DNA of 64,000 bases from Lachnospiraceae bacterium (GTDB taxonomy: Bacteria; Bacillota; Clostridia; Lachnospirales; Lachnospiraceae): positions 1,195 to 65,194 of the forward strand of contig CAAGMZ010000018.1 of assembly GCA_900771195.1 (NCBI GenBank), given 5' to 3'. The position numbers and the translations under genes were made by a program. Below, in pieces: positions 1-64,000 of the stretch; the first letter of the stretch is position 1, and every line of letters starts with the position of its first letter. The notes under the pieces are model-generated. The model made no database searches. It was given only the letters and a program-made list of their open reading frames with translations, and was not told where the DNA came from.

Positions 1-1089
1 ACATCTGTGCATTTCATCAAAAGTATCAGCAATCTGTGTCAGGAGCAGCACCAGATCTCTGAACGAAGGTTTTTCCTCATTCAGATAGTTTCTCATATCT
101 TTTCCGTCAATGTATTCCATGACTATATATTTGGTGCCGTTTTCCGAAAAAGCATCTATCACTTTAGGGATATTTTTGCATTTGATGTCAACATTACACA
201 GGTTCTGTTTTTCCAGATCATACAGTGGGTCACTTATGTTTTTTATACTGTTCGTATCACTTCTGTACTCCTTAATCGCAACATCTCTGTTACGCAGGCC
301 CGTCTGTGAACACAAATATACCCTGCTGCTTCCTCCTTCTCCGGACAAAAGTTTTTTTACAATGTATTTTCCGTGCTGTAGGCTATCTCCCTCACTGACA
401 AGAGTATTCTCCACGTTCTCTACATCTTCATCATCAATCACACCTATGATAACAAGATATTGAATTAATGTATCGAATATGTTGCGAATTTTCCCGTAAT
501 TATCCTCACCTTCCGATAAAAATTCATTTGCAAACATTGTTCTGGTCTGGTGAGCACGAATATTTCTGAATTTTATCCTTATCTCATCAAAATAATGATA
601 TTGTATTCCATTAATCAGCCTAAGATTAAAAACACCGTTAAATGCATAATTAAAGCCTTTTCCCAAATCCACATCATCAAAGCTGTTATGAATGTCATTC
701 TCGTATTCTGAGGGTCTTACGTATATTATACGAAATTTATCCCATTTTGTTTTCTGAATTTTGGGTCGGTACTTAATAAGATCTTTTCTTTCAGTCAGAC
801 CATGTATTAAAATATTATTATTCACTCTTTCAATAAGCTTGAACATCTCATCTACAGCATTACATGCATTTTCGATATCATCCTCTGCCGAATAAAGTTT
901 TCTGTATTCTTCTCTGCATTTTCTGATAATCTCAGATTTGTCATCATATATGTTATAGTCGTATTTTTTCTGACCATTAAGGACAGCTTCTTCCTGTATG
1001 GTATGTACAGCTTCATCATTAAGTTCTTCAAGTTCACAATTATATTTTTCCATAAGAGAATCTTCTCCATGATTTGTTAATAGTGACAT
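1..1089 (-). CDS. Hanks-type Ser/Thr protein kinase with N-terminal helical HEPN/DUF4145-like domain (runs off left edge)
   Basis: Manual translation: ATG at 1089, open to base 1 with no stop. Kinase motifs KYIVKKLLSGEGGSSRVY, VAIKEY, E of helix C, IPKVIDAF, YIVMEYIDG, LLTQIADTFDEMH. N-terminal part contains EIRIKFRNIRAH (RxxxxH). Absent from ORF track because the stop is outside the window. Confidence 0.85.
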   Translation of the reverse strand, partial: MSLLTNHGEDSLMEKYNCELEELNDEAVHTIQEEAVLNGQKKYDYNIYDDKSEIIRKCREEYRKLYSAEDDIENACNAVDEMFKLIERVNNNILIHGLTERKDLIKYRPKIQKTKWDKFRIIYVRPSEYENDIHNSFDDVDLGKGFNYAFNGVFNLRLINGIQYHYFDEIRIKFRNIRAHQTRTMFANEFLSEGEDNYGKIRNIFDTLIQYLVIIGVIDDEDVENVENTLVSEGDSLQHGKYIVKKLLSGEGGSSRVYLCSQTGLRNRDVAIKEYRSDTNSIKNISDPLYDLEKQNLCNVDIKCKNIPKVIDAFSENGTKYIVMEYIDGKDMRNYLNEEKPSFRDLVLLLTQIADTFDEMHRC

Positions 1090-1091
1090 AT

Positions 1092-1829
1092 CTACTGATG
1101 AAATCCGTATCCGTTACACTTTGGGCATGTAACAATAGTGCCTGCCGGAGCGTACCCGCTGCCGGCACAGCCGCTGCATATTGTGTAACCACCCTGCCAT
1201 CCCATATTTGCGTAGTAATAAAGATTAGGAACATACTGTTGTCCTGTTCCGCTGCAAAATGGGCATACAGTTTTCGTACTTGACTTTACAACGCCTTCAC
1301 CGGAACACTTCTTACACTTAAATGTCGGAAAATCATTTGCAACGCTACTGGTACCGGCGTACACATAATGCCCATCTGATTTCACTAATTCCCCCAATAC
1401 ACTTACATCTGGGTTGTTATCATCACAGCATGAAAAGAAAATTCTATTATCTGTTGCAGCATACACATGAAAGTCCCATTCTGTTTTGTCATCTATCCGG
1501 CAAGCCTCAATCCATTCACAAAACAGCTCCCGAAATTCTTCCCCGGTGTACCTTTCTATTTCTGTATTCCAACCATATGTACAAGCTTCGGTTGTCTTTT
1601 GTATCCAATTTAAGACATCTTTTTCTTTCTTGCTTCTGTTAAAAATCAATCCATAGCAGTCAAGAACAAAAATGCCTATAGCAATAACAACTACAGTAAC
1701 AAATACAGATACAAAAATGATTCGTCTTCTTTTGCCGTGAGTCTTAAGTCTCTCCGGCACCGGTTCACCACAATATGGACAGTAATCAGATGTACCATCA
1801 ATTTCCATTCCGCATTTATTACATTTCAT
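1092..1829 (-). CDS. Zinc-ribbon + single TM + C-terminal DnaJ-type Cys-rich (CxxCxGxG x4) protein
   Basis: N-terminal CNKC...CPYC, hydrophobic IIFVSVFVTVVVIAIGIFVL after a KRRR cluster, C-terminal CKKCSGEG, CPFCSGTG, CSGCAGSG, CPKCNGYG. Confidence 0.8.
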   Translation of the reverse strand: MKCNKCGMEIDGTSDYCPYCGEPVPERLKTHGKRRRIIFVSVFVTVVVIAIGIFVLDCYGLIFNRSKKEKDVLNWIQKTTEACTYGWNTEIERYTGEEFRELFCEWIEACRIDDKTEWDFHVYAATDNRIFFSCCDDNNPDVSVLGELVKSDGHYVYAGTSSVANDFPTFKCKKCSGEGVVKSSTKTVCPFCSGTGQQYVPNLYYYANMGWQGGYTICSGCAGSGYAPAGTIVTCPKCNGYGFHQ

Positions 1830-1853
1830 AAAGTTCTTTCTCCAATATTTAGT

Positions 1854-2525
1854 TTATTTTACAGTTATTTCATACTTGTTGTTATCAAATGCAGTAAATC
1901 CCTCAAATGTTATCTCACCACTTATTTTGCTCAATGAATTATACTGTTCCGGTGTAATCACATATGTAACAGTTCCGAATGAATTAGGAGCAATTTTTAT
2001 CATGCTTACGCTGGGATTGCTGAAAAAATCAAACTGTCCTGAAGCACCTGTGTCGAACACCATAAGCTGTGACTGCATCCATACAGAAGCGTTTTCACTG
2101 GTGTTATTGGTAACCTTAAGTGTAATCGTACAATTAGAAGCACTTCCTGTAAGTTCTATTACAGCGTCACCGCTTGGTGTGCTTGCAGACCCTGAATAGT
2201 CAATTGCACTTGGAGCAGGGGCTTCTGTTACTGCAGGTGCAGGTGCCTCTGTGACTACCGGTGCAGGTGCCTCTGTGACTACCGGTGTGGGTGCCTCTGT
2301 GACTACCGGTGTGGGTGCCTCCGTTATTTCGGATGCGGATGTTTCTTCTGACTTTGATTCAGCTGTATTTTCATTATTCCCTGAAGCCCCCGCATCCTTA
2401 AGTGCTGCAATCTCGCTCTCAAGTTCTGCTATTTTGTCTGCTGAATCATTCCTGCTTCCGCATCCGTTTAAAAATATAGCTGTCACCATTACTACAGCAA
2501 CGCCCAATAATAATTTTTTCTTCAT
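1854..2525 (-). CDS. Lipoprotein with Pro/Thr-rich repeat linker
   Basis: Signal MKKKLLLG...FLNGC lipobox, short coiled coil, TEAP(T/A)PVV repeats, beta-rich C-terminal domain; GGAG SD upstream. Confidence 0.8.
   Translation of the reverse strand: MKKKLLLGVAVVMVTAIFLNGCGSRNDSADKIAELESEIAALKDAGASGNNENTAESKSEETSASEITEAPTPVVTEAPTPVVTEAPAPVVTEAPAPAVTEAPAPSAIDYSGSASTPSGDAVIELTGSASNCTITLKVTNNTSENASVWMQSQLMVFDTGASGQFDFFSNPSVSMIKIAPNSFGTVTYVITPEQYNSLSKISGEITFEGFTAFDNNKYEITVK
2212..2328 (-). repeat. 24-bp coding tandem repeat (about 5 units, TEAPT/APVV)
   Basis: Repeated ggtgcctctgtgactaccggtg(c/t)(a/g) units on the + strand. Confidence 0.9.
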
Positions 2526-2557
2526 AAGCTGTTCTCTCCTATTTTTGCATAAGTGTA

Positions 2558-2614
2558 TAACCGTATACCGTTAGATTATCACTTTCGTTTAATCAAGTTA
2601 AGCGCGTACCGTTA
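2558..2614. promoter_or_regulatory. Pair of palindromic operator-like sites TAAC/G-N8-GTTA
   Basis: TAACCGTATACCGTTA (2558-2573) and TAAGCGCGTACCGTTA (2599-2614), each followed by ATTATCACT, lying between the divergent lipoprotein and XRE genes. Confidence 0.55.
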
Positions 2615-2675
2615 ATATTATCACTCAGATTAACATATACTTTCTATAAACATTAATAAATTATGGAGTTTAAGT

Positions 2676-2918
2676 ATGACCTATTCTGATGTTATCACCA
2701 AAAGGCTCAGAGAACTCTGTGCCCGAAAAAATTACACTGTTAATAAGCTTGCCACCCAAAGCGGGATAACGCAAAGCACTGTAGAAAATCTCATGTCAGG
2801 AAAAACAAGAAATCCGAAATTAAAAACACTCCACCGACTCGCAATAGGCCTTGATATGACATTATCCGAACTTCTTGATTTTCCCGAAATGAACAATACT
2901 AAATTTGATGACGAATGA
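2676..2918 (+). CDS. XRE/Cro-family helix-turn-helix regulator
   Basis: 80 aa, TVNKLATQSGITQSTVENLMSGKTRNPKLKTL HTH pattern, GGAG SD. Confidence 0.9.
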   Translation: MTYSDVITKRLRELCARKNYTVNKLATQSGITQSTVENLMSGKTRNPKLKTLHRLAIGLDMTLSELLDFPEMNNTKFDDE

Positions 2919-2993
2919 AGCATGTCTATTATTGAGTATGCTTTACTGAATACCATTTATCATCGGACTGATAAATATATTAATTTCACACCA

Positions 2994-3908
2994 CTATTCG
3001 AATTTGATATTGCATGAGCTGTTAACTTCACCCCACACAGCATTTCCTGTCATAACATACGAAGCGGGAACCATAACCGTATACATCATGCTTCCGTGCG
3101 GTTTAAGTGATGTATTAATATCTGTGGATACATTACATATCTTGCCATAACTGTCATCTGTCAATGAAACCGTGCAGGTTTTATAATAAATAGGAGAATC
3201 CGTACCATTTGCAAACCATAAATCTACATAAAGATTTCCGTCCGAATCCTGCCATGCAAATTTTACTGACGTATGCGTACATCCCTCAAAAACCGCGTTT
3301 TTATCTAAATACATACAACACCCTGCATCAAATGATGTTGCGTTAAGTCCATTATTAAAAGATTTCATAAGATCTTCCGGATAAACATTTGTACTTGTCA
3401 GTAATAAAGAGTTCAAATAACTTTCTGTTTCTTCATTTTCTTCTGCTTTCCACTCTCCGTTTTCGAAAGAAATAACAAAATTATAATTTAAAGACTCTAA
3501 TTTTGTATTTGGATGTTTACCGGCAACATTGTAATATGTGCCAGATATAGCATAATAATTATCAATTTTATATACTTGATTAAAAAGGGATTTTATAGTT
3601 TCTTCATCCGTATTGCGGAACAAATTTGCGAATGAAGCATAATCGGTCTGCGAATACTCTGCCATCTTATTCAGGATTTCTTTATAAGCCGAAACAGCAC
3701 ATTCATCGGTGATTTTTTCTATATCAGAATTTATTACTGATAAAGTTTTGTTTTCTTCATCTTTTTGCTCATGTGCAATTTGAGATTTATTTTCAGACGC
3801 CTGTGAAACTTCTGATTTCACTCCGCAAGCAGCAAGAGATATGGTCACTGCAAGGCAAAGCAATGCAGCTACGATTTTAATTAAATGTCTTTTTAATGTA
3901 ATGTTCAT
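2994..3908 (-). CDS. Putative lipoprotein of unknown function
   Basis: Signal peptide ending SLAAC, GGAGG SD, beta-rich C-terminal domain. Confidence 0.75.
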   Translation of the reverse strand: MNITLKRHLIKIVAALLCLAVTISLAACGVKSEVSQASENKSQIAHEQKDEENKTLSVINSDIEKITDECAVSAYKEILNKMAEYSQTDYASFANLFRNTDEETIKSLFNQVYKIDNYYAISGTYYNVAGKHPNTKLESLNYNFVISFENGEWKAEENEETESYLNSLLLTSTNVYPEDLMKSFNNGLNATSFDAGCCMYLDKNAVFEGCTHTSVKFAWQDSDGNLYVDLWFANGTDSPIYYKTCTVSLTDDSYGKICNVSTDINTSLKPHGSMMYTVMVPASYVMTGNAVWGEVNSSCNIKFE

Positions 3909-3945
3909 ATTGATTTCCTCCTAAATAAGCCTTTTATACAATTTT

Positions 3946-4032
3946 CTATTCACCTGTAAATTCTTTGTTCTCGCGATGCCTCTTTAAGTTCTTTCCTGCA
4001 ACTTCCATATCATACTCAGGTCCATACAACAT
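3946..4032 (-). pseudogene. Truncated duplicate of the 5' end of the XRE gene at 5464..5697
   Basis: Translates MLYGPEYDMEVAGKNLKRHRENKEFTGE* versus MMYRPEYDMEVVGKNLKRLRENKELTVEE; 67/78 nt identical by manual alignment. Confidence 0.85.
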
Positions 4033-4554
4033 TTAAAGGTATTGTTTCTTTTTCTCGTTGTACTCATCCTGAGTAATTGCGCCCATGTCAAGCAATTCCT
4101 TGAGTCTCTTTATGTTGTCGAATTTTACATCATCTTCCGTCATCTGCTTTTTAGTATTCTCTTCAGCTTTTTGTTTTGCTTCATATTCTGCACTCCATTC
4201 TTTAGTTCTTCCACATACGCATGTCCCAGTATATGACGGATTAATGTTACCACAGTAACATTTCCAGCCACCGTCATTTAATAATTTTTGGATTCTTGCC
4301 TCTGCTTCCTCTTTTTCCATCGCTTCAACAGCAGAAGATAAAGGCGTTGTTCCGTCGCCGCTATGTGTATTATATACATCACAATATTCATTCCGGGGGT
4401 ATAAAAGAGCAACTAAGAAAGCAACAAATCCAAAAAAGAACCCCCACCAGAACCAGTTATCTGCATATCCTTTTTTGGTTATGACAGCATCAGTTGCAAA
4501 TCCCCATACCACATTCAATATAATATTCATAATTGCAATTGCTACAAAATCCAT
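4033..4554 (-). CDS. Membrane protein with Zn-ribbon and C-terminal SHOCT domain
   Basis: Two N-terminal hydrophobic segments (WFWWGFFFG), WKCYCG...CVCG, C-terminal IKRLKELLDMGAITQDEYNEKKKQYL (SHOCT pattern). Confidence 0.85.
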   Translation of the reverse strand: MDFVAIAIMNIILNVVWGFATDAVITKKGYADNWFWWGFFFGFVAFLVALLYPRNEYCDVYNTHSGDGTTPLSSAVEAMEKEEAEARIQKLLNDGGWKCYCGNINPSYTGTCVCGRTKEWSAEYEAKQKAEENTKKQMTEDDVKFDNIKRLKELLDMGAITQDEYNEKKKQYL

Positions 4555-4662
4555 ACTAAATTTCTTCCTTCCTGATATTTATTATTCAACACTTTAGTGA
4601 ATTTCTGATAATCTTGAAATCAGCCATCTCAATGGTTTTCTTCATCGCTGTGTAACACATTG

Positions 4663-4691
4663 ATTATACCTTACCGATTACCGGTTGTCAT
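4663..4691 (-). promoter_or_regulatory. sigmaA-like promoter for the SHOCT gene
   Basis: Minus strand ATGACA-17 bp-TATAAT. Confidence 0.5.
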
Positions 4692-4710
4692 TGAACTGAT
4701 GGTTGAAATA

Positions 4711-5418
4711 TTATCTCTTATTACATCTTAGAATAAATTTCATTAAAACATTTACTACTGTCTGTACAAGAAATACTGCCAATAACCACGGAATCATAAG
4801 AACCAGCATATTATATACCACATCCCATAAAAAACCATCACTGTTGAGCCTGACGAACCCCTCACCCAATAATTTGCCAATGTAATATCTTCTGTTGATA
4901 AACACATACACCAGAGAAACCAGGCCAAAAAGTATTGTAGTTATTACGGTTATTTTATTCGCAACATATTCTCTTTTTCTCTTTTTTTCTTCTTTTCTCT
5001 TTTTCCGGTGAAGTCTTAACTGCTCGTCCATGCTAACCTGCTCAATTTTTATACCGCCATATGTATTCATATAGTCGTGATATTCCTGTGTCAGTAAACA
5101 GGTGATTTCACTTATGTCGCATTTATCTGCATCTCTCACACTGTGAATCACAGGATTGGTAAGCATTCTGATTCTGTGATAAGCATTCTGACTGTTGTAT
5201 GAAATAAGATTATGGTTATAGCACTCATCAATCATGTCTATCAAATCAGCCCTGTTTCCATCTCCGGTTTCCACATTCACCTTAACTCCGTGAGTTTTCA
5301 GCAATGAACCGGTAAAATGCTGTATAAGTCTTCTTGCAAGATAACATGCCTCCGAATATGTGTCCTCATTTTCTGAATATCCTAAAAATCTCTTAAATTC
5401 TCTGTCTATCGTTTCCAT
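4711..5418 (-). CDS. DUF4145 (HEPN-like) domain protein with two C-terminal TM helices
   Basis: LIDMIDECYNHNLIS...AYHRIRMLTNPVIH matches the DUF4145 pattern, followed by a basic stretch and two hydrophobic helices. Confidence 0.7.
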   Translation of the reverse strand: METIDREFKRFLGYSENEDTYSEACYLARRLIQHFTGSLLKTHGVKVNVETGDGNRADLIDMIDECYNHNLISYNSQNAYHRIRMLTNPVIHSVRDADKCDISEITCLLTQEYHDYMNTYGGIKIEQVSMDEQLRLHRKKRKEEKKRKREYVANKITVITTILFGLVSLVYVFINRRYYIGKLLGEGFVRLNSDGFLWDVVYNMLVLMIPWLLAVFLVQTVVNVLMKFILRCNKR

Positions 5419-5463
5419 AACATTATCCCTTTCTGTACTCAGTTATTTTTATCAGTCATCTTT

Positions 5464-5697
5464 TTACTCATTTGTCTCTTCCACGATGTCCTCTACGCTT
5501 GCTCCGTATAACTGCATCAACGCAAACATCGTGTCCGCCTGGGGATAGCTTTCGCCTCTCTCGTACTTGTAAACTGCCTGTACTGAGCCAAGTCTAAGAT
5601 ATTCCCTCACTTCCTCCACTGTAAGCTCCTTGTTCTCGCGGAGCCTCTTTAAGTTCTTTCCTACTACTTCCATATCATATTCAGGTCTGTACATCAT
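5464..5697 (-). CDS. XRE-family HTH regulator
   Basis: GKNLKRLRE...TVEEVREYL...VQAVYKYERGESYP; GGAGG SD. Confidence 0.9.
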   Translation of the reverse strand: MMYRPEYDMEVVGKNLKRLRENKELTVEEVREYLRLGSVQAVYKYERGESYPQADTMFALMQLYGASVEDIVEETNE

Positions 5698-5734
5698 TTG
5701 AAATTCCTCCCTTTTTTGTTTTTCTACTTACAAA

Positions 5735-5760
5735 GACGAAAGGATTTCAAAAAGGTTCAT
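5735..5760 (-). promoter_or_regulatory. ECF-sigma-type promoter
   Basis: Minus strand aTGAAC-N16-CGTC, matching the Firmicute ECF consensus (AAC-N16-CGT). Confidence 0.5.
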
Positions 5761-5902
5761 TTTTTCAGAAAATTTTTTATATTTTTTCCTCCTCATGTTT
5801 TAATCATAATACGGTAATATAGATTTGTCATTTAACCGCCAGTTTACTTCCTATATATTAATAGGGCTGATTTGGGAAGAACTTAACATTTTCAACAAAA
5901 AA

Positions 5903-5976
5903 GGCTGTAAAATAATTATTTTACGGCATTTTCCCGCAGGTAAGCCAGGAATGCCCGAAATAATTATTTTACAGCC
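5903..5976. repeat. REP/MITE-like hairpin (GGCTGTAAAA...TTTTACAGCC family); also a likely terminator
   Basis: 19-bp perfect inverted arms GGCTGTAAAATAATTATTT / AAATAATTATTTTACAGCC with an inner GC stem. Confidence 0.75.
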
Positions 5977-6005
5977 GGTGAAGCTGTGCTCGTATCGTAT
6001 TGTAT

Positions 6006-7700
6006 TTATCCTATAAGAACTTTTTTCCCTTCAAATGCAAAGCCGTACTTCCTTATATGTTCCTCCGGCACTCCGTCCGCAATAAGCGAAGCCGCATATT
6101 TTCTGTCTTCAATCTGTGCAAGTGCTGTCTGAACAGTATCCTCAAGTGATTTTTCCTTCTGTGAATCGTACACCTTGAATTCAAGAATATAGGCATTGTC
6201 TTTATTGACGTCTTTGGGCTTAAGCATCACATCGTACCTGCCAAGCCCGCTTTCACGGTTAGATGTGATGTTATAACGGTCTGACAGCTCTGCAATAAGT
6301 CCAAGCACAAAACCATGATAAAACGACTCGCTCTGGTTCCTCATACCGTTTTTTCCCGAGTCAAAATAACTGAATGTGTTCAGCGCAACATCGTTCATAT
6401 ATGCATTCATTGACTCCGTATCGCATGCGAGCAGGGCATTTATGAACATGTTGTATGAACCGTCGCCATCATCAAACCAGTCAAGAATCATGTAACGGAA
6501 CATCCGCCTGACCTCACGGTTAGTAAGCGCAAGTTCATACCTGGGAAGTTCATCACACAGGATATCCTCGTTATCTTCTTTACTGACAACCTTTAGATAC
6601 CCGCTGGCAAGAAGAAGACTGTATACGGCATCCCTTCTGCTGTCCAGCTGATTATATACTATCTGCTCATCTATCCTGCATTCAATGCTCAGTCCTTTCA
6701 TAAGCCTCTCGAAATTGCTCTTGACTTCGGAAGAGCTTTTGCGTATCAGCCTGCCAACAAGACTGTTAGAGCTTGTGTTTGCCCAATAGGTATCTATTTT
6801 GCCTTTATCAAGAAAATTGATTATTGACCATGGATTGTATATGTCGCTGTGGTTTCCGAATGTAAAACCATCATACCATTCTTTCACCTTATATTTCCTG
6901 TCAGAATATCCATACTCATCAAGGGCATCAAAAACCTCCTCCTGTGTGAACCCGAAGGCTGTCGCATACTCATCAGAAGTGGTCGTTACCACATTAAGAT
7001 TATTAAGGTCTGAAAACATTGATTCTCTGCTGACTCTTGTTATTCCGGTCATAACAGCCCTTTCCAGAAATGGATTTGCCTTAAATGTGGAATTGAAAAG
7101 GCTCCTTGTAAAAGCAGCAAGTTCATCCCAGTATCCCTCCGCATAAGCTTCCTGCATCGGAGTATCATACTCATCAAGAAGAATTATTACTTTTTTGCCA
7201 TAATAACGGCAGAGATAATCTGAAAGCTGATATAATGCCATCGGCGCATTTTTTTCACTCATACGGGCTTTCATCATGTTAAAATAATTAACTTCGTCTG
7301 CCGAAAGGCAACCGCTTTCAGTAAGGAACGAATTCTTCTCGTAAAGCTTCATAAGAAGCTGGCATATACGATAACATGTGGTATCATAGTCTTTTTCCTT
7401 TATGTTGGCAAATGACAGAAATATTACCGGATAAGTTCCCTGCAACTCCCTGTATTTTTCATTATTCCATATTGAAAGCCCGTGAAAAAGCCCGCCCCTG
7501 TCTGCATAATCATTTGAAAAGAATGCCTCAAGCATACTCATGTTAAGAGTTTTTCCAAAACGTCTCGGACGGGTTATGAGCGTGACTTCGTCTCCGCTTT
7601 CCCACCATTCTCTGATAAAATCAGTTTTATCCACATAGAAATGGTTTTCTTCTCTCAGCTTTTCAAAACTCTGTATTCCTATTGCTACATTATTTTTCAC
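6006..7700 (-). CDS. AAA-ATPase-like + PD-(D/E)xK nuclease (DUF1703-type) protein
   Basis: Walker A RPRRFGKT, Walker B ILLDEYD, C-terminal ESFYHG...SNRESGLGRYD...ILEFK...ALAQI...Y. Confidence 0.92.
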   Translation of the reverse strand: MKNNVAIGIQSFEKLREENHFYVDKTDFIREWWESGDEVTLITRPRRFGKTLNMSMLEAFFSNDYADRGGLFHGLSIWNNEKYRELQGTYPVIFLSFANIKEKDYDTTCYRICQLLMKLYEKNSFLTESGCLSADEVNYFNMMKARMSEKNAPMALYQLSDYLCRYYGKKVIILLDEYDTPMQEAYAEGYWDELAAFTRSLFNSTFKANPFLERAVMTGITRVSRESMFSDLNNLNVVTTTSDEYATAFGFTQEEVFDALDEYGYSDRKYKVKEWYDGFTFGNHSDIYNPWSIINFLDKGKIDTYWANTSSNSLVGRLIRKSSSEVKSNFERLMKGLSIECRIDEQIVYNQLDSRRDAVYSLLLASGYLKVVSKEDNEDILCDELPRYELALTNREVRRMFRYMILDWFDDGDGSYNMFINALLACDTESMNAYMNDVALNTFSYFDSGKNGMRNQSESFYHGFVLGLIAELSDRYNITSNRESGLGRYDVMLKPKDVNKDNAYILEFKVYDSQKEKSLEDTVQTALAQIEDRKYAASLIADGVPEEHIRKYGFAFEGKKVLIG

Positions 7701-7828
7701 GATAATCTCCCTTCATGCCTGAATCCGCCATACAACCTCTCTACCTGCAGTATAACGAATTTAATGCCAAAAGGCAAGTCACCATATTACCAACAATCTT
7801 CACCATTAATATCGTCCGGAATCCCGTA

Positions 7829-8650
7829 TCAGAAATCAAAGCTGTCCGGGTCAGCCCCGACTCTTTCATTCCTGTTCAGTTCCGATATCATCCTCATATC
7901 TTCCCCCGAAAGTTCCCAGTCAAACACATCCATATTCGACAGAATTCTGTCCCTGTGTGTGGATTTGGGCATTACGATGACGCCTCTCTGGATATCCCAT
8001 CTGATAATTATCTGTGCGGGTGTCTTTTGGTATTTTGCCGCAAGGCTCTTAATCGTATCATCCAAAAGGACATTGTTGCCTCCCGTTCCGCCAAGCGGGC
8101 TCCACACCTCAATATCAATATTCTGACCCAGACAATAATCGATAAGCTCCTGATTGGTAAAATAAGGATGTGACTCTATCTGGTTGACCGCCGGCTTTAT
8201 GTGGGCATTTTTCATCAGCGTTTCAAGGTGATGCACCTGGAAATTGGAAACTCCGATTGCCTTAGCCCTTCCGCTCTCGTATATTTTCTCCATTTCCTCC
8301 CAGGACTTCTCGTAACCGTCTGCCGGCCAGTGAATCAGGTACAAATCCACATAATCGGTATCAAGAGCTTCAAGGCTTCGCTTAAATGCTTCTTGTGCCC
8401 TGCCCTGTCTGATGTCCTCATTCCAGAGCTTTGTGGTGATAAAAATATCTTTTCTGGGCACGCCGCTTTCTTTTATTCCCTGTGCCACACTTTTTTCGTT
8501 GCCGTAAATCATTGCGGTGTCAATGTGACGGTAGCCGGCTTCAAGTGCCCATTTTACTGATTTTGCGGTCTCCTCACCGTCCTTAGTAAGGTACACGCCC
8601 AGGCCAAGCTGCGGAATCACTGCACCGTTATTGAGCCTAATACTGTTCAT
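7829..8650 (-). CDS. Aldo/keto reductase (2,5-diketo-D-gluconate/glyoxal reductase-like)
   Basis: GYRHIDTAMIYGNE, ITTKLW, LYLIHWP, IGVSNF, MPKS; start adjusted to MNSIRL after GGAGG. Confidence 0.95.
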   Translation of the reverse strand: MNSIRLNNGAVIPQLGLGVYLTKDGEETAKSVKWALEAGYRHIDTAMIYGNEKSVAQGIKESGVPRKDIFITTKLWNEDIRQGRAQEAFKRSLEALDTDYVDLYLIHWPADGYEKSWEEMEKIYESGRAKAIGVSNFQVHHLETLMKNAHIKPAVNQIESHPYFTNQELIDYCLGQNIDIEVWSPLGGTGGNNVLLDDTIKSLAAKYQKTPAQIIIRWDIQRGVIVMPKSTHRDRILSNMDVFDWELSGEDMRMISELNRNERVGADPDSFDF

Positions 8651-8735
8651 GGTATATTCCTCCGAAATCTTTTGAAAACAGTATAGCAAATATGTTGTTG
8701 AACATCAATATTTCAATTTATTGTGGATTGTAGGG

Positions 8736-8833
8736 GGACTATTCTGGCTTGCTTGGGATTTTTGTCCGTAATATTTCGCTGCCATTCGCTTAGTAAGCGG
8801 AAGCGCCCGGCCTCAACTAACTGTTTCACAGCC
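8736..8833. repeat. Degenerate copy of the hairpin element at 9191..9317
   Basis: 8794-8833 aligns ungapped to 9278-9317 at 29/40 nt (manual count); similar 5' end ggactatt..ttgctt. Confidence 0.55.
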
Positions 8834-8838
8834 GCACT

Positions 8839-9126
8839 TAAGATAAAATCATGAAATTACATTATCTTATCGGTGTTTTTGAGACCTGTTCAGGGCAATT
8901 AAAAATCATGTTCAGATAATATACGAAGTTAGTAGTTATCTTATCTGAATTTTTCTGTCATTCTGGCAGGATTTCATCAAAAAAAGACTTGAGGAAGCTT
9001 CGAACAATGCAAAAAGTAAGATAAATATATAAACATTCGGCGAAATTATCTTATCAAAGTAAAATGTGGTATATTCAAAGATACAAATCATAAGATAAAA
9101 GGCTGAAATCTCAAAAAACTATCTGA
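8839..9126. repeat. Array of four spaced inverted repeats (T(A/C)AGATAA-N15..21-TTATCT)
   Basis: Units start at 8839, 8912, 9017, 9091 (spacings 73, 105, 74); internal spacers are unrelated to each other. Confidence 0.7.
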
Positions 9127-9190
9127 AACCGGAACACATCTATTGAATAACCCACAGTTTCTTCAAGCTCTTTCCGGCTCATACCATGCA

Positions 9191-9317
9191 GGCTATAAAA
9201 TGATTGCTTTCGGCGATTTCTAAGAACGCCGGTGCTTAGCGAGGTCTTTTCGAGCTTAGCACCGTTGCGTTCTTAGCTAAGCGAAAGCGACCGACCGAAA
9301 ATAATCATTTTACAGTC
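9191..9317. repeat. Nested long hairpin, REP/MITE-like
   Basis: Outer arms ctataaaatgattgctttcgg / ccgaaaataatcattttacag; inner arms ctaagaacgccggtgcttagc / gcttagcaccgttgcgttcttag. Confidence 0.8.
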
Positions 9318-9364
9318 CCTTCTCCCCGTAAAGTCTTATCAGCAGTTCTATGATATATTCCTCA

Positions 9365-9393
9365 GTATTCATTCCGTCAATTCCTCATATATT
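9365..9393 (+). promoter_or_regulatory. Putative mother-cell sigmaE-type promoter of the recombinase
   Basis: GTATTCA-14 bp-CATATATT, 33 nt before the ATG; resembles the sigmaE/sigmaK -10 CATAnnnT. Confidence 0.4.
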
Positions 9394-9426
9394 GTTTTGT
9401 AAAGCTTATTCAAAAGGATTTCTATT

Positions 9427-10689
9427 ATGATAAGATGTGCTTTATATGACCGCGTCTCCACTGCAATCCAGGTGCGCGACGGTCTCTCCCTTGATGCCCA
9501 GCGCAAGGCTCTGATTTCATACGCCAACGCCCATGGCTATCGGATTGTAGGAATATACACCGACGAAGGCATTTCCGCCAGAAAAAACAAAGAGAGCCGC
9601 CGCGAGCTCATGCGGCTTCTCTCCGATGTACAGAAGGACCTGATTGACCTGATTCTGGTGACAAAGCTTGACAGATGGTTCCGCAATATCAAGGATTACC
9701 ACAATACCCAGGCGATACTCGAAGCACATAACTGCAACTGGAAAACCATATTTGAGCAGTACGACACTTCCACCTCCAACGGACGCTTTGCCATCAACAT
9801 CATGCTTTCAGTCAATGAAAATGAATGTGACCGCGACTCTGACCGAATCAAAGAAGTATTCCGTTACAAAATTTCCGACGGCCAGTGGCTTGGCGGCCGC
9901 CCACCCTTCGGCTACAGACGCGATGACACCAGCCATCTCGTCAAGGATGCCGATAAAGAGCACATAGTCAATGAGCTCTTCTCCCTCTGCCTGTCATCAG
10001 GTTCCAAAACTTACGCTGCTGACTGCATACACAACAAATATCTTTCCGATGCACCACAGATATCAGGCCTCCGCAAGATTTTTTCAAAGGAAATTTACAC
10101 AGGCGTCCGCAATGGTGCCCGCATATGTGAACCGTACATAACCTCTGAGCAATATAACCTGATTAATTCCGGGCGTTCACTTCATATTGCCGAAAAAAAT
10201 ATTTACATATTCAGCGGTCTCCTTAAATGCCCGATATGTGGGCGAACAATGACCGGGCACAGCCGGAGTGTGAACGACAGAACATACCGTTCATACCGTT
10301 GCGGTAATTTCGGCCACAGCTTTTCACGCCGGGAAAACCTCATAGAAAAAAATCTTCTGGATAGCCTTGTGTTGCCCATAAAACGCACTATCCGGATACA
10401 GTTGCCGCATTCCCATACCCGGATTCAGAATGAGCTTTCCCGCCTCAATATCCTTTTCCAGAAAGGAAGGATATCAGAAGAATACTACGAAAAAGAGTAT
10501 TCAAGACTTCATGACAGGCTATCCGTTTCCCCTGCTTCGGAAAAGGAATTTACCGGCACTGCCGCAGAGCTTTACTATTCACTTGACGAATACCATAAGC
10601 TTATTTTCTGGCGAAGCCTCCTTGATTACGCCACAGTGAACAAAGACGGCCATACGGATTACCATTTAAAGGATTTTTGCCCCCCGTAA
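9427..10689 (+). CDS. Large serine recombinase (resolvase + recombinase + Zn-ribbon domains)
   Basis: Catalytic YDRVST, DEGISA, KLDRWFR, GGRPPFGY, FSGLLKCPICG...YRC. Confidence 0.95.
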   Translation: MIRCALYDRVSTAIQVRDGLSLDAQRKALISYANAHGYRIVGIYTDEGISARKNKESRRELMRLLSDVQKDLIDLILVTKLDRWFRNIKDYHNTQAILEAHNCNWKTIFEQYDTSTSNGRFAINIMLSVNENECDRDSDRIKEVFRYKISDGQWLGGRPPFGYRRDDTSHLVKDADKEHIVNELFSLCLSSGSKTYAADCIHNKYLSDAPQISGLRKIFSKEIYTGVRNGARICEPYITSEQYNLINSGRSLHIAEKNIYIFSGLLKCPICGRTMTGHSRSVNDRTYRSYRCGNFGHSFSRRENLIEKNLLDSLVLPIKRTIRIQLPHSHTRIQNELSRLNILFQKGRISEEYYEKEYSRLHDRLSVSPASEKEFTGTAAELYYSLDEYHKLIFWRSLLDYATVNKDGHTDYHLKDFCPP

Positions 10690-10715
10690 TACCCCTTCTC
10701 TGTTGAATTCGAGCC
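10670..10715. other. Putative attachment junction (att hybrid site)
   Basis: Abrupt switch from recombinase stop (TAA 10687-10689) to mid-gene SBP coding sequence ttc tct gtt gaa ttc gag (FSVEFE) at about 10696. Confidence 0.55.
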
Positions 10716-11115
10716 AGGTGCAACCGCCCTTGAGCTTGAAGGAAAAGGATATGTAGTTGCCTCGCTGGGCGTTGACAGCGGCTATGTCCCTTATACCGCA
10801 TACAGTGCCAGAAAGAGCTACATTAAGAAAAATCCCGAGGTCATCAAGAGCTTTACCAATGCTATCCAGAAGGGTCTTGATTATGTGAACACCCACAGTT
10901 CCGCAGAAATTGCAGAGGTAATTAAACCGCAGTTTGACGACACCGACGTGAAAACTATTGAAATAATAGTTGAAAGATATAAGACCCAGGATACATGGAA
11001 AAAAGATACCGTATTTGAGAAAGAAGCTTTTGAGCTGCTGGAGGATATACTGATTGAAGCAGGCGAGCTGGAAAAATATGTGCCTTATGAAGACCTGGTT
11101 ATGATTGTAAAATAA
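10696..11115 (+). pseudogene. 3' half of an interrupted NMT1/THI5 (YtlA-like) ABC substrate-binding protein gene
   Basis: Frame reads FSVEFEPGATALELEGKGYVVASLGVDSGYVPYTAYSARKSYIKKNPEVIKSFTNAIQKGLDYVNTHS...RYKTQDTW...YEDLV*, with no start codon, SD or signal peptide at its 5' end; the frame itself is intact. Confidence 0.8.
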
Positions 11116-11152
11116 TTATATGAGTCCCGGCACTTTTACTGCCTGTTCCATA

Positions 11153-11188
11153 AATTAACCCCCTGCAGTATTCCGCAGGGGGTTAGTT
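11153..11188. terminator. Hairpin between convergent genes
   Basis: aattaaccccctgc...gcagggggttagtt. Confidence 0.75.
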
Positions 11189-11223
11189 GCAAGCGGCCGG
11201 CCGAAAAAAACATTTTGCAGTAC

Positions 11224-12144
11224 TTACAGCTTATTAAGATTCTCAAATCTGGGAATCTTTTTCTTCTTTTCCTCTTCTTCCTTCTTCTGCTTCTGGTAAG
11301 TAAATTCCTCGTCTTTATAGAATTCTCTGTACATCCTGATAACAAGAAATGAGAAAATTCCTACGATAATCACATTGGCAATAACCTCAACAATATTGTT
11401 AATCATTCCATAGCCTGCCATGTACTTGAATAACTGCATGCCAAAATATGCACTGATTGTTATTGCGTACCATGACTTTGGTACCTTGTTGGTGAATGCA
11501 GCATAAACCGTGATTGATGCTGCCATGTGGAAAACCATGAACGCAATTGTCATAAGTCCCATTATTATATATGTCCTGGCATCATAGCTCAGTATGGCTT
11601 CGATGCTTTCCACCAGCCCGTCAAACTGCTCCCGGGTCTCGATTCCGTCAGTAAGAAGTGTCTCAATTCCCACCTTGTTGAGAGTGTTGGACGAAACCAC
11701 CGCCATGAAAAGATTGATAATCGACGCAAGTCCCTCTGTTACCATGATTCCTATGCCAAAAGAAAGTGAATCTGCCACATTCTTTATATTAGCCTTGAAA
11801 AACTTCATTGACAGCATACGTCCCAGTATAGGAACAGCTGCTGCCGTAAGTGCCGCAAGAATGATGTAAAGCGGCATGAGTCCCTTTGCTCCTATAATTG
11901 AAACGGGGAACATCACTATTTTGACTGCACAGTAATAAAATACAAAATAAATTGCAACACCGCCAAAGACACCCATCCAGGAGCCCTTCTGTCTGTATCT
12001 TGTGATTACAAAAAGTGCAATTAAGACTACTGCTATAAGGGCAAGGGCTACAATCGCCCACACTATGGTACCTGTCGGAACCTTGGCATTGATGTCAAAA
12101 CCGTCCGGCACCGGAAACTGAAGCTCACGGTTAACTAAATTCAT
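11224..12144 (-). CDS. YhfC-family intramembrane protease-like protein (degenerate motifs)
   Basis: Multi-TM layout with LYIILAAL...GR, ADSLSFGIG...E, FHMAAS. Confidence 0.6.
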   Translation of the reverse strand: MNLVNRELQFPVPDGFDINAKVPTGTIVWAIVALALIAVVLIALFVITRYRQKGSWMGVFGGVAIYFVFYYCAVKIVMFPVSIIGAKGLMPLYIILAALTAAAVPILGRMLSMKFFKANIKNVADSLSFGIGIMVTEGLASIINLFMAVVSSNTLNKVGIETLLTDGIETREQFDGLVESIEAILSYDARTYIIMGLMTIAFMVFHMAASITVYAAFTNKVPKSWYAITISAYFGMQLFKYMAGYGMINNIVEVIANVIIVGIFSFLVIRMYREFYKDEEFTYQKQKKEEEEKKKKIPRFENLNKL

Positions 12145-12203
12145 AAAATTCTACCTTCCTGTATTAAAAATTTGTATACACAAACCATTTCCCATTACTT
12201 GAT

Positions 12204-12233
12204 AAAAGGGCCATCAGTTAAACTGACAGCCCT
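12204..12233 (-). terminator. Intrinsic terminator after csp
   Basis: Minus strand agggctgtcag...ctgatggccc followed by TTTT. Confidence 0.6.
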
Positions 12234-12320
12234 CGCCATAATCTTACTGAATGACAATATACTTTTTTAAATATATGATATATCGAAAAAAGGCACACTG
12301 TAAATCGCGGATTATAAAAA

Positions 12321-12518
12321 TTATACTCTCTTTACGTGAGTAGCCTGCGGTCCCTTTGCTCCGTCAACTACTTCGAACTCTACTGCCTGGCCCTCTTCAA
12401 GAGTCTTGAAGCCTTCCATATCAAGTCCTGAGTAATGTACGAATACATCCTTGCCTGTCTCATCAGAAATGAAACCATATCCTTTCTGATTGTTGAACCA
12501 CTTAACAGTACCTTTCAT
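12321..12518 (-). CDS. Cold-shock protein (Csp family)
   Basis: GTVKWFN, KGYGFI, VFVHYS RNP motifs. Confidence 0.98.
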
Positions 12519-12598
12519 TGTGTACTACCTCCAAAAATATAAAAAATCTGGTCGCACCTACAGCGACGCTTTTACTTTAACACATTAATTTCCATAAG

Positions 12599-13474
12599 TC
12601 AAGTATTTGGTGTCAGTTCCAAAAGGTCCGGGATGTCGAAAGTATAAGTAGTGTTGCAGAAATCACACCTCACCTCCACAGGCTTTCCATCGGCTATCAT
12701 TTCATCTATTTCCTTTTGGTCAATAAGTGCCAGTGCCGCTGATACTTTTTCCCTCGAGCAGTTACAACTGAATCCCACCGGCATTCTGTCCAGAACCTCA
12801 AGTCCCACACTGCCCAGTATCCTGTCGAGTATCTGTTCCGGGGAAAGTCCCTCCTCCAAAAGTGCAGTGACAGACGTAATCTGCGACAGGTTCTTCTCAA
12901 TTTCCGAGATTGTCCCGTCCTCCGCATCAGGCATCACCTGAATGATAAAGCCTCCCGCTTCCTTCACGGTGACATCCTTGTCCACCAGAACGCCAAGGCC
13001 CACTGATGACGGTGTCTGCTCGCTTGAAGCAAAATAATAAGTAATATCCTCGGCAATCTCTCCCGTCACAAGCTCACATGTTCCGCTGTATGGTTCCTTA
13101 AGACCGATATCCTTTATAACCGTGATAAATCCTTTTCCGACAGCTCCCGCAACATCAAGCTTTCCCTTGGAATTAGGCGGCAGTTCAACATATGGATTGC
13201 CGGGATACCCCTTTACATTTCCCTTGGAATCAGCAGTTACTATCAGCATCTTCACCGGGCCGTCACCATTGATTCGAAGAGTCAGCACATCCTCATCACC
13301 CTTCATCATGCTGCCCATCATTGCACCGGCAGTCAGAAGCCTTCCCAGTGCTGCGGTTACCACGGGACTTGTATCATGAAGCCCTCTCGCTTTCTCAACA
13401 GTATTGGTGGTACATGCGGCAAATGCCCTTATCCGGCCTCCCGCAGCCGTTGCCCTCACCATATAATCTTCCAT
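12599..13474 (-). CDS. hslO: Hsp33 redox-regulated chaperone
   Basis: ALGRLLT, CNCS...CDFC zinc motif. Confidence 0.97.
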   Translation of the reverse strand: MEDYMVRATAAGGRIRAFAACTTNTVEKARGLHDTSPVVTAALGRLLTAGAMMGSMMKGDEDVLTLRINGDGPVKMLIVTADSKGNVKGYPGNPYVELPPNSKGKLDVAGAVGKGFITVIKDIGLKEPYSGTCELVTGEIAEDITYYFASSEQTPSSVGLGVLVDKDVTVKEAGGFIIQVMPDAEDGTISEIEKNLSQITSVTALLEEGLSPEQILDRILGSVGLEVLDRMPVGFSCNCSREKVSAALALIDQKEIDEMIADGKPVEVRCDFCNTTYTFDIPDLLELTPNT

Positions 13475-14221
13475 TTATCTGCTCCTTTCCATCACATAGT
13501 ACACACGCTCCGCGCTCCAGTCTGCCTCACCGGTCATGTTCATACCCAGCATTTCCCTGACACAAAGCCCTCCTGCCGCAGCAGCCCTTCTCACATCCTC
13601 ATCCGTGAATGCATGCTGCGTGTGCTCCTCTGTAAATTTCTGATATAATCCATGTTTTTTCTGTATGAAAAAAGTAATGTAATACTCGTTATCACCGGTT
13701 TCCCCGTCAAAATCATTTTCCCACACATAGGTGCTGTCATCAGTGCTGTCGGTAAAAACCTGTTTTCCAAGTCTCTCATAATATGCAGGTGTCTTCATGT
13801 CAAAAATAAATATGCCCTCATCTGTCAGAGCATCTCTGACCCTCTCCATTGCTGACTGAAGATCAAAGTCGTTTTCCATATAATTCATTGAATCGCACAC
13901 GCTGACAATCACGGGAAACCTGTCATCCGCTTCAAGTGCCCTCATATCCTGCTGCATATATGTTATGTCAAGCTTTGCCGCCTTTCTTTTGCGCTCAGCC
14001 TCCCGCAGCATGTCAACGGACATGTCAATTCCGGTCATCTCATAGCCGCTTTGTGCCATAAGCATTGTAAAGGTTCCTGTGCCGCAGCCCAGCTCCAGCA
14101 CCCTGCTGTGTTCCCTGCCATTCATCCCGAGATATTTTGTTATTGCTTCACACCACTCTTTATACGGAATATCACGCATAAATCTGTCGTATACTTTGGC
14201 AAAAACAGTATATGCTTTCAT
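13475..14221 (-). CDS. Class I SAM-dependent methyltransferase
   Basis: VLELGCGTG, GIDMS, QDMR, CDSMNY; start adjusted to MKAYT. Confidence 0.92.
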   Translation of the reverse strand: MKAYTVFAKVYDRFMRDIPYKEWCEAITKYLGMNGREHSRVLELGCGTGTFTMLMAQSGYEMTGIDMSVDMLREAERKRKAAKLDITYMQQDMRALEADDRFPVIVSVCDSMNYMENDFDLQSAMERVRDALTDEGIFIFDMKTPAYYERLGKQVFTDSTDDSTYVWENDFDGETGDNEYYITFFIQKKHGLYQKFTEEHTQHAFTDEDVRRAAAAGGLCVREMLGMNMTGEADWSAERVYYVMERSR

Positions 14222-14299
14222 AAGTACTCCTTTTATCTTGATTATTTGCACATTATAATCTATGATGTAGATATCAATGTTGAATGCAGGTCATGGAAC

Positions 14300-15244
14300 A
14301 TGAAAACACGCAATCTTAAAAAACTGATCAGGAATATATACGCCTCACGCATAATCCTTCCGGCAATTGTGCTGATTATTGTGGCAATCGTGCTGGTCAT
14401 AAATCCTTTTGACCGCAGGAACAAAATCGTTACGGTTGACGCACTCTCTGATATAGGCAGGCTCTATTCCGAGAAAGCCGGCTATATACAGTGCACTGCC
14501 GACAGGCTTTATTACACAGGTCTCGACTATACGGTCAACAGTAATATCAAAGCCAGGGTATATTACACGCTTGAGAACAATAAATGTTATATTTTCATAA
14601 TCTCATCCGAAAAGCTTCCCGATGAGTGGACATCCCTTGACAATTTTTCAATGAATGCCAAGCTCATACGCAATAATAGCACATATGACAGCGTCATTGC
14701 AAGCCTGGCACGCGAGCTTGAATTTTCCACAAAGGGATTGCATGAGATAGTTGAGCCCACGATAATCAGCCAGTATGACTACGTCCACAGCTTCTCATCA
14801 TTTTATTTTGTCCTTATACTTGCGCTGTGCATACTTTCCGGCGTTGACCTTCTGCTGCTCATACTGGTGCTTATAATTCCAACACTGTCGCCTCCTGTTA
14901 TGCGCCTCAGAAAATACGGCAATTCTGCCACTCTTTTTGCGATTGCCCGGGCAGAATTTGACACGGCACAGGCAATCGGACGCAAAAACATATATATTAC
15001 CGATACCTTCCTGATATCGTACACCAAGACCGGAATAGACATTATCCCGCTGGAAAATATAACATGGATATACCGGTATAACGAGCTTCACAGAAGCGGT
15101 CACCGCACAAGGCTCTATCATCCGCTTTTCATTGTGACTGACTGTAAAAAGACATACACCATACACCATGTATCCTCCAAGGTTTCCGATAAAATCCTTG
15201 ATACTCTGCAGACAAGATTTCCGTCAATCCTTGTGGGAATGTAA
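14300..15244 (+). CDS. Membrane protein (DUF6709-like)
   Basis: Start adjusted to MKTRNL; N-terminal TM, extracellular domain, second TM, C-terminal IIPLENITWIY segment. Confidence 0.65.
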   Translation: MKTRNLKKLIRNIYASRIILPAIVLIIVAIVLVINPFDRRNKIVTVDALSDIGRLYSEKAGYIQCTADRLYYTGLDYTVNSNIKARVYYTLENNKCYIFIISSEKLPDEWTSLDNFSMNAKLIRNNSTYDSVIASLARELEFSTKGLHEIVEPTIISQYDYVHSFSSFYFVLILALCILSGVDLLLLILVLIIPTLSPPVMRLRKYGNSATLFAIARAEFDTAQAIGRKNIYITDTFLISYTKTGIDIIPLENITWIYRYNELHRSGHRTRLYHPLFIVTDCKKTYTIHHVSSKVSDKILDTLQTRFPSILVGM

Positions 15245-15258
15245 GCAGCTTACAGCAA

Positions 15259-15292
15259 AAAGGGATTCACTCCGCACGGCGTGAATCCCTTT
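15259..15292. terminator. Bidirectional terminator
   Basis: aaagggattcac...gtgaatcccttt between convergent genes. Confidence 0.8.
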
Positions 15293-15336
15293 AAATTATC
15301 TTTATAATATCCGGTCTGTCCGTTACAGGCCTTCAA

Positions 15337-15855
15337 TTACTCTCTGTACTGCACATTCTTTCCGCAGCATTTCTTATACTTAAGTCCGCTTCCGCAGGGG
15401 CACGGGTCATTACGCCCAATCTTAGGTCCCTTGACAACGGTTGTGGAAAGCTTCTGCTCCTTATAAAGCTCTTTTCTTCTCTCAGCATCTATAAGGCTGT
15501 CCCACTCAGGCAGCTCATAAAGCCAGCTTGCCTCTGCGCCAACCATGTTTTTATAAAGGAGCTCCTTATCATAATCAAGATTCACCTCTGTATTCTCATC
15601 CATCGTCTCGATAGGATTGGGATTCTTAAGGCTGTCATTGATTCCGTCAAGGAATCCTACCATAATCTTAAGCTCAACCTCATACTTCTCCGCAAGTTCT
15701 TTTACAGTGCCCTTCACAGGCTCATCGGGAGTCTTAAGAATCTGCTCATAAATCCCCTTTTCCAAAGAAAAATAATTAGTCCAGAACACCTGCTGTGCTC
15801 TCTGGTCTGCCTTCTGGTCGTAGGCTTCATTTCTCCACTGCTCTAATAGTGTCAT
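15337..15855 (-). CDS. SEC-C motif protein
   Basis: C-terminal [21 protein letters not shown]. Confidence 0.93.
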
Positions 15856-15931
15856 AATCTTCTCCTAACATAAAACAAAGTAAAATAAAGCATTACTGCT
15901 TACAAAAGTATATACCAACACAGCCTTTAAG

Positions 15932-17428
15932 TCAACCGTTCTCTGTCCAGGCCAGTGCACATCCGACTGCTCTTTTCCATCCCAGGGTAAGCTCTGATCT
16001 CTTTGCTTCTTCCATTCCGGGGCAAAAAATATCAGAAACCCGCCGGTTGCTTCGCACGTCATCCGTATTTTTCCAGAATCCCGTCGCAAGTCCCGCAAGA
16101 TATGCTGCTCCCAAAGCAGTTGTCTCCACACATGCAGGTCTCAGGACGTCAGTATTAAGAATGTCCGCCTGAAACTGCATAAGGAAATTATTTCTTGATG
16201 CTCCGCCGTCAACCTTAAGTCCGGCTATGTCAACTCCTGATTCCTGTTCCATAATTCTAAGGAGGTCATTTGTCTGATAAGCCATAGACTCAAGGGCTGC
16301 CCTGACAAAATGTTCCTTCCTGCAGCCTCTTGTAATCCCCACAACTGTTCCTCTTGCATACGGATTCCAGTACGGTGCGCCAAGCCCTGTAAATGCAGGC
16401 ACTATGTACACGCCATTGGTGTCCTCCACAGATGCAGCTAACTCCTCTGACTGTTCTGCCGACCTTATCATGTCCATCTCATCACGAAGCCACTGTATTC
16501 CTGCTCCTGCCACGAATATGCTGCCCTCCAGGGCATACTGCACGTTTCCGGCAGAGCCTGCAGCTATTGTTGTCAGAAGTCCGTTCTTAGACTCTACCGC
16601 TTTTTCCCCTGTATTCATAAGGAGAAAGCAACCTGTTCCGTAGGTATTTTTTACCTCTCCTGCCGAAAAACAACACTGTCCGAAAAGCGCCGCCTGCTGG
16701 TCTCCCGCTGCGCCCGCTATGGGAATCTCCGCTCCCGGCACGCCGGCTCCGGTATGCCCGTATACCGCACTTGACGGCATGACTTCGGGAAGCATTGACT
16801 TTGGTATGTTAAAATACTCAAGAATCCTTTCATCCCAGCACAGATTATGTATATCGAACATCATGGTGCGTGACGCATTGGTATAGTCAGTCACATGCAC
16901 ACTGCCCTTGGTAAGATTCCATATAAGCCATGTGTCTATAGTGCCAAAAATAAGCTTTCCATCCTCCGCATCTTTTCTGGCCCCCTCTACATTATCAAGT
17001 ATCCATGCAAGCTTTGAGGCCGAAAAATATGCATCGGGAACAAGCCCGGTAGTTTTCTTCACATAATCAGCCATGCCGTCCTTTTCCAGCTGCTTTATGC
17101 GGTCGGCTGTTCTCCTGCACTGCCACACTATGGCATTATAAACCGGTTCTCCCGTATATCTGTTCCATACAACGGTTGTCTCTCTCTGATTGGTAATACC
17201 GATTGCGGCAATCTCATCGCCCGTGGCGCCAATCTTACTCACAGCCTCCGTTGCCACCGAAAGCTGCGAAGACCATATCTCCATCGGGTCATGCTCCACC
17301 CACCCGGGCACGGGATATATCTGTCCGAATTCTTTCTGTGCCATGCTGCATATATTTCCATGTCTGTCAAACAAAATACAGCGTGAGCTTGTAGTTCCCT
17401 GGTCCAGGGCCATTACATATTTTTTCAT
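15932..17428 (-). CDS. glpK: Glycerol kinase
   Basis: [34 protein letters not shown]; start adjusted to MKKYV. Confidence 0.97.
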
Positions 17429-17448
17429 AATCTTTCCATACCCAAAAA

Positions 17449-18525
17449 TCAATTTGTATCCTGCATCTTTGCCAGCTTCTTTGCCTGGTCGGCGGCAATG
17501 CACGCATCAATTATCTCCTGAATATCGCCGTCCATAATCTTGTCGATTTTGTAGAGAGTAAGTCCGATTCTGTGGTCAGTAACACGCCCCTGCGGGAAAT
17601 TGTATGTCCTTATCTTCTCTGAACGGTCACCGGTTCCTATCTGGCTTCTTCTGGCATCGGCTTCGGCATCATGAGCCTTCTGGCACTCCATGTCATATAA
17701 CTTTGCACGCAGAAGCGCAAAAGCCTTTTCCTTGTTCTGTATCTGCGACTTTTCCGTCTGGCTGTAAATCACTATTCCCGTGGGATAATGGGTAAGGCGC
17801 ACGGCCGAATCGGTAGTGTTGACACACTGACCGCCATTACCTGAAGCACGCATTACATCAATCCTTATATCCTTCTCATCAATGTGGATTTCCACATCCT
17901 CAGCCTCGGGCATGACCGCAACTGATGCGGTTGATGTGTGGATTCTGCCGCCCGACTCGGTTTCAGGCACGCGCTGTACCCTGTGAACACCGCTCTCGTA
18001 TTTCAGCACTGAGTAAGCACCCTGCCCCGTTACCATGAACTGAATCTCTTTCATTCCGCCGATTCCTGTCTCGTCCGAGTTGATAACCTCAAGCTTCCAG
18101 TGCTTTGCCTCAACATAATGGGCATACATTCTGAAAAGCTCCGCAGCAAAAAGAGCAGCCTCATCCCCGCCTGCACCTGCACGGATTTCAACCACAACGT
18201 TCTTGTCGTCATTAGGGTCCTTGGGCAGAAGAAGAATTTTTATTTTCTCTTCAAGAGCAGCCGAACGCTCCTTGGCGTCTGCAAGCTCCTCCTTTAACAT
18301 CTCCTTCATTTCCTCGTCATTTTCTTCCTCAAGCATCTCCAGGCTGTCGGCAATATCCCGATTAGCCTTTTTGTATGCCGTGTACGCCTCTACAAGAGGG
18401 GTCAGGTCACTCTGCTCCTTCATCAGTCTTCTGAATCTGTTCTGGTCAGAGGTGACCTCCGGACTTGAAAGCTCCGCATTGAGATCCTCATATTTTATTA
18501 AAACATCTTCCAAATTTTCAAACAT
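17449..18525 (-). CDS. prfA: Peptide chain release factor 1
   Basis: GGDEA, PET anticodon-mimic motif, GGQ. Confidence 0.98.
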
Positions 18526-19367
18526 TATGTCCTCCGTCCGCAGACAACTCTGTCAAGACCCGCCAGATCCTTTATGACTCTGATGTCTGCAAATTTATTT
18601 TCATTAAGCAGCTCAGACACTGCCCTGCCCTGATCATATCCGATTTCCATCATTATGATTCCTCCCGTGGCAAGGTAATCGCCTGCCTCACTTATAAGCC
18701 TTCTGTAAAAAAACAATCCGTCCTCATGCCCATCCAGTGCAAGTCTCGGTTCACAATCCTTCACCTCGGAATCAAGCCCTTCCATAATCCCCGTAGGGAT
18801 ATACGGAGGATTTGATAAAATAACGTCATACCTGCCGGATACATTTTCGTACATGTCGCTCTCAATAAATTCTATATTGTGGGCATGATTCTTTACAGCG
18901 TTGCGCCCTGCAACTTCAAGAGCCTTTTGTGATATATCCGCCGCCACTGTTCTCCCGGCTTTTCCGAGAACCGAAACGCTGACAGCTATGCACCCTGAAC
19001 CGGTGCACATATCAAGAACACTCTTAGTGTCATCAATATATTTTAATGCCTCTTCAACAAGTACCTCCGTATCGAATCTGGGAATAAGCACATCAGGTGT
19101 TACATCAAATTCCATGCCCATAAAATACGCTTTTCCCGTAATATACTGGACAGGAATGTGACTGCATCTCTTGTCAATATATTCACTATAAACCGAAACT
19201 TTATCCGGGTCAGCAGGCAAATCGGCATCAAGAAGATATTTTGTCCGGTTAATTGGAAAAACAGCTTCCATAAGAAGCCACGCATCGTTTTCAGCCTCTT
19301 TTATACCTGCTTCAGCCAGTTTCCTGATACTGTCCGACAAAGCCTGCCTATAAGTCATCTGCCTCAT
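18525..19367 (-). CDS. prmC: Release factor glutamine methyltransferase
   Basis: [20 protein letters not shown]; adjacent to prfA. Confidence 0.96.
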
Positions 19368-20310
19368 GGGATTCTTCCTCTGCTTTATCGCATTTGACAC
19401 CAAAATTTTCCTCAAGATATCCTCTCCAGTCAAAAACAGCATTGACCGAAGCAATACCAACCTCTATCATATCATCATCAGGTTCCTTGGTTGTGAGCTT
19501 CTGAAGGGCAAGCCCCGGCTTAATAAAAAAATTGACAACACAATTATCATGTGTTCCGGCAAACCTCAGAAGTTCATATGATATTCCGGCAATTACCGGA
19601 ATAAGTACTATCCTTGCAAGAAGCCTGAGTACTCTTGAGTCAAAACGCACGAACATAAGCACCAGAATGGATATACACATTACAAGCAGAAGAAAGCTTG
19701 TTCCGCACCGCTTATGCTCCTTGGAGCTCTTTTTTACATTCTCAACGGTAAGCTCAAGTCCATTCTCAAGACAGCTGATACATTTATGCTCTGCACCGTG
19801 ATACATATATACTCTTTTTATATCCTTCATAAGAGATATAAGTGCCATGTACGCAACAAGAATGACAACCCTGATAATTCCTTCAATAAGTATTATCAGC
19901 GACTCCGATTTAATATACTTTCCTATAAGTAGTGACAGAAAATACGGACCTACCATAAATATTCCGATTGCCAGAACAACCGATACCAGCATGGTCACAA
20001 CAGTGAATATGGTATCTGACTTTTTCTTCTGTTCAGGCGTTCTTGTATCCTCTTCCTCATCGTCATCATCATAGAATGACGCAGCATACATAAGTGTTGA
20101 CATGCCAAGCACCAGTGAGTCTATAAAATTGACTATGCCTCTGAAAAAAGGAAGTCTGAAGAACCTGCTTTTGCCTGCTATTCCTTTATATTCTTCTTTT
20201 TTAACTACTATATTTCCATCGGGTTTACGGACCGCTACGCCGTACTGATCTTTATTTCTCATCATCACGCCTTCAAGAACGGCCTGCCCGCCTATTCCGG
20301 AGTATTTCAT
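19348..20310 (-). CDS. DUF1385 (YqhQ-like) membrane protein
   Basis: GGQAVLEGVMM, YHGAEHK, HKRCGTSF, LTTKEP. Confidence 0.92.
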   Translation of the reverse strand: MKYSGIGGQAVLEGVMMRNKDQYGVAVRKPDGNIVVKKEEYKGIAGKSRFFRLPFFRGIVNFIDSLVLGMSTLMYAASFYDDDDEEEDTRTPEQKKKSDTIFTVVTMLVSVVLAIGIFMVGPYFLSLLIGKYIKSESLIILIEGIIRVVILVAYMALISLMKDIKRVYMYHGAEHKCISCLENGLELTVENVKKSSKEHKRCGTSFLLLVMCISILVLMFVRFDSRVLRLLARIVLIPVIAGISYELLRFAGTHDNCVVNFFIKPGLALQKLTTKEPDDDMIEVGIASVNAVFDWRGYLEENFGVKCDKAEEESHEADDL

Positions 20311-20333
20311 ATAATCTCCTTTCATAACAAAAT

Positions 20334-20361
20334 GGGTTGAGACTGTGCACAATCTCAACCC
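20334..20361 (-). terminator. Hairpin downstream of rpmE
   Basis: gggttgaga...tctcaaccc, T-rich on the minus strand. Confidence 0.6.
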
Positions 20362-20390
20362 TATTGTCTACCCTGATCAGACACCTGTTG

Positions 20391-20597
20391 TTAATTATTC
20401 TGTACGCCGTACTTCTTGTTGAACTTATCAATACGTCCGCGTGCGGCTGCAGCCTTCTGCTGTCCTGTATAGAACGGATGGCACTTTGAGCAGATTTCAA
20501 CATGGATTTCAGGCTTGGTTGAACCTGTTACGAACTCGTTACCGCAGTTGCAGATAACCTTTGCCTGATAATACTCGGGATGGATTCCTTCTTTCAT
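20391..20597 (-). CDS. rpmE: 50S ribosomal protein L31 (Zn-binding type)
   Basis: [23 protein letters not shown]. Confidence 0.98.
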
Positions 20598-20733
20598 AAT
20601 TTCACCTCTCTGATTAAAATTCACTATGACTTGTCATTAAGACCTGTCGCCATAATAACAATTTTACATTGTATGCTGTCTGTTGCACAGCTTTTAAAGT
20701 ATATCACATAGATGACGGAATTGCAACATATTT

Positions 20734-21861
20734 TTACATTTTGTCCGGTTCAAGCACATCAGCCAGTGAATTGTCCTTAACTATGGAATTCACGCTGTAT
20801 AAGAAAAGAACATCTGTAATATTATTTCTTTTGGCAGCTTCATATATGTCATCATAAAAATATCTGGGGTCAACCACTATTATATTGTCATAATACGGTG
20901 TCAGCATCGGCACAAAGCAGTTTGCAAAAGAATCCTTTATAATCAGGAGATTCTTCCCCGTCCCGGCTGTTGTGGCAATGTTGACCTGCGAATAATTGCC
21001 ACCCATGAACACAAGATACTTGTCCTTCTCCTTAAGCTTTTCTTCATCAAAAAGCGTTGTTGTCTTTCTGGTATCCTCAACATAATTGACCACATATGTT
21101 CCCTCGCTCTCCTTGGGCACGCATATGTTTACCACATCATCTGATGTATATACTCCGCTGTTGGAGGCCTGTGTTCCCTTAAAGCCTGATGCCACACAGT
21201 ATGTCTCATAATCACTGTCGTTTACGGTAAGTCCCTCTGCCGAAGCAAATTCCTTAAATGCCAGATATGCCCCCTCTACCGTCCAGTGGTGGTCTGTCTT
21301 ATAATAGAGCTTTTGAGTCCTGTTTTCATAAAGCGTATCGTATACATCAATCTTGTCAACCTTATCGGAAAGCATGGAATACATTGCATCTATCATTGAT
21401 TTCTGTGTACTCTTCACGCCATACGGAAGCTTGTCCTCATATATTGAGATTGAATCAGGAACAGCCATAAACTTCACATTCACGCCTTCAAGTGAATCTG
21501 CAAAGGTATTTACAGAGTTCATTATCTCCTCTGCCCTGTCAGCATCAAACTCATTTTCCCCGGCAATCAGGTAACCGCCTTCACCAAGATACACCCCGTT
21601 CATTTCCTTCTGTCCCATAAGTCTCAAGGAGTTTGTCTTAAGCACTATGCAGGCATCTCTTGCCGGAAACTGGTCGGTCATATATGTCTCGAAGTCTTCC
21701 ATAAAGCTTCCGTCCATGATTGATGCAAATGTAATTTTCGGAAATGATGACAGATACCTGTTCTCATTGTCGGAGAAGGTTCTGTCCTTTGAAAAAATCA
21801 TCCACACAGGAACAATACACAGCACAGCTATAAAAATTATACGGATAAATCTCTTTCTCAT
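20734..21861 (-). CDS. DHHW/AlgJ-like O-acetyltransferase
   Basis: ENRYL, YYKTDHHWT, KDSFAN, DPRY. Confidence 0.9.
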   Translation of the reverse strand: MRKRFIRIIFIAVLCIVPVWMIFSKDRTFSDNENRYLSSFPKITFASIMDGSFMEDFETYMTDQFPARDACIVLKTNSLRLMGQKEMNGVYLGEGGYLIAGENEFDADRAEEIMNSVNTFADSLEGVNVKFMAVPDSISIYEDKLPYGVKSTQKSMIDAMYSMLSDKVDKIDVYDTLYENRTQKLYYKTDHHWTVEGAYLAFKEFASAEGLTVNDSDYETYCVASGFKGTQASNSGVYTSDDVVNICVPKESEGTYVVNYVEDTRKTTTLFDEEKLKEKDKYLVFMGGNYSQVNIATTAGTGKNLLIIKDSFANCFVPMLTPYYDNIIVVDPRYFYDDIYEAAKRNNITDVLFLYSVNSIVKDNSLADVLEPDKM

Positions 21862-21875
21862 GCTTTATTCCTTTA

Positions 21876-23240
21876 CTAAAACCTGAAATACAAAAACGGA
21901 TTATAGCTTTCACTGACAAGGAATGCCACTGAAAGCACTGCCAGAAGCAGGCACACAAGCCATCCCAGGACTGACGGTGCCTTCTGTTTTTCCCCCGGCT
22001 TTATAAATGCCGCAAGAAATCCTATAATCATAATGATTCCGTATCCGGCAAGATAGAACAGGGCTGTGCTGTCAGCACAGATTCCCGTGGTTCCGAACAT
22101 GGTGCCGATGTATGCAACCGCATCCTTCAACGATTCACTAAAGAACAGTACCCAGCCGATAATAACCAGTACGAATGTTACCAGCCAGTTGATGAACGCG
22201 GGAAGCTTTTCCTTAACTTTTTTAAATACGAATTTCTCCAATATAAGAAGTATCCCGTAATAAAGCCCCCAGGCGACAAAATTCCACGCCGCCCCGTGCC
22301 ATAAGCCTGTCATCATCCACACAATCAGCAGATTAAATATCTGTCTTGCCGGTCCTTTTCTGTTACCGCCAAGCGGAATGTAAAGGTACTCACGGAACCA
22401 TGTTCCTAATGATATATGCCATCTTCTCCAGAATTCCGTTATGCTCTGTGAGCAGTATGGCGCATCGAAGTTCTTGGGGAAATTAAACCCAAGCATTTTG
22501 CCCAGCCCGATTGCCATATCTGAATATCCCGAAAAATCATTGTATATCTGCAGCGTATACGCAATTGCGCCAAGCCATGCCGTAAGTACAGATCTGTCTG
22601 AAATTCCGAGCACCTCCGTATGGAGCCCTCCGATTACATTTGCCAGAATAACCTTTTTGGCAAGACCTTTTACAAATATAAGTATCCCGTTACCCATATC
22701 GTGGCTCGAGAATCTGCGCACCGTAAGCTGCTTTTCGATGTCTCCGTACTTGACGATAGGTCCTGCAATAAGCTGCGGGAACATCGTTATATATACCGCA
22801 AAAGGAATGATGCTCTTCTGCGCTTTGCTTTCTCCCCTGTACACATCGATTATGTATGACATTGCCTGAAATGTATAAAAAGAAATTCCGATAGGCAGAG
22901 CAAGCTCTTTATTCCGGATAGACAGTCCTGTGATGGAATTTATCGTATCAATCAGAAGACCGGAATATTTAAAATATCCGAGTATGAGCAGATTTACCAC
23001 TATTCCCAGAACCAAAGCCGGTTTCTTATTGGTACTGCGCTCTATATCCTGCCCTATCAGGTAATTGAAAAATATGCTGATTATCATCAGCAGTATATAA
23101 ACAGGCTCTCCCCATGCATAGAATATGAGACTTGCAATAAGAAGAATAATATTTTTCCAGGTAATGTCCCTGCACAGGTAATATAATATGAGCACTATTG
23201 GCAGGAAAACAAATAAAAATGTAAGACTGCTGAATACCAC
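21876..23240 (-). CDS. MBOAT family O-acyltransferase (AlgI/DltB-like)
   Basis: LPIGISFYTFQ, FPQLIAGPI, DFSGYSDMAIG, FWRRWHISL, GLWHGA. Confidence 0.96.
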   Translation of the reverse strand: MVFSSLTFLFVFLPIVLILYYLCRDITWKNIILLIASLIFYAWGEPVYILLMIISIFFNYLIGQDIERSTNKKPALVLGIVVNLLILGYFKYSGLLIDTINSITGLSIRNKELALPIGISFYTFQAMSYIIDVYRGESKAQKSIIPFAVYITMFPQLIAGPIVKYGDIEKQLTVRRFSSHDMGNGILIFVKGLAKKVILANVIGGLHTEVLGISDRSVLTAWLGAIAYTLQIYNDFSGYSDMAIGLGKMLGFNFPKNFDAPYCSQSITEFWRRWHISLGTWFREYLYIPLGGNRKGPARQIFNLLIVWMMTGLWHGAAWNFVAWGLYYGILLILEKFVFKKVKEKLPAFINWLVTFVLVIIGWVLFFSESLKDAVAYIGTMFGTTGICADSTALFYLAGYGIIMIIGFLAAFIKPGEKQKAPSVLGWLVCLLLAVLSVAFLVSESYNPFLYFRF

Positions 23241-23249
23241 CTGTCGCTC

Positions 23250-23723
23250 CTAACCTGTAATACAATCGGTAAGTGCCTTCTCTACTGACCCGGCATTATC
23301 CGAAACTACATATATAAAATAATTGCCCTTCTGTTCAATGACGCAGTCTGACAGAAGTCTGTACTGATCGGGTGCGTATGACTTGAACAACTCCATATCG
23401 GAAGTTCTTCTGCTTTTGACCGTCTTCTCCACGTCTTTCCCCTGAGATGAATCTGAAAGCTTTATTATAAGGACTTTTTCACAGTCCATCACTGACTGGT
23501 GTCCATAATAAATGACCCCGTCATAGTCATTGGCATTGAGCCCGAAATCTTTCTTGAACTGAGAATTTCCAAACCTCTCCATTTCTGCCAGATCAGCCTC
23601 TTCCGACAGGCATGCCACAATTTCTTCTACATTTACGTCTATGTATTTGTCCCTGTTATTGATAAAAAATATAAACATCATAAGACAACAGAGTACGATT
23701 ATTTCTTTAAACCTAATCGACAT
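23250..23723 (-). CDS. DUF4358-like membrane-anchored protein
   Basis: FKSYAPDQY, KGNYFIYVVS; typical position in AlgI clusters. Confidence 0.75.
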   Translation of the reverse strand: MSIRFKEIIVLCCLMMFIFFINNRDKYIDVNVEEIVACLSEEADLAEMERFGNSQFKKDFGLNANDYDGVIYYGHQSVMDCEKVLIIKLSDSSQGKDVEKTVKSRRTSDMELFKSYAPDQYRLLSDCVIEQKGNYFIYVVSDNAGSVEKALTDCITG

Positions 23724-24621
23724 TGTAAATCCCCATTTCCCTGATCAGATTGTCAATCCACATAACATACAGCTTTTTCTGTACATGAATTCCGTCACCC
23801 GCATAAAGCTCCGGATGTGATGCAAACAGCTCTGAATCCTCATTATATCCCACACCGAGTTCAACGCACATGCTGCGCAGCTTTTTGTTATATTTTTCCG
23901 CATATGCCAATCGTGCATTCTGCTGAACCGCACTTTCCTGAACAGGCATCAGTCCGCATACGACTATCCTTATTCCCGGAACGCCTTCTTTTATCTTTTG
24001 TATGCATTCTTTATATCTGTTAATAAATGCATCTGTGACAAAATCATCAGGGTCCATTTCGTTGAGACCATAGTGAAGAACAAGAAACTTAGGATTGTAA
24101 CTGATTATTGCATCTGTGTTGTCATAAAGATGAGTCTGCAGAAACGCTCCGACTGTGGCAATAACATTTCCCTCATCTGCCAGCTTAAAATCCCTGAACC
24201 CCGTCATTATGGAGTCTCCCACAAACAGCGTGTCCGAAAAGACTTCCTTGGTTGAGACAGTTCCGGATGCCACATCATCTGCTGCCTTCTCTGCCTTTTC
24301 ATGATTAAACGTCCAGGGCACATAGCAGTCCAGATTGCTTCCGTAAAATTTCTCAACTCCCAGTTCTTTCTCCTCTGAAGTCTCATCCGGTAACGGGACA
24401 TATGTCTCTCCCGGCAAATCTTCCTGGCTTCCCGAAGAACTATTTATCCGGTTCTCAATTTCACGCACATCAGCATTTCCGGCAGCAGCCAGATATGCCT
24501 GACCCTCAGCAGTATTCACTTTTGTCTCATTCTTACCGTTTGCGGTGAGAACGCTCATTGCTATCACAAACGTTATTGCAACAGCTATCAGAATCTGCGG
24601 TATTAAACTTCCCTTTTTCAT
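23713..24621 (-). CDS. SGNH/GDSL hydrolase/acetyltransferase, membrane anchored
   Basis: FVGDS, HYGLNE, DGIH. Confidence 0.88.
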   Translation of the reverse strand: MKKGSLIPQILIAVAITFVIAMSVLTANGKNETKVNTAEGQAYLAAAGNADVREIENRINSSSGSQEDLPGETYVPLPDETSEEKELGVEKFYGSNLDCYVPWTFNHEKAEKAADDVASGTVSTKEVFSDTLFVGDSIMTGFRDFKLADEGNVIATVGAFLQTHLYDNTDAIISYNPKFLVLHYGLNEMDPDDFVTDAFINRYKECIQKIKEGVPGIRIVVCGLMPVQESAVQQNARLAYAEKYNKKLRSMCVELGVGYNEDSELFASHPELYAGDGIHVQKKLYVMWIDNLIREMGIYNVD

Positions 24622-24622
24622 T

Positions 24623-25696
24623 TTAAATCCCCATTACTTCAATCAGATTTTCCATCCAGTAATAACGGTAAAAATCCCCTGTGAGATGCAATCCGTCATC
24701 GCCAAAAACATTGTTGTTCTTAAGCATATACTCATTATCACTGATGTACTCGATTCCAAGCTCCATGCACATCTCAACAAGATCATAGTCGTACTCATTT
24801 ATATACATAAATCTTGCCTGTGACCCAAAGATGCTGTAGCTCACGGGAAACACTCCGCTCACGATAATCCTCAGATGCGGCAGCGATGCTTTAAGCCTTG
24901 CCAGCAAATCTTTATACTGACTTATCCTGTATGCACGCTCTGACGCACTTACGGAAAGTGTGTTTATCCCGTAATGCACTATTATCGAATCACAGTTGCT
25001 GGCAGCCATGATAACTCTGTCAAAATTCTTATCGAACCAGTCATAGCTCTCACCTATCTTGGCTACGATTCTTGCATCGCTTAAGATTCCGTAGGAGACG
25101 ATTCCCACAATCTGCGAATCCCCTGTAAATGCCACACGCTCAAATGCCTCTTCAAAGGAAAGCTCACCGTTTCTCAATTTTTCAGCCTTGGCTGCTGCTG
25201 CCTCCTTGTCAACATATTGGAGTATGTAATTGGGCGGGTACGGAAGAGTGCGTATGTTCACCGCATTCACATCAACAGATGCCTTCCGGCCCATATACTC
25301 AAATTCAAATGTATTTTCTCCCTCCGCAAGTCTGAAATCATCCGAGAGCTGGTCACATGTGTAATCTGTGACAATTTGAATATTTCCATTTTCATCCATA
25401 AGCTGTACGGTAAAATTTTCGGCAATGGCCTGTCCGCCTGCATAAAGAGGCTCTCCATTGTACAATGCCATAAGCTTTCCATCCTTCACCGGCTCCACAA
25501 CATCATTGTCCACCAATATCACATCCGTCCGGCTCTCTGTTTCATTCCGAGTCGTGTCTGTGTCAAAAATAATATCCGTAAAAAGTATCAGGCACAAAAG
25601 CACAACGGTAAATGCAAGAACCGTTCCGAGAACAGCAACTAAAGCTATCTTGGCCTTGTATGCCCCGTTCTTTTTTTTATGGGATTTACTACTCAT
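24623..25696 (-). CDS. SGNH/GDSL hydrolase/acetyltransferase, membrane anchored
   Basis: N-terminal TM, FTGDS, HYGIN, DGLH. Confidence 0.88.
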
Positions 25697-25708
25697 TGCT
25701 ATCTCCCG

Positions 25709-27157
25709 CTATACCAGTCTTGTTTTCTTCACTATCTGGCACAGCTCAACATTGTTTCTTGTCTTGGAGAACAAATCGATTATCCTCTCAACGGCATCAT
25801 CTGATCTCAGTCCGTTAAGTGCTTTTCTCATTATATCGACTGCCTCCTGCTCTTCTCTCGTAAGAAGAAGGTCTTCGCGCCTTGTTCCTGACTTCACAAT
25901 ATCTATTGCAGGGAATATTCTCTTCTCCGAAAGCTTTCTGTCAAGCACAAGCTCCATATTACCTGTTCCCTTAAATTCCTCGTACACCACATCGTCCATC
26001 TTGCTGCCGGTATCCACAAGTGCCGTTGCAAGTATGGTGAGTGAGCCGCCTTCACGCATGTTACGTGCAGCTCCGAAAAACTTTTTGGGCATGTGAAGAG
26101 CTGCCGGGTCAAGACCTCCGGAAAGAGTACGTCCGCTGGGAGCAATTACGATATTGTACGCTCTCGTCAGCCTTGTAATGCTGTCCAGAAGTATGCACAC
26201 ATCCCTGCCGTGCTCAACGAGTCTCTTGGCTCTCTCAATAACCATTTCCGAAACTCTCTTGTGATGTTCCGGAAGTTCATCGAAAGTAGAGTATATAACC
26301 TCCACATTACTGCCTTCAATCGACTCTTTTATGTCCGTAACTTCCTCCGGACGCTCATCTATCAAAAGAATTATCAGGTGCATTTCCTTGTTGTTGGTAG
26401 TGATTGATTTGGCAACCTGCTTTAAGAGCGTGGTCTTTCCTGCCTTGGGAGGTGACACGATCATGCCTCTCTGGCCCTTTCCTATCGGAGAGATAAGATC
26501 TACTATCCTCATTGCCGTACTGCTTTTGGATGTCTCGAGATGTATCCTCTCATCAGGGAATATGGGCGTAAGCCTTTCAAAAGCCACACGCTTAGGTATA
26601 TCTGACGGACTGTATCCGTTTACTGATTTGATAACAAGCAGCGCACTGAACTTTTCGTTCTGGTTCTTGATTTTCTTGAGACCGTTAATTATATCTCCGG
26701 TCTTAAGACCAAATCTCTTTATCTGTGCAGGTGAAACGTATACGTCATTATCTCCCGGCATATAATTGGCACAACGTATGAATCCGTATCCGTCCTGCAT
26801 TACTTCGAGAATTCCGTTGGCATCTGAATGCGTATCAACAAGCGCCGGGTCGTATTCCTGTCTGTAGGGGTCATCCGGCTGTCCAAATATTGCCAGCTTC
26901 TTCTCAGGTTTTTCTGCTTTGGCATTTACGGCTTCGCTTTTTTCTTCCTGGGAATGAGCAGGAACATTCTTTTTCTCCCGGTTGTTCTCCGTACTTGTGT
27001 CGTGCTCCTTTCTTGCGGTTGCTCCTTCATCATCCGCTGCCGCAAGTATGGCATCAATGAGGTCGCTTTTACGCATAACCGTGACATTCTTAACACCCTT
27101 GTCTCTGGCAATATCTCTAAGCACAGATACTGAAAGCGTTTCAAGTTTTTCTCTCAT
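25709..27157 (-). CDS. rho: Transcription termination factor Rho
   Basis: [41 protein letters not shown]; start adjusted to MREKL. Confidence 0.98.
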
Positions 27158-27264
27158 GGAAATATCTCCTTCTCTTCTACGCGCCCAACCGGCGCCCTGA
27201 TTATTCTCTGGGGGTAAAAGCTTTCGCTTCAACATGAACTGTCATGAACAATATTACTGAGGTT

Positions 27265-27293
27265 ATCTTACTCCTTTTTGTTTAATGTGTCAA
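27265..27293 (-). promoter_or_regulatory. sigmaA promoter of rho
   Basis: TTGACA-17-TAAGAT on minus strand. Confidence 0.6.
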
Positions 27294-27389
27294 TAAGCTC
27301 CTTCTTTACGGCTTTATACATTTTGACACCCGAAAGGATTTATGATACTATGTTGGTTATCAAATATTTCGTAAAGGAAGTACTTTATA

Positions 27390-28547
27390 ATGACTAACAG
27401 CGAAAAAGCACTTAAATTACACGAAGAGTGGAACGGCAAGCTTGAGACCGCTTCCAAATGCGCCATAAAGACAAGGGAGGATCTTGCACTGGCATACACC
27501 CCCGGTGTTGCGGAGCCCTGCAAGCTTATAGCTGAAGATAAAGAGCTCGCTTACAAATACACGGTTAAATCCAATACCATTGCAGTCGTATCGGACGGCA
27601 GTGCGGTTCTCGGGCTCGGGAACATCGGACCATATGCGGCAATGCCTGTAATGGAAGGAAAAGCGGTCCTTTTCAAGGAGTTCGGCAATGTCAATGCCGT
27701 GCCCATCTGCCTTGACACCCAGGACACCGAAGAAATAATCAAAACAGTAATCAATATAGCTCCTGCATTTGGCGGAATCAACCTTGAAGACATATCGGCT
27801 CCAAGATGTTTTGAAATAGAGGAAAGGCTTAAGGCTGCCCTTGACATACCGGTATTCCATGACGACCAGCACGGAACGGCAATCGTGGTTCTTGCCGGAA
27901 TAATCAACGCCCTCAAGGTAACCGGCAGAAAAAAAGAAGACTGTAAAGTCGTAGTCAACGGTGCCGGTTCAGCGGGCGTCGCCATCACCAGACTTCTTTT
28001 AAGATATGGTTTTCCGGATATTATCATGTGCGATAAATCAGGTATTCTCTCATCTGATTCAGAGGGCCTCAACTGGATGCAGGCCAAAATGACCGAAGTG
28101 ACCAATCTCAGTCACAGACACGGCTCTCTTGCAGATGCATTAAAGGGTGCCGATATATTCGTGGGCGTATCCGCCCCGGGAATCGTTACCGCTGACATGG
28201 TTGCATCAATGAATAAGGACGCCATTCTTTTTGCAATGGCTAATCCCGTTCCCGAAATCATGCCCGATATTGCCAAGGCCGCAGGCGCCAGGGTTGTAGG
28301 CACAGGAAGAAGCGATTTTCCCAATCAGGTCAACAATGTTGTTGCATTCCCCGGTATTTTCAAGGGTGCCCTTGAGGGACGCGCCAAAAACATAACTGAA
28401 GAGATGAAGCTTGCTGCCGCTTTTGCAATTGCAGGACTCGTATCCGATGATGAACTCAATGAGAATAACATCCTGCCGGAGGCTTTTGACCCAAGAGTTG
28501 CAGACGTGGTGAGCCGTGCAGTTAAGGATCATATTGTTAACGATTGA
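27390..28547 (+). CDS. NAD(P)-dependent malic enzyme
   Basis: AYTPGVA, GLGNIG, NLEDI, FHDDQHGTA, GAGSAG, TGRSD. Confidence 0.96.
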   Translation: MTNSEKALKLHEEWNGKLETASKCAIKTREDLALAYTPGVAEPCKLIAEDKELAYKYTVKSNTIAVVSDGSAVLGLGNIGPYAAMPVMEGKAVLFKEFGNVNAVPICLDTQDTEEIIKTVINIAPAFGGINLEDISAPRCFEIEERLKAALDIPVFHDDQHGTAIVVLAGIINALKVTGRKKEDCKVVVNGAGSAGVAITRLLLRYGFPDIIMCDKSGILSSDSEGLNWMQAKMTEVTNLSHRHGSLADALKGADIFVGVSAPGIVTADMVASMNKDAILFAMANPVPEIMPDIAKAAGARVVGTGRSDFPNQVNNVVAFPGIFKGALEGRAKNITEEMKLAAAFAIAGLVSDDELNENNILPEAFDPRVADVVSRAVKDHIVND

Positions 28548-29488
28548 TGGAATATCCGTATTATTACTCAGCAAATCAATATTACAGAAAGCTTTTCGGT
28601 AAAAAAACATACCGCCTTTCGCTTAACGGCGGAATGACATGTCCTAACAGAGACGGGACGGCAGGCTACGGCGGATGTATATTCTGCAGTGAGGGCGGCT
28701 CCGGTGATTTTGCCCAGTCCTCTCTTCTTTCAGTGCAGAGCCAGATTGATAATGCAATATCGAATGTGCCCGAAAGATATGCAGACAGCTCATTTATAGC
28801 TTATTTTCAGGCATTCACCAACACCTACGCTCCCACCCCGTACCTTGAATCCGTATTTGGACAGGCTGTGTCGGATCAGCGTATTTCGGGTCTTGCCATA
28901 GCAACACGACCCGACTGCCTTCCGGATGATGTCATTGCCCTTCTCGTAAGGCTTTCCCAAATCAAGCCTCTCTGGATAGAGCTTGGACTTCAGACCATAA
29001 ATGACACCACTGCAGAGCTCATAAACCGCGGATATAAGCTCAGCGTTTTTGAAGATACGTTTAAAAAGCTTAAAACAGCCGGTATACCGGTGACAGTACA
29101 TGTAATAGTCGGTCTTCCCGGTGAAACTCCGGATGATTACAGGCATTGTGCCGCATATCTTGCCCAAAAACATGTTCACGGCATAAAAATCCAGCTTCTA
29201 CATGTGCTCAAGGGTACAAAGCTTGCAGAATTGTATCGTAACGGCGGCTTAAATGTTCTCACACTCAGACAGTACGTAAGTGCCGTTGCAGATATGCTTG
29301 AGCTTCTGCCTGACGATACCGTAATATACAGGCTTACCGGTGACGGGCCCAGAGACATCCTGCTGGCTCCCATGTGGAGCACCGACAAAAAAAATGTGCT
29401 CAACTCAATTGTCGGAGAACTCCGTCGCAGAGGCACATATCAGGGAAAGGAATACGAAAATGGCATTAGAATCCATTACACTATATAA
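28547..29488 (+). CDS. TIGR01212 (YhcC/YtqA-like) radical SAM protein
   Basis: TCPNRDG...GCIFC, YFQAFTNTY, TRPDC, ELGLQT. Confidence 0.93.
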   Translation: MEYPYYYSANQYYRKLFGKKTYRLSLNGGMTCPNRDGTAGYGGCIFCSEGGSGDFAQSSLLSVQSQIDNAISNVPERYADSSFIAYFQAFTNTYAPTPYLESVFGQAVSDQRISGLAIATRPDCLPDDVIALLVRLSQIKPLWIELGLQTINDTTAELINRGYKLSVFEDTFKKLKTAGIPVTVHVIVGLPGETPDDYRHCAAYLAQKHVHGIKIQLLHVLKGTKLAELYRNGGLNVLTLRQYVSAVADMLELLPDDTVIYRLTGDGPRDILLAPMWSTDKKNVLNSIVGELRRRGTYQGKEYENGIRIHYTI

Positions 29489-29975
29489 GCTCATAGTATT
29501 GTATATGCTTGACAGAGTGGATTTTCCCCTGTCAAATGCAACTATTTCCGAGTTCATTCTTGAAACCGGATATACCGATTATGCCAATATACAGCAGGTC
29601 ATAGGCATACTTCAGGATGATGACCTTATCAATGTCGAAAGCAGCCGCAGCAACACAAGCTACACCCTCACCGCACAGGGAAAAGAAATGCTTGATTATT
29701 TTGGCAATAAAATTTCCGAAGAGATTAAAAAAGAAATAAATGATTATCTTAAAAGAAATAAATATGAATTAAAGCAGACAGCCAACATTGCCTCCGAATT
29801 CTACAGAAACACCTCAGGCGAGTATTCTGTTCACTGCTGCATAAAAGAAAACAATACCAATCTGATTGATCTTACCCTGTCCGTTCCCGATGAGGATGTT
29901 GCGGGCATTATGTGTGACAACTGGAAAAAGAACAGTCAGGACATATATGAATTTGTGATGAAGCATATGCTGTAA
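29460..29975 (+). CDS. DUF4364-family protein
   Basis: LYKLIVLYML...PLSN, winged-helix-like; start adjusted to MALES. Confidence 0.85.
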   Translation: MALESITLYKLIVLYMLDRVDFPLSNATISEFILETGYTDYANIQQVIGILQDDDLINVESSRSNTSYTLTAQGKEMLDYFGNKISEEIKKEINDYLKRNKYELKQTANIASEFYRNTSGEYSVHCCIKENNTNLIDLTLSVPDEDVAGIMCDNWKKNSQDIYEFVMKHML

Positions 29976-30575
29976 TTATGCTTCAGCTTCCTCAAGCACA
30001 AGTCCGTCTATGACATTCCATATATCTTCCAGTCCCTGCCTGGTCTCTGCCGAAAAAGGTATCACCCTGATTTCGGTTCCTACACCCAGCCCCTCACGGA
30101 CAAGCTTTACCTGTTTGTCTTTCTGGCTTCTGTTGATTTTATCAAGCTTTGTCGCTATTATGACAGGCGTATATCCCTGCCGGACTATCCACTGATACAT
30201 GAGCCTGTCATTATCAGACGGCTTATGTCTTATATCCACCAGAAGAAAAACCTGACGAAGCTGCTTGGAAGTATGAAGATATCTCTCAATCATCTTCCCC
30301 CATTTTTCCCTTGTCTCGGCAGAAGTTCTGGCATAACCGTATCCCGGCAGGTCAACGCAGTAAAAAGCATCGTTTATATTGTAAAAATTGATTGTCTGCG
30401 TTTTGCCGGGTTCCGATGATGTCCTGGCATATGATTTTCTGTTCATAAGTGAATTTATCATGGATGACTTGCCAACGTTGGATTTGCCGGCAAAAGCCAC
30501 CTCGGGAAGTACATTTTCCGGCAGCTTGCTTGTGATGCCGCATACCGTCTCAAGACTTACTTTTTTGATTACCAT
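29976..30575 (-). CDS. ysxC: Ribosome biogenesis GTPase YihA/YsxC
   Basis: GKSNVGKS, PGKT, DLPGYG, TKLD. Confidence 0.96.
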   Translation of the reverse strand: MVIKKVSLETVCGITSKLPENVLPEVAFAGKSNVGKSSMINSLMNRKSYARTSSEPGKTQTINFYNINDAFYCVDLPGYGYARTSAETREKWGKMIERYLHTSKQLRQVFLLVDIRHKPSDNDRLMYQWIVRQGYTPVIIATKLDKINRSQKDKQVKLVREGLGVGTEIRVIPFSAETRQGLEDIWNVIDGLVLEEAEA

Positions 30576-30593
30576 ATGCCCTCTCCTTTCTTC

Positions 30594-32909
30594 CTATTCA
30601 CAAAGTGCGTGACAGGCCACATCATCGAATTTATTTGCATACACTATAATGAGCTTATCCGTTATCTCCTTATCTATTTCAGAGACGTCCTTACGGTTTT
30701 TCTCCGGCACTATTGCCGTCTTCATTCCGGCCTTTACGGCTGCAAGAAGCTTTTCCTTAAGTCCGCCTATGGGAAGCACGTCTCCATGGAGTGTCATCTC
30801 TCCCGTCATTGCCACATCAGCCTTCACTTTACGGCCGCTCAGGGCTGAGATTAAGGCAAGGGTCATTGTGACTCCCGCTGACGGACCATCCTTGGGAACG
30901 GCGCCTTCCGGTGCATGCACATGAATATCCTTCTTTTCAAAAACACTGCTGTCTATTTTATATTTTTTTGCGTTGGCCTTCACATATCCCAAAGCCACCT
31001 GCGCCGACTCCTTCATCACATCGCCGAGAGAGCCGGTAAGGTTGAGATTACCCTTCCCATTCATCGTCACAGCTTCGATGTCAAGAAGCGTTCCACCGAC
31101 ACTTGTCCATGCAAGTCCGTGAACCACACCGATACGGTCTTTTTTACCGGCTGTTTCGTCCTCATATTTGCGTATTCCAAGGTAGTCGGAAAGATTTTTC
31201 GCTGAAATTCTGTGAATTTTTTTCTTGCCGCTTACAATCTGTACCGCTGCCTTTCGGCATACCGCACCTATTTTTCTCTCAAGCTCTCTGACGCCTGCTT
31301 CTTTAGTATACCCTTCTATTATGGCATTTATGGCACTGTCATTGAAGCTTACCTGCGATTTCTTAAGCCCGTTCGCATCAAGCTGTTTTGACACAAGATG
31401 CTCTTTGGCTATGTGGAATTTTTCTATAGCAGTATAGCTGTTAAGCTCAATGACTTCCATTCTGTCCAGAAGAGGCTTGGGAATGGTGCCTGTGTCATTG
31501 GCTGTCGCAATGAAAAGCACCTGCGACAGGTCCACGGGAACTTCTATGTAATGGTCTCTGAATGCCGAATTCTGCGCACTGTCAAGTACTTCAAGAAGCG
31601 CCGATGCGGTGTCGCCTCTGGCATCATTTCCGACTTTGTCTATCTCATCAAGCAGCATAAGCGGATTGCCGCTTTCTGCATGTATGAGACCTGTAATGAT
31701 GCGTCCCGGCATTGCGCCCACATAGGTTTTCCGATGACCGCGTATCTCTGCCTCGTCGCGCACTCCACCAAGGCATACACGCACATACTTCCTTCCTACT
31801 GCCTCTGCAACCGATTTGGCTATTGATGTCTTTCCGGTTCCGGGAGGTCCCACAAGACAGATAACAGGGCTTTCTCCTTTTCCGGTAAGAGAACGGACAG
31901 CAATAAATTCAAGAATTCTTTCCTTTACATCCTTAAGTCCGTAATGATCCCTGTCGAGGATTTTTGCAGCATTCTCCACATCATAGTTATCATCGGTCAT
32001 ATTGTTCCATGGAAGCTCCAGCATAGTGTCAATGTATGTTCTGATAACTGCGGCTTCGGTAGAACCTCCCGAAGATGACTCATATCTCGAGATTTCCTTG
32101 TACAGCTTATTTTTAACTTCAGCGGAAGCATTAAGTTCTTTAACCTGCTGCCTGTACTCATCAGCTTCCTGTTCAACATTTTCCTCGCCAAGCTCCTCGC
32201 GTATTACATGTATCTGTTCTCTCAGAATATAATCCTTCTGATTCTTATCAACACGCCGCCTCATCTTCTCTGTAAGCTTTTCTTTAAGCTTGGCAATATT
32301 TATCTCACTGAAGGCCATATCACAGACAGCATTATATCTCTCTTCCATACTGTTCATATTAAGAATGGGCTGTCTTTCATCACATTCGGTAGTCATGTCG
32401 GCCAATGCCGTATATACCAGCTCGTCCAGATCAACTATTGCTTTAAGCCTTGCAACATTGTCTCCCTGATTGCGCCCGGTCTCCTCATAATACTGCCCCA
32501 TCAAAGCCTTAAGCATACCAAGTGACGCAGCCTTTTCTATCGCAGACAGGCTGCTCTCATCCTCAGCACATTCACTGATATTTCCTGCAAGCATATCGTC
32601 ATCTGCGGTAAAATCATAAAGCCTTGCACGGGTAAGTCCCGCAACCATAACACGTATAAGACCGCCCGGCATTTTTACTATCTGCTTTACCTGACAGATT
32701 GTTCCGTAATCATATACATCACTTCTCGTCGGCTCTGCAACATCTGCTGATTTCTGGGACACAAGAAATATCTTCTGCCCGTTTTTCATGGCATATTCAA
32801 TACTCTTTATTGACTTCTTCCTGCTGACATCAAAATGAATGACCATATATGGCAGTATGGTCATTCCTCTCAACGCTATAACAGGTAAATTAATCTTTAC
32901 GCTTTTCAT
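30594..32909 (-). CDS. lon: Lon protease
   Basis: [36 protein letters not shown]. Confidence 0.98.
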
Positions 32910-34234
32910 GCGCTTTCTCCACTTTGGACAGCTTTGTGCCCGGATTTCTTCTGGTCCGTAATCTGTTCTGTCCTATACTCAATCAAAGGCTCGGCACCTT
33001 CTTCAATGGTTTCCCTGGTAACCGTGCACTTAGCCACATTGTCATCTGACGGCACGCGATACATCACGTCCATCATAGCTTTCTCCATTATCGAACGAAG
33101 TCCGCGTGCTCCTGTCTTTCTCTCAAAGCTCTTGTGGGCTATTGCCTTAACAGCTTCAGGAGTTATCTCAAGTTCAACCTCATCATAGTCAAACAGCTTT
33201 CTGTACTGCTTTATCAACGCATTCTTTGGCTTTGTGAGTATGTTGACTAATGCATCTTCATCAAGCATATCAAGAGCGACCACAACGGGTACACGTCCGA
33301 TAAATTCAGGAATAAGCCCAAACTTGACGAAATCCTGAGGAAGTGCCTTTGCAAATGCCTCACCCACATTCATTTCCTGATGGTCCTTAACCTCTGCATT
33401 AAAGCCTATTGCCCTCTGGTCAAGTCTTGCATCTATTATCTTTTCAAGGCCGTCGAATGCTCCACCGCATATAAATAATATGTTGGTGGTATTGATGTGA
33501 ATGAGCTCCTGCTGAGGATGCTTTCTTCCTCCCTGAGGCGGAACCGATGCATCTGTTCCCTCAAGAATTTTGAGCAGAGCCTGCTGTACGCCTTCACCCG
33601 ACACATCTCTTGTAATTGAAACATTCTCTGATTTCTTGGTTATCTTGTCTATCTCGTCAATATAAACTATGCCCTTTTCGGCTTTGTCTATATCATAGTC
33701 AGCTGCCTGTATAAGCTTTAAAAGGATATTCTCTACATCCTCCCCGACATATCCTGCCTCAGTCAGTGTCGTAGCATCTGCTATGCAAAAAGGAACATTG
33801 AGAATCTTCGCAAGTGTCTGTGCAAGATAAGTCTTACCGGAGCCGGTAGGTCCGAGCATAAGAATATTACTCTTCTGGAGCTCTACTCCATCGTCCTCCA
33901 CATTTGCAGTTGAAAGTATCCTCTTATAGTGATTGTATACTGAAACAGCAAGAACCTTCTTGGCCTCATCCTGACCGACCACGTACTCATCAAGCTTTTC
34001 CTTGATTTCCATCGGTTTCATAAGGTTAATGCCGAAATTTTCATCTGTATATTCTGCATCCACTGCAGCATCTGAATCGTCAAATTCATTATCAAGAATC
34101 TCATTGCAGATGTCTATGCATTCATCACAGATAAAAACTCCATTGCCGGGTCCGGCAATAAGCTTTTTCACCTGCTGCTGACTCTTTCCGCAAAAAGAAC
34201 ATCTGCAAACACCGTCTTCTCTTTTACCTGCCAC
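32906..34234 (-). CDS. clpX: ATP-dependent Clp protease ATPase ClpX
   Basis: CSFC...CDEC zinc finger, [16 protein letters not shown]. Confidence 0.98.
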
Positions 34235-34292
34235 TTTATACCTCCTGATGGTGCATCTGCACCTGACCGCAACATATGCGGTACACTTTAAA

Positions 34293-34318
34293 CAGCCTCC
34301 GACTGATATCGGAGGCTG
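34293..34318 (-). terminator. Hairpin between clpP and clpX
   Basis: cagcctccga...tcggaggctg. Confidence 0.6.
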
Positions 34319-34324
34319 CAGATA

Positions 34325-34909
34325 TTACGCTCTCTTTTCAACCACGCTGTCAATCAGTCCATACTCAACAGCTTCCTGTGCTGACATGTAATTATCTCTG
34401 TCAGTATCGCGTTCAATAACCTCGATAGGCTTTCCTGTATTCTGAGCAAGAATTGAATTGAGCTTTGCTTTGGTCTTGAGTATCTCATCGGCAACTATCT
34501 TAATGTCCGATGCCATACCCTTTGATTCTCCGCTGGGCTGATGAATCATTATTTCCGAATTAGGAAGTGCGTATCTCTTACCCTTTGCACCTCCCGCAAG
34601 AAGAAATGCACCCATGCTCGCTGCCATTCCGATACAGATTGTGGAAACATCACACTTAATATACTGCATTGTATCATAAATAGCCATTCCTGCAGTAACA
34701 GAGCCACCGGGGCTGTTAATATAAAGATGAATATCCTTGGACGGATCCTCCGATTCCAGGAAAAGAAGCTCAGCAACCACTATGCTTGCTGATGCATCAT
34801 TTACCTCCTCGCCAAGAAATATGATTCTGTCTTTAAGAAGCCTTGAATAAATATCATATGAACGCTCACCGCGGCTTGTCTGTTCAAGGACGTAAGGTAC
34901 TAAACTCAT
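34325..34909 (-). CDS. clpP: ClpP protease
   Basis: [24 protein letters not shown]. Confidence 0.98.
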
Positions 34910-34942
34910 AATAACGCCTCCTGTTTAATTACACTGATACTC

Positions 34943-36253
34943 CTATTTTTCTTCATCCTTTGAAGCTTCAACCTCAACAGCCTTCTCTGCAATAAGCTTT
35001 GCTGCCTTCTCAATGGCAAGGTCTGCTCTGATCTGCTTTTCCTCAGCTTCTCCGATTATATCCTTAAGCTTATCCTTCTCCATCTTGTACATCTCAGCCA
35101 TCTTGTCAAGCTCTTCCTCATAATCGGCATCACTGACTTCTATGTTCTCTGCTTTTACAACTGCGTCAAGAACAAGGCTGTTCTTAATTCTGGTAGTTGC
35201 CTCGGGTTTAAGGCTGTCCATGAACTGCTGGGGATTGGTTCCGACATACTCAATGTACTTCTGTATTGAAAGTCCCTGAGCCTGAAGTCTCTGTGCAAAA
35301 TCATTTACCATGTTGTTAACCTGTGACTTAATCATGGGCTCGGGAATGTCCATTTCAGCACCTTCAACTGCTTTGTTGACCGCTCTTCTCTGCTTTTCCT
35401 TTTTAGCCTCTTCAGTCTTTTTCTCTGCAAGGTTCTTCTTAACATCTTCCTTATAAGCATCGATGTTGTCAAACTCAGATACATCTTCGGCAAATTTATC
35501 ATCAAGCTCAGGAAGCTCCTTTACCTTGATTCCTTTGATTGTAACCTTGAAGAGTGCAGGCTTTCCGGCAAGTTCCTTTGCCTGATAATCCTCGGGGAAT
35601 GTTACATTGACATCCACTTCATCTCCGACAGATGCTCCAATAAGCTGATCCTCAAAATTGTCAATGAATGTATGTGAACCGATTGTAAGAGGATAATCTG
35701 TTCCCTTTCCGCCTTCAAATGCCACTCCGTCAACAAATCCTTCAAAATCTATAACGGTCTGGTCCTTATCCTGTACCGGTCTGTCGGTAATCTCGACTAT
35801 TCTTGCATTCTGTTCTCTTATCTTTTCAAGCTCTGCGTTGATATCATCATCCGTAACGTCTGCATCAACCTTTTCTATCTCGACGCCAAGATACTTGCCG
35901 AGTGTAACCTCGGGCTTCACTGCAACCTCTGCCGTGAAGATAAATGACTTGCCCTTCTCTACCTGTGTAACATCGATTTCGGGCTGTGATACGATATCAA
36001 GCCCGCTCTCCTCTGCCGCCTTGCTGTACTCATCGGGGATAAGAATATTAGCTGCATCCTCATAAAATACACCGGGACCGTAAATCTTCTCTACTACCTG
36101 TCTTGGAGCTTTTCCCTTTCTGAATCCATTGATGGCAATCTTTCCCTTATTCTTCTCGTAAGCCTTCTGAAGTGCCTTCTCAAATTCATCAGCAGAAACT
36201 TCTATTGTAAGCTTTGCCATATTCTTCTCTAAGTTTTCTACAGTACAACTCAT
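34943..36253 (-). CDS. tig: Trigger factor
   Basis: GFRKGKAP, FKBP domain, upstream of clpP. Confidence 0.98.
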   Translation of the reverse strand: MSCTVENLEKNMAKLTIEVSADEFEKALQKAYEKNKGKIAINGFRKGKAPRQVVEKIYGPGVFYEDAANILIPDEYSKAAEESGLDIVSQPEIDVTQVEKGKSFIFTAEVAVKPEVTLGKYLGVEIEKVDADVTDDDINAELEKIREQNARIVEITDRPVQDKDQTVIDFEGFVDGVAFEGGKGTDYPLTIGSHTFIDNFEDQLIGASVGDEVDVNVTFPEDYQAKELAGKPALFKVTIKGIKVKELPELDDKFAEDVSEFDNIDAYKEDVKKNLAEKKTEEAKKEKQRRAVNKAVEGAEMDIPEPMIKSQVNNMVNDFAQRLQAQGLSIQKYIEYVGTNPQQFMDSLKPEATTRIKNSLVLDAVVKAENIEVSDADYEEELDKMAEMYKMEKDKLKDIIGEAEEKQIRADLAIEKAAKLIAEKAVEVEASKDEEK

Positions 36254-36484
36254 TTTAAACTTCCTCCTTGCGATAAAAACCGTAATCCACCGAATATTCT
36301 GCTATTATCAGGCACGCTGTGCGCCCACAGCCGGTATTCGCATTCTCCTACGGTCACATAGTTGGAATTATATCATATCATTTCCACATATGTCAATACT
36401 GGCAGATTCAACGCCAAGTTGAATTTTTCATCCTTTTATAGTACAATGGTTGCTATCAATCGATTCAAAAAGGAATATACAATT

Positions 36485-37177
36485 ATGTCACTAATTGAAA
36501 TCAATAATATTACGAAGAATTACGGACGAAAAAAAGTTCTCAGGAACATATCCTTTACCGCTGACTGTGGACAGTGCATAGGAATAGTCGGTGCCAACGG
36601 ATGCGGCAAAAGCACGCTTCTCAAAGTACTTTCCGGTGCCCACAGTCCTGACAGCGGTTCGCTTTCTTACGGAGGTGAGAATCCCCTTGTTAAAAAATCC
36701 GTTTTTTCCAAATACATAGGTTATGTCCCGCAGGAAAACCCTCTTTTTGATAATCTGACAGTTCTCGATAATCTTAAACTGTGGTATTGTGACAGCACCC
36801 ACAATCTCAGGGATGACATTGAAAGCGGAATCCTTGCGGAGTTTGGTGTGAGCAGATACCTTAAATCGGTGGTAAAGAATCTTTCCGGAGGCATGAAAAA
36901 AAGGCTCAGCATTGCCTGCGCCATTTCAAAGGATCCAAAGGTCCTTATACTTGATGAGCCCGGAGCATCTCTTGACATCGTGTGCAAGGAAGACATCAAA
37001 AACTATATGGCCAGATTCATTGCCGCCGGCAATACAATAATAATTGCCAGCCACGAAGAGGGTGAGCTTTCCGTATGCACCGACATGTACCTTATGAATG
37101 ACGGAGTTCTTGAAAAGCTCCCTGAATGTACTGTTTTGTCACAGCTCATGGAAAGGATGGCTGCTCACTATGCTTAA
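36485..37177 (+). CDS. ABC-2 exporter ATP-binding protein
   Basis: GANGCGKST, LSGGMKKR, ILDEP. Confidence 0.95.
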   Translation: MSLIEINNITKNYGRKKVLRNISFTADCGQCIGIVGANGCGKSTLLKVLSGAHSPDSGSLSYGGENPLVKKSVFSKYIGYVPQENPLFDNLTVLDNLKLWYCDSTHNLRDDIESGILAEFGVSRYLKSVVKNLSGGMKKRLSIACAISKDPKVLILDEPGASLDIVCKEDIKNYMARFIAAGNTIIIASHEEGELSVCTDMYLMNDGVLEKLPECTVLSQLMERMAAHYA

Positions 37178-38381
37178 GAAGCACCTTCTTTTTCTTGTAT
37201 ATCAGATAAAATCAACGCTGAAGGCACTTCCCCGTCTCGTCATCTGTACGGCCCTGTTCGGACTCATTGTACTGGTCGCAGGAATATGCGGTAACAGCAT
37301 GCTTGGAGACGATTCGGACAGCTTTGTAAAACTAAAGATTGCAGCGGTTATGCCATCAGGAGATACTGCAATTGCAGCCGGATTTTCCATTGTATCCAAC
37401 ATGGACAGCCTGAAGGATGTATGCCAGTTTATCGCACTTGACAGAGATGAGGCGATTGAGGGACTTAAGAAAGGGGAAATATCGGCTATCATAGAGATAC
37501 CTCCCAATTTTGCCGACGATCTCATGTATGGTGTCAACACTCCTGCCACAGTGATTATTTCTGATAATGCCGGTGTTGAATCACTCCTTTTCTGTTCCAT
37601 GATTGATGCAGGAGGACAGTCCGTCGCATACTCCGAATCCGGAATCTATGCTGTTCTTGATCTTTTCAGGAACCATGGCTTTGACGAATACGCAGCTCTT
37701 GCCGGAGATGAGCTGTATGAGTATTATTTAAAATATACCCTGAACAGAGGAAGCTTTTTTGATAACCGTCCCACATCAGCTACAGGGGCTTCCTCATCGG
37801 TAATCTATTACCTTTGCACAGGAATGGTGTTAATGGTGCTTCTCGGAACTCTGACGGTTACCGACCGGTTCAGCAAAAGGCCGGCAGCAGTCATGGAATC
37901 TCTTCGCATACACCGAATATCCAAGGGTTTTATCAAAACAAGCGAGCTGACAGGCGTTACGCTTATGTTCTTCGTTATTTTTGCCGTACTTGCGGCTGTG
38001 CTTGGTCTCACCGTCGGGAGCAGCATTGCAGAGCTTACTCCCGGACTTTTTGCTATGCTCCTGCTTGTTATTTTCTCCATTGCATCCTTTGCAATGTTCA
38101 TGTGCTCCATTGGCGACGGCGGGCTGGTCAGCGTACTGCTCATATTCATTACATCATGTGCCATGCTTTATGCATCAGGCAGGTTTGTTCCGGGTTCATA
38201 TCTGCTGCCCTGGATTGAAAAAACCGGACGTTTTCTGCCCGCATACGGATGGTGTTCTCTTTTGGAATCGGTACTGTGTGACGGAATCCGGACATCTTAT
38301 GTACTTATGACAGCAGGGTATGGAATCCTGTTTACTGTCCTCAGCATAATAGTGACAACAGTCAGAGGGAGGGAAAGATAA
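37170..38381 (+). CDS. ABC-2 exporter permease
   Basis: 1 TM + large loop + 5 TM; start adjusted to MLKKH. Confidence 0.85.
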   Translation: MLKKHLLFLVYQIKSTLKALPRLVICTALFGLIVLVAGICGNSMLGDDSDSFVKLKIAAVMPSGDTAIAAGFSIVSNMDSLKDVCQFIALDRDEAIEGLKKGEISAIIEIPPNFADDLMYGVNTPATVIISDNAGVESLLFCSMIDAGGQSVAYSESGIYAVLDLFRNHGFDEYAALAGDELYEYYLKYTLNRGSFFDNRPTSATGASSSVIYYLCTGMVLMVLLGTLTVTDRFSKRPAAVMESLRIHRISKGFIKTSELTGVTLMFFVIFAVLAAVLGLTVGSSIAELTPGLFAMLLLVIFSIASFAMFMCSIGDGGLVSVLLIFITSCAMLYASGRFVPGSYLLPWIEKTGRFLPAYGWCSLLESVLCDGIRTSYVLMTAGYGILFTVLSIIVTTVRGRER

Positions 38382-39442
38382 TGCGCAAATTTTTTACATG
38401 GCTTTTTATCCTTGCCAAAAGACAGCTCAAAAATCCGTTTCTGCTGATAATGCTTGCACTAATCCCGGCAATATGCCTGACCTCCGAATTTATGAATTCA
38501 TCCCAGAGTGATTCGTCATACACGGCAGGCATGTATGTGGACGGCGACGATGATATTTCAAAGGAGCTTGCGGGAAATCTTCTCAAGCGGGAAAGTACTT
38601 TTGAATTTGTTATATATAATGACCCTGATAAAATGATAAGGGATGTCAAAAATTCCACGCTGATTTGCGGATATATTTTTCCGGATGACCTTAAGGACAA
38701 AACAACAGACAAGGATTGTACGGACAGCATAACCGTATACTCCCCCACATCAAGCTCTGTCCAGGGTGCGATTAACGAGGTCGTCTATTCCGAGCTTATC
38801 AGGATTCAGGGGCGCTACATAATAACCGACTATGTGGATTCAAAAGAAGTCTTTAATGACTCTGATGTCGACTATTCCGAAGAACTTCTTGAATCATACA
38901 ACAATTACCTGAACAGTGATGTGACCTTCCATATCGCCTTCAGTAAGTATGGAATCGACGGAATAAAAGAAATCGAAGACACCAATATCCATGTGGCTTT
39001 TCCAATCAGGGGCATACTTGCCATATTAGTATATCTTGCGGGAATGTTCGGTTCAGTTATGTGGATGCGCGACAATGAAAAAGGAATTTTTGCAACCCTG
39101 ACCGTCGGATATCAGCGACTTTGCAGAATTTTGTACGCTTTTATTCCGGTTATCCTGTTCGGTATAATGATGCTTGTATCACTGGCAGCATCCGGTCAGC
39201 TTATGAGCATTGCAAACGAGCTTGGTGCCATGCTTGTGCTGATTGTACTTTCAGCTGCATTTGCCGTGCTTATGACTTATATAACGCGGACAAGCCACAC
39301 GTACGCCGCCTGCATTCCCATACTGCTCTTATGTGCACTGCTGTTCTGCCCGGTATTTTTCAATGCAGGCAACTATGTACCTGCGGCAAGATTTGTGGAA
39401 AAGCTGTTTGTACCGTATTATTATCTGGAGCTGTTCGTATAA
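38381..39442 (+). CDS. ABC-2 exporter permease
   Basis: Same topology, translationally coupled. Confidence 0.85.
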   Translation: MRKFFTWLFILAKRQLKNPFLLIMLALIPAICLTSEFMNSSQSDSSYTAGMYVDGDDDISKELAGNLLKRESTFEFVIYNDPDKMIRDVKNSTLICGYIFPDDLKDKTTDKDCTDSITVYSPTSSSVQGAINEVVYSELIRIQGRYIITDYVDSKEVFNDSDVDYSEELLESYNNYLNSDVTFHIAFSKYGIDGIKEIEDTNIHVAFPIRGILAILVYLAGMFGSVMWMRDNEKGIFATLTVGYQRLCRILYAFIPVILFGIMMLVSLAASGQLMSIANELGAMLVLIVLSAAFAVLMTYITRTSHTYAACIPILLLCALLFCPVFFNAGNYVPAARFVEKLFVPYYYLELFV

Positions 39443-39444
39443 GA

Positions 39445-39483
39445 AAATGCCATAGTGACACATAACGTGCCACTATGGCATTT
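39445..39483. terminator. Bidirectional terminator
   Basis: aaatgccatagtg...cactatggcattt. Confidence 0.8.
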
Positions 39484-39530
39484 ATCGCGGATAGTATTAA
39501 AATCCGCTTTTCTGCCATCAGGCTGTCAGA

Positions 39531-39743
39531 TTACTGTCTGCCTGACATCTGCTCTTCCTGGCTCTTGATCATCTTACGGACCATCTCACCACCGATACTT
39601 CCGGCCTGACGTGATGTGAGATCACCGTTGTAGCCCTCTTTAAGAGGTACTCCAAGCTCAGAAGCTACTTCCATCTTGAACTTGTCCATTGCGCCCTTTG
39701 CCTCAGGAACTGACATTTTGTTTGAAGAATTACTTCCTGTCAT
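39531..39743 (-). CDS. Alpha/beta-type small acid-soluble spore protein
   Basis: FKMEVASELGV...LTSRQAGSIGGEMV. Confidence 0.96.
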   Translation of the reverse strand: MTGSNSSNKMSVPEAKGAMDKFKMEVASELGVPLKEGYNGDLTSRQAGSIGGEMVRKMIKSQEEQMSGRQ

Positions 39744-39853
39744 AATACTCCACCTCCATAAGCTTTCTGCATCTATTTACTCAACAGTTTTGTACTGTTG
39801 TGGTATTATTGTGTGCACCGGAGAATGAATTATTATGGGAATTTTTGTCACAA

Positions 39854-40396
39854 TTAAAACTGAATTGTCTTTGCCATGTTGTCTGCTGTCTCTTTATCCG
39901 TAAAGACTTCAAGAAGCTTAAGTCCCAACTCCACTGCCTTTCCCATTCCCCTGGCAGTGATAACCTTTCCGTCCGCTACTACTGCTTCTCCTGTGGCTTC
40001 TGCACCGTAAAGCTCCTTTTCATAGCCCGGATAGCATGTTGCCTTCTTACCGTTAAGAATGTTGTGATGTCCGAGAATGCTTGGTGCGGCACAGATTGCC
40101 GTCACATATTTTCCCTCTTCGTAATACCTGTCTATAAGCTTGGAAAGTCCTGCATGTGCCTCAAGATTAAGCGTTCCGGGCATTCCTCCCGGCAAAAAGA
40201 TTGCGTCTCCGTCCGAAAAATCACATTCATCAAAAATCACGTCCGTAAACACCGGTATCCTGTGGGCCGAAACCACTTCTCTTTTGTCACTTATGGAAAC
40301 AGTGCACACATCAATCTTTCCGCGTCTGAGCACATCTATCACTGCAAGCGCCTCCACAGTCTCAAAGCCATCAGCCAGAAATGCATATAATTTCAT
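39854..40396 (-). CDS. DJ-1/PfpI (YajL/ThiJ-like) protein
   Basis: GFETVEA, LPGG, AICAAP. Confidence 0.93.
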   Translation of the reverse strand: MKLYAFLADGFETVEALAVIDVLRRGKIDVCTVSISDKREVVSAHRIPVFTDVIFDECDFSDGDAIFLPGGMPGTLNLEAHAGLSKLIDRYYEEGKYVTAICAAPSILGHHNILNGKKATCYPGYEKELYGAEATGEAVVADGKVITARGMGKAVELGLKLLEVFTDKETADNMAKTIQF

Positions 40397-40465
40397 ATTT
40401 TTTATCCTCTCTATGGTTATTTTTGCTTTCATGTGCTATTTTATACTTATGGAGGTAATTATTCA

Positions 40466-40915
40466 ATGGAGATAGAAAGAAAATTTTTAATTGATAAAAT
40501 ACCGTTTTCACTTGATGGGTTTAAAAAAAGACTTATCGAGCAGGCATATCTGTGTACTGAACCTGTGGTACGTATCCGCCGCGACAATGATGATTATTAT
40601 CTGACATACAAGTCAAAAGGACTTATAGTCCGTGAAGAATACAATCTTCCCCTGACAAAAGAAAGCTATGAGCATCTTCTGGCCAAAGCCGATGGAATCG
40701 TGCTTACCAAGACCCGATATGAAATCCCCCAGCCTGACGGTCTTATCATTGAGCTTGATATTTTCAGCGGAAAATATGATGGGCTTAAGCTTGCCGAGGT
40801 GGAATTTGAATCAGAAGAACAGGCACATTCATACACTCCTCCGGAATGGTTCGGCGAGGATGTAAGCATGTCTTCAACATACCACAACAGCACACTGGCT
40901 TCTGCCGAATCATAA
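40466..40915 (+). CDS. CYTH domain protein
   Basis: MEIERKFL, AEVEF. Confidence 0.93.
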   Translation: MEIERKFLIDKIPFSLDGFKKRLIEQAYLCTEPVVRIRRDNDDYYLTYKSKGLIVREEYNLPLTKESYEHLLAKADGIVLTKTRYEIPQPDGLIIELDIFSGKYDGLKLAEVEFESEEQAHSYTPPEWFGEDVSMSSTYHNSTLASAES

Positions 40916-41000
40916 TTGTCTGTTTTACTTTCTTAAAAAAAAGGGAATTCCCGGCTTTTATACAAGAATTCCCTTCTCACACAATATAGCTGTAAAATGT

Positions 41001-41942
41001 TTATTTTGCAACAGTAGATGCAATTATTGTCATATTTCCGGTAAATTTCGCATCTTTGCAGGCATTTGTCAGTATAAGATGTGAGCCCTTCTTTATGGGG
41101 GTTCCGTTAACTTCCCCCTCGCCATCTATCACGCTTACATTAAGGAACGGGTACTTCTGCTCGAAATCAAGCGTTCCGTTAACTGTAATCTTAAATACAT
41201 TGTAAAAGCTGTTCTCAATGAGAAGATCTGATGCACTCTCACTGCGCTCAGGAGTATGGCTTATGCTGTCCTCTGCTGACTTGGCAGGAACGCTTATGAC
41301 GTCAATACTCTTTTCAACATGGAGTTCACGGGGCTTGCCGTTCTGAAGGCGGTCATAATCATAAACCCTGTATGTGATATCACTGTTCTGCTGTGTCTCA
41401 AGAATAAGGCATCCCGAAGTGATGGCGTGAACTGTTCCGGGGTCAATCTGTATAAAATCGCCCTTCTTAATGGGAATCTTTCTGATAAACTCGTTCCATC
41501 TGCCTTCATGAATCATTGAAGCAAGCTCTTCACGTGTCCTGGCATTATGTCCCACAACAAGGTCTGCACCCTCAGGGCAGTCAATTATATACCAGCACTC
41601 TGTCTTTCCTAAAGAGCCGTTTTCATTGACTTTAGCATATGCATCATCAGGATGGACCTGGATACTCAGGTTATCATTGGCATCGATAATCTTAATGAGA
41701 AGAGGAAATACATCTCCGCCTATATTTCCAAAAAGCTCCGGCTTGCTCTTAAAAGCCTCTGCAAGCGTCATTCCTTTGCACTCGCCATTTGTTATGGCAG
41801 CAGCTCCGTTGGGATGCGCTGCGATTCCCCAGCATTCACCGATATCATTTCCCTCCACATCATATCCAAAATCATTGTGAAGTCTTGTGCCGCCCCAGAT
41901 ATTATGGGTGAACACAGGCTCAAGCATAAGTATTGTATCCAT
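41001..41942 (-). CDS. manA: Mannose-6-phosphate isomerase, class I
   Basis: IWGG, LSIQVHP, KTECW, GTVHA, QQNSDITYR. Confidence 0.94.
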   Translation of the reverse strand: MDTILMLEPVFTHNIWGGTRLHNDFGYDVEGNDIGECWGIAAHPNGAAAITNGECKGMTLAEAFKSKPELFGNIGGDVFPLLIKIIDANDNLSIQVHPDDAYAKVNENGSLGKTECWYIIDCPEGADLVVGHNARTREELASMIHEGRWNEFIRKIPIKKGDFIQIDPGTVHAITSGCLILETQQNSDITYRVYDYDRLQNGKPRELHVEKSIDVISVPAKSAEDSISHTPERSESASDLLIENSFYNVFKITVNGTLDFEQKYPFLNVSVIDGEGEVNGTPIKKGSHLILTNACKDAKFTGNMTIIASTVAK

Positions 41943-42034
41943 ATGAACCTCCGTTAATTGATTTGATAATGACATTCTATCACACAAAATGACAAGATAC
42001 AATGTTCATATATACGCTTGTTGTTATTGTAAAA

Positions 42035-42715
42035 TCATTTTTCATCTTCAAATGTCACATCCACGCTTCCCATGTCGGCACGTATATCCATGTCACAGTC
42101 AATGAAACCGCTTATTTCGGCATTCCCCATATCAAGCTCTGATTTGAAAGAACCTGAACATGTTCCTTTGTATTCAAAATCGCCGGCACTAAGGTCTGCG
42201 TTCACCGTAACAGCTGTTACATTTTTGCAGCGAACCGCCCCTGCACCACAATCAACCGAAAGCTTGTCAAAATTCACACCTGATATTGTTATGCTGCCGG
42301 CGTCGTTGCTTATGTCTGCATCATATTTCAGACTTTCGTCTGAAGGCACATATATTTTAAGGTAGCAGCCGCTCCATAATGTAATATTGAATTTCATAGT
42401 GTTCTCCGAACTTATTTTGAGAACGCCGTCTTTTACCGCACATGAAAATACATCATTCGACACAGCATACTCTATAGCATAAGTATCACCTGATATTATC
42501 TCGATATTTTCCGCGTCGACATCAATTTCTATAGTGTCAAAAGCCTCTATTTCCTTATATTCCTGTTGATAGGCATAGTCAGTTACGAAATGTCCGTTGA
42601 CAAGACCTATCGGCGTAAACTTTCCGCCACACAGAAAACCTATTCCTAAAAGCGCTGCTCCAAGCACAAGGAACACTCCTGATATTATTCCCGTTACCGC
42701 AAAAATTTTTTTCAT
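42035..42715 (-). CDS. DUF4097 beta-strand repeat protein (possibly 3'-frameshifted)
   Basis: N-terminal TM, repeated xGx turns (DAG, GAG, SAG, DMG). Confidence 0.75.
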   Translation of the reverse strand: MKKIFAVTGIISGVFLVLGAALLGIGFLCGGKFTPIGLVNGHFVTDYAYQQEYKEIEAFDTIEIDVDAENIEIISGDTYAIEYAVSNDVFSCAVKDGVLKISSENTMKFNITLWSGCYLKIYVPSDESLKYDADISNDAGSITISGVNFDKLSVDCGAGAVRCKNVTAVTVNADLSAGDFEYKGTCSGSFKSELDMGNAEISGFIDCDMDIRADMGSVDVTFEDEK

Positions 42716-43295
42716 TTTGCCGCCCCCTTCTTCTTTCTGTCTGAAATAGCGTTACACAACCTGCCGACGAGCATTATGAAAAGAACCGTAAGCATCATAA
42801 GAATAACGCCTGCAGCAATCATAGGGAATCCTCCCCCGACAGCTACCATACCATTACCCGGACTCATAAAGGCAGTCACAATGCCAACGCCACTTATGAT
42901 TGCCCCTCCAAGCATAAATGCTATGGATGAAACCGCCACAACAAACGCTATAACAAATAACACGGCAATAATACATATTGCAACCACGAGAAGACTGAGC
43001 CATAAGGGCAATCCAATAATGGCAACCGCCACAAAAAGTCCCACGGGAATTCCTTTCTTTCTGGGTTTTTCCACATATATATCCGACGGATTCTTTCCTC
43101 GATATTCCGCAATCACGCTTTTGGCAATATCCTCAGGGTTGCCCAGTTCCACAATCACATCCTGTTCCTTGTCCGGTCCTGCATCAGCAAAATACTCCGA
43201 ATAGTATTCCATCACGTTATTGTACTCATCTGCCGGAATCTCTTTCCTTATGTAATGTAAGTGCTGAGTTTTTCCAGATATTCATCCTTGTTCAT
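42712..43295 (-). pseudogene. DUF1700 (HAAS) membrane protein, frameshifted
   Basis: ATG 43295 reads MNKDEYLEKLSTYIT*; removing one copy of a tandem TACAT (43250-43259) restores ...STYIRKEIPADEYNNVMEYYSEYF...ELGNPEDIA. Confidence 0.85.
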
Positions 43296-43608
43296 TCTGA
43301 TTTCCTCCATACAAAATCATGTCAAGCTTCGCCTTAAATCCGTTCCATTCATCAAGGTAGAAATCAAGCTTGCTGCGTCCGGCAGGGGTTATAGCGTAAT
43401 ACCTCCTGTTGCGTCCCTGATAAGCCATATCATATGCCGTCAGGCATCCATCCTTCTGAAGTCTCCTTAAGACCGGGTAAAGCGTGCTTTCAGATACATT
43501 GACAATCTCCTTGATTTTCTGTGTCAGCACATATCCATATGTGTCTCCGTGACTCAAAACAGCCAGGACGCAGGCATCAAGAAGAGTTGAGCCAAGCTGA
43601 AATACCAT
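43282..43608 (-). CDS. PadR-family regulator
   Basis: TYGY, ESTLYPVLRRL, RRYYAIT. Confidence 0.95.
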   Translation of the reverse strand: MVFQLGSTLLDACVLAVLSHGDTYGYVLTQKIKEIVNVSESTLYPVLRRLQKDGCLTAYDMAYQGRNRRYYAITPAGRSKLDFYLDEWNGFKAKLDMILYGGNQNEQG

Positions 43609-43828
43609 GCTCTCATCTCCTATTTTAAATAATATTATATGTCATATAATATGTTGTGGCCATATAATGTCACTTCATAAATATGGTGTCAACAAATAAT
43701 ATGCTGTAAGTGCCGAAAAAAAATTGCAAAGCACCGGAAAGTTAAAAAAAATAGCAGTCAACTGTTGTTTTCCCTTATTTGTAATGGTAAAATACCCTTT
43801 GTATTAATTTACAAGAGAGGAATTATTT

Positions 43829-44986
43829 ATGCAGTTTTCAAAAAGACTTGACTTATTTGGCGACGAAATTTTTGCCGCCCTGAACGAAAAGCGCCTTGAA
43901 TTAGAGAAAAACGGAAAGAAAATATACAACATGAGTGTCGGAACTCCTGACTTTAAGACACCTGAGCATATTAAAAAGGCTCTTATCGATGCTGCCTGTG
44001 ATGACAACAGCTGGAAGTACAGCCTGAGAGATCTCCCCGAGCTTCTGCAGGCAGTATGTGACTATTATCTGAAGCGTTTCGGGGTTACCATCACGCCTGA
44101 CATGGTAATGTCGGTATACGGAAGCCAGGAGGGAATGGGACACCTGGGGATGGCGCTGTGCGATGAAGGAGACACTGTTCTTCTTCCTGACCCGTGCTAC
44201 CCTGTTTTTGCTGCAGGAAGTCTTCTTGGCGGGGCTGTTCCCTATTATTATCCTCTCACTGCAGAACATGATTTTCTCCCATATGTCAGAGACATCCCTG
44301 AGGATGTTGCCCGGAAAGCCAAATACATGGTCGTTTCGCTTCCATCGAACCCTGTCGGAAGCATCGCCACACCCGGCCTGTATGAAGAAATCGTAACTTT
44401 TGCCCAAAAATACGACATTCTCGTTATACATGACAATGCGTACAGCGATATTATTTTTGACGGAGCGTATGGAGGAAGCTTTCTGTCAACTCCCGGTGCC
44501 AAAGATATCGGCGTTGAATTTTTCAGCCTTTCCAAATCATTCAATGTAACAGGTGCCAGAATAAGCTTTCTTATAGGTCGTCCGGATGTGATTGCAGCTC
44601 TCAGGAAACTTCGGAGTCAGATTGACTTCGGAATGTTCATTCCGCTTCAGAAAGCAGCAATTGCGGCGCTTACAGGACCACTTCAAAGCGTAAAAGACCA
44701 GTGTAAGATGTATGAAGACAGACGAAACGCTCTCTGCGACGGGCTAAGAAATATTGGCTGGGAACTTCCCAACGGCAAAGGCACTATGTTTGTCTGGGCC
44801 AGAATTCCCGGAGACCGCACAGACAGCATGGCTTTCTGCATGGAGCTTATGGAAAAAGCAGGCGTCATTGTGACCCCCGGTGCAAGCTTCGGCCCTCACG
44901 GAGAGGGATATGTAAGATTTGCTCTTGTACTTCCGCCGGACAAGATTACGGAGGCTGTACAGGCAATTAAAGACAGCGGAATTTAA
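43829..44986 (+). CDS. Class I/II PLP aminotransferase (LL-DAP aminotransferase/MtnE-like)
   Basis: PSNPVG, HDNAY, SLSKSFNVTGARI. Confidence 0.88.
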   Translation: MQFSKRLDLFGDEIFAALNEKRLELEKNGKKIYNMSVGTPDFKTPEHIKKALIDAACDDNSWKYSLRDLPELLQAVCDYYLKRFGVTITPDMVMSVYGSQEGMGHLGMALCDEGDTVLLPDPCYPVFAAGSLLGGAVPYYYPLTAEHDFLPYVRDIPEDVARKAKYMVVSLPSNPVGSIATPGLYEEIVTFAQKYDILVIHDNAYSDIIFDGAYGGSFLSTPGAKDIGVEFFSLSKSFNVTGARISFLIGRPDVIAALRKLRSQIDFGMFIPLQKAAIAALTGPLQSVKDQCKMYEDRRNALCDGLRNIGWELPNGKGTMFVWARIPGDRTDSMAFCMELMEKAGVIVTPGASFGPHGEGYVRFALVLPPDKITEAVQAIKDSGI

Positions 44987-45033
44987 CTTACAGAAAAGTC
45001 CGAATAAAAATCATCAGATTCTTTTTATGTCAA

Positions 45034-45079
45034 AAAACCGGAACACCTCGCAAACCAAATCCGCAGGTGTTCCGGTTTT
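45034..45079. terminator. Bidirectional terminator
   Basis: aaaaccggaacacct...aggtgttccggtttt. Confidence 0.8.
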
Positions 45080-45096
45080 AAATAATAAAGCTGTAA

Positions 45097-46182
45097 TTAT
45101 TTAGCTGTTATATAGTTCTGTGCAACAAGTGTCTCTGCTGAAAGAACAGCTCCGCCTGCAGCTCCTCTTATAGTATTATGTGAAAGTCCCACAAACTTCC
45201 AGTCAAATACAGTATCTTCGCGGAGTCTTCCGATTGATACTCCGAATCCGTTCTCATAATTTACATCGAGAGCAATCTGAGGCCTGTTATCTTCCTCAAG
45301 ATACTGGATAAAATGCTTGGGAGCGCTGGGAAGATTAAGCTTCTGGGGAAGTCCTGAAAAGCTTCTCCACTTCTCAAGTATTTCTTCCTTAGTAGGTTTT
45401 TTGTTAAAGTTAACGAAAACTGCTGCCGTATGTCCGTAAAGAACAGGAACTCTGATGCACTGTGTGGTAATAACAGGAAGCTTTGCCTTCTCTATATGTC
45501 CGTCCACAAGCTTACCCATAAGCCTTAACGGCTCCTGTTCGCTTTTCTCTTCTTCTCCTGCAATGTAAGGAATAATATTGCCTTCCATCTCAGGCCAGTC
45601 CTTAAAGTTCTTGCCCGCACCGGAGATTGCCTGATATGTGGTCGCAACAACAAGCGTAGGCTCGTACTCCCTGAGTGCATAAATGGCAGGTGTATAGCTC
45701 TGGATTGAACAGTTAGGCTTAACTGCTATAAATCCTCTCTTGGTTCCAAGTCTCTTTTTCTGATATTCGATAAGGCCGTAATGCTCAGGATTAATCTCGG
45801 GAACTACCATCGGAACATCTTCTGTCCAACGGTGTGCACTGTTGTTGGATACAACAGGAGTCTCTGTCTTAGCGTAATCTTCCTCAATTTTCTTGATTTC
45901 TTCCTTGCTCATGTCAACTGCACTGAACACAAAATCAACCTGTGAAGCAACTGTTTCAACATCGTTTACATTGTAAATTACCATGTCCTTCACAGCCTCG
46001 GGAATCGGTGTATCCATTTTCCATCTGTCACCGACAGCCTCTGCGTATGTCTTTCCGGCTGAGCGGGGACTTGCTGCCACTACAGTAACCTCAAACCAGG
46101 GATGATTTTCAAGCAGAGATATGAATCTCTGACCTACCATACCGGTTGCTCCCAGTATGCCGACCTTCAACTTCTTTTCCAT
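45097..46182 (-). CDS. asd: Aspartate-semialdehyde dehydrogenase
   Basis: GATGMVG, PNCS, QAISGAG, RVPV, HNTIRGAAG. Confidence 0.96.
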   Translation of the reverse strand: MEKKLKVGILGATGMVGQRFISLLENHPWFEVTVVAASPRSAGKTYAEAVGDRWKMDTPIPEAVKDMVIYNVNDVETVASQVDFVFSAVDMSKEEIKKIEEDYAKTETPVVSNNSAHRWTEDVPMVVPEINPEHYGLIEYQKKRLGTKRGFIAVKPNCSIQSYTPAIYALREYEPTLVVATTYQAISGAGKNFKDWPEMEGNIIPYIAGEEEKSEQEPLRLMGKLVDGHIEKAKLPVITTQCIRVPVLYGHTAAVFVNFNKKPTKEEILEKWRSFSGLPQKLNLPSAPKHFIQYLEEDNRPQIALDVNYENGFGVSIGRLREDTVFDWKFVGLSHNTIRGAAGGAVLSAETLVAQNYITAK

Positions 46183-46197
46183 CTTTTTGTTCTCCTA

Positions 46198-47547
46198 TTA
46201 TTTTACTTTCTGATATGTGGCAAATTCATAACCCTTTGACCTGATTCCGTCAATCATATCGCCAAGCATTGCCCGGTTAGTGGTCGAAGAACCGCTCAAA
46301 AGATATATGGCACCTCCGTGCACCTTATTCAATGCGTTCTCAAGCGCTTCAGCCAAATCCGGCTGATTTCCTGCGTCCCAGTCCGCATACGCAAAGCTCC
46401 AGAATACTGTCCTGTAACCCTTACTCTGCGCCAGTGCGAGGGCCTGCTCCGAAAAGCACCCTGAGGGTGTCCTGAAAAGATACATTTCATATCCGTAATT
46501 GTCACGGACATAATTGTACAATGTATCCATCTCATTTGTCAAATCATTTACGGACAAATCAGTGATTTCCCTGCCGCTTGCCGTGTAATTGCCAAGAACA
46601 TGTCCCTCGTCAATAATCCTTTGTACTATTTCGGGATTTTTCCGAACATAGTCAAGCGTCACAAAAAATACTGCACTTACGCCCCTGTCCTTCAATATGT
46701 CAAGCATGGCTTCCGTATTCCCCGCCTCGGAAAATTCATTGAAGGTCAGCCATACATATCCGCTGTCAGGCTGTATGAAGTCGACGGCAAATTTGCCGTA
46801 CAATCCCGTGTAATACCCAATCTCAGGCCTGTTGGTATCAGGATCAACATTATTGCCGATACCGTAATAGACAGTCTTGCTTTCATATTCTTCAACGGAT
46901 GTCACATCCTCATCGGCTCCGTAATTCATATATTTGGAATAATTTATGACAGGTTCATTACCATCAGGAACCTTTCCGTATTCAACAACGTGAACATTGA
47001 ATTCGGCAACGGAACAGTTGTTGTATGTATCTTTAGCTATAATCTCGCCCTTGTATTCGCCAATCTCGGTAAAAGTAAGGTCCGACATCATAGTCTTGTC
47101 CCTGTCAGCCTTTGTCATGTCATCCGAAAAACCATAGTCAAAATCAGATTCATCCGTTACATCTCCGACAACATCCTCAAGCTTCACCGTTCCTCCCTGC
47201 TCAAGATATATGTCCTCACTCTTAAGAGTTATCCTTGGCGCCTTAAGGTCCGTAACTATCACGTTAAAATATTTTACGCTGTCCCTGTATGTGACGGAAG
47301 CCCTGTATGTACCCATTCTGTCCTTATTAACAGCCGACAGGTCTATCTGCATCTCATCCATAATGCCGGATGATGCACGCACATAATCTGACATATCCGT
47401 ACTGAGAGGGTCACCCACAGACACTTTAACATCATTGGTTATAAGATTGATTGCATAATCTCCGCAGCCGGAAAGCATAAACATTGTTCCTGAAAGAACA
47501 GCCGCGGCAGCAATTATTTTCCCTGGTTTATTTACATTTTTCATCAT
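46198..47547 (-). CDS. Lipoprotein with Ig-like repeats and a catalytically degenerate PdaA/NodB domain
   Basis: LSGC lipobox; LTFN, GHVLGNY, FRTPSG, FWSFAYADW, GAIYLLS. Confidence 0.85.
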   Translation of the reverse strand: MMKNVNKPGKIIAAAAVLSGTMFMLSGCGDYAINLITNDVKVSVGDPLSTDMSDYVRASSGIMDEMQIDLSAVNKDRMGTYRASVTYRDSVKYFNVIVTDLKAPRITLKSEDIYLEQGGTVKLEDVVGDVTDESDFDYGFSDDMTKADRDKTMMSDLTFTEIGEYKGEIIAKDTYNNCSVAEFNVHVVEYGKVPDGNEPVINYSKYMNYGADEDVTSVEEYESKTVYYGIGNNVDPDTNRPEIGYYTGLYGKFAVDFIQPDSGYVWLTFNEFSEAGNTEAMLDILKDRGVSAVFFVTLDYVRKNPEIVQRIIDEGHVLGNYTASGREITDLSVNDLTNEMDTLYNYVRDNYGYEMYLFRTPSGCFSEQALALAQSKGYRTVFWSFAYADWDAGNQPDLAEALENALNKVHGGAIYLLSGSSTTNRAMLGDMIDGIRSKGYEFATYQKVK

Positions 47548-47624
47548 ATGACCACCAAAATATACATTTTTCACGGTAATCACATGATAACAGATTTTCG
47601 TCTGAAAGACAATTCCAAATACTT

Positions 47625-48521
47625 CTATAAAGTTTTCACTGCATAATATTTATCACACATCATCACCGGTCTGTAGGAAAGCTTTGCGCGCCTGAGTCCC
47701 TCAATTCCTACATCATCTTCCCTGTTTACATAGGTAAAACCGGCAAGTTCATTGGCCGCAAACTGCTGATTTATGGCCTGGTACAGTCCCGGAATATCCT
47801 CATAGGCTTTTTCAAAATGCGTGACAAACGTATCCCGGCTTACTGGCTCTCCGAAAGTGAACGCAACAACCTTCCCATCAATCCTTATAAGTCCTCCCCT
47901 GAAATCAAATATGTCATAAGCATCAAAGGCCCTGTCTATGACATGAAGCTCCTCCCTGAACTCATCATCATCCTCACCCTTCAACGCTGCCCACTCATTC
48001 TTCATCTGACGGCATTCCTCAATGTTTTCCCTGCCTATCCTTTCATATGTGAAATCATATGTCTTAAGAAACTTATTAAGATGATTTTTCTTGCCGTGGA
48101 GTTTGGAGCCTGACAAGGTAATCAGGCTTTCTGTCAGGTAAATATAGTCACTGAAGCTTCTGTCATAACCAAATTCAAGCTGCCCGACCATGTCACTGCC
48201 CAGCCTGTGCACCATTTCATCGGAAATGTTGCTTATCATCATTTTTTCACCGGTCTGTCTTGCATCCTCTTCTATGTCATTTATAAACCTTTCCGGGTCT
48301 TCCGGCAGTTCAAGCGGAGAATAGTGGGCAATCACGGACCCTTCTGCCTTATTAATGCTCCTGTATAAAAGAACATCATCATAAATGGTGTACCTGATGT
48401 CCTCACCCTCGTTCCAGAAACACACATTGGCAGGTGCAAATTCACAATTCTTCGTATCAGCCTTTAAAGTATATTTTTTAATTGTATCAAGGTCATCGTA
48501 TGTTATCTTTTTGAATTCCAT
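47625..48521 (-). CDS. DUF2156 (aminoacyl-transferase/GNAT-like) protein
   Basis: DYIY, KKNHLN, HFEKA, NREDDVGIEGLRRAKLSYRP. Confidence 0.88.
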   Translation of the reverse strand: MEFKKITYDDLDTIKKYTLKADTKNCEFAPANVCFWNEGEDIRYTIYDDVLLYRSINKAEGSVIAHYSPLELPEDPERFINDIEEDARQTGEKMMISNISDEMVHRLGSDMVGQLEFGYDRSFSDYIYLTESLITLSGSKLHGKKNHLNKFLKTYDFTYERIGRENIEECRQMKNEWAALKGEDDDEFREELHVIDRAFDAYDIFDFRGGLIRIDGKVVAFTFGEPVSRDTFVTHFEKAYEDIPGLYQAINQQFAANELAGFTYVNREDDVGIEGLRRAKLSYRPVMMCDKYYAVKTL

Positions 48522-48532
48522 AATCTCTCCGT

Positions 48533-49087
48533 TCAAAACGGTATGAAACCGCTTATTTGTGATGGTATACCATCGTCCTTAAAACTGCACAAAAGCGCAT
48601 TTTCCGCACCATACAGTTCTTTGGGAGCTGACACCGTTTCTCGTGCTTCTTCCCATTCCACAAATTTCAATATCCCCGCATTGTCAGGCACAAGAAAATC
48701 ATTTTTTCCTGCTTCAAGCGAAGCCCTGCCGGTAAATCCAAGGTTATTGTAATATTTTATGAGTTCCTCTTCTGCCGGTATCAGAAATGCATAGTCTGCC
48801 CCGGACTTTCTGCAAAGCTTAAGTGCTTCACATATAAGTGAGCTCATTATGCCTTTTCTGCGATACTGCGGCAAAGTAGCCAGTGCGTAAAGATAAATGG
48901 CTGTTCCATTATTCATCGGAACCATATAAAGCGATGATACCACCGTTAATTCATCCCGATACACAAGTACATTCTCCGCCCGGCAGACATCAAGAAATCT
49001 GTCTATAAGTTCATCTTCATCCCCAAAGCAGACTTTCCATATTTTTTTGAGTTGTTCATTATCATCCTTGCAGGCTGTGCTGATCAT
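48533..49087 (-). CDS. GNAT family N-acetyltransferase
   Basis: WKVCFGD, YALATLPQYRRKGIM, YYNNLGF. Confidence 0.88.
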   Translation of the reverse strand: MISTACKDDNEQLKKIWKVCFGDEDELIDRFLDVCRAENVLVYRDELTVVSSLYMVPMNNGTAIYLYALATLPQYRRKGIMSSLICEALKLCRKSGADYAFLIPAEEELIKYYNNLGFTGRASLEAGKNDFLVPDNAGILKFVEWEEARETVSAPKELYGAENALLCSFKDDGIPSQISGFIPF

Positions 49088-50432
49088 TTGGCACCATCTC
49101 CTTCATTGCCGACGCGCATATCGGTATTGCCAGAATAAAAGAAAGCACATCTGCCACCGACTGCGCCATTTCAATTCCGGCAAGCTTCATAAGTGCTCCC
49201 ATCACAAAAAGTGCAGGGATAAACATTATTCCCTGTCTTGCCATAGCTATTATTGTTGCCCTGAATGTCTTCCTTGTGTTCTGCAGGAACATATTGCACA
49301 TAACAACAAAGCCTGACAGCGGCATCGTGATGCACTGGTACCGCAGTGCTTCGGTACCTATTCTGATAAGCTCTGCATCATCCTTTCTGAACACTTTTAC
49401 AACCGGTTCAGCCCACACATAACCGCAGAAGCCTATGAGCGTCATCGCTACTGTCGCAACGATAACGCAGAACCTGAACGCTTCCTTCACTCTGTCATAG
49501 AGTCTGGCGCCGTAATTGAATCCGCACACCGGCTGAAATCCCTGCCCGAAACCGATAAGTGCCGAGCCTGCTATCATCGTAATCCTTGTAACCACCGAAA
49601 ATGCAGCTATAGCTGAGTCTCCGTAAGGTTTAGCGGCATGGTTAAGACATATGGTGGCAATGCTCATAAGCCCCTGTCTTGCAAGAGAAGGCACTCCTCC
49701 GGCGAATATCTCTCTGAATTTTTCCCATGACATGTGATAATTCTGCCAGCGGATTTTTACGCCATCCTTTTGACCGCTTAATATTAACAATATGACAAAA
49801 CCTACTGCCTGTGATATTGCAGTGGCCGCGCTTGCCCCTGTTATGCCCATCCCGAAGCCGAATATAAACAACGGATCAAGACCTACATTAAGAAGCGCAC
49901 CGGCGGCAATTCCAATTACTGCCAACTGTGCATTTCCCTGCATCCTCATAATATTGTTGAGTACAAAGCTTCCCATTATGAATGGTGTGGCGATAAGAAT
50001 ATATCTGAAATATCTGACAGCCTCAGGCATTATTGTATCAGTAGCTCCAAGTGCACGCAGCAAGGGTTTCATAAATATTGTTCCAAAAACACCTATGAAT
50101 ATTCCTGTGAATACAGCCGTAAAAAAACCTGCTGATGCCATATTCTCTGCTTTGTCAATATTTCTTTTGCCCAATTCTCTTGATATGTAGTTTCCGGAGC
50201 CATGGCCGAAGAAAAAAGAAATCGCCTGTACCAGTGCCATGTATGAAAAAACTATACCGACTGCCCCGGTAGCCTGCGTGCTTATTTTCCCCACAAAAAA
50301 AGTATCTGCCATATTATAAAATGCAGTGACAAGCATGCTTGCTATTGACGGAACAGCCATACTGCACACAAGCCTTCTGACCGGTGCGGTAGTCATTCTT
50401 ATGTATTTATTTTCCTGTGCCGAATTACCCAT
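49062..50432 (-). CDS. MATE family efflux transporter
   Basis: YNMADTFFV, NVGLDPLFI, GFNYGA. Confidence 0.94.
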   Translation of the reverse strand: MGNSAQENKYIRMTTAPVRRLVCSMAVPSIASMLVTAFYNMADTFFVGKISTQATGAVGIVFSYMALVQAISFFFGHGSGNYISRELGKRNIDKAENMASAGFFTAVFTGIFIGVFGTIFMKPLLRALGATDTIMPEAVRYFRYILIATPFIMGSFVLNNIMRMQGNAQLAVIGIAAGALLNVGLDPLFIFGFGMGITGASAATAISQAVGFVILLILSGQKDGVKIRWQNYHMSWEKFREIFAGGVPSLARQGLMSIATICLNHAAKPYGDSAIAAFSVVTRITMIAGSALIGFGQGFQPVCGFNYGARLYDRVKEAFRFCVIVATVAMTLIGFCGYVWAEPVVKVFRKDDAELIRIGTEALRYQCITMPLSGFVVMCNMFLQNTRKTFRATIIAMARQGIMFIPALFVMGALMKLAGIEMAQSVADVLSFILAIPICASAMKEMVPNDQHSLQG

Positions 50433-50473
50433 AAAGCCTCTATACTTTTTTATTATTGTATGGAAATCTTTCC

Positions 50474-51664
50474 TCAAAGAGTATAGATTGCACCCTTTAA
50501 TCTGTCAAGTGCCGTGACAAGCAATTCTCTCGTACATGCAACATTGATACGTTCAAAGCCCTCGCCGCATTTTCCGAATACAGCTCCCGCATCAAGCCAC
50601 AGTCCGGCCCTGTTAACTATCAGGTTCTCAAGCTTATTTTCCGTTAGTCCGAGCTTTCTGAAATCAAGCCATACAAGATATGTTCCTTCCGGTTCAATCA
50701 TTCTTATCTGCGGAAGCTCTTTTGCGATATAGTCCCCAAGGTACGCTATATTTCCTTCAATATATTTTAACATACTCTCATACCACTCGCTGCCATTTTT
50801 GTATGCTGCCTCACATGCCACTATTCCCATGGTGTTGGGCTGACTGTATCCTGCTGCGGCAACCTGATGCCTGAATCTCCTTCGGAGAGTCTGATTCTTT
50901 ATAAATATATTGGATATCTGCAGTCCTGCGATGTTGAATGTCTTGCTTGGCGCAGTACACACAATGCTTATATCAGCCAATTTCCCGTTAAGTCCTGCAA
51001 ATACATGGTGCTTATTTTCCCCATATACAAAATCAGAGTGAATCTCATCACTTACCACAATGCAGTTATTGCGCAGGCAGATATCACCAAGCCTTACCAG
51101 CTCTTCCTCTGTCCACACACGTCCCACCGGATTGTGCGGACTGCACAGAATGTAAAGCCTCACATTGTACTCCTTTATTTTGGCTTCAACATCATCAAAA
51201 TCAAAGAAATATTTACCTTTATCCTCATCAAGGACAAGATTGCTGCTTATGATTTTTCTGTCGTTGTCCCTTATGACTTCACTAAAAGGATAATATACCG
51301 GCTGATTTATCATCACATAATCCCCCGGCTCCGTAAAAGCCCTTACCGCCGCCGCCAGCGCAAATACCACCCCGGGTGTCTCTATGAGCCATTCCCTCTC
51401 AACATGCCAGCCATGCCGGCTCTGCATCCACCCGCTCACGGCTTCAAAATAGCTTTCCCGTCCCTCCGTATATCCGAAAATTCCGTGTTCCGCTCTCTCC
51501 TTAAGCGCATCAATCACATATGATGATGTCATAAAATCCATGTCTGCAACCCAGAATGGAAGCACATTCTCGGGCTTCCCCCGCCTTACGGCAAAATCAT
51601 ACTTAAGGCAGTCCGTATTTTTCCTCTCTATGTGTCTGTCAAAATCAATGTTTTTCTCTGACAT
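50474..51664 (-). CDS. patB: MalY/PatB-family cystathionine beta-lyase / C-S lyase
   Basis: WVADMDF, CSPHNPVGRVW, SDEIH, APSKTFN. Confidence 0.9.
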   Translation of the reverse strand: MSEKNIDFDRHIERKNTDCLKYDFAVRRGKPENVLPFWVADMDFMTSSYVIDALKERAEHGIFGYTEGRESYFEAVSGWMQSRHGWHVEREWLIETPGVVFALAAAVRAFTEPGDYVMINQPVYYPFSEVIRDNDRKIISSNLVLDEDKGKYFFDFDDVEAKIKEYNVRLYILCSPHNPVGRVWTEEELVRLGDICLRNNCIVVSDEIHSDFVYGENKHHVFAGLNGKLADISIVCTAPSKTFNIAGLQISNIFIKNQTLRRRFRHQVAAAGYSQPNTMGIVACEAAYKNGSEWYESMLKYIEGNIAYLGDYIAKELPQIRMIEPEGTYLVWLDFRKLGLTENKLENLIVNRAGLWLDAGAVFGKCGEGFERINVACTRELLVTALDRLKGAIYTL

Positions 51665-51673
51665 GTTGTTCTC

Positions 51674-52834
51674 CTATCTGAAAGCATTTTCAAGGTCACT
51701 AATCAAATCTCCCGAATCCTCAATTCCCACTGAAATCCTCAGAACTCTGTCATTTATCCCATTCTTTTCAAGGACATCCTTAGGCACATCGGCATGAGTC
51801 TGCGTAACCGGATATGTAATCAATGTCTCAACTCCTCCAAGGCTTTCGGCAAAACGGATAAGCTTCACGCTTTTTAACACTTTAAGTGCCAGAGCTTTAC
51901 TGTCCAGCTCCAGTGTTATCATGCTTCCAAAGCCGGATGCCTGTTTCCTGCATATTTCATATCCCGGATTGTCCGGTATCCCCGGATAATACACCTTTAA
52001 TACATGACTGTTATTCTTAAGCCAGCTTACAAGCTCAAAGGCATTGCTCTGTGACTTTTCCATTCTAAGCGGCAGAGTCTTTACGCCCCGTAATATCAGC
52101 CACGAATCAAGCGGGGCAAGTCCGGAACCCACCGTCTTTATTATGAATCTCAGCTTTTCAGCTATTTCTGTCCTCGATGTAACAAGAAATCCTGCAATGG
52201 TATCGTTATGCCCGCCTATAAACTTTGTTCCGCTATGTATGACAACGTCCGCTCCAAGCTTTAGGGGATTCTGAAAGTAGGGTGACATAAAAGTATTATC
52301 CACTATGAGAAGAAGACCAAAACTGTGCGCCAGTTCAGCCATTGCTTTTATGTCTGTAACATTCATCATTGGATTGGTCGGTGTTTCAAAATATATAGCC
52401 TTTGTATTCTCTTTTATATAATCCCCGGGATTTTCTTTGTTAAAATCAATATGACTGAATTCAATGCCATTCTTTTCATTGATGTTGTCGAAAAGTCGAA
52501 TCGTACCGCCATACAAATCCTGATCCGTGATAATATGGTCGCCGGGTCCAAAAATTTCCATAAGAGCGGTAACAGCTGCCATTCCGCTTGAAAAAGCCAC
52601 TGCATCACATCCTCCTTCCAATGAGGCAATCACATTTTCCAACTGCGCTCTTGTGGGATTCTGCAGCCTGCTGTAATCAAAGCCTGTGCTCTTTCCAACC
52701 TCAGGGTGTGCAAATGTTGCTGTCTGGTATATAGGGAAACTGATTGCTCCGCTCTTATCGCAATCCACCCTGCTGCCATCCCCGTACAGACATCGTGTAG
52801 CTATTTTATATTCATTCATCTTATGTTCCTCCAT
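51674..52834 (-). CDS. Cys/Met PLP enzyme (cystathionine gamma-synthase-like)
   Basis: YSRLQNPT, FSSGMAA, ETPTNP, VDNTF, HSGTK, ESLGG. Confidence 0.92.
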   Translation of the reverse strand: MEEHKMNEYKIATRCLYGDGSRVDCDKSGAISFPIYQTATFAHPEVGKSTGFDYSRLQNPTRAQLENVIASLEGGCDAVAFSSGMAAVTALMEIFGPGDHIITDQDLYGGTIRLFDNINEKNGIEFSHIDFNKENPGDYIKENTKAIYFETPTNPMMNVTDIKAMAELAHSFGLLLIVDNTFMSPYFQNPLKLGADVVIHSGTKFIGGHNDTIAGFLVTSRTEIAEKLRFIIKTVGSGLAPLDSWLILRGVKTLPLRMEKSQSNAFELVSWLKNNSHVLKVYYPGIPDNPGYEICRKQASGFGSMITLELDSKALALKVLKSVKLIRFAESLGGVETLITYPVTQTHADVPKDVLEKNGINDRVLRISVGIEDSGDLISDLENAFR

Positions 52835-52839
52835 AATCG

Positions 52840-53982
52840 TTATTTTACGCTCTGTATATACCCGGTTATGAGTGCTGCAAAATACTCTGCCGTTGGTCTG
52901 ATTACTCCGTAGTCCGCCTTGAATTCCGGGTTATGGAGAGGTGCTCCCTTTCCCGTTCCAACCCATATCATCAGCCCTCTGTATTTTTCCTGTATAAAAG
53001 CAAAATCCTCGCCCACCATGGTCTCGTAACCATCTACCGGCTTCAGCCCTGATTTCATGGCTTCATCCCACGCATATTCGGCAAGCCCCGTATCATTGTT
53101 TGTGGCAGGCGGTCCCTGACGCCATTCTATGTCTGCCTTAACGCCATATGCAGCTGCCGTATTTTCTACAACCTCATACATGCGTTTAACGACTTTACCT
53201 CTGACCTCTCTTCCCATTGTCCTTACTGTTCCTTCCAGGAACACCGTGTCCGGTATTACATTCCAGCTTTTACCGCCTTCTATATGCGTTACGCTGACAA
53301 CTGCTTTATCGTAAGGACTTATACTTCGGCTTACGATGCTCTGAATTGATGTCACAATTGCGGAAGCAGCAACTATCGGGTCTATGCCGTTCTGGGGCAT
53401 CGCAGCATGTGTTCCCATACCATTTATCTTAATCCTGAAAATATCTACGGATGACGTTATCGCTCCTGCCTTTATTCCTAATTCTCCTGCCAAAAGCAGT
53501 GGACTCGAATGAAGTGAAAACACTGCCTTTGCATCTCCCAGCGCGTCAGCTTCAAGTACCTCCTTTGCTCCGAAGCCGCTTTCCTCTGCCGGCTGAAACA
53601 ATATTCTTACATTCCCGGCAAGCCTTTCCCTGTTATGATTAAGCAGCCTTGCTGTCTCAATTGCCACACTTGTGTGTATGTCATGCCCACAGGCATGCAT
53701 GACTCCTTTATTCTGTGACATGTATGTAAGTCCTGTCTGTTCTTCAACAGGCAGAGCATCGATATCCGCACGCATCGCCACTGTTATACTGCTATCCTGT
53801 ACACTGTCTCCGTTAATCTCAACCACCAGACCGGTCTTAAATGGCATATCAAGGACCTTTATACCTTCCTTTAACATAATGTCCTTAATGTATGCAGTAG
53901 TATTCTCCTCCCTGTATGACAACTCCGGATGACTGTGAAGGTATTTAAAGATTTCCTCTATTTCTCCTGTAGCATAGTTCAT
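52840..53982 (-). CDS. M20D amidohydrolase (N-acyl-amino acid deacylase-like)
   Basis: HPEL, RADIDALP, MHACGHD, FQPAEE, EDF, LHNP. Confidence 0.92.
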   Translation of the reverse strand: MNYATGEIEEIFKYLHSHPELSYREENTTAYIKDIMLKEGIKVLDMPFKTGLVVEINGDSVQDSSITVAMRADIDALPVEEQTGLTYMSQNKGVMHACGHDIHTSVAIETARLLNHNRERLAGNVRILFQPAEESGFGAKEVLEADALGDAKAVFSLHSSPLLLAGELGIKAGAITSSVDIFRIKINGMGTHAAMPQNGIDPIVAASAIVTSIQSIVSRSISPYDKAVVSVTHIEGGKSWNVIPDTVFLEGTVRTMGREVRGKVVKRMYEVVENTAAAYGVKADIEWRQGPPATNNDTGLAEYAWDEAMKSGLKPVDGYETMVGEDFAFIQEKYRGLMIWVGTGKGAPLHNPEFKADYGVIRPTAEYFAALITGYIQSVK

Positions 53983-54002
53983 ATTTCTTCACCTCGGAAA
54001 TA

Positions 54003-54027
54003 TATTCCTACTATTTCTCTCGGAATA
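54003..54027. promoter_or_regulatory. Rrf2/CymR-like operator
   Basis: TATTCC-TACTATTTCTCTC-GGAATA inverted repeat just downstream of the promoter of a Cys/Met operon. Confidence 0.55.
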
Positions 54028-54041
54028 ATATACTTGTATGA

Positions 54042-54070
54042 ATTATAGTAGTAAAAAAACACAATGTCAA
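54042..54070 (-). promoter_or_regulatory. Consensus sigmaA promoter
   Basis: TTGACA-17-TATAAT on minus strand. Confidence 0.8.
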
Positions 54071-54088
54071 CCTTTATTTTTAAATATA

Positions 54089-54128
54089 AAAAAGCTGCTC
54101 CGGGCATTTCTGTCCGAAACAGCTTTTT
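54089..54128 (-). terminator. Intrinsic terminator after the GH130 gene
   Basis: aaaaagctg...cagcttttt. Confidence 0.7.
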
Positions 54129-54151
54129 AAAACAGCATGGTAAAAAGCAAA

Positions 54152-55333
54152 TTATTTTTCTACATTCTTAAGAAGCTCCAGGTTCCTGTCGATGAGTTCG
54201 CATCTCTGCTTTACGCAGTCTACAGACCTTCCCGGATCCTTAGGAGTATTAAATACATAATCAATAAGCTTATCAATCGTAGTTGTAGCTACATGCAGTC
54301 TAGTATCAGATGATGCATAATAAATGAATACCTCGCCATTCTCATTGGCAATAGCTCCGTTGGTGAATACAACATTGCTTACATCTCCTACGCGCTCCTT
54401 GCCTCTGGGGCCGATAAGAAGACCTGAAGGCTCTGCAATAACTTTTGAAGGATCATTGAGGTCCGTTGCAAATGCATAAATTACATATCTGAGACCTGCG
54501 GCTGTATTTCTTACGCCGTGAGCAATATGAATCCATCCTCTGTCAGTCTTGATAGGTGTAGCTCCGGCACCATTCTTAGCCTCTGTTATCGTGTGATACT
54601 TGCGAAGGCTTGTCATCTTCTCCTCGTCGATAACTGCATGTGTTATATCATCGCAAAGGCCAAAGCCGATTCCGCTTCCGCTTCCGGTATCGATGAAATC
54701 ATCCATAGGTCTTGTATAAAATGCATACTTTCCGTTTACAAATTCAGGATGAAGTACAACATTCCTCTGCTGAGGGGATCTGAGTGTGACAAGGTTGGGA
54801 AGACGCTCCCATGTCTTAAGATCCTTTGTACGCACAATTCCGGCTGCAGCAACAGCTGCTGAAAGGTCATTTACTGATGTATCCTTACTCTCTGAGCAGA
54901 ATGTGCCGTAAATGTAGCCATCCTCATGCTTCGTGAGACGCATATCGTAAACATTGGTCTCTTCCGGACAAATATCGTCAAGAAGAATGGGATGATCCCA
55001 GAAACGGAAATTATCTACACCATTGTCGCTCTCTGCAACTCCAAAAAATGACTTTCTGTCATTGCCCTCAATTCTGGCAATAAGATAATATTTGCCATTA
55101 AGCTCAATAGCTCCTGAATTCATTACCGCATTGATACCGAGGCGCTCCATAAAATAAGGATTAGTCTCCTCGTTAAGATCATAACGCCATGTGAGCGGTA
55201 TATGCTCTCTGGTAAGAACGGGATATTCATATCTGTCAAATACTCCGTTGTAGAAAGAACTCTTGTTGTTCTTTCTTGAAAGCAGCTTATCCTGCTTTGC
55301 CTTTTCCACATAGTACCTGCTGTGAATTTTCAT
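54152..55333 (-). CDS. GH130 4-O-beta-D-mannosyl-D-glucose phosphorylase
   Basis: [56 protein letters not shown]. Confidence 0.9.
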
Positions 55334-55360
55334 TTAATCCTCCTAAACTATATACATATA

Positions 55361-55434
55361 TATGCGGTCACTCTGATACCGGGCCTGTGTTGCCCTGCTT
55401 CCGGGGCAATGACATCCGGTATCATGACCGCATA
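55361..55434. other. Long nested intercistronic stem-loop
   Basis: tatgcggtca/tgaccgcata, gataccgg/ccggtatc and ttgccc/gggcaa arms. Confidence 0.7.
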
Positions 55435-55472
55435 AATTATACCATGATAAAATTAATAATCAAGTAAAATAA

Positions 55473-56366
55473 TTAACCCTTGACAGCACCTGCTGCAACA
55501 CCCTGATATATCTGCTTCTGACAGAGAATGAAGATAATCAGTGCAGGAATAAGTGAAATAATTACCGCTGCGCATATCAGGTTGTACTTACTACCCATCG
55601 GGCCTACAAATTTATACAACGCTGTTGATACCGTACAGAATTTGGTCTTATCCTGAAGATAAAGGTTAGCATTGTAGTACTCGTTGTAGGTATTGGTTCC
55701 CTTAAGGATTATACATGTTACGATTGCGGGCTTAAGCACGGGAAGCAATATCTTACGGTAAATCGTAAAATACGAGGCTCCGTCGATAATTGCCGATTCA
55801 TCCAGCGATACTGAAATATTCTCAAAGAACTGAATAAACAGATAAATCGATATTACGTCCGTACCCATCATCATGATGATATAACCATAAAGTGTATTGA
55901 TAAAGTGAAGATTATCCATAATCTTATACACTGCAACCTGCATGGCGATACCGGGGATAAGTGCTGCAAATGTGAAAAGTCCTCTTATGAAGCCGTTTCC
56001 CTTAAATTTAAATCTGTCAAGAACATAAGCAAGCATTGTACCTACCAGCACTGAGCCCAGCACAACAAATACAAGTACTATAGCTGAGTTTCTGAAAGCT
56101 GAGAGCATCTTGGCATTAACGAATACCTTCTTAAAGTTCTGGAAATTAAGCCAGCTTTCAGGCATTACCATTACGCTGGTGCTCTGATACTCTGCATCGG
56201 TCTTAAATGCCGTAACCACGCACGAAACAATAGGTACTACAGCACAAAGTGAAAAGAATACAAGTGAAAAATACTTGATAACAATCCATATTACTTCGCC
56301 GACTGTATAATGCTTTTTTCTCTTTTTTATTACAATTCCACTGTTATTCTTAATATTTTTGCTCAT
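55473..56366 (-). CDS. Carbohydrate ABC transporter permease
   Basis: EAA loop DESAIIDGA, VAAGAVKG end. Confidence 0.94.
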   Translation of the reverse strand: MSKNIKNNSGIVIKKRKKHYTVGEVIWIVIKYFSLVFFSLCAVVPIVSCVVTAFKTDAEYQSTSVMVMPESWLNFQNFKKVFVNAKMLSAFRNSAIVLVFVVLGSVLVGTMLAYVLDRFKFKGNGFIRGLFTFAALIPGIAMQVAVYKIMDNLHFINTLYGYIIMMMGTDVISIYLFIQFFENISVSLDESAIIDGASYFTIYRKILLPVLKPAIVTCIILKGTNTYNEYYNANLYLQDKTKFCTVSTALYKFVGPMGSKYNLICAAVIISLIPALIIFILCQKQIYQGVAAGAVKG

Positions 56367-56371
56367 CCAAA

Positions 56372-57373
56372 TCACGCTCCTTTGACTGCTGCAAGTCTCT
56401 GCATCTTCTTATGCTTTTTCTTGGCTGCCTGACTCTCATCATCAACCTCAGCATTTCTGAACGCATACTTGAATACCAACTTCTGAATCAGCGTTACGAT
56501 TAAAATCAGCACCAGCAAAAATACTGCCATTGCAGAAGCGAGACCAACCTTAGGGTTAGAGCCCGTATGAGCAAGATTGTGCATTGTGATGAAATATGTG
56601 CTGGTTCCGTTAGCACCGCCTGTTACAACGAAAGGTGCATCAAAAGCGCTAAGTGAACCGCTGACTGCAAGTATTACATTAAGTGTTACTATAGTCTTGA
56701 TACTCGGTAAAATAATATATCTGAACTGCTGGAATCTGTTAGCTCCATCTATAGTCGCTGCCTCATAAAGTGATGTATCAACCGACATGATTGCTCCCAG
56801 GAACAGTATCATATTCTGTCCAAGATAACGCCATACTGATGTGGATGTGAGCGTCCAGTTATTGATGCTCTTATCACGTAACCACCAGGGGAGTTTATCC
56901 ATATTGAATCCAAACCAGCTGAGTATTGTATCGAATACATATCCTCTTGTGAAAAAGAATTTGAAAATAAATCCGATTGCAATACCATTGATAAGGTAAG
57001 GGAAGAAAATACATCCCTTAAACAGATTTCCGCATTTAACTTTCATGCTTAAAATTGTTGCCAGATAAAGCGCAAGTGCTATCTGTATAACTGCACCGGC
57101 CAGATAATATAAACTCAGCTTAAGAGTTGAAATAATATCTGGTCTGGTAAAGATAGCCTTGTAATTCTCAAGGCCGATAAAAGTTCTGGTTCCTATATAA
57201 CCCATATCATAAAAACTGTACCCTATCATAGCTCCAAACGGAAGATAGGTAAAAACAAAAAGCAACAGGAGCGGAAGTAATGAAAATGTTACTATCACTA
57301 TGCCGCGCTGTGTTTTTCGGCTGCGAACCCATTCTTTGAAGGTTTTTTTGCTTTTTGTGGTTGTCTTTTCCAT
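56372..57373 (-). CDS. Carbohydrate ABC transporter permease
   Basis: FIGLENY, YEAATIDGAN. Confidence 0.94.
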   Translation of the reverse strand: MEKTTTKSKKTFKEWVRSRKTQRGIVIVTFSLLPLLLLFVFTYLPFGAMIGYSFYDMGYIGTRTFIGLENYKAIFTRPDIISTLKLSLYYLAGAVIQIALALYLATILSMKVKCGNLFKGCIFFPYLINGIAIGFIFKFFFTRGYVFDTILSWFGFNMDKLPWWLRDKSINNWTLTSTSVWRYLGQNMILFLGAIMSVDTSLYEAATIDGANRFQQFRYIILPSIKTIVTLNVILAVSGSLSAFDAPFVVTGGANGTSTYFITMHNLAHTGSNPKVGLASAMAVFLLVLILIVTLIQKLVFKYAFRNAEVDDESQAAKKKHKKMQRLAAVKGA

Positions 57374-57424
57374 GCTGTTTCCTCCAACTAAAAAACTCTA
57401 ATTTACAAGGACTTTGCTTAAAAA

Positions 57425-57450
57425 TGGCGAGGGATATGAACCCCTCGCCA
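57425..57450 (-). other. Stem-loop after the SBP gene (mRNA stabiliser/partial terminator)
   Basis: tggcgaggg...ccctcgcca. Confidence 0.6.
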
Positions 57451-57486
57451 CATCAATGAAGAAATCCAATACGAATAACTTATGAA

Positions 57487-58965
57487 TTATTTCTGCTCGA
57501 TGTTGAGTTTCTTCTGAGCGTCAGACCACTTTGTATTCCACTCAGCCATGATATCGTCAAAGCTCTCGCCAGCTGCTGCTGCTTCGATTATCTTCTGAAC
57601 TTTCTCGTTACCTGAGTTAACAATGTTAAGCTCTGTCTCTTTGTTGAGGTCTGAGAGATAGCTCTCCTCTCCCTGAAGAGCTGACTCATCGGGAACGAAT
57701 GTAAGCTTAAGCTCACCAAACTCCTTGTATGTATCAGGATACTGAGCGTCAGCCTTAGTTGTTATAGGAAGTCCACCTTCGTTGTATGAGAATCCAGACT
57801 CATCTGTCATCCACTTAACGAAAATCTCAGCTGCTTTCTGCTTATCCTCTGAAGAGTTCTTGTTGATACCGAACTTGTAGTCAGGTGAAGCAGGTGCGCA
57901 GAACTCGCCATTAACAGAGATAGGGAAAGGCATATATCCGATATCCTGACCATTGTCACCAGCTGCTACCATCTGAGTGAATGACCATGAACCAAGAACC
58001 ATGCATCCGATTTCTCCTCTGTTAAGCATTCCCTTACTGCCTTCCCAGTCGGTTGTTGTGTAATCTTCTTCTGTAAGACCCTTCTGAACTGCATCATAGA
58101 GAATCTTGTAAACATTGTAAGCGCCTGTTCCGTCACCGGGATCAGCGAAAGGCTCAGCTGTATGAACGAGTGTCTGGTTCATATACTTTGAATCGCCTGT
58201 TGCAACATATCCAATGTAATCATCCCATGCGCCCATTGTCCAGCCGGCTGCATAGTTGGTATAAAGCGGTATGCAATCAGGATTGGTATCTTTAATCTTC
58301 TGAAGGTTAGCAAGGAACTCTTCAGGAGTCTTAGCATAATCTGTGATTCCTGCCTCTGAGAATACTCTCTTGTTGTATACAACACCTCTTGTAGCTGCTG
58401 TGCAAGGAATACCATATACCTGGCCTTCCCAAGCTGCATCACTTACATAGTTAGCTGCCTTTGAAACTGAATCAAGATCACCATATGATACGAAATACTG
58501 TGAGTAATCCTTCTTGTTGATTGAAGGGATCATAAGAAGATCGGGAGCATCTGAACCTGAAAGTCTGAGCTGAGCATCCTCGTTGTAGTTAGTGCTTGAT
58601 GAAACTTTAACGGTGATGTTAGGATATACCTTATTGAACTCTGCGATATAACCCTTCCAGTCCATAACGCCGCTGTACTCTTCTCCACTTGCCTCAGTAT
58701 CCATATCGGTTCTGTTGGTGAAGAATGAAATCTCTGCTGTGAGATCCTTCTCTGTCTCTCCAAGTACGATTGAAGCATAATCAAGAGGAGCCTTTGTTAC
58801 GTCTCCGCTTGCGGACGGTGCTGTTGTCTCACCATCAGCCTTTGTCTCAGCCGGTTTTGAAGAGTTGCTGCTACTGCTGCTACTGCTGCTACTGCTTCCG
58901 CATGCTGCAAGTGACAATGCACAAGCTGCTGCAAGACCAGTTGCAATAACCTTTTTCAATTTCAT
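57487..58965 (-). CDS. Sugar ABC substrate-binding lipoprotein
   Basis: LAAC lipobox, poly-Ser linker, VYGIP, VVYNK, MVLGSW. Confidence 0.93.
   Translation of the reverse strand: MKLKKVIATGLAAACALSLAACGSSSSSSSSSSNSSKPAETKADGETTAPSASGDVTKAPLDYASIVLGETEKDLTAEISFFTNRTDMDTEASGEEYSGVMDWKGYIAEFNKVYPNITVKVSSSTNYNEDAQLRLSGSDAPDLLMIPSINKKDYSQYFVSYGDLDSVSKAANYVSDAAWEGQVYGIPCTAATRGVVYNKRVFSEAGITDYAKTPEEFLANLQKIKDTNPDCIPLYTNYAAGWTMGAWDDYIGYVATGDSKYMNQTLVHTAEPFADPGDGTGAYNVYKILYDAVQKGLTEEDYTTTDWEGSKGMLNRGEIGCMVLGSWSFTQMVAAGDNGQDIGYMPFPISVNGEFCAPASPDYKFGINKNSSEDKQKAAEIFVKWMTDESGFSYNEGGLPITTKADAQYPDTYKEFGELKLTFVPDESALQGEESYLSDLNKETELNIVNSGNEKVQKIIEAAAAGESFDDIMAEWNTKWSDAQKKLNIEQK
58867..58896 (-). repeat. 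9-bp repeat encoding a Ser10 linker
   Basis: (gctgctact)x3+gct on the + strand. Confidence 0.85.
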
Positions 58966-59221
58966 TGTTAAATCCTCCTTATATGATTTGTTTACCAAAA
59001 AAGGTTTTTTAGTTTACTGGATTATTATACATCTTGTTCAAATTTTATCATCACTTGTTATTGATATTTATCATATTTTCTTGATTTTTTGGGCATTTTT
59101 GTTTTTTGGGTGTATTTACCAAGATGTTTTTTTGTGCATTTTATCTATATTATTAACGGATATATCAAGTTAAAATTAAATTGTAGCATTTTTAAGTTTA
59201 TTATTTTTTGTGAGGTTATAT

Positions 59222-60139
59222 ATGGCTTTTTCCGATGATTTTTCCGCTTCTTTTTCATCATCACCGATGATAAATTCAGAATTCAATCCCGGAATGCTTA
59301 TTCCGAAGGTATATTCCTATGTCGAACATGATGAAAGCATGGATGGCTGTATCCGTATGGAGGCTTCGGGCAGTGTGCTGATTAAGGATTTTTTTCTTGT
59401 AAAATCCAGAAAGCTTGATTCGTACATGCTCATATTCATCAAGAGCGGAGCCTTGGAGCTGACATATTCCGACAATGTGGTAACCGCCAAATCCGGAAGT
59501 CTTGTGATTTTTGACTGCAACCATAGTTTTTCCATGCGGCCTACTACTATACCCGGTAATTTCAGAATAATTTTTTTCAGAGGGGAAAATTGCCGGATGT
59601 ATGCCAAATTCCTTGGCAGTTCGGCATTCCACAATTTTGAACTGTCGGATTGTTCACCTGTGCTGTCAGATATAAGTACTCTTACATCACTGCCTGTAAA
59701 TTGCACACCGTCAGACACACTCAGAATGCACGGTGCCCTCACATCCATTCTCTGCAGGCTGGCACTTTCCGAGGAAAGAAAAAAGAGTGCAAGCCTTGCA
59801 AGCACTCCCAAATATATTGTCGAAATCAAAAATTATATGGAATCACATTATTCGGAAAAATTCTCACTTGATGAATGTGCAAAGCTTTATGGCGTAAATA
59901 AATACAGAATATGCCGCGATTTCCAGGCTTCCTATGGTGATTCCCCGGTTCACTATCTTAACAGTTACAGATTGGAATGTGCCAAAAAAATGTTGCTCTC
60001 AGATGACCTTAACATTCATGAGATAAGCAGCATGGTTGGCTTTGAAAATGTCAATCACTTCATAAATCTCTTTAAGAAGGCAAACGGTGTCACACCCGGA
60101 ATATTCAGACAGAAGGCTACGGAGAACCGGCTTGTTTAA
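59222..60139 (+). CDS. AraC-family transcriptional regulator
   Basis: C-terminal double HTH: YRLECAKKML...IHEISSMVGFENVNHFINLFKK. Confidence 0.93.
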   Translation: MAFSDDFSASFSSSPMINSEFNPGMLIPKVYSYVEHDESMDGCIRMEASGSVLIKDFFLVKSRKLDSYMLIFIKSGALELTYSDNVVTAKSGSLVIFDCNHSFSMRPTTIPGNFRIIFFRGENCRMYAKFLGSSAFHNFELSDCSPVLSDISTLTSLPVNCTPSDTLRMHGALTSILCRLALSEERKKSASLASTPKYIVEIKNYMESHYSEKFSLDECAKLYGVNKYRICRDFQASYGDSPVHYLNSYRLECAKKMLLSDDLNIHEISSMVGFENVNHFINLFKKANGVTPGIFRQKATENRLV

Positions 60140-60813
60140 TTCTGCTGCTCTTCGTTCTCTGCCGTATCATTTTCATCTTTGTCCCCGCTAAGCCTGTCAA
60201 AAATGCCTATGATAAGCATGGAGTTAAGATATGCGCTTCCCGACACGGCAATCACTGCCCACAGCCACCACACATACACAAATGTCTCCGGCGACACCAT
60301 GAACCATACAGCCGGCACTGCATTGATTACCATAATCACAAGCGTCTTGGGAATATTAGCTATTGCAATTTTTCCTGCATTTGCAAGAGTATTTTTGACA
60401 GTATTCTCAAATCTTGCATATACAGGCCATAATGTGCTGAAATACCCCAATGCGATAACTGCAAGAGCGATACATCCACCGTACATGATTGAGGCAATAG
60501 AATCATTTCCTGCCGCCGAAAGAAGGTGGAAATCTGCCACAAGCACAGCTACCATGGCTATCATTATCAGTGTCATTGGTATACTCTTTTTAAAATTAGC
60601 CGAAAACTGCTTAAAAAAGCTTTTGGTTATTGCACCTTCCTCATCCCGTATCATCTTGAGCGTAAGATAGTACATTGCCGATGTGGAAGCTCCTATTGTA
60701 ATCACCGGTATGCAGCATATAAGCCACATCACATTGATCCACATAAGGTCAAAAAGCTTTGTCATAAAAGCGTTAAAAGGATTGTCCGAACTAAATATTT
60801 TTTTCTTACTCAT
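60136..60813 (-). CDS. DUF624 (YesL-like) membrane protein
   Basis: NVMWLICCIPVITIGAST. Confidence 0.88.
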   Translation of the reverse strand: MSKKKIFSSDNPFNAFMTKLFDLMWINVMWLICCIPVITIGASTSAMYYLTLKMIRDEEGAITKSFFKQFSANFKKSIPMTLIMIAMVAVLVADFHLLSAAGNDSIASIMYGGCIALAVIALGYFSTLWPVYARFENTVKNTLANAGKIAIANIPKTLVIMVINAVPAVWFMVSPETFVYVWWLWAVIAVSGSAYLNSMLIIGIFDRLSGDKDENDTAENEEQQN

Positions 60814-60819
60814 GTCTGC

Positions 60820-61578
60820 TTATTTCTCCGATTCCATCAGGTAATCAATAAATTTCTCTGCATTTTCCTTCTGATCAGAACTCGCTACGATTCCGATTAC
60901 CGGTTTTTTGCTGAGATTTTTGATTTCATCATATCGCTCACAGCCCTCAAGACTTATTCCGTAAGCCGCCTCGGGGCCTCTTCCGTTACGGTTGTCTTCC
61001 ATCTCCACCGTTCCGTCATCAAGATAACCTCTGGCATAATAAAGCCTTGACCTGACCTCATCGCTCATGTTGTCACCATAATACTCAGAAAGGTCTTCAA
61101 AATATCCGCCTCCGGCCAGTATGCTGAACTGTGTCTCATCCGCAATTATCACATCTATATCTCCTGCCGAGCTGTAAACCTGTATCCTGTTCAGTCCGTC
61201 GCTTGAAGTATAAAAATAATCATCAATCATGACCTTTTCATGCTTGGAAGTGCATATGAGCTGTTCAAGCAGGGAAGTCAGTTCATCAACCTTATTTTCT
61301 TCAAGCTGTTCATCCACAATTGCCACATAAAGCGATGTAGTCTTCCCGGAGCCGAACGACCCGTGAATAAGAACCGCAATAAAAAATACAACGGCTAACG
61401 CCACAACAATCTTCCACATAATGTAGTCTTTGAAAAACTGCCACTTGCCTTTACGGTCAAGCTCCTTCCATGTCTGCTTTACCGTCTTATCTTCACGTCT
61501 GCTGTATATGTCAGCGTTCTCTTCAAGAGCCGTGCCCTTATATAATTCATCCTGATTGTTATCAGCTGTCTGTTTCAT
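60820..61578 (-). CDS. Membrane-anchored protein with a substrate-binding-protein-like segment
   Basis: KWQFFKDY + TM, IDVIIAD, FEDLS. Confidence 0.65.
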   Translation of the reverse strand: MKQTADNNQDELYKGTALEENADIYSRREDKTVKQTWKELDRKGKWQFFKDYIMWKIVVALAVVFFIAVLIHGSFGSGKTTSLYVAIVDEQLEENKVDELTSLLEQLICTSKHEKVMIDDYFYTSSDGLNRIQVYSSAGDIDVIIADETQFSILAGGGYFEDLSEYYGDNMSDEVRSRLYYARGYLDDGTVEMEDNRNGRGPEAAYGISLEGCERYDEIKNLSKKPVIGIVASSDQKENAEKFIDYLMESEK

Positions 61579-61735
61579 AATACGCCCTCATTTTCTGTGC
61601 TCCTGCAATACACATCATCATTGTACCGAACCTCATGCTTCGTACAAGATTGCTTTCTCATTCTATCATATTTATCATAAAAACGCATTAGGTTTATGTA
61701 ATTTTTAATGAAATATTAATAATTTCTGAAAAAGT

Positions 61736-61817
61736 GGCTGTAAAAAAATCCTTGAAAAAGTAAAGACATCTGTCCACCTCTGTGAGCAGATGTCTCATTT
61801 TAAGACTTTTTACAGCC
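61736..61817. repeat. GGCTGTAAAA...TTTTACAGCC hairpin element
   Basis: Outer arms ggctgtaaaaa/tttttacagcc, inner stem agacatctg/cagatgtct. Confidence 0.7.
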
Positions 61818-61832
61818 TCTTGTAAAATTTCT

Positions 61833-62291
61833 CTAAACAACTCCAAAGCATTTAAGCACCCAGTATATCAGTCCAAGCAGCCAGCTTGTAAGGATTCCGT
61901 AAAGAATTACAGGTCCTGCAATGGTGAATATCTTAGCTCCCACGCCGAACACCTGCCCCTCCTTCTTGAACTCTATCGCCGATGCTGCCACGGAATTGGC
62001 AAATCCTGTTATAGGCACCAGCGAGCCCGCCCCTCCGAATTTGGTAATTACCGGGTACAATCCGAATGCCGTGAGAACAACCGAGATAAATACCAGAATA
62101 AGCGAACACCATGTTGATGCCGTAACCCTGTCCATATGATAAAAATATGTGCAGCAATTATATATTATCTGTCCAAGAATGCTTATGGCGCCTCCCGTCA
62201 CGAAAGCCTTTGCCATCTGAATCCACAGATTGTGGGTCGGTGTCACGCTTTCCACATACTGGTTATACTGTTTCTTCTCATCTTCATTCAT
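61833..62291 (-). CDS. spoVAC: Stage V sporulation protein AC
   Basis: AFVTGG, GAGSLVPITGFAN, IFTIAGPVILYG. Confidence 0.95.
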   Translation of the reverse strand: MNEDEKKQYNQYVESVTPTHNLWIQMAKAFVTGGAISILGQIIYNCCTYFYHMDRVTASTWCSLILVFISVVLTAFGLYPVITKFGGAGSLVPITGFANSVAASAIEFKKEGQVFGVGAKIFTIAGPVILYGILTSWLLGLIYWVLKCFGVV

Positions 62292-62348
62292 ACAAGAACC
62301 CCCTTAGCCGGTTTTTATATTATTCTGTGACAAAAAACTTCTGTTTAT

Positions 62349-62771
62349 TCAGCCCATCATGTCGTGCATGAAATAAAACAGACTCCCTATTCCTTTTCCC
62401 AATGCAAAAAATATTATAACTATACACAGTCCTGTTGTAAGTCTTGCGCGTCTCACAAATATCGGTATGCTCTTAACTGTTTCTGCTAACGACACAAGGA
62501 AACAGCCGATGAAAATACCGGCAAACACTCCGTATACAGCTATCACCCAGTTCCACACGACAATATGCGGCATAAACACAAACAGTGCGTTTCCCACCGC
62601 TGCACCGATTATTATCATGCTCTCATACCATCTTATCCTGTTGGCGGTATTGGTGTACTGTGCAAATCTTGTTATTACCCCGATTGATGCAATCAGTGCA
62701 AAATATCCGCTTGCCGTGGCGACTCCGGCAGAAAGCCCGAAAAAAGCCATCAAAACAATCCTAATCCACAT
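62349..62771 (-). CDS. spoVAB: Stage V sporulation protein AB
   Basis: GIFIGC...LAE...PIFVRR, ALGKGIGSL. Confidence 0.92.
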   Translation of the reverse strand: MWIRIVLMAFFGLSAGVATASGYFALIASIGVITRFAQYTNTANRIRWYESMIIIGAAVGNALFVFMPHIVVWNWVIAVYGVFAGIFIGCFLVSLAETVKSIPIFVRRARLTTGLCIVIIFFALGKGIGSLFYFMHDMMG

Positions 62772-63381
62772 CAGTCTTTCCCTCTCTGGCGCTCTCGTTT
62801 ATAACGGCGGTATTTACATCATCCTCGTAAAGGCGCATCTGAACCTCAAGCGGCGTAGGGTCCTTTTCCAGTCTCCTTTTGCCAAGGTGGTTGTAAAATA
62901 CAATGATTCCGGCCGTCAGCCCCACACAGTATGCAATCTGCAGAATGTTCAACGCATCCTCTCCACCGGTGGCAAACCGGCATATGGCTGACATGACCGA
63001 ATTGATATCAATATCATTTCCGTAAGCCATAATGGCAAACGCCCCTCCGAAAAGCACTATCATTGACACAAGGGCAACCTTGAGCCACTGAACTGCCCTG
63101 TTGGTGTGAATTTCCCGCTTATATGACACCACAAATTCAGGAACTCCCACGTTGTTGATATCAACGTTCTGGCATTCACTGTCAATAAGGCTTATAACTT
63201 TTATTGCGGAAAATACATATCTGCGGCTTTTTACGTCAGGCACGTTGGCAAGCACTATCGACTTCACCCTTGAAGCTATGTGGTTATCCTTGCACCACAC
63301 ATCCGCAACCTTGCCCACTGTTATTTTTTTCGTGTCTACCTGCGTATTTTTCGAAAAACTTATATATACTGTTTCGCTCAT
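62761..63381 (-). CDS. spoVAA: Stage V sporulation protein AA
   Basis: FYNH...DPTPLEVQMRLYE. Confidence 0.92.
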   Translation of the reverse strand: MSETVYISFSKNTQVDTKKITVGKVADVWCKDNHIASRVKSIVLANVPDVKSRRYVFSAIKVISLIDSECQNVDINNVGVPEFVVSYKREIHTNRAVQWLKVALVSMIVLFGGAFAIMAYGNDIDINSVMSAICRFATGGEDALNILQIAYCVGLTAGIIVFYNHLGKRRLEKDPTPLEVQMRLYEDDVNTAVINESAREGKTDVD

Positions 63382-63407
63382 ATTTTTCTCCCGAAACGCT
63401 TTTTCAT

Positions 63408-63436
63408 TAGTTTGTGAAAAAAAAGATTATTTATTC
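63408..63436 (-). promoter_or_regulatory. Putative forespore sigmaG promoter of spoVA
   Basis: GAATA-17 bp-CAAACTA on minus strand. Confidence 0.55.
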
Positions 63437-64000
63437 AGATCCATTGATTTTCTCATTCTCAGAAGTATTTTCTTTTCAAGTCTTGAAACCTGAACCTGCG
63501 ATATTCCAAGTGCTTCGGCAACCTGTGTCTGTGTTTTGTCCTCATAATACCGCATCTGTATCAGCCTTCTCTCATTGTCATCAAGCTCGTCAAGAAGCTG
63601 CTTTACCACCATTTTATCAAGGACCGCCTCGTTATCGCCTGCCCTTGATGTGGCAGCAAGCTTATCTACTACATATATTTTGCTTCCGTCTCCCTGATAT
63701 GCCGTCTGGTATATGGATTCCACATCTTTACCCGCATCTAAGGCAAGCACTATGTCATCTGCGTCGATGCCTGTGATTTCAGCAATTTCTTCAATGGTCG
63801 CATCCCTGCCGTAACGTTTCGTCACCTGTTCCGATGCCTGTTTTATTTTGAGGCCGTTCTCTTTTATGGAGCGCGATATCTTTATCATGCCGTCATCCCT
63901 CAGGAAACGCTTGACTTCACCGGATATCATTGGAAAAGCATAGGTGCTCAGCATTACGGGCTGATTAAGGTCAAATTTGTCGATTGCTTTTATGAGTCCT
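63427..64000 (-). CDS. sigF: Sporulation sigma factor SigF (5' end outside window)
   Basis: GLIKAIDKFD...STYAFPMISGEVKRFLRDDGMIKISRS...TQTQVAEALGISQVQVSRLEKKIL; upstream of spoVA. Confidence 0.92.
   Translation of the reverse strand, partial: GLIKAIDKFDLNQPVMLSTYAFPMISGEVKRFLRDDGMIKISRSIKENGLKIKQASEQVTKRYGRDATIEEIAEITGIDADDIVLALDAGKDVESIYQTAYQGDGSKIYVVDKLAATSRAGDNEAVLDKMVVKQLLDELDDNERRLIQMRYYEDKTQTQVAEALGISQVQVSRLEKKILLRMRKSMDLNK

Follow-up and report, generated by a model that had tools for sequence, protein, structure and literature searches.

The DNA analysed here (the window) is a stretch of 64 000 nucleotides corresponding to C18:1195-65194 of its assembly, and all positions given below are those of the whole window. 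It carries an ORF on the forward strand (9427-10689, 420 aa) which a sequence-only reading had taken for a large serine recombinase ending in a TAA at 10687-10689, and this was borne out by a profile search in which Resolvase (E 4.6e-29) and Zn_ribbon_recom domains both scored above cut-off. The protein matched the PHROG 95 integrases (E 9e-84) and displayed the architecture of a large serine recombinase, with a Resolvase domain and a zinc ribbon, while the middle domain missed Pfam PF07508. It aligned over its full length with relatives and with PHROG 95, had a coiled coil about 25-30 aa shorter, and kept 98 of the 105 residues that are invariant in 14 relatives. A pattern AT-N17-CATAnnnT at 9365-9393 (+) is a predicted, candidate sigmaE-type promoter of this gene. 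Such sigmaE-like patterns were found in 14 of 46 recombinase leaders; shuffles gave 1.6, and of 1101 ORF leaders in the host genome 35 had one. A sigma70 scan stayed at chance level. Further upstream, at 9171-9322, lies a hairpin-forming repeat of about 150 bp, MITE- or REP-like, of which the genome has 14 or more other copies at 74-92% identity.

The recombinase stop is followed by a frame (10690-11115, +) that is open for 141 codons, for which the chance of meeting no stop is about 6e-4, and whose first possible start is an internal GTG at 10885. The sequence-only reading began a start-less half gene six bases past the stop; the missing start and the open frame to 11115 stood, but the F and S codons at 10696-10701 belong to the attachment-site arm and host sequence begins at 10702. 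The 137 codons from 10702 to 11115 (+) constitute the 3' half, at its native locus, of a gene for a YtlA-like substrate-binding protein of the NMT1/THI5 family. As that reading had recognized, the frame encodes the C-terminal half of such a protein: it matches NMT1 and corresponds to residues 186-325 of the intact 325-aa orthologues, to which it is 81-82% identical, in two genomes of the same genus (G001 and G002), and yhfC-like and hslO genes follow it as they do in these uninterrupted relatives. The YtlA label, which we take over as an assumption from the sequence-only reading, fits the NMT1 family, the sigmaK-type promoter described below and an intact ytlCD-like ATPase-permease pair elsewhere in the genome (contig C30), unlinked to the split gene. 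The half gene had been described as undecayed, and indeed it has no stops and no changes at 57 near-invariant columns, with pN 0.12 against a saturated pS of about 0.70 to the nearest orthologues, substitution patterns which indicate that it is under purifying selection. Eleven of its residues depart from the consensus, against five in G001.

The boundary between the two could be placed from related sites, using a fixed-register comparison that, with further regions, covered 16 attL and 19 attR sites. The element-side (P) arm of attR, a 10-bp outer motif plus a 13-bp inner spacer, occupies 10679-10701 (+) in the register given by 18 other attR and the 16 attL sites. The crossover dinucleotide GT at 10702-10703 (+) lies at the centre of the inverted repeat of 12 reconstructed attP sites and forms the first two bases of the Val codon in a D(F/Y)T-VEFEP motif. 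The window attR agrees with the clade consensus of the outer motif, GGTGYAGTAW, at 3 of 10 positions, the poorest fit seen. Codon 419 of the recombinase (10681-10683), which lies inside this arm, encodes Pro here and Thr in 10 of the 13 full-length variants listed, so the arm is polymorphic in the lineage. By these comparisons the window contains attR of a serine-recombinase element, lying within a conserved gene of the NMT1 family; as in skin-like elements, a host coding sequence is interrupted and a serine recombinase stands at one end.

Positions 1-9364 would form the interior of the element, which continues off the contig. Only 1194 bp of the contig lie to the left of the window, and it breaks off there in an 18-nt tandem repeat; the element is thus at least 11.9 kb long with its left end unassembled, in line with the size of more than 10.7 kb proposed earlier. 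Its ORFs encode a kinase, three lipoprotein-like proteins, the products of two HTH genes, a SHOCT protein, a DUF4145 protein, an AAA-ATPase/PD-(D/E)XK protein and an aldo-keto reductase, and no virion or lysis genes were seen among the 11 ORFs scanned in the visible part, the rest being off-contig. The interior has a GC content of mostly 0.34-0.42, the contig one of 0.43. Two ORFs of the cargo, at 1854-2525 of the window and at C18:1-409, are lipoprotein-like and contain Pro/Val/Thr tandem repeats; one of them causes the contig break.

The host assembly (1.8 Mb) is 78.8% complete with 0.06% contamination. The 5' half, which the sequence-only reading expected to find to the left, had no match in it by tblastn with 30 orthologues, short-word tblastn or hmmsearch --max, which recovered only two paralogues, and attL of the window element is likewise absent from this 78.8%-complete assembly. 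Scans of the genome with att-arm patterns gave loose matches, 132 and 24 in number; none of them follows ytlA-like codons, and they are chance matches. Synteny from G001 and G002 did not locate the left flank, and no contig end of the assembly continues C18. Outside the host, 7996 longer proteins were scored without yielding a full-length target allele above 82% identity, the 22 same-genus genomes searched contained no close DNA relative of the element, and 23 metagenome and 6 viral loci gave no match above 62% identity over at least 240 residues; the exact junction pattern was absent from viral contigs. The prfA gene is 79-91% identical across the genus and singled out no sister genome.

Relatives of the element offered an opportunity to examine the complete site. 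Recombinases 39-51% identical over most of their length were found at 15 loci, nine of which adjoin pieces of the same gene. The proposed restoration of an in-frame gene through a short shared core held in 12 of 12 relative pairs at this site, while the window's own attL lies outside the assembly. The core is GT, or AT in the case of G181, and the join falls in the conserved D(F/Y)T-VEFEP motif. The rebuilt attP reads GGTGYAGTAW-N13-core-N13-WTACTRCACC, and in 10 of the 12 pairs its outer repeat matches at 9-10 of 10 positions. Two further attL/attR pairs were missed by the motif search and joined separately; L048 and L055/L131, the latter with a broken recombinase next to sigH, were left aside as ambiguous. 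A joined attP follows the recombinase in metagenome contigs L110 and L115, and a viral contig of 42.8 kb has one too; in its left arm and its small-ORF region this contig is equal to integrated L127. The crossover centre is the same in the joined attP of L110 and of L138/L139 and in a published pair (cluster770, below). The relatives thus identify the window-site integrases as a temperate-phage clade whose attB is centred on a Val codon. Joined attP sites in phage and metagenome contigs are equally explained by an ordinary phage cycle.

Both element orientations occur at the window's site, and element sizes there range from about 2 kb (G152) to 48 kb (G103); ORFs of the latter we take to be terminase, tail and lysis genes. 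Some of the elements are prophages, others free phage-type contigs in which attP is joined, and others again remnants of 2-3 kb that keep the recombinase and a small conserved ORF; the 2-kb remnants retain both att ends as well. At L116, L117 and L120, host pS was 0.01-0.02 and integrase pS 0.3-0.48, so near-identical hosts carry different integrase alleles; many insertions are therefore recent, and conservation of the gene halves there says little. Genome G020 (L037, L038) carries an intact gene together with an attR junction whose 3' half belongs to another allele (68% DNA identity). It was rejected as evidence of excision since its two copies are different alleles, which suggests a chimeric bin or transfer, and it establishes that orphan junctions exist.

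In a quick recombinase tree, in which L066 was represented by a wrong recombinase and four labelled rows were lost, the window recombinase grouped with L041 and L134, integrases matched to its site, and its branch was long (1.32, the median being 0.24). Its divergence lies mainly in the DNA-binding domains, which are 32-36% identical to those of relatives, whereas relatives share 42-46% among themselves. Its 90% cluster has 22 members, one labelled Butyrivibrio sp., and 13 of the 15 members listed are full length (420 aa). Among the members listed, none of 49 variable positions falls on the 114 clade-conserved positions, a distribution which indicates that the recombinase is under purifying selection. 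Because no virion genes are in view, the recombinase is conserved across strains and no close intact allele was found, the element of the window lineage looks domesticated. The data fit an element fixed in its lineage, with recombinase and att arm having drifted together, and the window element may be in early decay.

Genomic proxies connect the target with sporulation. Among the family genomes, spoIVA was present in 210 of 212 carriers of the target, and the target was missing from 130 of 132 spoIVA-less genomes, counts in which kin are not independent; 40 of 41 broken cases carry spoIVA, and 58 of 268 spoIVA-bearing genomes are without the target gene. A pattern with the consensus letters of sigmaK promoters, AC-N16-18-MATAnnnT, lies upstream of 27 of the 28 intact genes and 30 of the 33 split ones (57 of 61), against 36 of 1101 other ORFs; this and the box patterns below were written after inspecting the sequences, and kin are not independent. 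The C-versus-T rule for the pattern is the one given in section 14 of PMC517825. Mother-cell expression of B. subtilis ytlA, put forward in the sequence-only reading, agrees with the list in PMC3416734, where ytlA, ytlC and ytlD stand under sigmaK. That reading took the host for a spore-former, and it has spoIVA and sigK-, sigE- and sigG-type genes (assigned by score and gene order), with an unbroken sigK. From spoIVA co-occurrence and the sigmaK-type promoter the target would be a mother-cell gene.

Other genes of this kind are also hit. Close sister integrases lie in a gene that we presume to be sleC-like and cortex-lytic, one piece of which matches SpoIID (L042, L043 and L111 at one site, L047 at another), and this is a target switch within one integrase clade. 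The host spoIIID is itself split (G000:C6:17944-18057 and G000:C33:3232-5190, L146), with a 9-bp shared repeat through which it rejoins to 83 aa; a 606-aa serine recombinase abuts its 3' half, and contigs C6 and C33 both end in transposase-like ORFs. A prophage-like end with a 530-aa serine recombinase was seen at G000:C1:24089-29530 (L147).

The single case from which this work started is part of a family-wide hotspot. The survey covered 400 family genomes with a completeness of 85% or more: the intact protein had matches in 235, and the 212 with E <1e-20 were defined as carriers. The target was broken or fragmentary in 41 of the 212 (about one in five), a figure obtained by re-searching 49 carriers chosen for weak or multiple matches, eight of which proved intact, so that breaks near the gene ends may be missed in the other 163. 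In the first 80 carriers the target was split in 11 and hslO, a single and hence thin control gene, in none (Fisher p 7e-4); the N-terminal domain of spoIVA was matched twice in no more than 2 of 268 genomes. Breaks cluster at residues ~68, 91, 144, 190 (the window's site) and 245, a recombinase adjoins most junctions, and the recombinase lineages differ per site. All 28 split genes fetched (26 of the 41 plus G012 and L052; the other 15 were classed by coordinates only) gave stop-free frames spanning the reference from residue 1-3 to residue 330-337. The junction search selected stop-free local joins, and the informative features are the shared cores and the lack of stops or shifts inside the pieces; exact cores in G070, G337, the first join of G333 and the second of G307 are weak repeats called automatically and are not trusted. 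G333 holds the gene in four pieces, and G173, G307, G331, G343 and L052 hold it in three.

At the residue-144 site (L091 in G337, G199, G221; P0155, P0172) the recombinase reads in frame into the 3' part of the target, giving a fusion of 811-829 aa, whose cluster has 260 members, one named from Clostridium symbiosum. For the inducible R. gnavus phage RG-TP1 (L141, PQ571303.1), an integration site is predicted by its grouping among the residue-68 integrases and by an attP that matches theirs. L129, L137, L136/L054 and L140 (phage contigs and phiCD27) carry related integrases, and their attP-like repeats have CT or TT at the centre.

A family of 38-55-aa ORFs, in most cases oriented divergently to the recombinase, has members in 17 elements, besides three weaker hits, and is kept in 2-3 kb elements; it gave no useful match in PHROGs, PDB or Pfam. 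CATAnnnT is present in 16 of 20 small-ORF leaders (1.9 expected), and an ACA-centred box lies 8-14 nt before CATA in 17 of 20 (0.3 expected). The combination of ACA box and CATA occurs in 19 of 1606 ORF leaders of the host genome, among them those of spoIIIAA- and spoIIID-like genes. This box resembles the SpoIIID box KRTAACARK before CD1234 of C. difficile, the skinCd factor controlled by sigmaE/SpoIIID in the account of PMC5025042. The unrelated integrase clade at residue 144 has a small ORF of its own, with CATAnnnT in 11 of 14 hits against 1.95 expected. The conserved small protein of the first family is likely to be a directionality factor, and we treat both families as candidates. In the visible part of the window element no candidate factor and no member of the residue-144 family was seen, and the first family was sought genome-wide in the 78.8%-complete assembly without a match. 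In one 2.8-kb element a protein with a Spo0A C-terminal domain is encoded beside the small ORF (L066:1714-2226).

Taken together, the window element is probably skin-like, its recombinase excising it in the sporulating mother cell and so rebuilding the target gene, a timing that we infer. The small ORF would act as the directionality factor, switched on by sigmaE/sigmaK with the SpoIIID-like box, and its presence in the mother cell would let the recombinase join attL and attR, the element leaving as a circle. Recombination of attL and attR at the shared dinucleotide, in the attB centred on a Val codon used by the phage integrase clade, restores the frame in relatives and would do so here. Excision would be confined to the mother cell, which lyses, so that the spore would keep the split form; the predicted sigmaK promoter would then drive the rejoined full-length gene, and the rebuilt lipoprotein may work with the intact ytlCD-like ATPase and permease of C30. 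The earlier claim of skin-like excision is thus upheld as regards an attR in a conserved gene, in-frame joins in relatives and a sporulation link, but not as regards the 5' half and attL. The reading is tempered by the absence of these two and of a directionality-factor gene from the assembly, by the outer arm of attR (3 of 10) and the long branch of the recombinase, and by the sigmaE-like pattern being carried by only 14 of 46 recombinase leaders. On balance we also lean, with less assurance, towards a wider reading, in which a late mother-cell transporter gene of spore-forming Lachnospiraceae would be a hub of programmed rearrangement, entered independently by at least five phage integrase lineages, with up to three elements stacked in single genomes and four pieces resolved by serial excisions, and with timing set by small directionality factors, hitherto undescribed and carried even by free phages, under sigmaE/sigmaK and SpoIIID.

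It could be envisaged instead that phages merely favour a conserved, growth-silent gene as a safe harbour, that lysogens lose its function, that excision follows ordinary induction only and that the window holds a prophage remnant with cargo. Active phages do use these sites (L138, and RG-TP1 with its site-68 integrase relatives and matching attP), turnover in near-identical hosts is rapid, and the 58 of 268 spoIVA-bearing genomes without the gene indicate that it is dispensable for some spore-formers. However, safe harbour does not sit well with mother-cell-type promoters before two unrelated small-ORF families, with 2-kb remnants that retain both att ends, recombinase and small ORF, with genes in three or four pieces that stay stop-free, or with a window-lineage recombinase conserved over the 13 full-length variants listed, and we regard this explanation as unlikely. 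We hold it quite improbable that the locus is a dead relic or an assembly artefact, with the 5' half lost or the junction derived from another genome and the 3' half yet to decay. The absent 5' half, the atypical att arm and the orphan junction of G020 speak for it, but the assembly is incomplete, little contaminated and broken in a tandem repeat inside the element, the 3' half sits in its native neighbourhood with 0 of 57 conserved residues changed, the ytlCD-like partners are intact, and no full-length allele above 82% appeared among the 7996 proteins against 22 members of the recombinase cluster. A reversible vegetative switch of the Listeria comK type, toggling a nutrient importer in growth or stress, deserves very little credence, for although serine-integrase elements can act in this way (described in PMC13492144) and a binding protein could serve in growth, the target has a sigmaK-type promoter and is almost confined to spore-formers.

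Should mother-cell excision be correct, developmental DNA excision would be a common trait of gut commensals (about one fifth of sampled carriers), beyond a few Bacillus and Clostridium strains, and genes currently classed as pseudogenes would be working ones. A role of the transporter in spore formation would be suggested by the convergent targeting, integration sites would be named for isolated gut phages such as RG-TP1, and the 2-kb elements would be natural AND-gate cassettes. The survey would further yield many sets of integrase, att sites and candidate directionality factor, which are scarce and wanted for genome engineering.

A close parallel is skin in sigK (SpoIVCA/Skr in B. subtilis; CD1231 and CD1234 of skinCd in C. 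difficile), described in PMC5025042 and PMC6957869 as having a large serine recombinase by one att end, a split mother-cell gene, a small partner ORF behind a sigmaE/SpoIIID-type promoter and shrinkage to remnants. In contrast to skin, the target here is a transporter subunit and not a sigma factor, sigK being unbroken in the host genome; five or more sites and several integrase lineages occur in one gene, and the small ORF is without a Pfam, PHROG or PDB match. SPbeta in spsM and phi3T in kamA, with their cryptic remnants, form a similar continuum from active phage to remnant at one mother-cell-gene attB in the accounts of PMC4191935 and PMC6957869, whereas the phages here are small, siphovirus-sized Lachnospiraceae phages (36-48 kb) with another target and both orientations at one site. 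Non-phage cargo in sporulation genes, as described for gin (gerE), vfbin (spoVFB), vrin (spoVR), yin (yabG) and split cotJC and spoIIID in PMC5595907 and bioRxiv 2022.02.25.481979, is a further likeness, and a split spoIIID recurs in the host genome; unlike the hotspot, each of these is a single element in a few strains.

The same integrase clade, attB codons and attP inverted repeat are found in LSR cluster770 (NZ_MEHB01000021.1) of Durrant et al. 2022 (PMC10083194, supplementary file 3, row 856), a row that lists a phage integrase without a target-gene name or a sporulation link. As this att pair was already published, the anatomy is independently confirmed and the site itself is not new. 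The nearest NCBIfam model was XisF, of the heterocyst type, far below cut-off. The heterocyst elements of cyanobacteria can number several per gene. Those in nifD, fdxN and hupL are likewise excised in a terminal cell type, as recounted in PMC6957869, but in another phylum and with other targets and regulators. In a full-text literature search that took in the supplements of PMC10083194 and PMC6957869, neither ytlA nor an ABC binding protein was named as the target of such elements, although tables elsewhere could list one. According to PMC11466899, YtlA itself is the binding component of a type I importer that also comprises YtlC and YtlD, its substrate in B. subtilis being listed as unknown. 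Set beside these systems, what is new here is the target in Lachnospiraceae, the frequency with which it is split, its five or more sites, its division into up to four pieces and the two families of candidate factors.
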